DNA of 34,976 nt, taken from IMG/VR virus record IMGVR_UViG_2548876698_000017. One strand, written 5' to 3'. The stretch is from a virus (Duplodnaviria; Heunggongvirae; Uroviricota; Caudoviricetes). Below, piece after piece: positions 1 through 34,976 of this stretch (its first letter is position 1; each line of letters opens with the position of its first letter). The notes beneath the pieces are model-generated. The model did no database searches and was not told the origin of the DNA. It saw nothing but the letters and a program-made list of their open reading frames with translations. The position numbers and the translations under genes are program-made.

Positions 1-1251
1 GTGCTTACCGATACAAAATTAAAGAACCTCAAGCCACAGGACAAACTGTACAAAGTTTCCGATCGTGACGGGCTGTATGTAGCTGTGCTTACGTCAGGTA
101 CGGTCTCGTTTCGCTATGACTACCGTATCAACGGTCGCCGCGAAACACTGGTAATCGGGCAGTATGGGCGTGACGGTATCAGCCTGGCAGAAGCGCGGGA
201 AGAACTGATTGCTGCAAAGAAGCTGCTTAAAGCAGGCCAGTCGCCGGCTGCGGCTAAACGTGACGGTATCAAAAAGATTCGTGGTGCCGAGACATTTGCG
301 GTACATACCGACAGTTATATGAAACACGTCATCCTGGCTGAAAGTACCCGCGCAATGAAGCAGGCGGTGATCGACCGTGACATACTTCCGGTTCTTGGCA
401 ACAAAATGATGGCTGAAATTACCACATCGATGGTTCGTGATTTGTGTGACCGGATTGTCGAACGCGGTGGCCGGGCAACAGCAGTGCAGGCCCGGGAGAT
501 CATCAGCAGCGTATACCGTCACGCCAATGACCGTGGTCATGGTTTGTTTAATCCTGCGGCTGACATTAAACCTTCGTCTATCGCCATATTTAAACCACGA
601 GAGCGAACACTGACACCAGAAGAAATTGGCCTGTTCTTCCGCACGTTGGATGCCATTGGCGCTATGGGCACTATGAAAATGGCTTTAAAGCTGGTGCTTA
701 TCACTATGGTTCGTAAAGGCGAATTCACCAATGCAACGTGGGATGAAATAGATTTTAAAAAATGGACATGGACAATTCCTTCAGACCGTATGAAGGGAAG
801 TCGGGCGCACGTTATTTACCTGCCTAAACAGGCACAGGATATATTGGTCGGGTTGCAGATGTGCGCTGGTGGAAGTGAATATCTGGTTCCTGGTCGTTAC
901 AATTTCCGGAAGCCATTATCTAATGCCGCGCTGAACTCTCTGATCGACAGAACGGTGAAAATAATAAATGAAGATGGTGAGCATATTCAGGACTTCACCG
1001 TACACGATATGCGCCGTACAGCCAGTACGTTGTTGCATGAGGCTGGTTATCCTTCAGACTGGATTGAAAAGGCTCTGGCACATGAGCAGAAAGGTGTGCG
1101 CGCCGTATATAACAAAGCGGAATACGCCAGACAGCGCGCCTACATGTTGCAGCAGTGGTCCGATATGATTGATTCCTGGATTAACGGGGAGCATACGGAT
1201 CTGATTCCGTTCTCCCCGTCGAAGTTTGAGAAGTGGATGGCGGGGGAATAA
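1..1251 (+). CDS. int: Phage tyrosine integrase (P4/lambda-type); start may lie at or just before the window edge
   Basis: 416-aa ORF starting with GTG at base 1. N-terminal LTDTKLKNLKPQDKLYKVSDRDGLY arm-type segment; C-terminal HDMRRTAST (H-x-x-R) and downstream Tyr in YNKAEYARQRAY typical of tyrosine recombinases. Confidence 0.9.
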   Translation: MLTDTKLKNLKPQDKLYKVSDRDGLYVAVLTSGTVSFRYDYRINGRRETLVIGQYGRDGISLAEAREELIAAKKLLKAGQSPAAAKRDGIKKIRGAETFAVHTDSYMKHVILAESTRAMKQAVIDRDILPVLGNKMMAEITTSMVRDLCDRIVERGGRATAVQAREIISSVYRHANDRGHGLFNPAADIKPSSIAIFKPRERTLTPEEIGLFFRTLDAIGAMGTMKMALKLVLITMVRKGEFTNATWDEIDFKKWTWTIPSDRMKGSRAHVIYLPKQAQDILVGLQMCAGGSEYLVPGRYNFRKPLSNAALNSLIDRTVKIINEDGEHIQDFTVHDMRRTASTLLHEAGYPSDWIEKALAHEQKGVRAVYNKAEYARQRAYMLQQWSDMIDSWINGEHTDLIPFSPSKFEKWMAGE

Positions 1252-1282
1252 TTTTGCCCGGCACGTCCCTGTGCCGCCGCCG

Positions 1283-1939
1283 TCAGAAGAACCCTGCCTT
1301 GTCGTTGATGTACTCCGCGTGGGTCTGGATATCACGCAGGCATTTGCTCACACCGACGATGTAGCAGAACATGGTGGTCAGCTCCGCCGCCGCGCCCGAT
1401 ACGTCGTGCCCGTCTTCCTGTAACTGGTTCAGCAGATTCATCAGCAGTGAGTTCTCCGTCAGGCCGAGAACACCAGACGGAGAATGAATCAGGCTGCGGT
1501 AGCCGGGCTTCAGTGGGGCGCTGTATTCTTTTTTGTCTTCCAGCTTGATCGCCTCCATAATGGCGGGCATGAAGCCTGACAAGACCTTCTCCACTTTTGT
1601 TTCTTGTTGTCTTAAACGTTTCTCGCATTCAATGAAGTAGCGTCGTACCTGACGACCTTTTTCGTTACGCTCGACCATTGCTAGTTCTTTGGCTGTATCG
1701 AGGGTGAGGTGGTACTCTTTGCGGTTGTGGCCGCCTCTACCAGATGTTTGCTTTCCCAAATTGGAAAGCAAAATATAGTCTTGATTTTCAATGAATTCGT
1801 ATTCTGAAATGCGATTTGTAATCCATGCTGCAAACACCTTTTTAACACCTAAAAAAGCGTGCAGATCGCGGGCATTGCAAAGTAGGGATGTTTCGTTAGA
1901 TATAGTGCCGTTGAATACGGGGATGAGTTGACTGGTCAT
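1283..1939 (-). CDS. AntA/Bro-N-type phage antirepressor-like protein
   Basis: ORF track gives 1283..1969 from a TTG; I prefer the ATG at 1939 ([11 protein letters not shown]...) preceded by AGGAGG. N-terminal region ([10 protein letters not shown]...[17 protein letters not shown]...[14 protein letters not shown]) resembles the AntA/Bro-N antirepressor domain. Confidence 0.6.
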
Positions 1940-2263
1940 GATGACCTCCTTTGAAGTTTTAGTTAGCAATCACCAGTTAGTAGCTGGTGATCGGGTGTCA
2001 ACTAGAGCCTTCAAAGACGCTCCGGGCATATTCCCCTTTTGGGTATTGTATTACGCCTCTCCACCCGACCTTTGTACGGATGTGACTATGCCAAATTGCA
2101 GGCATAAAAAAGCCGCAAAGCTATCGGGTGCGGGTGACCGCTTTGAAGTTCTAGTGCGGTCAGTATGCGATAGCTCTGGCGGCATTGTCAAATCATGCGC
2201 CACTGAGTCCAGCAATCTCTGCAATACCAATAGCGAGATAATCGCGATTCGTCAGGCGTGATT

Positions 2264-2512
2264 TTATTGCATATGTCTTAGCTCCACTGAAGTTGTGATT
2301 TTATATGGGTTGCCTTTTACCTCAATAACACGATGAGGATCATTTTTTAGCTCTTCCGTAATCTTCCGTAATCTTCTAACAGCTGAACTTCGGTGTTTAT
2401 AACGGTAAGTTACAGTTTCTTTTCTCTGCAATACCTCATCATTGCGGTACTTAGTCAAAACCATGACGACTTCAAACCTGACGCCGTTGTGTGCAACCAT
2501 AATCTGCTTCAT
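2264..2512 (-). CDS. Hypothetical 82-aa protein, translationally coupled to the methyltransferase
   Basis: Internal ATG (MKQIMVAHNGV...) of the listed ORF 2264..2632; its ATG overlaps the methyltransferase stop as ATGA (rc of 2509-2512). Contains a 10-bp tandem duplication at 2352-2376. No recognisable family. Confidence 0.35.
   Translation of the reverse strand: MKQIMVAHNGVRFEVVMVLTKYRNDEVLQRKETVTYRYKHRSSAVRRLRKITEELKNDPHRVIEVKGNPYKITTSVELRHMQ
2352..2376. repeat. 10-bp tandem direct repeat (TCTTCCGTAA x2.5)
   Basis: Exact copies at 2352-2361 and 2362-2371 plus partial third; inside the predicted 82-aa ORF. Confidence 0.8.
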
Positions 2513-3159
2513 GCTGCACGCTCCCGCCCCTGGTTGTCTGTTGGTGACAGCGGAGCATTGCTGAATGCATTTGTTAATCCGCCAATATCCAACGCGTATC
2601 CAGGGTGTAGTTGCACTGCCGGGTCTTCGCACTGATTACCCCAAACATCGAAACCATGAGACGACTGGCGGGCGAACAGTTCAATGCGAGAAACATCGCC
2701 TAACAATTGCACAAGTTTTTCACGAACGATATCTGGTTTTCTTGAATGCTCAAGCCGCGGTGCGGTAAATGACTGAACGATCCCTGCATTAATGCGCGTA
2801 GGTAGTTTTCCCTTTACCGCAAACAGGCAATCTTCACTATTGGCGCGAGTCATGTGCCCCATACCCATAACCAGTTTATCTGGTTGTCGACTACCACATT
2901 TTATCCACGTGAAGCCCTTCATGGTCATCAGACGGAATCCCCAGGCTTCAACAACTTTTAGTGCTTCGAGTGGTTGTGTTGGCACCCACCACATGGCCAA
3001 CAGACAGTTTTCATCGGCCAAATCCCACACAGGAAGGCGGCAGATATCCAGCACACTCATAACCGGATATTTAAAACCGGCACCGCGATTACCATCTGCG
3101 GCTTTGTCCCGGTATACCCAGGGTGGATCTGCATAGATTAGTGTGTATTTCTTAGTCAT
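2509..3159 (-). CDS. MT-A70 family DNA N6-adenine methyltransferase (phage Dam-like orphan MTase)
   Basis: 216-aa ORF; N-terminal LIYADPPWVY (DPPW catalytic motif) and GFDVWGNQ region typical of MT-A70/phage adenine methyltransferases. GGGGTGG RBS upstream of the ATG. Confidence 0.85.
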   Translation of the reverse strand: MTKKYTLIYADPPWVYRDKAADGNRGAGFKYPVMSVLDICRLPVWDLADENCLLAMWWVPTQPLEALKVVEAWGFRLMTMKGFTWIKCGSRQPDKLVMGMGHMTRANSEDCLFAVKGKLPTRINAGIVQSFTAPRLEHSRKPDIVREKLVQLLGDVSRIELFARQSSHGFDVWGNQCEDPAVQLHPGYALDIGGLTNAFSNAPLSPTDNQGRERAA

Positions 3160-3451
3160 AAACCACCCCGCAACATCCTATGCCGCTATAGTCGCCACGG
3201 CGAAGGCCGTTACCTTTTGTGATACATTGGTCCCTGCGAACCGCGATCCTTGCACGCTCAACATCACCAGAAGCAACATCCATACACTGAAGCCAAAGGT
3301 GGGCGGCAATGCGGAACTGCCCTTTTTTCTCTCTTTCAATCGCGCGTTTTTCGATCTCTATCGCCGCAGGAGTAACGGCAACAACCTTTGAAGGGCTGCG
3401 CATTGAAACCTTGTTCATGTGATATTTTTCAAGTCGGCTTAACTTTCTCAC
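3152..3451 (-). CDS. Hypothetical protein; 3' end overlaps the methyltransferase start by 8 bp
   Basis: 99-aa ORF with GTG start at 3451 (alternative ATG at 3418); no strong RBS for either. First gene of the apparent operon; no recognisable family. Confidence 0.35.
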   Translation of the reverse strand: MRKLSRLEKYHMNKVSMRSPSKVVAVTPAAIEIEKRAIEREKKGQFRIAAHLWLQCMDVASGDVERARIAVRRDQCITKGNGLRRGDYSGIGCCGVVYD

Positions 3452-3560
3452 TTAATCCAACCATCTCTGAAAATTAATGCCAGCAGATAAAGCCATGCAG
3501 AAACAGAGGCCAGGAATAAGTACCATCCTGACCATTTGCTCCAGTGCCTTAGCAGCACAC

Positions 3561-3809
3561 TCATGCCGCGTTGCTCACGGGACGATATACACGTTGCTGA
3601 ACAGGAGGTTTTTTACCCTGGAACTCTGCCGGGCTTGCTGCCTGACGTTCATCAAGCCAACGCTCAACTTCATCACGGTTCCATGCGCAGCGTTTATCGG
3701 TGATATACCAGCGTTTAGGAAATTCCCCTGCGCGCTCCATACGGTCGATAGTGCTCCATGACAGTGGCACCACCGCCAGGAGTTCCTTCTTACCTAATGC
3801 ACCTTTCAT
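3561..3809 (-). CDS. AlpA-family HTH protein / putative excisionase
   Basis: 82-aa ORF; LLAVVPLSWSTIDRMERAGEFPKRWYITDKRCAWNRDEVERWL matches the AlpA/Xis pattern (S-x-S-T-I-x-R ... FPK ... W ... EV-x-x-WL). Confidence 0.65.
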   Translation of the reverse strand: MKGALGKKELLAVVPLSWSTIDRMERAGEFPKRWYITDKRCAWNRDEVERWLDERQAASPAEFQGKKPPVQQRVYRPVSNAA

Positions 3810-3858
3810 AAATACCTCTCTTGGTTGCAGTGCGGCGCGCGTGGCGCCGCGGTGGTGG

Positions 3859-4740
3859 TTACATAGATGTTTCGTTTAATTCTTCCCGACGAACGCTGTA
3901 AACGTCGGTGGCTTTTGCCAGCAGTTCGTCATCATCTGAAAGTTTTTGTGCAATGTATTTGTAAGCCTTATCCAGTTCGGAGACAGTGCTGTAATTCATC
4001 GCTGCGCTGGTAAAGGCCATCAGCATTTCTTCTGGATCACGGCTATCCGCTTTACGCGTTTGCTCATCAGGCTTTTTCGCTGGTTTAGCGTTGATCAGAC
4101 TGTTCATTCCCGCAGCAGTGGTCGTTTGCGGAGTAATGTCTCGCTCAACGCGCGGTGCCGTTTCCTGTAATTCGTCAGGGGTGTAAACACCGAGAAGTAC
4201 ATCAGGAGCGTGCAGGCGAGCCCATCGTTTCGTGCAAAGATAGGCAAGCTGCTGGCGCGGATCCTGTTCCCACAATGGAGAGTTACGCACTCCGGCTTGC
4301 GCCATACTGATGGTAAGCTCACGGGGTTCTGCTTCTCCTTTAAGAACTGCTGACACAGTTACCGTCAGATTCGGTGATTTATCTGTTTTGCCGTTAACAT
4401 TCGACCAGTCACCGCTCCAGCGATAATTCAGGCGTGTCGCTAGCAGGCTGGAAGAGGATACGACCGCGTTTACCAACTGTGCTTCGTAGCCTAACGTTCC
4501 GTTTACCACATGCGTTTTCTGCGCCACGGCGAAAGGATTCATTCCCCACTGTGCCGCCTGCATGGTCACCGCCAGACAATCGGCAGGTTTGCCTTCAAGA
4601 TGTTTCGGTACAGTCGCTTTGCTTTGTGACATCAACTCCGCGAAACGCACCAGTTGATTCATGCCCTCCGGGCTGAAGATTGCCGCAGCAGTACCTACAG
4701 TTGCGCCTGGTTGTGATGTGATTGCGATATCATTGCTCAT
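3859..4740 (-). CDS. recT: RecT-family single-strand annealing recombinase
   Basis: 293-aa ORF with RecT-like core (MQAAQWGMNPFAVAQKTHVVNGTLGYEAQL). Start ATG overlaps the upstream exonuclease stop as ATGA. Confidence 0.85.
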   Translation of the reverse strand: MSNDIAITSQPGATVGTAAAIFSPEGMNQLVRFAELMSQSKATVPKHLEGKPADCLAVTMQAAQWGMNPFAVAQKTHVVNGTLGYEAQLVNAVVSSSSLLATRLNYRWSGDWSNVNGKTDKSPNLTVTVSAVLKGEAEPRELTISMAQAGVRNSPLWEQDPRQQLAYLCTKRWARLHAPDVLLGVYTPDELQETAPRVERDITPQTTTAAGMNSLINAKPAKKPDEQTRKADSRDPEEMLMAFTSAAMNYSTVSELDKAYKYIAQKLSDDDELLAKATDVYSVRREELNETSM

Positions 4741-5558
4741 ACGTACATATCCTGTTTACGTGCCCAGTCAGGGCGTTTAATAATTTCCACTCCGCCCCAC
4801 TCATCGTTGATGCGGCATTCGTGATAGGTATTCAGATCCCGGCGGAACAGAGCGTGCCCGGCATCGACATCCGGCGCATCCAGCTCGAACACGCGTACCG
4901 GATACCGACCACAATCAATGCTTTCGCTCACGGCAAGAAAGAAAAAACCATGTGGCTGACCAGTAACCCTCATTGCGCCTTCGCGGTACATTGCGTCCTG
5001 CACGTGGTAGCGGAACTCCTCGATGTGGCGTGCAAAACGGTCCATATCTGCAACCTTTTTCACGTCGACGATCACGTTGTGCTCGTTCAGCCATTTGTCT
5101 GGACGAATTCGGCACAACTCACCCGTATCTTCATCGTTCCAGTACATTGATGCTTCGCAGTAACCATGTGCTTCCAACATCCAGCGTGCCGCCGGGTGAG
5201 CCATTGCGCTATCACGCATCAGCTCCAGTTTTCGCCACTGCTCTGCATCAAGTACCGAAATCCCCATATCCGCTACATCACGAATAAATGCCTCTTCGTC
5301 AGCTTTACCTTGTTTTGTCCGACGATCGAATTTCGGTGAAACGATGAAGCGTTTGTCAAACTCTCCAGGTTCCAGAAGCAGACAGTGCAGAGCAGTACCC
5401 ATGTCCAGTGCAGACTTCTTCTCTTCGTCTTCCGGAGCAGCCTTCACCCATTTCAGAAGGGCAGGGTTCTTAGCCACCATATCTAGCTGCGACTTACTCA
5501 CGCCGTCACCGGCGTGGTAGTCCTCGTTGCTGATATCGAAATAAATTCCCGGATTCAT
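4737..5558 (-). CDS. RecE-like PD-(D/E)XK exonuclease (exodeoxyribonuclease VIII-like domain)
   Basis: 273-aa ORF; RIRPDKW ... VIVDVKK gives a PD...D-x-K nuclease motif pattern. Sits immediately upstream of recT with ATGA overlaps on both sides. Confidence 0.75.
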   Translation of the reverse strand: MNPGIYFDISNEDYHAGDGVSKSQLDMVAKNPALLKWVKAAPEDEEKKSALDMGTALHCLLLEPGEFDKRFIVSPKFDRRTKQGKADEEAFIRDVADMGISVLDAEQWRKLELMRDSAMAHPAARWMLEAHGYCEASMYWNDEDTGELCRIRPDKWLNEHNVIVDVKKVADMDRFARHIEEFRYHVQDAMYREGAMRVTGQPHGFFFLAVSESIDCGRYPVRVFELDAPDVDAGHALFRRDLNTYHECRINDEWGGVEIIKRPDWARKQDMYV

Positions 5559-5854
5559 GCCGCGTCCCTCTGCCCATCAAGCTGATCCGCCAGCTCCCAG
5601 CGGGCGATAATTGCCATTGCCTCTCGCCGATAGGCATCCATCAGTTCTTCGAACTCAGGGCTGTCTTTAGCAGCCTCCAGCACTTCCTGACGAACGCCTT
5701 TGCCTGTTACAACGTCAAAAGTTGAGGCCAGTTGATGAAGCCGGATACTCTCAATCAGTTCGACTTGTCGGTCATATAGCTGTTCTGACAGGCGGTAGTC
5801 CTTGTCGAATGCCAGCATGATTTTTTGAAGATTTTTCTGCTGATTAACGTTCAT
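5555..5854 (-). CDS. Hypothetical protein, first long gene of the recombination operon
   Basis: ORF track 5555..5869; I prefer the ATG at 5854 (MNVNQQ...) with GGAGGG RBS 8 nt upstream. Stop overlaps the exonuclease start (ATGA). Function unknown. Confidence 0.45.
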   Translation of the reverse strand: MNVNQQKNLQKIMLAFDKDYRLSEQLYDRQVELIESIRLHQLASTFDVVTGKGVRQEVLEAAKDSPEFEELMDAYRREAMAIIARWELADQLDGQRDAA

Positions 5855-5856
5855 TA

Positions 5857-6009
5857 TCAGCCCTCCCATATCTCGTTATCGTTGGCCACATCGCGAGCTT
5901 CTTTGCTGACGAAAGCCCACTTAATACCTTCCTGTAAGGTGCGGAACTTCCAGCTCATGAATCCGCATGCAGTAACGCAGTACCAACCGTTGATGATTTT
6001 CCACTGCAT
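5857..6009 (-). CDS. Possible 50-aa ORF (MQWKIINGWYCVTACGF...), not in the supplied ORF track
   Basis: ATG at 6009 with GAGG upstream; stop TGA at 5857-5859 lies 2 nt before the next start. Below the ORF-track size cut-off; coding status uncertain. Confidence 0.25.
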   Translation of the reverse strand: MQWKIINGWYCVTACGFMSWKFRTLQEGIKWAFVSKEARDVANDNEIWEG

Positions 6010-6090
6010 AACTTGTTGCCTCGGCCTGTTATCGTTGAGGTAATAATTATGCGTATCTGGTTTGATGTCAATAGATATGAGTTAAAAAAA

Positions 6091-6105
6091 TTACCCATTA
6101 GGTAA
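6091..6105. promoter_or_regulatory. Operator-like palindrome TTACCCATTAGGTAA (perfect TTACC-N5-GGTAA)
   Basis: Between the repressor terminator and the leftward recombination operon, about 80 bp upstream of the first minus-strand ORF (pL-like position). Confidence 0.6.
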
Positions 6106-6112
6106 TCGAATA

Positions 6113-6141
6113 GGCAATAAAAAAGCCGCCTTCTGGCGGCT
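6113..6141 (-). terminator. Intrinsic terminator downstream of the repressor gene
   Basis: Hairpin AGCCGCC-TTCT-GGCGGCT followed on the minus strand by TTTTTATT; 22 bp past the repressor stop. Confidence 0.6.
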
Positions 6142-6162
6142 TACTTACTGAAAAATATGATT

Positions 6163-6747
6163 TTATTGTTTGTTTTTTTCGTTCTGGTTGATGACAAATT
6201 CAATGTAACTTTCGATCTTTGCTTTCTCGGTTTCGGGTAACAATGCGTAGCGCGAGCGATCATAGTTGATGGTCGCAGGGTCGTGCGGGTGAATCAGTAA
6301 TTCATAGCCGTGACGCCCGAATGCGGATGCAACATTCTCCAGGGTGGAAATGGAAACGCTGACCTCATTGTTTAACAGGCGGCTGATTGTCACTTGGGCG
6401 ACGCCGGATGCGCGGTGTAGTTTTCCCTGCGTTGAAAGGTCGCGGCTTTCGCTCATCCAGCGTTCCAGGTTGTGAGCCGCCAGCTGACCTATATCGCTCG
6501 GGCCGACAGGCTGAAAACCCTCCTGAGAAAGCGAGCGATCAATATCAAGCCAGTTACGGGGTTTATTGGCGGCAGCTTCAATTTTTCGTGCAACCTGGTC
6601 GCCGATAACCTTCTTGCCAAGAGCCCAGCGGTTTACCAGATTTGCCTGAGTTCCAAGTTTTTCTGCCATCCGCGTCTGAACACCATTGAATTCACGGTCG
6701 ATCAAGTCGTTGAGATTTTGCCTGCGGACGTCCTGGATACTTTTCAT
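6163..6747 (-). CDS. Putative prophage immunity repressor with two HTH regions and no LexA-like peptidase domain
   Basis: 194-aa ORF divergent from a Cro-like gene with three operator palindromes between them. HTH-like segments MAEKLGTQANLVNRWALGKK and ASGVAQVTISRLLNNEVSVSISTLENVASAF; no S24 peptidase motif seen. Confidence 0.6.
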   Translation of the reverse strand: MKSIQDVRRQNLNDLIDREFNGVQTRMAEKLGTQANLVNRWALGKKVIGDQVARKIEAAANKPRNWLDIDRSLSQEGFQPVGPSDIGQLAAHNLERWMSESRDLSTQGKLHRASGVAQVTISRLLNNEVSVSISTLENVASAFGRHGYELLIHPHDPATINYDRSRYALLPETEKAKIESYIEFVINQNEKNKQ

Positions 6748-6802
6748 TTTCTGGAAAATCGCCTCATATATGAATCAGTAGATGATTCAATTTAAAGCAA
6801 TA

Positions 6803-6817
6803 TTACCCAACAGGTAA
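6803..6817. promoter_or_regulatory. Operator-like palindrome TTACCCAACAGGTAA (perfect)
   Basis: First of three sites in the 154-bp repressor/cro intergenic region. Confidence 0.65.
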
Positions 6818-6819
6818 AT

Positions 6820-6834
6820 GCACCTCATAGGTAA
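6820..6834. promoter_or_regulatory. Operator-like site GCACCTCATAGGTAA (degenerate left half)
   Basis: Second site in the repressor/cro intergenic region, 3 bp from the first. Confidence 0.5.
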
Positions 6835-6850
6835 CTATCCTTGATTTTTG

Positions 6851-6865
6851 TTACCTTATGGGTGA
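6851..6865. promoter_or_regulatory. Operator-like site TTACCTTATGGGTGA (one mismatch in right half)
   Basis: Third site, about 40 bp upstream of the cro-like start; overlaps a candidate -35/-10 (TTGATT ... GAATAT). Confidence 0.55.
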
Positions 6866-6901
6866 ATATTTATTATCTGAAATAAATATCAGGCAATAGC
6901 T

Positions 6902-7132
6902 ATGAGCGATAACGGACATTTCGATTTCAAAAAGCACTGGCTTGCACTTACTCCGGATGAGCGTGAAGCCTTCGCACAGGAAGCCGGAACAACGAGTCAC
7001 TATATCCAGACTCACTTAACAGGTAAGCGCAAAATGCCAGGTAAGGTATTGATGAATGGGCTTTTTAAAGCCTGTAAAACAAGACAATGGCTGCGCTCAA
7101 AAGCAGAACTGGCATACTTCTTCTACTCATGA
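6902..7132 (+). CDS. Cro/YdaS-like small HTH regulator
   Basis: 76-aa ORF divergent from the repressor; HTH-like EAFAQEAGTTSHYIQTHLTGKR; followed by an intrinsic terminator at 7155-7178. Confidence 0.5.
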   Translation: MSDNGHFDFKKHWLALTPDEREAFAQEAGTTSHYIQTHLTGKRKMPGKVLMNGLFKACKTRQWLRSKAELAYFFYS

Positions 7133-7154
7133 TATCCAGCTACAACCCTCTGTA

Positions 7155-7178
7155 GACCGCCACCCGGCGGTCTTTTCA
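7155..7178 (+). terminator. Intrinsic terminator after the cro-like gene
   Basis: GACCGCC-ACCC-GGCGGTC followed by TTTTCA. Confidence 0.6.
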
Positions 7179-7187
7179 TATCTATTC

Positions 7188-7202
7188 GTACCTCAAAGGT
7201 AA
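7188..7202. promoter_or_regulatory. Operator-like site GTACCTCAAAGGTAA (one mismatch)
   Basis: Immediately after the cro terminator, upstream of the small zinc-binding gene and O-like gene. Confidence 0.45.
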
Positions 7203-7282
7203 TAAAAAACCAAATCTGGTTGATCTTTTTTTTGTGTCAGCACAAAATGACCGTAATCCCAATACTAATAACAGGGCTTACC

Positions 7283-7483
7283 ATGGAAATCATTACACGT
7301 ATTGATGCCGCAAAGCGCGGACTTAAACGCTACTACACCGGAAAACCATGTAAGCATGGACATGACAGTGAACGCTGGGTTTACAACGGACACTGTGTTG
7401 AGTGCACCATGGAATCAAACCGTCGCATCAGGGCAGAGATTAAGCAGATCATGATTAATTCCTCCCCACAACACTCAAGCTGA
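7283..7483 (+). CDS. Small Cys/His-rich (zinc-binding) hypothetical protein
   Basis: Internal ATG at 7283 (MEIITRIDAAKRGLKRYYTGKPCKHGH...NGHCVECT) of listed ORF 7220..7483; C-x-x-x-H ... C-x-x-C motif. Confidence 0.4.
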   Translation: MEIITRIDAAKRGLKRYYTGKPCKHGHDSERWVYNGHCVECTMESNRRIRAEIKQIMINSSPQHSS

Positions 7484-7498
7484 TAGCGGAGATTAATC

Positions 7499-8314
7499 AT
7501 GAGCAGACATGCAACAGATTGGGCCTGGGAGACAGATCCAGGTAGCTCATCATTAAAGCTCATACTGCTCTCGATGGCTGACAGAGCCGATGAATATAAC
7601 CTCTGCTACCCCAGCATAGAACGCCTCGTTAAAGACACTTGCCTGAATAAAAAAACCGTGCAGGCCGGGCTTATATCGCTCATGAAAATGGGGCTTATTT
7701 CAGATACCGGAGAGAGAAAGGGAGCGACGAAAAGAGTGCGGGTTTTCTCTCTTAATATAACCAAAAACGGGAACATTAAAGGCAACCGGGAAGGGGGTAA
7801 TGAACCCGAAAACGGTAATGTTACCGAAAACGGGAATATACCCAAAAACGGGATGTTGAATGATCCCAAAAACGGGATGTTGAATGATCCCAAAAACGGG
7901 ATCCAGAACCAGTCATATAACCAGTCATTTAACCAAGAGAGGGAGAGCAGGACAAAAAGCGGGGATTCTGTGCCTCATGACCCCGGCGCAAACAACGCCG
8001 TGATGAATAACTTTGTTCCTCCTGGTGGGCCAGGGCAATTAGGCAAATTTGTCATGCATGAACAATGGCAACCATCAGATGACTTTCTTCGGAAAAGCTC
8101 ATTGCAGGGGATCTACCTGGACAGTCTGCCAACGGCACAGGAACTTGCAGAGTTCAGAATTTACTGGATGGCTGAGGGTAAGGCATACCATCAGGCGCAG
8201 TGGGAGCAGAAGCTGGCAAGGCGGCTGCAGATTAGCAGACAGAAGCAATCAACATTACCTGATAACAACGTTCCGCACTGGAACAGCCCTGAAGCATGGG
8301 AGGATTTCTTGTGA
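7499..8314 (+). CDS. Replication initiator (lambda O-like role) with N-terminal winged-helix domain; origin iterons inside the gene
   Basis: 271-aa ORF; N-terminal LKLILLSMADRADEYNLCYPSIERLVKDTCLNKKTVQAGLISLMKMGLIS resembles replication-initiator HTH domains. Central KNG-repeat peptide is encoded by six DNA iterons. Stop overlaps the next gene start. Confidence 0.7.
   Translation: MSRHATDWAWETDPGSSSLKLILLSMADRADEYNLCYPSIERLVKDTCLNKKTVQAGLISLMKMGLISDTGERKGATKRVRVFSLNITKNGNIKGNREGGNEPENGNVTENGNIPKNGMLNDPKNGMLNDPKNGIQNQSYNQSFNQERESRTKSGDSVPHDPGANNAVMNNFVPPGGPGQLGKFVMHEQWQPSDDFLRKSSLQGIYLDSLPTAQELAEFRIYWMAEGKAYHQAQWEQKLARRLQISRQKQSTLPDNNVPHWNSPEAWEDFL
7761..7910 (+). repeat. Six iterons, core CC(A/G)AAAACGG(G/T)A, inside the O-like gene (candidate replication origin)
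   Basis: Copies start at 7761, 7806, 7824, 7841, 7865, 7889; the last three are 24-bp units, two of them identical (CCCAAAAACGGGATGTTGAATGAT). Followed by the direct repeat CCAGTCAT(A/T)TAACC. Confidence 0.6.
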
Positions 8315-9096
8315 ACAACGTTTTTACCGCAATACAAAACCGTGACGGAGAAGCTCTTTCTCGCATGTCAGGTTATGAGCATCAGTACGTCAACAATGAC
8401 AACGTAGTGAACATGTCAGCAGAGAGGCTTGTTGATGCCCTTTTCAAACAGTTGAAACAACTGTTTCCGGCGGCAGTGGTAACCAACCTGAAGACGCCAG
8501 AGCAGGAAGTTGCTGCAAAACAGCAGTGGATTGCTGCGTTTGCCGAAGGGGGGATCCGAACCCGTGAACAGGTTTCTGCTGGTATGCGCCACGCCCGCGC
8601 CAGTGATTCTCCGTTCTGGCCGTCGCCAGGGCAATTCATCAAGTGGTGCAAAGACAGCAAGATGGTTCTTGGCGTCACCATTGACGATGTGATGACGGAG
8701 TTTCACCGGTACAGCAAGGAAAAAAGTTTATATCCTGGTGGTCCCGAAAGATTCCCGTGGCGGCATCCGGTTATGTACTGGGTCGTATGTGATACCCGCC
8801 GTGCAATGTATCAGCGCCAGCTTAGCGAGATAGAGGTTGAGAAACACGCGCGCAGGCTGCTCGATGATTGGGCGAAAAAGGTGGCTTCCGGACAGCAGAT
8901 ACCCGATCCGGTGATCAGCATACAGGCAAAGCCAGAACCCATGAGTACGCCTCCGGACACAGGGAGAGACGTTTACCATCCACCAGGGCGAAGTTTCGGG
9001 TGCATGCCTAACGCCGCCACCCTTGGGGGAATAACACCGGCGCAGTGGCTGATGGAGGAATACAGGCGAGGAAAGGCGGAAGGATTTATCAAGTAA
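8311..9096 (+). CDS. Lambda P-like replication protein (helicase loader)
   Basis: Pattern match to lambda P as I recall it: FPAAVV...QQWIAAFAEGGIRTREQVSAGMRHARA...PFWPSPGQFIKWC. I prefer GTG at 8311 (GGGAGGA RBS 6 nt upstream, GTGA overlap with O stop) over the track's ATG at 8296. Confidence 0.8.
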   Translation: MNNVFTAIQNRDGEALSRMSGYEHQYVNNDNVVNMSAERLVDALFKQLKQLFPAAVVTNLKTPEQEVAAKQQWIAAFAEGGIRTREQVSAGMRHARASDSPFWPSPGQFIKWCKDSKMVLGVTIDDVMTEFHRYSKEKSLYPGGPERFPWRHPVMYWVVCDTRRAMYQRQLSEIEVEKHARRLLDDWAKKVASGQQIPDPVISIQAKPEPMSTPPDTGRDVYHPPGRSFGCMPNAATLGGITPAQWLMEEYRRGKAEGFIK

Positions 9097-9133
9097 TACC
9101 AGCGCGATAGCGCATTTTTTTACGTTTCGATAA

Positions 9134-9148
9134 TTACCTGTTAGGTAA
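9134..9148. promoter_or_regulatory. Operator-like palindrome TTACCTGTTAGGTAA (perfect)
   Basis: Intergenic region after the P-like gene, upstream of the DUF1064 gene. Confidence 0.55.
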
Positions 9149-9195
9149 TAAAATATTCTAAAATCTATTGATTTCGTGTCTTACGTGGTTTTTAA

Positions 9196-9210
9196 TTACC
9201 TCAGGGGTAA
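9196..9210. promoter_or_regulatory. Operator-like palindrome TTACCTCAGGGGTAA (perfect)
   Basis: 62 bp from the previous site and 4 bp before the DUF1064 start codon, overlapping its RBS region. Confidence 0.55.
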
Positions 9211-9213
9211 ATC

Positions 9214-9558
9214 ATGAGAAAACAGATACAGGCTCTTGGTCGACTCAAAACAGGCCAGATGAACAAAACAGAATCTGCGTATTGCCAGCACCTTGAGCTG
9301 CGTAAACGTGCAGGAGAAATCGTCTGGTATCGATTTGAGGGTATCAAGCTTCGGTTAGCTGACAACACGTTCTATACGCCCGATTTTGCTGTGATGCTCG
9401 CCACCGGCGAGATGGAACTGCACGAAGTGAAAGGTTTCTGGACCGACGACGCCAGGGTGAAAACCAAAGTCGCCGCAGATCAGTATCCGTTCCGAATCAT
9501 CGGGGTAACGGTTAAACCAAAGAAAGCAGGTGGTGGCTGGAATATCGAAGAGTTCTGA
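9214..9558 (+). CDS. DUF1064-type protein (predicted PD-(D/E)XK-fold nuclease)
   Basis: 114-aa ORF; YTPDFAVMLATGEMELHEVKG gives a PD...E-x-K signature as in DUF1064 proteins near phage replication genes. Two perfect operator palindromes lie just upstream. Confidence 0.55.
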   Translation: MRKQIQALGRLKTGQMNKTESAYCQHLELRKRAGEIVWYRFEGIKLRLADNTFYTPDFAVMLATGEMELHEVKGFWTDDARVKTKVAADQYPFRIIGVTVKPKKAGGGWNIEEF

Positions 9559-9619
9559 ATCGACGATCTTTTTAGTTATCAATGTAATCAATAAGTTATG
9601 TGGATAAGCGAGGGTAAAG

Positions 9620-10321
9620 ATGGAAAGTAATATCAAAGGGTTAGTTGCCGCCGGGCATGAGATGGCTTCGGAACTGAAAGCAGAATGTGGTGCCGTTGAT
9701 ATGCGCAGTGTGGCAAAGCTGATCAGCGATTTGGCAACGCAACTGGAAGTGCAACTGGTGCGTGCTAATGCGCTGGCCGAAGACCAGCAGAAAGCGATTG
9801 AGTCAATTAAGCAGGCTGATTCGGCTGTTAAGTTGGCACACGAGAAGTTTTCGGCGCTGGCGGCGGAGAATGCGGGGCTTAAGACCTTCAAAACCGCCGT
9901 TTATCAGCAGATGGGCGTCGGATGTGATGCTCCTGAATTCTCCATTACGGTAGGTTTGAGTAACTTACGTCGTTTTGCTGACACACTCCACGCCATTGAG
10001 CGTGAGTTCTTTACCAAAGAGCTACCTGATGAAGAGCACGAAGGCGAAACATTCAATGAATGTCCACTTAGCTGGGGAATGAGCGTCGAACAGTACGTTT
10101 CCGAGTTTCGCAAATGCCTGGCTGAAGTGCGGGCGCAGGGGGTGGATGCTGCTATAGAAACTGCAAAAAATCTGGTGGCCCAAGAATATGAGTATAAGGA
10201 TTTCAAAGCGGCGCAGAGTGATTGCTGTATGCACCCTGGTTCAGACCTGGTAGGGAAGGTTGAAATGACAGAGTGGTTAGTTGACTTTGCTTCCCAGCTT
10301 CGCAAAGGAGGCAACCAGTGA
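9620..10321 (+). CDS. Hypothetical phage protein
   Basis: 233-aa ORF, predicted helical N-terminus; stop overlaps next start. No recognisable motif. Confidence 0.5.
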   Translation: MESNIKGLVAAGHEMASELKAECGAVDMRSVAKLISDLATQLEVQLVRANALAEDQQKAIESIKQADSAVKLAHEKFSALAAENAGLKTFKTAVYQQMGVGCDAPEFSITVGLSNLRRFADTLHAIEREFFTKELPDEEHEGETFNECPLSWGMSVEQYVSEFRKCLAEVRAQGVDAAIETAKNLVAQEYEYKDFKAAQSDCCMHPGSDLVGKVEMTEWLVDFASQLRKGGNQ

Positions 10322-10875
10322 GCAAGATTGACTATCAGGCACTGCGCGAGGCGGCAGAGAAAGCAACGTGGGGTGACTGGGACTCATATAAACCACACCG
10401 TGGCGCACGTGGTTATGAAGTCCGGCTAAGTAGTCAGGCCATTGCGCAACACGTTCTGAAAAACAACGCTGAATTTATTGCTGCCTTTAATCCCAAGATT
10501 GCTTTGGCACTACTGGATGAACGGGAAAGAAACCAGCAATACATCAAAAGCCGCGACCAGGAGAACGAGGATATTGCGCTAACGGTAGGGAAGCTGAGAG
10601 TTGAGCTTGAGGAGACAAAATCAAAACTCAACGAGCAGAGTGAGTATTACGAAGGTGTTATCTCGGATGGAAGTAAGCGCATAGCAGAGTTAGAAAGTGA
10701 TTCTCAGGCACAAAAGTTAGTTGAAGCAATCATTGTTGCGATAGAAAACGAACAGGAACGTCTTTTTGATGAAGATTACCTAATGGATTCGAAAGAATGC
10801 ATTGACGTAATTCGTGAAGAAGTAAAGCGATGGAATGATTCCCGCGCCGCTGGCATTCGCATCAAAGGAGAGTGA
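10318..10875 (+). CDS. Ead/Ea22-like family protein (tentative)
   Basis: 185-aa ORF starting MSKIDYQALREAAEKATWGDW, which resembles the N-terminus of lambdoid Ead/Ea22-like proteins as I recall them; acidic helical C-terminus. Confidence 0.5.
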   Translation: MSKIDYQALREAAEKATWGDWDSYKPHRGARGYEVRLSSQAIAQHVLKNNAEFIAAFNPKIALALLDERERNQQYIKSRDQENEDIALTVGKLRVELEETKSKLNEQSEYYEGVISDGSKRIAELESDSQAQKLVEAIIVAIENEQERLFDEDYLMDSKECIDVIREEVKRWNDSRAAGIRIKGE

Positions 10876-10876
10876 T

Positions 10877-11092
10877 ATGGCTATCGCTGCAAGTTACACC
10901 ATGCATCTCTATTGTGACTGCTGCCAGTGTACGGAAGGTGTATATCCAGTGCCAGACTTCGGAGAGTATATCGGTACGTCATGGGCTGGTTGTGCAAAAG
11001 AGGCGCGTAAGGATGGCTGGCGAATAAGCAAAGACAAAACACGTGCTTTTGCGCCTGGGCATAAAGTTTTGAGGAGCATCAAAGGAGAGTGA
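10877..11092 (+). CDS. Hypothetical Cys-rich small protein
   Basis: ATG at 10877 (MAIAASYTMHLYCDCCQCTEG...) preceded by AAAGGAGAGTGAT; listed ORF 10835..11092 extends upstream without an RBS. Confidence 0.45.
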   Translation: MAIAASYTMHLYCDCCQCTEGVYPVPDFGEYIGTSWAGCAKEARKDGWRISKDKTRAFAPGHKVLRSIKGE

Positions 11093-11093
11093 T

Positions 11094-11357
11094 ATGGCAA
11101 CTTTAACAAAAAAAGAACGGGCATGGTTGAACGAATTACAGGACGTTCTTGATCGCTGCCCATCACCGAAAAAAATTGGTTTTTACACCATTGGCGATAA
11201 AAGCATTTACCTGTATGACCTGCGCCGCATGGATGAAATCATGGAGGCTCTTGATAATCGTTCGTCGATGGATTGGTGTGTTGCTGTTCATGATATGAAT
11301 GCAGGGTTTGATGAAAAGATTTTGTTCCCCTCATCAGTTGAAAGCACAGCAGGATAA
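11094..11357 (+). CDS. Hypothetical protein
   Basis: 87-aa ORF preceded by the same AAAGGAGAGTGATATGGC initiation context as the previous gene. Confidence 0.45.
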   Translation: MATLTKKERAWLNELQDVLDRCPSPKKIGFYTIGDKSIYLYDLRRMDEIMEALDNRSSMDWCVAVHDMNAGFDEKILFPSSVESTAG

Positions 11358-11393
11358 GGACTAACACATGACAACATGGGAAAGGAAAGTGAT

Positions 11394-11909
11394 ATGGCGT
11401 TAACACACCACGAACTCTGTCAGATTGCGTACAAGTTCCTTAAGCGCAACGGGTTCAAGGTTTGCTTTCATGACCGCTTTGTTGCTGTAACCAGTACCGG
11501 AGAACAGCCAGATGCTATGGGATTCAGAAATTCAGCATCATGCCTGATAGAGGCGAAGTGTTCTCGTACTGATTTGTTGGCAGATAGAAAAAAGCGTTTC
11601 CGTAAAAATCCCTCACTTGGCATGGGCGACTGGCGATTCTTTATTAGTGAGCCGGGAATTATTTCAATTGAGGATTTACCTCCTGGCTGGGGATTACTTC
11701 ACGTTGTTAACGGAAGAGTACGGAAAGTACATGGATGGCCCAAGGGGAATTGCTGTTGGGGTAACCCTGAAGATAAACCTTTTATTGGGAATAAGCAGGT
11801 TGAATGCGATTACATGTTATCTGCATTAAGGCGCATGGAGTTGAGAGGGCACCTTAATGAAATATATGACGGTGTAATTGTTAATAAGAAAGAAGGAAAC
11901 GCGGCATGA
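11394..11909 (+). CDS. Hypothetical protein with PD-(D/E)XK-like motif (candidate nuclease)
   Basis: ATG at 11394 (MALTHHELCQ...) with GGAAAGTGATATGGC context; EQPDAMGFRNSASCLIEAKC gives PD-x12-E-A-K, compatible with a restriction-endonuclease-like fold. Confidence 0.4.
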   Translation: MALTHHELCQIAYKFLKRNGFKVCFHDRFVAVTSTGEQPDAMGFRNSASCLIEAKCSRTDLLADRKKRFRKNPSLGMGDWRFFISEPGIISIEDLPPGWGLLHVVNGRVRKVHGWPKGNCCWGNPEDKPFIGNKQVECDYMLSALRRMELRGHLNEIYDGVIVNKKEGNAA

Positions 11910-12997
11910 TCACTATTACCAAAGAGCGACTGCTGACAATCAAGGAGTGGCGCGAAACATACGGACCTGGTAGCAACGTTGTACTGCCAGCAGAAGAAGC
12001 GGAAGAGCTGGCACGGATTGCGCTGGCATCACTGGAAGCAGAGCCGATAGCAATGGTAGTGCCTGATGAAATGGATTTGCTTACCTGCCATCTCGACGGT
12101 GTAACTAAAACATATGCTGATGGCTGGAACGCCTGCCGCGTCGCCATGCTTCAGGCCGGAAACTTTCGGGAAAATAAGAATTCGTCAATCAATAATTTTC
12201 GGATAACCTCGGAAACGTCAACCAACTCTCCGGCAATCCCTGATGAGGTGTTGTCCGCAATCCTGAAGGTCGCCAGGGTTCGTGCAGATTTCGATGCTTC
12301 TGAAGGTGACAGGCGAGGTATCGGTGATTGTCTGGATGAGGCTGAGCAAGAGCTTATCGTTACCATTAACAAACATGCCAGTCAGTTGGCAGCAGGACCG
12401 ATAGCGCCTAATGACGTTCGAGAGCAAACAGCCGTTCCGCCAGTTCCTGTAATACAGGCTGATGTCGCGCAGGCAATTGAAAAACTCAAACGGAAATTAG
12501 TGGAATGCAATCGCTATAACTACTGCGCAGATGCAGTTAAGGGCGTAGAGGATGCCTGCCACGCTGCCATGCTTCAGGGTAGCCAACCTGTAAGCCAAAC
12601 TTACAAGTTGCCAGTTAATACACCTTGCCAGGATGCGCCAGCCCATATCTGGCTGCAAACAGCTGGAGTATGGCCAGAAGATGGCGAGTTAAGCGAATTA
12701 ACGTGGTGCAGCCACAATCAGCACCATGATGACACGCTATATGTTCGAGCTGACTTGGTAAATGGCAATTCTCCGGTAACTCCGGATGGTTGGATAAGCT
12801 GTAGTGAGCGAATGCCGGATGATGGTCAGCACGTAATTATTTTATGTGATGGCGCATTCGTTCTTTATGCGCAATATCGAGACGGTGAGTTTTTTGATGT
12901 AGTCCGTAATGGTGATGAATTTTTCGAAACACAGAGCCGCAATGTAACCGACTGGATGCCGCTACCAGAACCGCCGCAGGAGGTTAACCATGGCTAA
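11906..12997 (+). CDS. DUF551-domain protein
   Basis: 363-aa ORF; C-terminal GWISCSERMPDDGQHVIILCDGAFVLYAQY...VTDWMPLPEPP matches the DUF551 signature common in lambdoid nin regions. Confidence 0.6.
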   Translation: MITITKERLLTIKEWRETYGPGSNVVLPAEEAEELARIALASLEAEPIAMVVPDEMDLLTCHLDGVTKTYADGWNACRVAMLQAGNFRENKNSSINNFRITSETSTNSPAIPDEVLSAILKVARVRADFDASEGDRRGIGDCLDEAEQELIVTINKHASQLAAGPIAPNDVREQTAVPPVPVIQADVAQAIEKLKRKLVECNRYNYCADAVKGVEDACHAAMLQGSQPVSQTYKLPVNTPCQDAPAHIWLQTAGVWPEDGELSELTWCSHNQHHDDTLYVRADLVNGNSPVTPDGWISCSERMPDDGQHVIILCDGAFVLYAQYRDGEFFDVVRNGDEFFETQSRNVTDWMPLPEPPQEVNHG

Positions 12998-13271
12998 CCT
13001 GCAACTTGCCGTCAAAGGTGAATACTTCGATGCCATGATTCGCGGAGAGAAAACGGAAGAGTATCGCCTGTGTAATGACTACTGGAAAAAGCGCCTCGTT
13101 AACCGTAAGTATGACCGTCTGATTATCACAAAGGGATATCCGAAGCGCGACGACTCCAGCCGCAGAATTAACGTCCCGTATGACGGATATGAAATCAAGA
13201 CAATCACACATCCCCACTTCGGTGATAAACCGGTAAAGGTGTTCGCGATAAAGGTAAATATTGATGGCTAA
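12990..13271 (+). CDS. Small ASCH-like/PUA-fold hypothetical protein (tentative)
   Basis: 93-aa ORF (LAVKGEYFDAMIRGEKTEEYRL...ITKGYPKRDD...ITHPHFG); pattern resembles small ASCH-domain phage proteins. Stop overlaps next start. Confidence 0.4.
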   Translation: MANLQLAVKGEYFDAMIRGEKTEEYRLCNDYWKKRLVNRKYDRLIITKGYPKRDDSSRRINVPYDGYEIKTITHPHFGDKPVKVFAIKVNIDG

Positions 13272-13602
13272 ATCAGCAGCAGAGCGCAAAGCCGCTCAGA
13301 GAGCCAGACAAGCTGCATCTGGTGTGCGTAAGCTGGAAATTGTGCTTGATGCTCAGGAAATTGAAATGCTGGAGCGTAACTGTGCCACGCGTCGCCCCGG
13401 GCGTGCGCCTTACGAATTTGGTGAGTATATAGCGTTACTGATCCGCCAGGATGATGCACGCGTGCGCGGGCGTATAAAATCGATCAGCAGAAAACGTTGC
13501 GGTAAGTGCGGCGAGAGAGTTCCAGTTAATTCATGCCCGTGCAATGGTGACTCGCAATGCTGGGTGACTAAAGGCTGGCATGAAACGAAATTAATAGTGT
13601 GA
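13264..13602 (+). CDS. Zinc-ribbon hypothetical protein just upstream of the late-operon terminator (candidate late regulator)
   Basis: ATG at 13264 (MAKSAAERK...); C-terminal CGKCGERVPVNSCPCNG zinc-ribbon motif. Stop codon lies inside the 12-bp palindrome GTGACATGTCAC. Confidence 0.45.
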   Translation: MAKSAAERKAAQRARQAASGVRKLEIVLDAQEIEMLERNCATRRPGRAPYEFGEYIALLIRQDDARVRGRIKSISRKRCGKCGERVPVNSCPCNGDSQCWVTKGWHETKLIV

Positions 13603-13610
13603 CATGTCAC
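13599..13610. promoter_or_regulatory. Perfect 12-bp palindrome GTGACATGTCAC
   Basis: Overlaps the stop codon of the zinc-ribbon ORF and lies about 40 bp upstream of the terminator preceding the terminase genes. Confidence 0.4.
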
Positions 13611-13651
13611 GAGTGGATTATGCATGATGAATTTGATGTGTTTTGAATACT

Positions 13652-13678
13652 GCCGCCAACTATGGCGGCTTTATTTTG
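13652..13678 (+). terminator. Intrinsic terminator immediately upstream of the terminase genes (tR'-like position)
   Basis: GCCGCC-AACTAT-GGCGGC followed by TTTATTTTG. Confidence 0.65.
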
Positions 13679-13723
13679 CATGGTACTATTACCACAACGG
13701 TAACTATTACCACGGTGGTTATG

Positions 13724-14317
13724 ATGCCTGCTGAACCTAAAACCTATAAACGCAAATCAACGCAATTTAAGCCACTAACAGCAATGCAGGAGGCTTATTG
13801 CCAGTCATACATCAAAACGCCTGAAAACCAGACTCAGGCAGCGATTAACGCAGGATTCTCCCCAAATACAGCGGCAGTTAAAGCCAGTGTCATGATGCGC
13901 GATGAACGCATTCAAAAACGGATTGCCGAGTTGATGGAGGAGCGCAACAAACGAATGCGCGTCAGTGCTGATTACGTTCTCATGCGCCTGGTGGAGATCG
14001 ACCAGATGGACGTGATCGATATCCTCAACGACGATGGGAGCCTTAAACCAATCCGTGAGTGGCCGAAAATCTGGCGCACTACGCTTAGTGGCTTTGATCT
14101 GTCATCGACCATCATGAACATGAACGAGGATTCGATAGAGACAATCCTCAAAAAAATTAAATGGCCTGACAAGGTGAAGAACCTCGAACTGATTGGTAAG
14201 CACGTCGACGTCAACGCATTCAAAGAACGCCTGGATGTTAATGTGAATGTGACAATTGCTGATCGCATAGCGGCAGCCAGGAAGAGACTGAAAGAACGTC
14301 AGGATGGCAATCAGTGA
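13724..14317 (+). CDS. Terminase small subunit (Terminase_2-like)
   Basis: Listed ORF 13643..14317 would include the intrinsic terminator hairpin; I prefer ATG at 13724 (MMPAEPKTYK...). KPLTAMQEAYCQSYIKTPENQTQAAINAGFSPNTAAVKASVMM matches the TerS N-terminal DNA-binding pattern. GTGA overlap with TerL start. Confidence 0.7.
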   Translation: MPAEPKTYKRKSTQFKPLTAMQEAYCQSYIKTPENQTQAAINAGFSPNTAAVKASVMMRDERIQKRIAELMEERNKRMRVSADYVLMRLVEIDQMDVIDILNDDGSLKPIREWPKIWRTTLSGFDLSSTIMNMNEDSIETILKKIKWPDKVKNLELIGKHVDVNAFKERLDVNVNVTIADRIAAARKRLKERQDGNQ

Positions 14318-15789
14318 CAGATACAGCGTTATCTCCTGAAGAGCAGTTAATCGAGGATATTGCAGGGTTCACTCACGATCCGCTTGGCTATGCCCTCTAT
14401 GCGTTCCCGTGGGGGGAAGAGGGTACTGAACTGGCACATGCCACCGGTCCACGTCAGTGGCAGGCCGATGCGTTCCGAGAGATACGTGATCACCTGCAGA
14501 ATCCAGAGACGCGATATCAGCCGCTTATGCTGTCACGTGCTTCTGGTCACGGTATTGGTAAATCCGCATTCATCTCAATGCTGATCAACTGGGGCATGTC
14601 CACTTGCGAGGATTGTAAGGTCGTGGTGACCGCCAACACCGACAACCAGCTACGAACGAAGACTTGGCCGGAAATTATCAAGTGGTCGAACCTTGCTATC
14701 ACGAAAGACTGGTTTACCTGTACCGCTACCGCGATGTACAGCAATGACCCTGGGCACGACAAGCGGTGGCGAGCTGACGCAATCCCCTGGTCTGAGCACA
14801 ACACTGAGGCATTCGCCGGACTACACAACGAGCGCAAACGCATCATCGTGGTATTCGACGAAGCATCCAACATTGCCGATCTGGTGTGGGAGGTAGCAGA
14901 GGGTGCGCTGACGGACGAAGACACTGAGATTATCTGGGTGGCATTCGGAAACCCTACACGTAACACCGGGCGTTTCCGCGAATGTTTCCGCAAATATAAA
15001 CACCGCTGGAAAACTGCGCAGATTGACAGCCGGACGGTGGAAGGCACTAACAAACAGCAGTTGCAGAAATGGGTTGATGACTACGGGGAAGACAGCGACT
15101 TCGTTAAAATCCGTGTGCGCGGCATATTCCCGGATGCATCTGAATTGCAGTTTATCCCTACCGGCCTTACTGACGAGGCAATGAAACGGGTGGTAACCGC
15201 TGCGCAGGTTGCACATGCTCCGGTGATAATCGGCGTTGACCCGGCATACTCCGGCGTTGATGACGCTGTGATATACCTGCGGCAGGGGCTGCACAGTAAG
15301 GTGCTATGGACTGGTAACAAGACCACCGACGATCTGATTATGGCGAAGCGTATCGCTGACTTTGAAGACCAGTATCAGGCTGACGCGGTGTTCATCGACT
15401 TCGGTTATGGAACCGGTTTGAAGTCAATCGGTGATGGCTGGGGACGTACATGGCAACTTGTTCCGTTCGGCGGTGCGTCCACTGACCCGCAGATGCTTAA
15501 CAAGCGTGGGGAGATGTTCAACTCATGTAAGACATGGCTGAGGCTGGGCGGCATGCTGGATGACCAGGAAACTGCAGACGACCTGTCGGCGGCAGAGTAC
15601 AAAGTTCGTGTGGACGGTAAAATCGTTATCGAACCGAAGGAAGATATCAAAGAGCGTCTTGGGCGTTCTCCTGGTAAAGGCGATGCGCTACTGCTGACGT
15701 TTGCTTTCCCGGTCTCGAAACGCATAAATATACCAGGACAGCAAAGCCAGCAGGGAAGGGCCATAACGGATTATGACCCTTATGCTTAA
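14314..15789 (+). CDS. Terminase large subunit
   Basis: 491-aa ORF; Walker A-like SRASGHGIGKS, Walker B-like IIVVFDEAS, C-terminal nuclease region; position immediately after TerS. Confidence 0.9.
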   Translation: MTDTALSPEEQLIEDIAGFTHDPLGYALYAFPWGEEGTELAHATGPRQWQADAFREIRDHLQNPETRYQPLMLSRASGHGIGKSAFISMLINWGMSTCEDCKVVVTANTDNQLRTKTWPEIIKWSNLAITKDWFTCTATAMYSNDPGHDKRWRADAIPWSEHNTEAFAGLHNERKRIIVVFDEASNIADLVWEVAEGALTDEDTEIIWVAFGNPTRNTGRFRECFRKYKHRWKTAQIDSRTVEGTNKQQLQKWVDDYGEDSDFVKIRVRGIFPDASELQFIPTGLTDEAMKRVVTAAQVAHAPVIIGVDPAYSGVDDAVIYLRQGLHSKVLWTGNKTTDDLIMAKRIADFEDQYQADAVFIDFGYGTGLKSIGDGWGRTWQLVPFGGASTDPQMLNKRGEMFNSCKTWLRLGGMLDDQETADDLSAAEYKVRVDGKIVIEPKEDIKERLGRSPGKGDALLLTFAFPVSKRINIPGQQSQQGRAITDYDPYA

Positions 15790-15832
15790 TCCGCTGGTGG
15801 GGATAATGTCGTTGATATCCTCTGGTGAGGAT

Positions 15833-15867
15833 AAAACAAAGCCAGCTCATAGGCTGGCTGTTTGTGA
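15833..15867. terminator. Bidirectional intrinsic terminator between convergent TerL and moron genes
   Basis: AAAACAAA-GCCAGC-TCATAG-GCTGGC-TGTTTGT: hairpin flanked by an A-run and a T-rich run. Confidence 0.6.
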
Positions 15868-15879
15868 CATGCCACGGTG

Positions 15880-16251
15880 TTATTGCTCGCTTAACTTCTG
15901 CTTCAGCAAGTAACCTTCGAGCATCCAGATTTTGTTTACAGCATTCTGCCGGGCAATCTTCCGACCAATTTCTGCATCAAAATTTTCCGGACTTGCACAG
16001 GAACTCTCTCCGGTGACGGTGAAGCCGTTGCGCAGCACCAGGACGCAGAACGTCAGCAGAGAAAGTGATTCGTGCGGCTGGTAGTTTACCTCTCCGCCAG
16101 TATGTTTCGCTTTTATGGCTTTGCCAAAGGCACCATCTTCTGCTGTGAAATATGCCTCCTGAGCAATAATGCCTTCGATATGGTCTGGCGTAACGCGCGG
16201 TGCCGTTTTGCCTTTCTCAACGATTTCTTTTTCGATTTGCTGGTCGTTCAT
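15880..16251 (-). CDS. Moron: Gp49-like (N4 gp49/Sf6 gp66-type) hypothetical protein (tentative)
   Basis: 123-aa ORF convergent with the terminase genes; AGGTGA RBS. Family assignment from recalled pattern (LLTFCVLVLRNGFTVTGESSCASPENFDAEIGRKIA) and is tentative. Confidence 0.45.
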   Translation of the reverse strand: MNDQQIEKEIVEKGKTAPRVTPDHIEGIIAQEAYFTAEDGAFGKAIKAKHTGGEVNYQPHESLSLLTFCVLVLRNGFTVTGESSCASPENFDAEIGRKIARQNAVNKIWMLEGYLLKQKLSEQ

Positions 16252-16261
16252 AATCTCACCT

Positions 16262-16285
16262 TAAAAAAATGCCCGGCGAACCGGG
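16262..16285 (-). terminator. Terminator-like hairpin downstream of the tRNA, immediately upstream of the moron RBS
   Basis: GCCCGG-CGAA-CCGGGC followed on the minus strand by a run of seven T. Confidence 0.5.
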
Positions 16286-16449
16286 CGAACTGGAAGCAAT
16301 GAGTTATGCCTTCCGTGGCTGTACGGGTTTACAGCATGAAGTCATCGCAATGGCGTCCTGCTGTAAAAAGGGCGGTGATAGTCCTTCAAGGGAAACTATC
16401 ACCGCCAAGCACCTGGAACTTCTGGCATCACGGTCCTTAGGCGTGATTC

Positions 16450-16526
16450 TGGCGTGGCATGCAGGATTCGAACCTGCGACCAACCGCTTAGAAGGCGGTT
16501 GCTCTGTCCAACTGAGCTAATGCCAC
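16450..16526 (-). tRNA. tRNA-Arg (anticodon UCU, reads AGA)
   Basis: Minus-strand 77 nt: GTGGCATTAGCTCAGTTGGACAGAGCAACCGCCTTCTAAGCGGTTGGTCGCAGGTTCGAATCCTGCATGCCACGCCA. Folds as a cloverleaf with 7-bp acceptor stem, GGTTCGAATCC T-arm, anticodon loop CTTCTAA and encoded 3' CCA. Confidence 0.9.
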
Positions 16527-16848
16527 AACGCTGAGAGCACTTAGCCTGTTAAGGCGCCACACTTTGTCGCGGCTCCATAAATGCTCTCATCGTTGTACCC
16601 TCGTCTCTTCCGAGGCGTCACACCGAATCGCCGGGATGGTGAATCCCCGTGCGCGGAATAAAACCGCTCGACTTGCACATTCCGGCTACCTGGTTCGTTT
16701 GCCCGAGCAAGGGAGGGTGCCCCTTAAACGTATCCAGACCGCTATCGGCGCATGTGCCATACGCCGTACTGCTCAAAATAAAAGCTCACTCCACCTGTTC
16801 AATTTAACGACAAGCCAGTCAGGTTAATAACCGGAATGAACCCTTTGA

Positions 16849-16863
16849 TTACCTGAAAGGTAA
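16849..16863. promoter_or_regulatory. Operator-like palindrome TTACCTGAAAGGTAA (perfect)
   Basis: Noncoding region between the tRNA and the 6.7-like/portal genes, about 90 bp upstream of the first structural ORF. Confidence 0.5.
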
Positions 16864-16953
16864 TAATTTGTGCGTTAAATGTCAACTATCTACGATAAAT
16901 AAATCATATGTGGTTAAATTGGTAATAATTTAATTGCGTACGGAGTCATTGAT

Positions 16954-17160
16954 ATGTGCATGGGTAGCTCACCATCAGTGCCTGCAACACCAGAAGTTCA
17001 GGCAGCACCACAGGAGCAGGATGCCGCCGTTGTTGATGCCCGCGACGAAGAAACACGTCGCCGTCGCGCTGCTGCTGGTCGTAGTTCTACGCTGCTTACC
17101 GGTTCTCAGGGCGACACATCAACCGCTAATACCAGCGGTAAAACGCTGCTTGGTCAGTAA
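16954..17160 (+). CDS. Small head-associated protein with N-terminal Met-Cys (T7 gp6.7-like position; tentative)
   Basis: 68-aa ORF (MCMGSSPSVPATPEV...), low complexity and Arg-rich; lies directly upstream of the portal gene and shares the initiation context GGAGTCATTGA-N-ATG with it. Confidence 0.45.
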   Translation: MCMGSSPSVPATPEVQAAPQEQDAAVVDARDEETRRRRAAAGRSSTLLTGSQGDTSTANTSGKTLLGQ

Positions 17161-17174
17161 CCGGAGTCATTGAA

Positions 17175-18854
17175 ATGGCGGAAACAACTAAAGAGCGATT
17201 GAACAAACAGTTCGCACAACTTGAAAGCGAGCGTCAGTCGTTCGAGCCGCACTGGCGCGAGTTGAGTGATTACATCAACCCGCGTGGTTCCCGCTTTCTG
17301 ACTTCTGAGGTCAACCGTAACGATCGACGCAATACACGCATTATTGATTCGACCGGGACTATGGCGGCGCGCACTCTCGCCAGCGGCATGATGTCAGGCA
17401 TCACAAGCCCCGCGCGTCCGTGGTTTCGCCTGGCTACGCCAGATCCTGAAATGATGGATTATGGCCCTGTTAAGTTGTGGCTTGAGGCGGTGCAGAACCG
17501 CATGAATGATATGTTCAATAAGTCGAATCTCTACCAGTCTCTTCCGCAGTTATACGGAAGCCTCGGCACATACAGCACTGGTGCAATGGCGGTGCTGGAG
17601 GATGACGAGGACATCATTCGCACAATGCCATTCCCGATAGGTAGTTACTACCTGGCTAACTCACCTCGTGGCAGTGTGGACACCTGTTTTCGCAAGTTCT
17701 CTATGACTGTTCGTCAGCTTGTTCAGGAGTTCGGGCTAAATAACGTCAGCGAATCCGTAAAAAGCATGTGGGAAATTGGCACCTACGAGAAGTGGATTGA
17801 GGTGATGCATTCGGTTTACCCGAACATTGACCGCGATACATCGAAGCTGGATAGCAAGAACAAGCCATTCAAATCGGTTTATTACGAGGTTGGCGGCGAT
17901 AACGACAAGTTGTTGCGTGAGTCCGGATTCGATGAGTTTCCAATTATGGCTCCGCGCTGGGAAGTTAACGGCGAAGATGTTTATGGATCATCATGCCCGG
18001 GTATGCTGGCGCTTGGACCTGTTAAGGCATTGCAGCTTCTTCAGAAGCGCAAGTCGCAGTTGATTGATAAAGCCACCAATCCGCCGATGGTTGCTCCGAC
18101 TTCCCTCAAGAATCAGCGCGCCTCCCTTCTTCCTGGCGACATCACGTATATCGATCAGATTACTGGTCAGGATGGTTTCAGGCCTGCTTATCTGGTTAAC
18201 CCCAGTACAGCAGATCTGGTAGCAGACATTCAGGACACTCGTCAAATCATTAACAGCGCCTACTTTGTCGATCTGTTCATGATGTTGCAGAACATCAATA
18301 CCCGCTCGATGCCTGTTGAAGCGGTGATCGAAATGAAAGAAGAAAAACTTCTGATGTTGGGGCCGGTTCTGGAGCGTCTGAACGACGAATGTCTTAATCC
18401 TCTCATTGACCGCGCTTTCTCGATGATGGTGCGTAAAAACATGCTGCCGCCACCGCCTGACGCGATGGAAGGCATGCCCCTGAAGGTCGAATACATTTCC
18501 GTCATGGCTCAGGCGCAGAAGTCTATCGGCCTGTCCAGTCTGGCGTCCACGGTTAACTTCATTGGTCAACTTGCGCAAGCGAAACCAGAAGCTCTCGACA
18601 AACTCAACGTTGATCAGGCGATCGATGCATTCGCTGATATGTCCGGAGTGTCTCCAACCGTCATTGTTCCGCAGGAACAGGTTGATCAGGCTCGCCAGCA
18701 ACGGGCACAGCAGCAACAGCAGCAACAAATGATGGCGATGGGGATGGCGGCGGCACAGGGTGCCAAGACGCTAAGCGAAGCTAAAACTTCGGATCCGAGT
18801 GTTTTGTCAGCTATGGCGAATGCAGTTAGTGGTCAGGGTGGGCAATCACAATGA
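17175..18854 (+). CDS. Portal (head-to-tail connector) protein, T7 gp8-like
   Basis: 559-aa ORF directly after the terminase/moron block; C-terminal Gln/Ala/Met-rich tail (QQRAQQQQQQQMMAMGMAAAQGA) resembles the T7-type connector C-terminus; followed by scaffold and capsid genes. Confidence 0.8.
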   Translation: MAETTKERLNKQFAQLESERQSFEPHWRELSDYINPRGSRFLTSEVNRNDRRNTRIIDSTGTMAARTLASGMMSGITSPARPWFRLATPDPEMMDYGPVKLWLEAVQNRMNDMFNKSNLYQSLPQLYGSLGTYSTGAMAVLEDDEDIIRTMPFPIGSYYLANSPRGSVDTCFRKFSMTVRQLVQEFGLNNVSESVKSMWEIGTYEKWIEVMHSVYPNIDRDTSKLDSKNKPFKSVYYEVGGDNDKLLRESGFDEFPIMAPRWEVNGEDVYGSSCPGMLALGPVKALQLLQKRKSQLIDKATNPPMVAPTSLKNQRASLLPGDITYIDQITGQDGFRPAYLVNPSTADLVADIQDTRQIINSAYFVDLFMMLQNINTRSMPVEAVIEMKEEKLLMLGPVLERLNDECLNPLIDRAFSMMVRKNMLPPPPDAMEGMPLKVEYISVMAQAQKSIGLSSLASTVNFIGQLAQAKPEALDKLNVDQAIDAFADMSGVSPTVIVPQEQVDQARQQRAQQQQQQQMMAMGMAAAQGAKTLSEAKTSDPSVLSAMANAVSGQGGQSQ

Positions 18855-19147
18855 CAGATTACGAAGACGATCAACTGAAAGAAGAAAACGCCCGTAAGCA
18901 ACGTGACATGGCACAGCGTGAAATTGATGACATTCGCTTTGTCATGAGCAGTGAACAGGGGCGTCGCGTTGTCTGGTCTGTGCTGGAGAAAGGCCGGGTG
19001 TTTTCCGCTATCTCTCCGATGGATGCTATGGCAATGGCATTTAATGAGGGGCAACGCAATCTGGCGCTGGAACTGTTTCAGCGCGTTATGGCTCATTGCC
19101 CTGAACAGTATTTGAAGATGGCCAAAGAGGCCAGTGAACAGGAGTGA
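18851..19147 (+). CDS. Hypothetical head-assembly protein
   Basis: 98-aa ORF between portal and scaffold; overlaps the portal stop. Confidence 0.45.
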   Translation: MTDYEDDQLKEENARKQRDMAQREIDDIRFVMSSEQGRRVVWSVLEKGRVFSAISPMDAMAMAFNEGQRNLALELFQRVMAHCPEQYLKMAKEASEQE

Positions 19148-19149
19148 TC

Positions 19150-19845
19150 ATGAATTTATTTGAGCGTTTGCTGTATCGCCGTCTTTGCAATGAGCAACCA
19201 GTCGATGGTGGAGCAGCTCCGGCTGCGTCAGAACCGTCAGCGCCTGCAGGTGATAACCCTGCTCCAGTTGGTGATCCATCACAACAGGAAGGTGATAAGC
19301 CACAACCTGTTGCTGATGGCGATAAACCTGCTGATGACAAAAAGCCTGAAAACGATAAGCAGGATGAAAAAAAGGACGGCGATAAACCAGAGGGTGCGCC
19401 TGAGAAGTACGAGTTTCAGGCTGCCGAAGGCGTAGAGCTGGATACAGAAGCGTTGAAGGAGTTCGAGCCGGTGGCGCGAGAACTTAACCTGACCAACGAG
19501 CAAGCGAAAAAGCTGGTTGATGTTTATCCGAAGATTCTGGCAGGTGTGCAGCAGCGCCAGGCAGAAGCCTGGCAGAAAACAACCGAGCAGTGGGCTGCTG
19601 ATGTAAAAGCTGACAAAGAAATCGGTGGCGACAAGTTGATTTCTAACCTTAGCGCCGCACAGCGTGCGCTTGACCAGTTCGGGACACCTGAACTCAAAGA
19701 ATATCTGAACACCACCGGACTGGGTAATCACCCTGATCTGGTCAAAACGTTCGTGAAAATCGGAAAGGCGATGTCTGAAGATGGCATGGTCACCGGTGGT
19801 AATGAAGGCCAGCGTAGTGCGGCCGAAGTGCTCTATGGCAAATAA
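19150..19845 (+). CDS. Scaffolding protein (acidic, low-complexity N-terminus)
   Basis: ATG at 19150 with AGGAG 6 nt upstream; Pro/Asp/Lys-rich N-terminal segment and helical C-terminal region; sits between portal and major capsid gene. Confidence 0.6.
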   Translation: MNLFERLLYRRLCNEQPVDGGAAPAASEPSAPAGDNPAPVGDPSQQEGDKPQPVADGDKPADDKKPENDKQDEKKDGDKPEGAPEKYEFQAAEGVELDTEALKEFEPVARELNLTNEQAKKLVDVYPKILAGVQQRQAEAWQKTTEQWAADVKADKEIGGDKLISNLSAAQRALDQFGTPELKEYLNTTGLGNHPDLVKTFVKIGKAMSEDGMVTGGNEGQRSAAEVLYGK

Positions 19846-19859
19846 GAGAGGAAATGACA

Positions 19860-20846
19860 ATGGCTGTTAAAGGCTTAACTGCGCTAACGCTGGCTGACTG
19901 GGGTAAGCGCGTCGATCCAAACGGGAAAGTCGATAAGATTATCGAGCTTCTCGGTCAAACTAACCCGATCCTTCAGGATATGCCTTTTGTCGAAGGGAAC
20001 CTTCCTACCGGACACCGAACCACCATTCGTTCTGGTTTACCTTCAGCTACCTGGCGTTTGCTGAACTATGGCGTACAGCCAAGCAAATCAACCACAGTGC
20101 AGGTAACCGATTCCGTTGGCATGCTGGAAACCTATGCTGAAGTCGATAAGTCACTGGCTGATCTGAACGGCAATACCGCCGAATTCCGCCTGTCTGAAGA
20201 CCGCGCATTTATTGAAGCGATGAATCAGCAGATGGCGCAGACGCTGTTTTATGGTGATTCCAGCGTTAACCCTCAGCAGTTTATGGGACTGTCCTCCCGC
20301 TATTCCAGCCTGTCTGCAGGTAATGCTCAGAACATCATTGATGCTGGTGGCACGGGTACAGATAACACCTCAATCTGGTTAGTGGTGTGGGGCGAAAACA
20401 CAGTGCATGGCATCTTCCCGAAAGGGCAGAAGGCTGGCATTCAGATGGAAGATAAAGGCCAGGTGACACTGGAAGATGCTAATGGCGGCAAGTACGAAGG
20501 CTACCGTACCCATTACAAATGGGACAACGGACTTGCTCTGCGTGACTGGCGTTATGTTGTTCGCATTGCAAACATCGATGTCAGCAATCTTTCAGAACCT
20601 TCCTCTGCCGCAAATATTGCGAAGTTGATGGTTAAAGCACTGCATCGCATTCCAAATCGTGGCATGGGTCGCCCGGTGTTCTACATGAACCGCACTGTAG
20701 GCCAGGCTCTTGATCTGCAATCTCTGGAGAAAACATCTCTGGCGATCAGCGTAAAAGAGACAGAAGGCGAGTGGTGGACTTCATTCCGTGGTGTACCAAT
20801 CCGTGAAACTGATGCGCTTCTGGAAACAGAAGCCCGCGTGGTGTAA
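19860..20846 (+). CDS. Major capsid protein
   Basis: ATG at 19860 (MAVKGLTAL...) with AGAGAGGA RBS; about 330 aa, directly after the scaffold gene and followed by a stem-loop at 20863-20882. Confidence 0.75.
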   Translation: MAVKGLTALTLADWGKRVDPNGKVDKIIELLGQTNPILQDMPFVEGNLPTGHRTTIRSGLPSATWRLLNYGVQPSKSTTVQVTDSVGMLETYAEVDKSLADLNGNTAEFRLSEDRAFIEAMNQQMAQTLFYGDSSVNPQQFMGLSSRYSSLSAGNAQNIIDAGGTGTDNTSIWLVVWGENTVHGIFPKGQKAGIQMEDKGQVTLEDANGGKYEGYRTHYKWDNGLALRDWRYVVRIANIDVSNLSEPSSAANIAKLMVKALHRIPNRGMGRPVFYMNRTVGQALDLQSLEKTSLAISVKETEGEWWTSFRGVPIRETDALLETEARVV

Positions 20847-20897
20847 CGCCTGTTATTAACCTGTGGGTCGTAACAGACCCACTAATGGAGAAAGAAG

Positions 20898-21335
20898 ATG
20901 ATCACCGACAAACTGTTGATGTTCTCCGAAGCTCAGGCGGTTACGAATACCGCGGCTTCTACTGACGTAATCGATCTCGGTCCAATTGATGGAAACCGTC
21001 GCGATATCGGTGTGGGTTACCCGCTTGAGTTTTGGGTGCTGGTTAACGAAGCCGCCACGGCAAGTGGTGAGGCAACTGTAAACATCCAGTTGCAGACGAG
21101 TGAGAATAACAGCTCTTGGACCACTATTTATGATAGTGGTGCGTTGGCAAAGGCCACCCTGACAGCAGGTAAGCGAGTTGTTTCTGCAAAGGTGCCAGCC
21201 GGTGTTCAGCGATATCTGCGTGTTAACTACTCCGTCGCAACTGGCCCACTAACGGCCGGCAAATTCACTGCGGGTATCAGTCTGGATGTTGATGCCAATA
21301 CGCCGTACCCGATCCGCTCAAAAGTAACTGGTTAA
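20898..21335 (+). CDS. Candidate capsid decoration/stabilisation protein
   Basis: 145-aa Thr/Ala/Val-rich ORF immediately after the major capsid gene; assignment by position only. Confidence 0.35.
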   Translation: MITDKLLMFSEAQAVTNTAASTDVIDLGPIDGNRRDIGVGYPLEFWVLVNEAATASGEATVNIQLQTSENNSSWTTIYDSGALAKATLTAGKRVVSAKVPAGVQRYLRVNYSVATGPLTAGKFTAGISLDVDANTPYPIRSKVTG

Positions 21336-21345
21336 GGTGATATCG

Positions 21346-21681
21346 ATGTCAGGTGAGAAACCAAGATACCGCGTTCTGCGCCTCTCTCATATCCATAACA
21401 CTCTGTGGCCGGAGGGGGCAGAAATCGAATACGAAGGTGAGCCTGGTAGCGCACTGGAACCTGTTAACGATGCAGCCAGACAGGCAAAAGCAAAAGTTGC
21501 AGGAAAGGTGTCAATGGCAGCAACCAGCACCAAAATCATCAACGATGTGTCAGATGATGGTGAACTGGATAAGCTCCGTGAAGAGTACGAATTGCTCTTT
21601 AACGAGAAGCCACACCATAACGCCAAAGCCGAAACGCTCCGCGAGAAGATCGCAGATAAGCGTAAAGAACTGGGCGTGTAA
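21346..21681 (+). CDS. Hypothetical virion/assembly protein
   Basis: ATG at 21346 (MSGEKPRYRVL...) with AAGGTGA RBS; followed by an intrinsic terminator at 21699-21719. Confidence 0.4.
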   Translation: MSGEKPRYRVLRLSHIHNTLWPEGAEIEYEGEPGSALEPVNDAARQAKAKVAGKVSMAATSTKIINDVSDDGELDKLREEYELLFNEKPHHNAKAETLREKIADKRKELGV

Positions 21682-21698
21682 GCCTCGCGAATCAGACA

Positions 21699-21719
21699 AG
21701 GGGCTTCGGCCCCTTTATT
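21699..21719 (+). terminator. Intrinsic terminator within the late operon after the head genes
   Basis: AGGGGC-TTCG-GCCCCT followed by TTATTG. Confidence 0.55.
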
Positions 21720-21731
21720 GCAGGAGTGTAT

Positions 21732-22055
21732 ATGGAACTCGTAAACCTCAAAACCGGCACTGACAGCTACCAGGATGAGAGCGGAGAAACCAGAACTCGC
21801 GATGAATACCCGTGGGGGCTGTGCATCACGCTGAATAACGACACATTGAATAAGCTGAAGGCGCAACCTAAGGGCGTCGGAACAGAAGTGATGATAACTG
21901 CAAAGGCTGTTATTCGAGGCCTGTCAGCCAGAGAAACTGACGATGGCGTTAATCGCAGCGCCGATCTGCAGATCACTGATATGGCGATCGCTCCTGTTTC
22001 CGGGGATGTAGAAAAATCAGCGGCTGAAACTCTGTACGGTAACGGAGGTGAGTGA
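21732..22055 (+). CDS. Hypothetical virion protein
   Basis: ATG at 21732 (MELVNLKTG...) with CAGGAG RBS; stop overlaps next start. Confidence 0.4.
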   Translation: MELVNLKTGTDSYQDESGETRTRDEYPWGLCITLNNDTLNKLKAQPKGVGTEVMITAKAVIRGLSARETDDGVNRSADLQITDMAIAPVSGDVEKSAAETLYGNGGE

Positions 22056-22660
22056 TGGCCTCTGTAGTAGAGATCTGTAATCGTGCGCTGTCCAATATTG
22101 GCAATAGCCGCAGCATTAACAGCCTGACGGAAGCCAGCAAGGAAGCGGGGGAATGTTCGCTGCACTTTGAGGCCTGCCGTGATGCTGTGCTTTCTGATTT
22201 TGACTGGAACTTTGCTACCAAACGCGTGGCGCTTGCAGATACGAGCAATCCACCGCCTGACTGGGAATATGCGTACCAGTACCCGTCCGATTGTCTGCGC
22301 ATTACTGAAATTATGCTTCCTGGTGTACGCAATCCAGCAGCACCAATGCGCGTTCAGTACGAAGTTGGTGCAGACACCAACGGAACAGGAAAGTTGATCT
22401 ACACAGACCAGCCTCAGGCATGGCTCAAGTATGTCTCTCGCGTTACAGATGTGAACATGTTTGATGCCATTTTTATGGAGGCGTTGGCCTGGCGTCTTGC
22501 GGCAGCTATTAACATGGCGCTGACTGGGAATGCAGACCTCGGTACGTTTGCCCTCAATATGTACAATCGCGTGATTCTTAGTGCTGGCTCGCATAGCCAG
22601 AATGAATCACAGGAACCACAGCCACCGGTTGACGAGTTTACCATTGCGAGGTTGTCCTGA
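22055..22660 (+). CDS. Tail adaptor / tail tubular protein A-like (T7 gp11-like; tentative)
   Basis: ATG at 22055 with GGAGG 6 nt upstream; N-terminal EICNRALSNIGNSRSINSL pattern resembles gp11-type adaptors; position before a large gp12-like ORF. Confidence 0.5.
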   Translation: MASVVEICNRALSNIGNSRSINSLTEASKEAGECSLHFEACRDAVLSDFDWNFATKRVALADTSNPPPDWEYAYQYPSDCLRITEIMLPGVRNPAAPMRVQYEVGADTNGTGKLIYTDQPQAWLKYVSRVTDVNMFDAIFMEALAWRLAAAINMALTGNADLGTFALNMYNRVILSAGSHSQNESQEPQPPVDEFTIARLS

Positions 22661-25131
22661 TGGCTATCAGTTGGATCCAGCCCAGCTTTGCCGGTGGTGA
22701 GATTGGACCATCGTTGTATGGTCGTATCGACATGGCGAAGTACCAGGTGGCATTGCGCAAGTGCGATAACTTTATCGTGCGGCAGTATGGCGGCGTTGAG
22801 AATCGACCTGGTACGCGTTTTGTTGGTGCCGCCAAATACCCAAATCGGAAATGCCGCCTGATCCCGTTCCAGTTCTCGACGGTTCAGACCTATGCTCTGG
22901 AGTTCGGACACCAGTACATGCGCGTTATCAAAGATGGTGCGTTGGTGCTGAACAGCAGCAATGTTATTTATGAAATTGCCACGCCATATACTGAAGCTGA
23001 TCTGTTCCGAATTAAATTCACGCAAAGCGCTGACGTGCTTACGCTGGTTCACCCGGAATACCCGCCGAAAGAGTTGCGGCGCTATGCGCATGACAACTGG
23101 CAACTTGTTGATGTGGTAACGAAGAACGGGCCATTTGAAGATATCAATATTGACGAGTCAGTGACGGTTTATGCCAGCGCCAGCACCGGGACAATTACGT
23201 TAACGGCAAACGCCTCTATTTTTGGCGCGGAGCAGGTAGGCAAATTGTTCTATCTGGAACAGCCTGCAGTGGATTCAGTGCCGGTATGGGAAACCAGTAA
23301 GAGTACGTCGATTGGCGATATTCGCCGTGCAGACAGTAACTACTATCGCGCCGTTACAGCAGGCAAAACAGGCACTTTGCGCCCTTCTCATACAGAAGGC
23401 ACATCATGGGATGGCTGGGGCGGATCCGGTGATGATGATACCGGCATTGAGTGGGAGTATCTGCACAGTGGTTTTGGCATTGCCCGTATCTCTGCTGCAA
23501 ATGGAACTACTGCAACTGCCGAGGTGATTTCCTATATCCCTTCGCAGGTCGTTGGCGAGGATAATGCCAGCTATAAATGGGCTAAATATGCCTGGAACAG
23601 TGTTAATGGTTATCCTGGCACTGTTGTTTATTATCAACAACGTCTTTACTTCGCCGCATCGACTGCGTTCCCTCAGACTATCTGGGCCAGCCGTACTGGT
23701 GATTATAAGGATTTTGGCAAAAGCAATCCTACGCAGGATGACGACAGAATTATCTACACCTATGCCGGGCGTCAGGTTAATGAGATCCGCCACCTGATTG
23801 ATGTTGGTTCGCTGGTGGCGCTGACTTCCGGAGGTGAGTACGTCATCACTGGAGACCAGAACAAAGTGCTTACCCCATCATCATTTGCATTCAGCTCTCA
23901 GGGATCAAATGGCTCGAGCAATGTCCCACCAATTGCCGTGGCGAATATTGCTCTGTTCGTCCAGGAGAAAGGCAGTGTTGTCCGTGATCTGGCCTACTCA
24001 TTCGATGTTGACGGCTATCAGGGGAACGACCTTACTATCCTTGCCAATCATCTTTTTCAGAAGCACAGCATTGTTGACTGGTGCTTCTCGATAGTCCCTT
24101 ACTCCAGCGCCTTCTGCATCCGTGATGACGGTAAATTACTGGTGATGACCTATTTGCGTGATCAGCAGGTTTTTGCATGGGCACCACAATCCAGTACCGG
24201 AAAATATGAAAGCACATGCAGTATCAGCGAAGGCAATGAAGATGCGGTGTATTTCGTCGTTAACAGAACCGTTAACGGGCAAACAGTGAGATACATCGAG
24301 AGACTGTCCAGCCGTTTATTTACCAGCGATGAAGATGCTTTCTTTGTTGATTCTGGCCTTAGCTATGATGGAAGAAATACGTCTGACAGAACGATGACCA
24401 TCACTGGTGGTTCTGGCGAATGGGATTATCGCGCGGAATATACAATCAGTGTTTCTGGTGGTGCGTACTTCACCAGTAGTGATGTCGGCGCGCAACTACA
24501 GTTCCCTTATGCCGGAACTGATCCTGGTACTGGCGATGAAGTGTCAAAAGAATTACGTTGCGACATTATTTCTGTAACCAGCAATACCGCTGTAGTGGTT
24601 CGTGCCAACAGGAACGTCCCGCCATCCCTCAGGAATGCGGCCACCATGAACTGGCAGATGGCGCGCCGGACATTTGGAGGCCTGTCTCATCTTGAAGGCC
24701 AGACCGTAAACATTCTCTCTGATGCGAACGTGGAACCACAGAAAGTGGTTTCCGGAGGTGCCGTCACGCTGGAATCACCGGGGGCTGTAGTGCACATCGG
24801 CCTGCCAATAACTGCTGAATTCGAAACACTGGATATCAACATTAACGGACAGGAAACGCTGCTGGACAAAAAACAGGTGATCCCGTCCGTTACTCTGGTT
24901 GTGAATGCCAGCCGCGGCATCTGGGCGACTACGCCAGGCGGTAAATGGTACGAATATCCACAGCGTGAATTCGAGTTCTACGATGATCCTGTTGATGACG
25001 CTACCGGAAAAGTAGAAGTGAAACTGGACAGTAACTGGGGCAAAAACGGACGTGTAAGAATCCGTCAGCTTGACCCGTTGCCGCTGTCTGTTCTTGCCGT
25101 TATTCCTCGCCTTACTGTTGGGGGATTTTGA
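22660..25131 (+). CDS. Tail nozzle / tail tubular protein B-like (T7 gp12-like; tentative)
   Basis: 823-aa ORF following the adaptor-like gene; size and order match podovirus nozzle proteins. Confidence 0.5.
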   Translation: MAISWIQPSFAGGEIGPSLYGRIDMAKYQVALRKCDNFIVRQYGGVENRPGTRFVGAAKYPNRKCRLIPFQFSTVQTYALEFGHQYMRVIKDGALVLNSSNVIYEIATPYTEADLFRIKFTQSADVLTLVHPEYPPKELRRYAHDNWQLVDVVTKNGPFEDINIDESVTVYASASTGTITLTANASIFGAEQVGKLFYLEQPAVDSVPVWETSKSTSIGDIRRADSNYYRAVTAGKTGTLRPSHTEGTSWDGWGGSGDDDTGIEWEYLHSGFGIARISAANGTTATAEVISYIPSQVVGEDNASYKWAKYAWNSVNGYPGTVVYYQQRLYFAASTAFPQTIWASRTGDYKDFGKSNPTQDDDRIIYTYAGRQVNEIRHLIDVGSLVALTSGGEYVITGDQNKVLTPSSFAFSSQGSNGSSNVPPIAVANIALFVQEKGSVVRDLAYSFDVDGYQGNDLTILANHLFQKHSIVDWCFSIVPYSSAFCIRDDGKLLVMTYLRDQQVFAWAPQSSTGKYESTCSISEGNEDAVYFVVNRTVNGQTVRYIERLSSRLFTSDEDAFFVDSGLSYDGRNTSDRTMTITGGSGEWDYRAEYTISVSGGAYFTSSDVGAQLQFPYAGTDPGTGDEVSKELRCDIISVTSNTAVVVRANRNVPPSLRNAATMNWQMARRTFGGLSHLEGQTVNILSDANVEPQKVVSGGAVTLESPGAVVHIGLPITAEFETLDININGQETLLDKKQVIPSVTLVVNASRGIWATTPGGKWYEYPQREFEFYDDPVDDATGKVEVKLDSNWGKNGRVRIRQLDPLPLSVLAVIPRLTVGGF

Positions 25132-25595
25132 TGATCGACGTTAAAATTATTCCCGCTACCGAAGAGCATCTTCAGATGATTTTGCCGGATGTTCGTCAGG
25201 CTGATATTGACGAACTGTATGCAGTATCACTGATGACTACCGAAGATGCGCTACGTGTTGGTCTTCGCACTGCGACTATGGCCTGGTCAGGGTTCGCGAA
25301 CGGAGAACTGGTAACCATGTTTGGTGTATCTCCGGCGTCAATGATCGGTGGCAATGGTACGCCCTGGCTGGTAGGAACCAGCCGTATTGAAAAATATCAG
25401 AAGACATTTCTTCGCCACTGCCGCCCTGTATTGCAGCAGATGCTGGCAGTTTATCCGCGCCTGGAAAACTACGTCGACGAGCGAAACCATGTTGCCAAAG
25501 CATGGCTGCACTGGCTTGGATTCAGGCTTGAAGAAGCCGCGCCTTATGGTGCTCTTGGTCTTAATTTCCACAGATTTCACATGGAGAGAAAATAA
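25131..25595 (+). CDS. Internal virion/assembly protein (gp13-like position)
   Basis: ATG at 25131 (MIDVKIIPA...) overlapping the previous stop as TGATG; assignment by synteny. Confidence 0.4.
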   Translation: MIDVKIIPATEEHLQMILPDVRQADIDELYAVSLMTTEDALRVGLRTATMAWSGFANGELVTMFGVSPASMIGGNGTPWLVGTSRIEKYQKTFLRHCRPVLQQMLAVYPRLENYVDERNHVAKAWLHWLGFRLEEAAPYGALGLNFHRFHMERK

Positions 25596-26140
25596 TGTGC
25601 GATCCGGTTATTGCTGGTGGCGCAATGCTCGCCATGAGTGGCATTCAGGCATACACCCAGTACCAACAGGGAAAGTATGCCTCGAAGGTTGCAGAAGCGA
25701 ACGCAGATATAGCCACAGCTCAGGCAAATGATGCAATAAACAGAGGTAACGCTGAAGCTGAGCAACGACGCAGAGAGACCCGACAGCGGCTTGGTACACA
25801 GGCGGCGACAATGGGGGCTACCGGCGCTGATTTATCTACAGGTAACGCGCTGGATATATTTGGCGACACTGCCCAGTTTGGCGCTCTTGATTCGCTGACG
25901 ACGGTGAATAACGCGCAACGCGAGGCTTACGGTTATCAGGTTCAGGCTGCCAACTATAAAGCAGAAGCCAGTTCAGCCCGTAAACAGGGGAATGTGGGAG
26001 CAGCAACAACATTGCTCACTGCGCCTCTGAAGGCATACGGTGCGTACCAGATGTTTGGTGGGACGTGGAGTCCGTTTACTCAAAGCACTCCTGCGCCAAT
26101 CGGGGCAGCAGCAGGAACCAGATTACCCGGAGGATTATAA
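25595..26140 (+). CDS. Internal virion protein (gp14-like position)
   Basis: 181-aa Ala/Gln-rich ORF; start overlaps previous stop (TAATG); assignment by synteny. Confidence 0.5.
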   Translation: MCDPVIAGGAMLAMSGIQAYTQYQQGKYASKVAEANADIATAQANDAINRGNAEAEQRRRETRQRLGTQAATMGATGADLSTGNALDIFGDTAQFGALDSLTTVNNAQREAYGYQVQAANYKAEASSARKQGNVGAATTLLTAPLKAYGAYQMFGGTWSPFTQSTPAPIGAAAGTRLPGGL

Positions 26141-28653
26141 TGCCAGTCGTACCAACAGTATCCGGACGTCAGGTTGAGAGTCGTGGAGTTCAGTCAGCAG
26201 GCTTGCAGACGTTTTCTCAGCAAGGTATTGGTGATGCTTTTGTTCGGGCAGGGACAGAGGCAATTGATGTTTTGGGGCAGGCAAAACAGCGTGCCAATAT
26301 CGCTCTGGCTCAGGAGGCATCTCTTAACCTCAGTCAGATAAGCAGCGATCTGCTGAATAATCCTGAAACAGGATTGCTTAACCTGAAAGGGAAAAATGCT
26401 ATTGGAAAAGGCCATGAGTATACGCAGCAGTTTGATGCTCAGGTCGAACAACTGGCTATGTCGCTGCCGGATGAACAGGCTCGTAATGCTTTCATGCAGC
26501 AGGCGCAGCAGCAGCGCATTCAGTTCACTACGCAGGCCGGGCGACACGAGATAGGGCAAATTAATGCCTACGAAGAAGGCCAGTTTCAGGCGACACTGCT
26601 GAACAATGGTAAAAATGCCGCAGCATTGTATGGCGACAACGCCGCATACGTATTGGCTAACAAGCAAACTTTCCAGCAAATTGAGGAGTACGGTGTTGCA
26701 CATGGCTGGAGCAACGAGCAAATCCATGCCAAGAAAATCGAGTTTAAAGAGAAGGTTGCTGATGCTGCATTGTCCCAGTGGTCGGCAAACAATGCGACCG
26801 CATTCATCCAAAGTAATGGCGAGTTAAGTGATACTGCTGCTGGAGCTCGCCGTGCTGTAGCAGATAGTGACTCTTCCGAGCGTGCCCGTGGCATACGCAA
26901 CAATAACCCAGGAAATCTCGAATACAGCAAAACTAATCCGTGGGTAGGCCAGACCGGTGATGATGGTCGATTTGCTAAATTCGAAACACCTGAACACGGG
27001 ATTCGTGCATTAGGGCGGAACCTGATGTCGTATCAGAGGCAGGGTATTGATACCGTCAGCGAGATAATTAATCGCTGGGCACCGCCTGCTGATAAAAATG
27101 ACACTATGTCGTATATCAAAGCAGTGTGCGAACAACTTGGCGTTTCTGCTGATGAGCCTCTCGATGCATCTAATCCTGATACCCTGAAGGCGCTTTGTGC
27201 AGCCATTATCCATCATGAGAACGGTAGCCAGCCATACAGTGATCAGCAGTTAACTGCTGGTGTCAGTGCAGCACTTGGTTTATCAACAATTCCAACCAAC
27301 ACCAAACGCTATACCGGTAATGCAGCATTCGATGCGGCATCTCCTGAGGCGCAGGCAAGTTTTATGCGACAGGCGGATCAACTGCGTCGGCAGCAGCAGG
27401 CTGAATATAAAACGATGATTGACAGCCAGGTTCGCGATGCTACAGCTGCGTATATGCGTGGCGTTGAATTTCCTAACCCACCTGGTGAGGCTGATTTTAT
27501 TGCAGCTTATGGAGTAAGAGAAGGAAACCTGCGATATACCGAGTTCAGAAATACGCAAATCGCCGGACAGTATATAGGCTCTTTCCGCAACATGCCGACA
27601 AGCAGCATTACAGCATATGTTGAGCAATTACGCCCGGATACTGGTGAGACAGGGGAGGGTTATGCGGCACGAGCCGCTCTTTATGACAACGTTGTGTCGG
27701 CTGCAAGTCAGGTGATAAAGCAGCGACAGGCTGATCCTGTACAGTTCTCTCTTGCCGCCGGACAGGCAAAGCCTATCGACATGAGCAATAAGGATAACTT
27801 TGGACAGAGCGTTGCCTTGCGTGCTGCTCAGGTCAGTGACCTTGCTAAGTCATATGGCACTCCACTGACGTTCTTTTCCAAAGACGAGGCCAATCAGATC
27901 GGTGTTTTCTTTCGTGATGCGCCCGTTTCCCAACAGGCAGCATATCTCGATACCATCAGGCAGAGCACTGGTGGTGGGCAGGTGTATATGTCAGCACTAC
28001 AGCAGATCAGTGCCAACGCTCCATCTGCTGCCGTTGCCGGGATACTGATGGATAAGCCAGGTGGTATTTTGGCAGAAAAAAACTGGTTTAATCCGGATGT
28101 TTCCGTGTCTCCAGAAACCGCTGCGCAGACAATTCTTGCTGGCGCGGCGGCTCGTAAAGGTACTGATGACGCGAAAGGTATTCCGATGCCTAAAGATGCT
28201 GATCTTCGCCTTGAGTTTTCTGACATGGTGAAGGATGCATTTGCTGGTGATGCTCAGGGGGCATCAATGGCATACGAGATCGCAAAGGACTATTACGCTG
28301 GTGTGATGGCGAAAAAAGGCGTGGTATCAGGCGAAATTGACAATGATATCTGGAAACAGGCTGTTAACGTAGCTACAGGTGGCGTGCATGACTATAACGG
28401 AATGGGGAATGTTCTTTTGCCGTGGGGAATGTCTGCAGAGCAATTCGATAAGCAGGTTAATCAGGCTTGGAATGAACAAGTTGTTGGCACAGGGATAAAA
28501 ACACCGCCTGGTCAGTATGGTTTGCAAAGTTACGGCGATAGTCAGTACCTGGTGAAACTTGGTACTGGTTATCTGCTAAAAGATGATGGTTCTCCCGTTG
28601 TTCTTGATCTGACACAGAAGCGTCAGAGATTCTCCGGAGATATTCCGCAATGA
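26140..28653 (+). CDS. Large internal virion/ejection protein with a possible peptidoglycan-degrading domain
   Basis: Listed ORF 26065..28653; I prefer ATG at 26140 (MPVVPTVSG...) with GGAGGA RBS. Central segment GIRNNNPGNLEYSKTNPWVGQTGDDGRFAKF may be a muralytic domain, as carried by ejection proteins of T7-like phages. Confidence 0.55.
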   Translation: MPVVPTVSGRQVESRGVQSAGLQTFSQQGIGDAFVRAGTEAIDVLGQAKQRANIALAQEASLNLSQISSDLLNNPETGLLNLKGKNAIGKGHEYTQQFDAQVEQLAMSLPDEQARNAFMQQAQQQRIQFTTQAGRHEIGQINAYEEGQFQATLLNNGKNAAALYGDNAAYVLANKQTFQQIEEYGVAHGWSNEQIHAKKIEFKEKVADAALSQWSANNATAFIQSNGELSDTAAGARRAVADSDSSERARGIRNNNPGNLEYSKTNPWVGQTGDDGRFAKFETPEHGIRALGRNLMSYQRQGIDTVSEIINRWAPPADKNDTMSYIKAVCEQLGVSADEPLDASNPDTLKALCAAIIHHENGSQPYSDQQLTAGVSAALGLSTIPTNTKRYTGNAAFDAASPEAQASFMRQADQLRRQQQAEYKTMIDSQVRDATAAYMRGVEFPNPPGEADFIAAYGVREGNLRYTEFRNTQIAGQYIGSFRNMPTSSITAYVEQLRPDTGETGEGYAARAALYDNVVSAASQVIKQRQADPVQFSLAAGQAKPIDMSNKDNFGQSVALRAAQVSDLAKSYGTPLTFFSKDEANQIGVFFRDAPVSQQAAYLDTIRQSTGGGQVYMSALQQISANAPSAAVAGILMDKPGGILAEKNWFNPDVSVSPETAAQTILAGAAARKGTDDAKGIPMPKDADLRLEFSDMVKDAFAGDAQGASMAYEIAKDYYAGVMAKKGVVSGEIDNDIWKQAVNVATGGVHDYNGMGNVLLPWGMSAEQFDKQVNQAWNEQVVGTGIKTPPGQYGLQSYGDSQYLVKLGTGYLLKDDGSPVVLDLTQKRQRFSGDIPQ

Positions 28654-30452
28654 GTTACTTTGGCCTTAATCCAGTAAACCAGAATCAGCAGCTTGACGAA
28701 GCAGCATCAAATCCAGTTGGCTTTAACAGCGATGTTGGTTTTTTCGACAATGCTGTAGGAGCGGCATTGTCTGGTTTGTACTCCGGGCTGGTGGCAAAGC
28801 CAGATCAGTTGCTCTGGGCAGGGATGGATAAAATCGTATCCCCGATTGCTCAGTTTGTTAACGAAAACACCTCGCTCAATGACACTTCAGTTTCATACAT
28901 TGCCGAGCAGAGAAAACTAGCAGAGCAGCAGGTTAAGCGGCTGACGCCTGATGCCGCGACAACCGGAACCGCCGGGCAGGTTCTTTATGGGTTGTTCGAT
29001 ATGGGCGGGCAGGCTGTTATCGGTACAACGCTCGGTGGTCCGGTCGGAGGTGCTGCGGCGGTAACTTCGCTACAGGGTTTTTCTGAGTTTGAACGGCTGA
29101 CAGCACAGGGTGTTGATTTCAGGACGGCGCAGGAAGCGGGATTAGTGCAGGGTATTACTGCTGGTGCCGGAACACTGATCCCTATGAGCCTCGGGTTACG
29201 TGCTGGTGGTGCGCTGGCGGAAGGTGTGGCGGCTCAGCTTGCGCGGACGGGTGAAAGTTCAGTGCGACGCGCCGCAGCAACAGCAGTACGTGCAACGCCA
29301 GATATTGCCTATGCCGCAGGTACAAATATTGCGTTCGGTATGGCACAGCGTGGGCTTACTGCAAAAACGCTTCGTGATGGTGGCTATAGCGAAATGGCTA
29401 ACCAGTATGATGTGTTGGATCGACAGGCAATTGCTATTGATGCTGTTCTTGGGGTGGCGTTTGGTGGTGTCGGCAGATTTATTAACTCTCGCGGTGAGGC
29501 TACAAGCACCCCCAATTTTTCACCAGTTGATGTCGATGCGGCACTGGCGGCGAATGCCGCTCATCATGCTGAAATTGATATTTCTCCCGGCGTGCCGATC
29601 AACGTGCTTTCGCGCAATTCTCACATTCAGGCTCTGCGAAAAGCTATGTCTGATGTTAGCCAGGGGAGACCTGTAGACGTTGCCAGCATTGTTGAGTCTG
29701 CATCTTTCAGTGAAATTCCTGGGCGCAAGAGTCTGCTGTCTCAGGCAGTTAATGAGGCTCTGTCATCTGTAGATGATGGAGTAACGGCGCGCGCTATAGA
29801 AAATCGGTTGCTTGAAGAACAGGCCGCGCAGCTTTTGCCGCGTGGAGATAGACAGGTTTACCAGTCTGAAATCGCTAATAGCCAACGAATTATTGAAAAT
29901 CTCACTGAACAGCGTGCACAAATTCTTGCAGAAGAGCCAACCGGTAGCGGTAAAGCTTTGTCTCGTGCTCGATCAGATAAACAGGCCAGACTTCGCGATA
30001 TTGACCAACGAATCCGGCAGGCACAAGAACGCCTGGAATTTTCTCGTAACGCGTTGGCACCGCATGAGCCTGGCGGTCAGTTTTTTGAAGCTCGAGCAGA
30101 ACTGGCTCGGAGACAGCAGGCAGAAAGTGAACTTAATGCTCAGGCTGTTTCATTCTATAAAACAGCAGAGGTCAGGACGCCAGACGAAGTAGCTCCTTTT
30201 GAGCCCGGTAAGATATTGCAACAGACAGAACAAAAAATGATGGCAGATCCGGCAGGAGATATTGATCTGCGTATAGCTGAAGACTCGCTGCTTGAATCTC
30301 CGGACATGATAATCACCGTGCTGGATGATGATGGTAATCCACAATCGCGCAGTGCGCGTGAAGTACTGGATGAAGCGAACAGGGAAAGTGAGCAGGCAAT
30401 ACAGGATTCCAGCCTGTTTGATGTTGCTGTGGCGTGTTTCTTGAGAGGTTAA
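28650..30452 (+). CDS. Internal virion/ejection protein
   Basis: 600-aa Ala/Gly-rich ORF overlapping the previous stop; assignment by synteny. Confidence 0.5.
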   Translation: MSYFGLNPVNQNQQLDEAASNPVGFNSDVGFFDNAVGAALSGLYSGLVAKPDQLLWAGMDKIVSPIAQFVNENTSLNDTSVSYIAEQRKLAEQQVKRLTPDAATTGTAGQVLYGLFDMGGQAVIGTTLGGPVGGAAAVTSLQGFSEFERLTAQGVDFRTAQEAGLVQGITAGAGTLIPMSLGLRAGGALAEGVAAQLARTGESSVRRAAATAVRATPDIAYAAGTNIAFGMAQRGLTAKTLRDGGYSEMANQYDVLDRQAIAIDAVLGVAFGGVGRFINSRGEATSTPNFSPVDVDAALAANAAHHAEIDISPGVPINVLSRNSHIQALRKAMSDVSQGRPVDVASIVESASFSEIPGRKSLLSQAVNEALSSVDDGVTARAIENRLLEEQAAQLLPRGDRQVYQSEIANSQRIIENLTEQRAQILAEEPTGSGKALSRARSDKQARLRDIDQRIRQAQERLEFSRNALAPHEPGGQFFEARAELARRQQAESELNAQAVSFYKTAEVRTPDEVAPFEPGKILQQTEQKMMADPAGDIDLRIAEDSLLESPDMIITVLDDDGNPQSRSAREVLDEANRESEQAIQDSSLFDVAVACFLRG

Positions 30453-30457
30453 ATTAA

Positions 30458-32932
30458 ATGAGACAGGAATGTATACAAGCGGTCCAGCAGGCGGCGCAGC
30501 GCACGTTAACGGCGCGAGAAATACAGAACATTGAAGACCGCATTTATCGAAATATGCGCTCCATTGCTCGTGATGACCCGATGTCGTGGCGACAACTTTC
30601 CGAATCAGAACGGTTGTATCGTGCAGCACAATTGGCATCTGAAGAATTACAGCGAGAAGCGGCATTAAAGAAACGTCGTGTGGCCCTCACTATAGCCGCA
30701 CGTCAGAGATTGGATAAATTTATCAATAGCTATCAAGGGGCTGATGGGAAACTTGGCGCTCTTAACCGTACTATTGCTTTTAATGCAGACGGTAAATCGA
30801 ATTTCCTCTCTGTTGAATCCAGAACAAAAGCCACTCGTGATTATGCATTGAGTCAATTGCAGGAGGCATTTGAAGCAGTTGATCCTCGCTTTTTTGGCCT
30901 GTTTGAAGATGAAGCGGGCGTGCGTGACCTGGTATATGAAATGCGAGGGCAAAATACTGGCAATGCTAAAGCAAGAAAAGGTGCTAAGGCGTGGAGAGAA
31001 GTGACAGATCTACTGCGCCGCCGGTTTAATGATGCTGGTGGGGACATTGGCTATCTCGAAAACTGGGGGATCCCTCAACATCATTCTATGGAAAAGGTTG
31101 GGGCGGTATCAAAAGATAAATGGGTTAGCGATGTTATAGGTAAGCTGGATCGCAAATATTATACCCGAGCCGATGGACAACTGATGAACGATGCCGAGTT
31201 GTCTGCATTTCTTGGAGAGGCTTATAACACGATCGCTACTGGTGGGCTGAATAAGCTTACTGATACCGGAATGCGAATTTCCGGCGTACGTGCTAACCGT
31301 GGTAATGCATCACGACAGATACATTTCAAAGATGCAGATTCCTATCTGCAATATCAGCAACTTTATGGCGATCGCTCTCTATGGGAAATCATGGTCGGTC
31401 ACCTGGAAGGTATCAGTAAAGATATTGCGCTGGTGGAAACATATGGCCCAAACCCCGATCATGTTTTCCGCTCTCTTCTTGATCAGGTTAAGGCAGAAAC
31501 GGCAACAGCTAACCCGAGTAAAACCGGTAGCGTCGAGCGTCTGGCGAACAAAACAGAGAACTTGTACAACTTTATTTCCGGAAAAACACAGCCTGTAGCG
31601 AATCCGCACATCGCGCGATGGTCTGACAATATCCGCAACTGGCTGGTTGCCAGCAGACTCGGATCCGCGTTGCTGTCATCGTTCTCTGATCTTGGAACCA
31701 TGTATCTGTCTGCGAAGGTTACCAACCTTCCAATGAACCAGTTATTTCGCAACCAGCTTGAAGCTATGGACCCAACGAACCGTACTGAGCTTGCGCGGGC
31801 GCGCCGCGCTGGCCTGGCGATGGAATCTCTACTTGGCAGCGTTAACCGCTGGGCGATGGATAATATGGGGCCGTCTGTGTCTCGTTGGGCGGCAACGGCG
31901 GTAATGCGTGCCAGTGGGCTTACAGCATGGTCAGGTGCGCACAAGCGCGCCTATGGCGTAACCATGATGGGAAGCCTGGGAGAAGTAGTGTCACGGACAC
32001 CAGACCTTCGTAGCCTCGATGACTCTGATTTTCGTATCCTGAAAAGTAAAGGGATTACTGACACAGACTGGAGCGTATGGAAGCTGGCGCAACAGGAGGA
32101 CTGGGGGAACGGTAATAATACGATGCTGACACCGGAAAGCATTATGCGTATCCCTGATTCAGCAGTTAAACATCTTGGTGAGCCTGAACGCGTGAAATTT
32201 GAGGCAATGCGTAAACTGCTCGGTGCCGTAACTGAAGAAGTTGATATGGCTGTTATTACACCGGGAGCACGTGAGCAACTGATAACCGGTTCTGGTATTC
32301 AGCGTGGAACATGGAAAGGTGAATTAACGAGAAGTGTTTTCCTGTTTAAATCGTTCCCTATCTCGGTTGTTATGCGTCACTGGTCACGCGCTATGGGTAT
32401 GCCGTCTGCTGGTGGGCGTGCGGCATATATTGCGACGTTTATTGCCAGTACGACCATTCTTGGCGCTTTGTCGCAGCAACTTAACGACCTTGCGTCTGGT
32501 CGTAATCCTCGAGAGATGACAGGAGAAGATGCCGCAAAATTCTGGCTTGGTGCTCTACTGAAAGGTGGTGGTCTTGGCCTTTACGGTGACTTTTTATTGT
32601 CAGATCACACTAGGTACGGAAGCGGCGCGCTGGCGTCGATGCTTGGCCCGGTAGCTGGTCTGGTTGATGACGTAGTGAAGATTGCTCAGGGCATACCGTT
32701 AAATGCTGTGGAAGGGAAGAGTGAGCAGACTGGTGGTGATCTGGTGAAGCTGGGGAAAGGTTTGATGCCTGGTGCGAATCTCTGGTACTTGAAGGCGGCT
32801 CTCGATCACATGATCTTTAACCAGATGCAGGAGTATTTTTCACCAGGCTATTTGCGTAAAATGGAGCAACGTTCGAAGAAAGAGTTTAACCAGACATACT
32901 GGTGGCGACCTCAGGATGTCACTCCGCAATAA
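30458..32932 (+). CDS. Internal virion/ejection protein (large)
   Basis: 824-aa ORF; last of three consecutive large ORFs before the tailspike; assignment by synteny. Confidence 0.5.
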   Translation: MRQECIQAVQQAAQRTLTAREIQNIEDRIYRNMRSIARDDPMSWRQLSESERLYRAAQLASEELQREAALKKRRVALTIAARQRLDKFINSYQGADGKLGALNRTIAFNADGKSNFLSVESRTKATRDYALSQLQEAFEAVDPRFFGLFEDEAGVRDLVYEMRGQNTGNAKARKGAKAWREVTDLLRRRFNDAGGDIGYLENWGIPQHHSMEKVGAVSKDKWVSDVIGKLDRKYYTRADGQLMNDAELSAFLGEAYNTIATGGLNKLTDTGMRISGVRANRGNASRQIHFKDADSYLQYQQLYGDRSLWEIMVGHLEGISKDIALVETYGPNPDHVFRSLLDQVKAETATANPSKTGSVERLANKTENLYNFISGKTQPVANPHIARWSDNIRNWLVASRLGSALLSSFSDLGTMYLSAKVTNLPMNQLFRNQLEAMDPTNRTELARARRAGLAMESLLGSVNRWAMDNMGPSVSRWAATAVMRASGLTAWSGAHKRAYGVTMMGSLGEVVSRTPDLRSLDDSDFRILKSKGITDTDWSVWKLAQQEDWGNGNNTMLTPESIMRIPDSAVKHLGEPERVKFEAMRKLLGAVTEEVDMAVITPGAREQLITGSGIQRGTWKGELTRSVFLFKSFPISVVMRHWSRAMGMPSAGGRAAYIATFIASTTILGALSQQLNDLASGRNPREMTGEDAAKFWLGALLKGGGLGLYGDFLLSDHTRYGSGALASMLGPVAGLVDDVVKIAQGIPLNAVEGKSEQTGGDLVKLGKGLMPGANLWYLKAALDHMIFNQMQEYFSPGYLRKMEQRSKKEFNQTYWWRPQDVTPQ

Positions 32933-32941
32933 GGAAGTGTT

Positions 32942-33115
32942 GTGTTTTTAATTATTTTGAGTGTGATAATTTCTGGTGGATTGTTATTTATTGACCGCTA
33001 CAAATATTTTCTTAACCCTCAGACTCAAGCTATTTGCTGGTTCATCTTTGTTGTGCAGGGAGTAGTTCTTGTTGCAAGCCTTATTGAGGGGAGGCCTCTT
33101 ATTTTTACTGGGTAA
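32942..33115 (+). CDS. Possible 57-aa hydrophobic ORF, not in the supplied ORF track
   Basis: GTG at 32942 preceded by AAGGAAG; predicted product VFLIILSVIISGGLLFIDRYKYFLNPQTQAICWFIFVVQGVVLVASLIEG... has two hydrophobic segments. Short and GTG-initiated, so uncertain. Confidence 0.25.
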   Translation: MFLIILSVIISGGLLFIDRYKYFLNPQTQAICWFIFVVQGVVLVASLIEGRPLIFTG

Positions 33116-33127
33116 ATAGGTGACTAC

Positions 33128-33424
33128 ATGCAAGCTATAGGATTCATTGTTTATATCGTCGTTGGTCTTTTTCAGTTGGCAGCAATTATGGCTGGGCTTG
33201 AATCATGGTGGGGATTGCACTGGATAATTGCAGCCCCCATTGCTTTCATCGTGAGCTATATTCCATTTGTTGGAGCGATTGTTGGTATGGTTGGCGCTGT
33301 GGATGTATGGCGGTGGGAGTGGTGGCAGGCTGGCCTTCTCTTCTTTGGTGGGATCATCTTTGCTATTGTCTGCGGTGGAATGTCATCATTTTTCGAATGG
33401 CTATCATTCAGAAAAGGGACGTGA
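33128..33424 (+). CDS. Small integral membrane protein with about three hydrophobic segments (holin-like or exclusion-type moron; function unknown)
   Basis: 98-aa ORF (MQAIGFIVYIVVGLFQLAAIMAGL...WIIAAPIAFIVSYIPFVGAIVGMVGAV...LLFFGGIIFAIVCGG); lies between ejection-protein genes and the tailspike; no adjacent endolysin. Confidence 0.5.
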   Translation: MQAIGFIVYIVVGLFQLAAIMAGLESWWGLHWIIAAPIAFIVSYIPFVGAIVGMVGAVDVWRWEWWQAGLLFFGGIIFAIVCGGMSSFFEWLSFRKGT

Positions 33425-33455
33425 CATGTCACAGGCCGCTTTCGCGGCCTTTTCT

Positions 33456-33713
33456 TTATGTGGTTTGTTTTCGTAATTGTTCGGCACAATAGTCGAGATG
33501 TGTTTGCAGATCCTGCATAGACATCTGTGAGCTGGTGACGTAGTTAATCAGTGCAGTCAGTTCGGCAAGTGGGCCATCGACATTAAATCCATCCTTATCG
33601 AGATCCCGGAGTAATTTCATCAAGTGCGATCCCTCCACCAGTGACCTGACGCCTCCCGGCGTGTGAATCCTTTCGGTAAATCCGTCTTCCAGTGGATAGT
33701 GATACTGCTGCAT
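33456..33713 (-). CDS. LexA-box-associated small protein (candidate SOS-induced antirepressor or other SOS moron)
   Basis: Listed ORF 33456..33731 starts at TTG; I prefer ATG at 33713 (MQQYHYPLEDG...) with GGAGAAG RBS. A near-consensus LexA box lies 22-37 bp upstream of that ATG. Confidence 0.55.
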   Translation of the reverse strand: MQQYHYPLEDGFTERIHTPGGVRSLVEGSHLMKLLRDLDKDGFNVDGPLAELTALINYVTSSQMSMQDLQTHLDYCAEQLRKQTT

Positions 33714-33732
33714 CTTATCTTCTCCATGCAAT

Positions 33733-33752
33733 AACTGTATAAATATACAGTA
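33733..33752. promoter_or_regulatory. LexA (SOS) box AACTGTATAAATATACAGTA
   Basis: CTGT-N8-ACAG with AT-rich spacer, close to the consensus TACTGTATATATATACAGTA; 22-37 bp upstream of the preferred ATG of the 33456..33713 minus-strand ORF. Confidence 0.8.
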
Positions 33753-33789
33753 TCAAATAATTTGTTTGCTATCCAGCACGTTTTGCGAA

Positions 33790-33804
33790 TCACCTGAAAG
33801 GTAA
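33790..33804. promoter_or_regulatory. Operator-like site TCACCTGAAAGGTAA (one mismatch; ACCTGAAAGGTAATA is shared with the 16849 site)
   Basis: Between the LexA-box gene (minus) and the tailspike gene (plus). Confidence 0.45.
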
Positions 33805-33908
33805 TATCTGTTCGTATTTATGGGTTATATATCCATATGTGGTTTTTCAGGTAATAGAATAACCGGATATGCGGCGCAACGGGTGCTGCGACTATCTGGA
33901 GATTTAAC

Positions 33909-34976
33909 ATGACGGTCTCAACCGAAGTTGACCACAACGAATACACCGGTAACGGTGTTACAACGACATTCCCTTATACCTTCAGGATTTTTAAGAAGTC
34001 TGATCTGGTAGTCCAGGTTGTAGACCTGAACGATAACATCACTGTTCTGACGCTAGATACTGACTACACAGTAACCGGCGCAGGTGGGTATGTAGGTGGT
34101 AATGTAATACTGGCAACAGCTCTTGCTAATGGTTACCAGATTTCCATATCACGTGAATTGCCGGTTACGCAGGAAACGGATCTCCGTAACCAGGGTAAGT
34201 TCTTTGCTGAGGTGCATGAGGATGCGCTTGATAAGTTGACAATGTTGATTCAGCAGGTTCGTAGTTGGTTTAGCCTGGCGCTACGTAAGCCGTCATTTGC
34301 TGCTAACTATTACGACGCAATGGACAACTATATTCGTAATCTTCGTGCCCCATCCAGGCCGAAAGACGCAGCAACGAAAGATTATGTTGATATTCTTTCT
34401 GGTGCCAGCCTAAGCAGAAGCTTGAGAGTACCTGAATCGTTTATAAATGAGTTACCTGATGCGGATGGGAGAAAGAATAAAACACTGAGTTTTGATAATT
34501 CTGGATCACCGCTTCTTCTTGATCCTGAAAGTAGTGGGTTATGGGGATATTCCCTTATTGATTCGTTTCAGGATGGTGCTTCAATAACAACTAGATTTCA
34601 GGCACTTCACTGGAAACGTCCTGATGGAAATGGCGAGTACTACCGTTGGGATGGATCTTTACCAAAAGATGTTCCTGAGAATTCAACCCCTGAATCAACA
34701 GGTGGGGTTTCCCTTGGTGCCTGGGTATCTGTAGGGGATGCATCGTTGCGGAGCGACCTGATTAGTCAAGAGACAGATAAAGGCTCCTCAATAGTTACAT
34801 ATACCCCTAAATTTAATGATGCCGTCTCGATGTCGGTATATGAAAAACTTTCTGTAGATTTGGTGACACTTTCAGACTACGGATTTAAAGTTGGCAACAC
34901 CGGTTCTCAGAACAAAGCGGCGTTTCAGAAGGCTATTGATGATGCTACGTTGCCAACTGAGATTGTTATACCAGAG
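33909..34976 (+). CDS. Tailspike protein, 3'-truncated by window end
   Basis: ATG at 33909 with GGAG RBS; open to the last base (356 codons, hence absent from the ORF track). N-terminus MTVSTEVDHNEYTGNGVTTTFPYTFRIFKKSDLVVQVVDLNDN... is consistent with a podovirus tailspike head-binding adaptor domain; assignment by pattern and by position after the ejection proteins. Confidence 0.8.
   Translation, partial: MTVSTEVDHNEYTGNGVTTTFPYTFRIFKKSDLVVQVVDLNDNITVLTLDTDYTVTGAGGYVGGNVILATALANGYQISISRELPVTQETDLRNQGKFFAEVHEDALDKLTMLIQQVRSWFSLALRKPSFAANYYDAMDNYIRNLRAPSRPKDAATKDYVDILSGASLSRSLRVPESFINELPDADGRKNKTLSFDNSGSPLLLDPESSGLWGYSLIDSFQDGASITTRFQALHWKRPDGNGEYYRWDGSLPKDVPENSTPESTGGVSLGAWVSVGDASLRSDLISQETDKGSSIVTYTPKFNDAVSMSVYEKLSVDLVTLSDYGFKVGNTGSQNKAAFQKAIDDATLPTEIVIPE

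Follow-up and report, generated by a model that had tools for sequence, protein, structure and literature searches.

A probable LexA-controlled antirepressor switch of the SPC32H type in a phiV10-like Uetakevirus prophage of Escherichia coli

Introduction

How can a prophage respond to DNA damage if its immunity repressor lacks the means to cleave itself? This question is raised by a stretch of viral DNA of 34,976 nucleotides (IMG/VR record IMGVR_UViG_2548876698_000017, Caudoviricetes), referred to in its entirety as the window. It encodes a 194-aa immunity repressor and, far from it, a small minus-strand ORF preceded by what looks like a LexA box. A first-pass annotation, made from the letters and a list of ORFs, had taken this ORF for a candidate SOS-triggered antirepressor and had placed its promoter under the control of both host and phage. 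Here we describe what comparison with related phages and prophages says about the ORF, its control region, its presumed target and the operator-like site that lies close by.

Results

A prophage of the phiV10/epsilon15 type

Judged by its relatives, the window is a phiV10/epsilon15-like podovirus prophage of the genus Uetakevirus. Its first gene encodes an integrase (1-1251, phrog_1), and its end falls within the tailspike gene. Over positions 33100-34000 it is 97-99% identical to the Escherichia phages TL-2011b, phiV10 and YDC107_2, and about 77-79% identical to the Salmonella phages epsilon15, SPN1S, SPC32H and SPC32N, while the 471 bases around the small ORF, named ant below, are 100% identical to prophages in the chromosomes of E. 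coli O26 and other STEC. The ant region was found in 531 of 5426 complete E. coli genomes (~10%), STEC strains of O26, O103 and O157 included, and in all E. coli matches among the matches listed the RefSeq label of the gene is ‘hypothetical protein’. The window and SPC32H have a common gene order, which runs from rep and a cro-like gene through replication, terminase and head genes to an 824-aa structural protein. The late end is arranged identically in the window, SPC32H, epsilon15 and phiV10: the 824-aa protein is followed by a small membrane protein, then by minus-strand ant and the plus-strand tailspike gene. In the window, this end holds the following features.

30458-32932, plus strand: gene of the 824-aa structural protein (phrog_684), in the last rightward virion structural gene cluster
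33128-33424, plus strand: gene of a 98-aa hydrophobic membrane protein (phrog_3075, function unknown), between the structural genes and ant
33433-33450: G+C-rich hairpin in the gap where the 98-aa gene and ant converge, resembling a terminator on the plus strand
33456-33713, minus strand: ant, 85-aa antirepressor gene, orthologue of SPC32H Ant, phiV10 p24 and epsilon15 gp19
33909-34976, plus strand, cut by the window end: tailspike or tail fibre gene (phrog_6518 tail fibre, E=1.6e-163), syntenic with SPC32H tsp

The 98-aa protein has a weak holin-like Pfam match that stays below threshold. Its gene is unannotated at this place in SPC32H and phiV10, in which only a 46-aa membrane protein follows the 824-aa gene; this shorter protein may match the window ORF 32942-33115. 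The full region with the 98-aa gene is also present in phage YDC107_2. Three further ORFs (33205-33492 and 33267-33476 on the plus strand, 33620-33793 on the minus strand) share sequence with real genes in another reading frame and were set aside, and an Rfam scan of 33000-34100 returned matches at chance level only (Trp leader, snoRNA; E about 0.2).

The minus-strand ORF is the antirepressor gene ant

As described in the first-pass annotation, the 85-aa ORF is present on the minus strand, antisense to the late region and between the last rightward structural gene cluster and the tailspike gene. It starts at an ATG; the program-made ORF list runs on to a TTG at 33731, giving 91 aa. The protein is 88% identical to SPC32H Ant over 84 residues, and its PDB match is a single chain, chain E of 5D50, ‘Anti-repressor protein’ (E=1.3e-47). 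The SPC32H homologue is annotated ‘ant’ in GenBank KC911856, and its structure was solved in 2016. The 88% match to a protein with a solved structure identifies the ORF, by homology, as ant of a phiV10-type Uetakevirus prophage and as the E. coli counterpart of SPC32H Ant. The earlier statement that its sequence matches no family was therefore wrong, since the ORF belongs to phrog_450 (function unknown; E=1.4e-47) as well.

Identity to phiV10 p24 and epsilon15 gp19 is 96.5% and 85%, respectively, and both are annotated ‘hypothetical protein’. Pfam and NCBIfam contain no model that covers Ant. A match to the Pfam family DUF724, seen in a scan at E up to 1, scored 17.6 bits against a cut-off of 38.4 bits and was rejected as noise. 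At the DNA level, ant and its SPC32H counterpart are 80% identical with a dN/dS of 0.06, which marks ant as a coding gene under strong purifying selection.

A near-consensus LexA box in front of ant

The region upstream of ant contains three elements that bear on its expression.

33722-33725, minus strand: Shine-Dalgarno sequence GGAG, read from the sequence, 8 nt upstream of the ant ATG
33733-33752: LexA (SOS) box AACTGTATAAATATACAGTA, with its core CTGT-N8-ACAG at 33735-33750
33747-33775, minus strand: candidate ant promoter by manual reading, with -35 TGGATA (33770-33775), a 17-nt spacer and -10 TACTGT (33747-33752)

The near-consensus box previously noted 22-37 bp upstream of the ATG, the distance spanned by the CTGT-N8-ACAG core, stands up to scrutiny. 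Compared with the E. coli LexA consensus TACTGTATATATATACAGTA, the site AACTGTATAAATATACAGTA has 2 mismatches (18 of 20 positions agree) and it is the sole match with up to 3 mismatches in the 35-kb window, where 0.00 are expected and none of 100 shuffles produced one. The CTGT-N8-ACAG core does occur elsewhere in the window, at 16319 and 20861, with spacers that are G+C-rich and not LexA-box-like. In SPC32H the box is likewise the sole match in the phage sequence, with 3 mismatches to the consensus.

Conservation of the site was followed in two sets of relatives. In an alignment of the ant-tailspike spacer of ten Uetakevirus genomes, the half-sites are kept in eight, and the box is found at the same place in all members from E. 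coli, Salmonella and Enterobacter; in SPC32N, by contrast, CTGT bears a G-to-T change, and the two Klebsiella phages have ACAT for ACAG. A survey of 80 close IMG/VR relatives, 79 of which have an identifiable ant start, showed CTGT and ACAG to be intact in 76 of those 79 loci, and in 76 of 76 when only complete loci are counted, with variable spacer bases. As for the other three, one stops within the box at a contig end (L034), one stops within the box at adapter sequence (L082), and the third (L040) has unrelated sequence where the distal half-site would be. In L082 (IMGVR_UViG_3300045988_013119), the transposase adapter AGATGTGTATAAGAGACAG adjoins the truncated LexA box, an assembly artefact in the public record.

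SPC32N is nearly identical to SPC32H: over 3.4 kb, the two differ at two positions, the G-to-T change in the CTGT of the box and one base of the tailspike gene. The latter is a C-to-T change in tailspike codon 5 (ACT to ATT; L002/L003 position 1978). Kim & Ryu (J Virol 2013) reportedly found the two phages to be two nucleotides apart genome-wide, and the LexA-box change to result in constitutive Ant and an effectively lytic phage.

The Klebsiella-type Ant loci (L094-L173) mostly have ATATGTATATATATACAGTA as their box, with the half-site ATGT for CTGT, and the box core is imperfect in 68 of 78 such loci. In a few of them, and in L040 of the E. coli set, that half is swapped for unrelated sequence with GACCCATA. 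Judging by these sequences, some Ant family members may be under weaker LexA control or have lost it.

The candidate -10 hexamer TACTGT falls inside the LexA box, and CTGGA together with the 17-nt spacing is kept across the alignment, although by manual reading the match is weak. A sigma-70 consensus scan of 33380-33950 found no minus-strand promoter near the LexA box, and because the scan made no call here, we infer the hexamers from their reading by eye and refer to them as candidates throughout. At the ribosome-binding site, CTCCATGCA is kept in the E. coli, Salmonella and Enterobacter sequences of the ten-genome alignment, and its core CTCC is invariant in all ten. At the other end of the gene, epsilon15 and phiV10 have a terminator annotated at the place equivalent to the hairpin 33433-33450. 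This hairpin has no T-run on the minus strand, which leaves termination of ant at this point uncertain.

The repressor lacks a peptidase domain

The presumed target of Ant is encoded far away from ant.

6163-6747, minus strand: rep, gene of the 194-aa immunity repressor, with two HTH regions; predicted Ant target

That this repressor has no LexA-like peptidase domain had been proposed before, and Pfam bears it out: Rep matches HTH-type families only, with neither an S24 nor a LexA-like peptidase domain among the matches. Rep is 100% identical to phiV10 p40 and matches chain A of PDB 5D50, ‘Repressor’, over nearly its full length (E=4e-42). With chain A matched by Rep and chain E by Ant, counterparts of both chains of the crystallised Rep-Ant complex are encoded in the window.

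The two partners differ in how well they are conserved, as Ant is 88% and Rep 41% identical to its SPC32H counterpart. The value for Rep comes from a global alignment, in which the N-terminal domain reaches 53% and the C-terminal domain 38% (BLASTP gives 42%). The best-conserved stretch of the C-terminal part reads YD...YA.LP..EK.KI.S.I.FV..QN. Given 42% identity for Rep against 88% for Ant, the binding of Ant to the Rep of the window is put forward here by homology.

The operator-like palindrome probably belongs to the tailspike promoter

Upstream of the LexA box lies a palindrome that resembles sites of the immunity region, and beyond it a second element.

6028-7203: immunity-region operators, with palindromes at 6028 and 6090 (left of rep), 6802 (in the gap between rep and the cro-like gene) and 7187
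33789-33805: operator-type palindrome ATCACCTGAAAGGTAAT (imperfect), a member of the ATTACC-N5-GGTAAT family
33832-33860, plus strand: candidate tailspike (late) promoter element of putative function, TCCATA, 17 nt, TAGAAT; contains CATATGTGGTT-N5-GGTAATA

With up to 2 mismatches allowed, ATTACC-N5-GGTAAT has 11 copies in the window, compared with 1.09 expected, and none of 100 shuffles reached 11. In SPC32H there are 18 copies compared with 1.12 expected, and these are clustered alike. The palindromes at 6028, 6090, 6802, 7187, 9133, 9195, 13688, 13706, 16848 and 33789 stand ahead of almost every rightward transcription unit, and further operator half-sites are found at 6830 and 6851. The operator motif is the same in the window and in SPC32H, though their repressors are only 42% identical.

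Could the palindrome at 33789-33805 be a Rep operator on the ant promoter, so that ant is repressed by LexA and Rep together, as the first-pass annotation suggested? The site is indeed a member of the operator family that clusters around rep, and the candidate -35 of ant follows it at a distance of only some 14 bp. Its equivalent in epsilon15, between gp19 and the tailspike gene, is one of the sites labelled protein_bind ‘repressor’ in GenBank, with an adjacent IHF site. However, the palindrome does not overlap the candidate core promoter of ant, and 28 nt downstream of it begins CATATGTGGTT-N5-GGTAATA. The same pair of elements is found at 16848 and 16905 (16848-16927), ahead of the head/portal operon. 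The composite, defined as ATTACC-N5-GGTAAT followed 28-40 nt further on by CATATnnGGTT-N5-GGTAATA, has exactly two copies each in the window, SPC32H (locus L011, 3174/3231 and 20012/20057), epsilon15 and phiV10, one before the head/portal operon and one before the tailspike gene. Moreover, since such sites precede nearly every rightward unit in epsilon15 and SPC32H, they point to control of the tailspike instead. We therefore regard joint repression of ant by LexA and Rep as unlikely. The composite looks like a repressor-controlled late promoter module, and because it recurs at the head operon we assign the palindrome to the rightward tailspike promoter, which it more likely serves than the ant promoter. 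As such, the operator-like site that had been pointed out is a genuine member of its family, while the dual control of ant built upon it is unsupported.

Larger antirepressors with an Ant-like C-terminal part

Several relatives carry a second antirepressor gene, just downstream of ant and on the same strand.

L006, 479-1183: Tyrion gp20 (Enterobacter phage)
L009, 460-1149: larger antirepressor of a Klebsiella prophage
L005, 604-1188: phiV10 p23

These BRO-N antirepressors (phrog_1760; Tyrion gp20 and the ‘anti repressor protein’ of Klebsiella ST11-OXA245phi3.2) are about 230 aa long and have an N-terminal BRO-N-type domain, and Ant in its full length matches their C-terminal ~80 residues at 38% identity. 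Conversely, the Ant of the window covers only positions 177-225 of the 232 positions of the phrog_1760 profile, without the N-terminal domain. A gene for a BRO-N-type antirepressor is absent from the window, and phiV10 p23 is truncated within its Ant-like C-terminal domain.

Discussion

In this study, we find that the window very probably encodes an Ant/Rep switch of the SPC32H type, in which a LexA-controlled Ant acts on a non-cleavable Rep. This is supported by the homology of both partners to the pair in 5D50, by synteny, by a LexA box that is both statistically significant and conserved, by the purifying selection on ant and by a Rep that is free of a peptidase domain. The proposal that the ORF encodes a small antirepressor, repressed by LexA and remote from the immunity region, thus gains support at the level of sequence, from the 88% identity to SPC32H Ant, the homology of Rep, and the conserved gene order and box. 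In a lysogen, host LexA would sit on the SOS box over the start region of the ant promoter and keep ant silent. Upon DNA damage, active RecA would lead to self-cleavage of LexA and thereby to transcription of ant. Ant would then bind Rep, which has no self-cleaving domain, and split the DNA-binding Rep tetramer into dimers, so that Rep is freed from the ATTACC-N5-GGTAAT operators, the lytic genes are switched on and the prophage is induced.

For the window prophage itself, LexA binding, the binding of Ant to Rep and the need for ant in induction are what we infer from these comparisons. Among the papers covered, none reported experiments on the E. coli/phiV10 version. For Salmonella prophages, a passage in PMC7380047 that cites Kim & Ryu 2013 states that the antirepressor is made after self-cleavage of LexA. 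A passage in PMC9638917 describes the Rep of SPC32H as binding DNA as a tetramer, which is broken when tetrameric Ant binds two Rep dimers. Furthermore, E. coli prophages of the phiV10 species have shown 21- to 47-fold induction by a DNA-damaging microcin (bioRxiv 10.64898/2026.05.26.727859, 2026 preprint), which fits SOS control in the E. coli lineage.

By sequence, the window is a member of the SPC32H type in the features that follow, while the overlap of the LexA box with the ant core promoter is a candidate reading. As in SPC32H, the antirepressor is a small protein (~86 aa in this type, here with 88% identity), the repressor is homologous, peptidase-free and equipped with two HTH regions, the spacing of LexA box and ant start codon is unchanged, ant runs antisense between the last structural genes and the tailspike, and the operator is again ATTACC-N5-GGTAAT. 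Unlike SPC32H, the window has E. coli as its host and carries another allele of Rep (42% identity), its LexA box is nearer to the consensus (2 mismatches versus 3), and a 98-aa membrane-protein gene is located between the structural genes and ant. The Ant/Rep system of SPC32H is reportedly the subject of work by Kim & Ryu in 2013 (J Virol) and Kim et al. in 2016 (PNAS), with the structures PDB 5D50 and 5D4Z, and Kim & Ryu are said to have found SPC32H Ant structurally distinct from the Gifsy antirepressors. Function and structure of this system are already established for a close relative, and the window holds no new biology beyond it.

The logic of a LexA-controlled antirepressor set against an uncleaved repressor is shared with other prophages. 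GfoA, GftA and GfhA of Gifsy-1, -2 and -3 and FsoA of Fels-1 are small LexA-controlled antirepressors encoded outside the immunity region, and the repressors of these prophages are uncleaved (Lemire et al. 2011, PMC3121763). The Gifsy arrangement is set apart by position: there the LexA box lies by a dinI homologue, 1.3 kb downstream of the replication genes (PMC3121763), whereas that of the window lies by the tailspike gene. No DinI/Tum similarity was seen in Ant, either in a Pfam scan at E up to 1 or with NCBIfam, which gave nothing. Tum is about 146 aa long, with a DinI-like part. What Ant has in common with the Tum proteins of coliphage 186 and Fels-2 is that they too are LexA-repressed antirepressors that act on a non-cleavable repressor (cited in PMC7380047).

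The location next to a podovirus tailspike gene brings to mind P22, which likewise has an antirepressor gene near its tailspike gene. In the immI region of P22 (mnt, arc, ant), ant lies just upstream of the tailspike gene, and its product, which is about 300 aa long and under Mnt control, binds the repressor. Unlike this protein, the Ant of the window would be controlled via a LexA box instead of Mnt/Arc, and Pfam gave no matches to ANT or P22_AR domains in it. Furthermore, an ant mutant of P22 stays SOS-inducible (PMC7380047).

How, then, is the asymmetry between the two partners to be read? One reading is that Ant is expressed but inactive on its own, diverged Rep, being either a relic or active only on other prophages, with phiV10-type prophages induced via another factor such as a BRO-N antirepressor. 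The C-terminal domain of Rep, at only 38% identity to SPC32H compared with 88% for Ant, would agree with this, as would the second, larger antirepressor that phiV10, Tyrion and the Klebsiella relatives carry downstream of ant, although the window has none. A relic would however not be expected to show a dN/dS of 0.06, and ant, the LexA box and rep co-occur throughout the genus. The Ant-like C-terminal domain of the larger antirepressors suggests that they have the same target, and in phiV10 the larger gene is truncated, yet phiV10-type prophages are inducible. On balance, we consider an Ant without effect on its own Rep to be quite improbable. That the box is a random palindrome in an A+T-rich intergenic region and the ORF no gene at all can be dismissed almost with certainty, as none of 100 shuffles gave a site so near the consensus, site and ORF are kept across genera, the dN/dS points to selection on the protein, and the structure of a homologue has been solved.

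With the SPC32H-type switch as the preferred reading, two further ideas may be raised tentatively and together. Across the Uetakeviruses of E. coli and Salmonella, Ant is 85-97% identical and the repressors only about 41% (38% in the C-terminal domain), from which it is conceivable, though on the doubtful side, that Ant is a nearly universal inducer within the genus, so that a single SOS-made Ant could inactivate repressors that differ in immunity type and induce the prophages of one cell together. Along with this, the ~80-aa Ant fold might serve again in the larger BRO-N antirepressors, as the C-terminal part with which they target the repressor. If true, such cross-induction would resemble the co-induction brought about by the Gifsy antirepressors.

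The chief value of these findings lies in annotation, as they name the likely SOS trigger of a prophage type whose ant region occurs in ~10% of complete E. coli genomes. The reassignment of the palindrome upstream of ant to a tailspike promoter module is also of use here. Naming the gene Ant would explain why these prophages respond to DNA-damaging antibiotics and bacteriocins despite a repressor that is non-cleavable.
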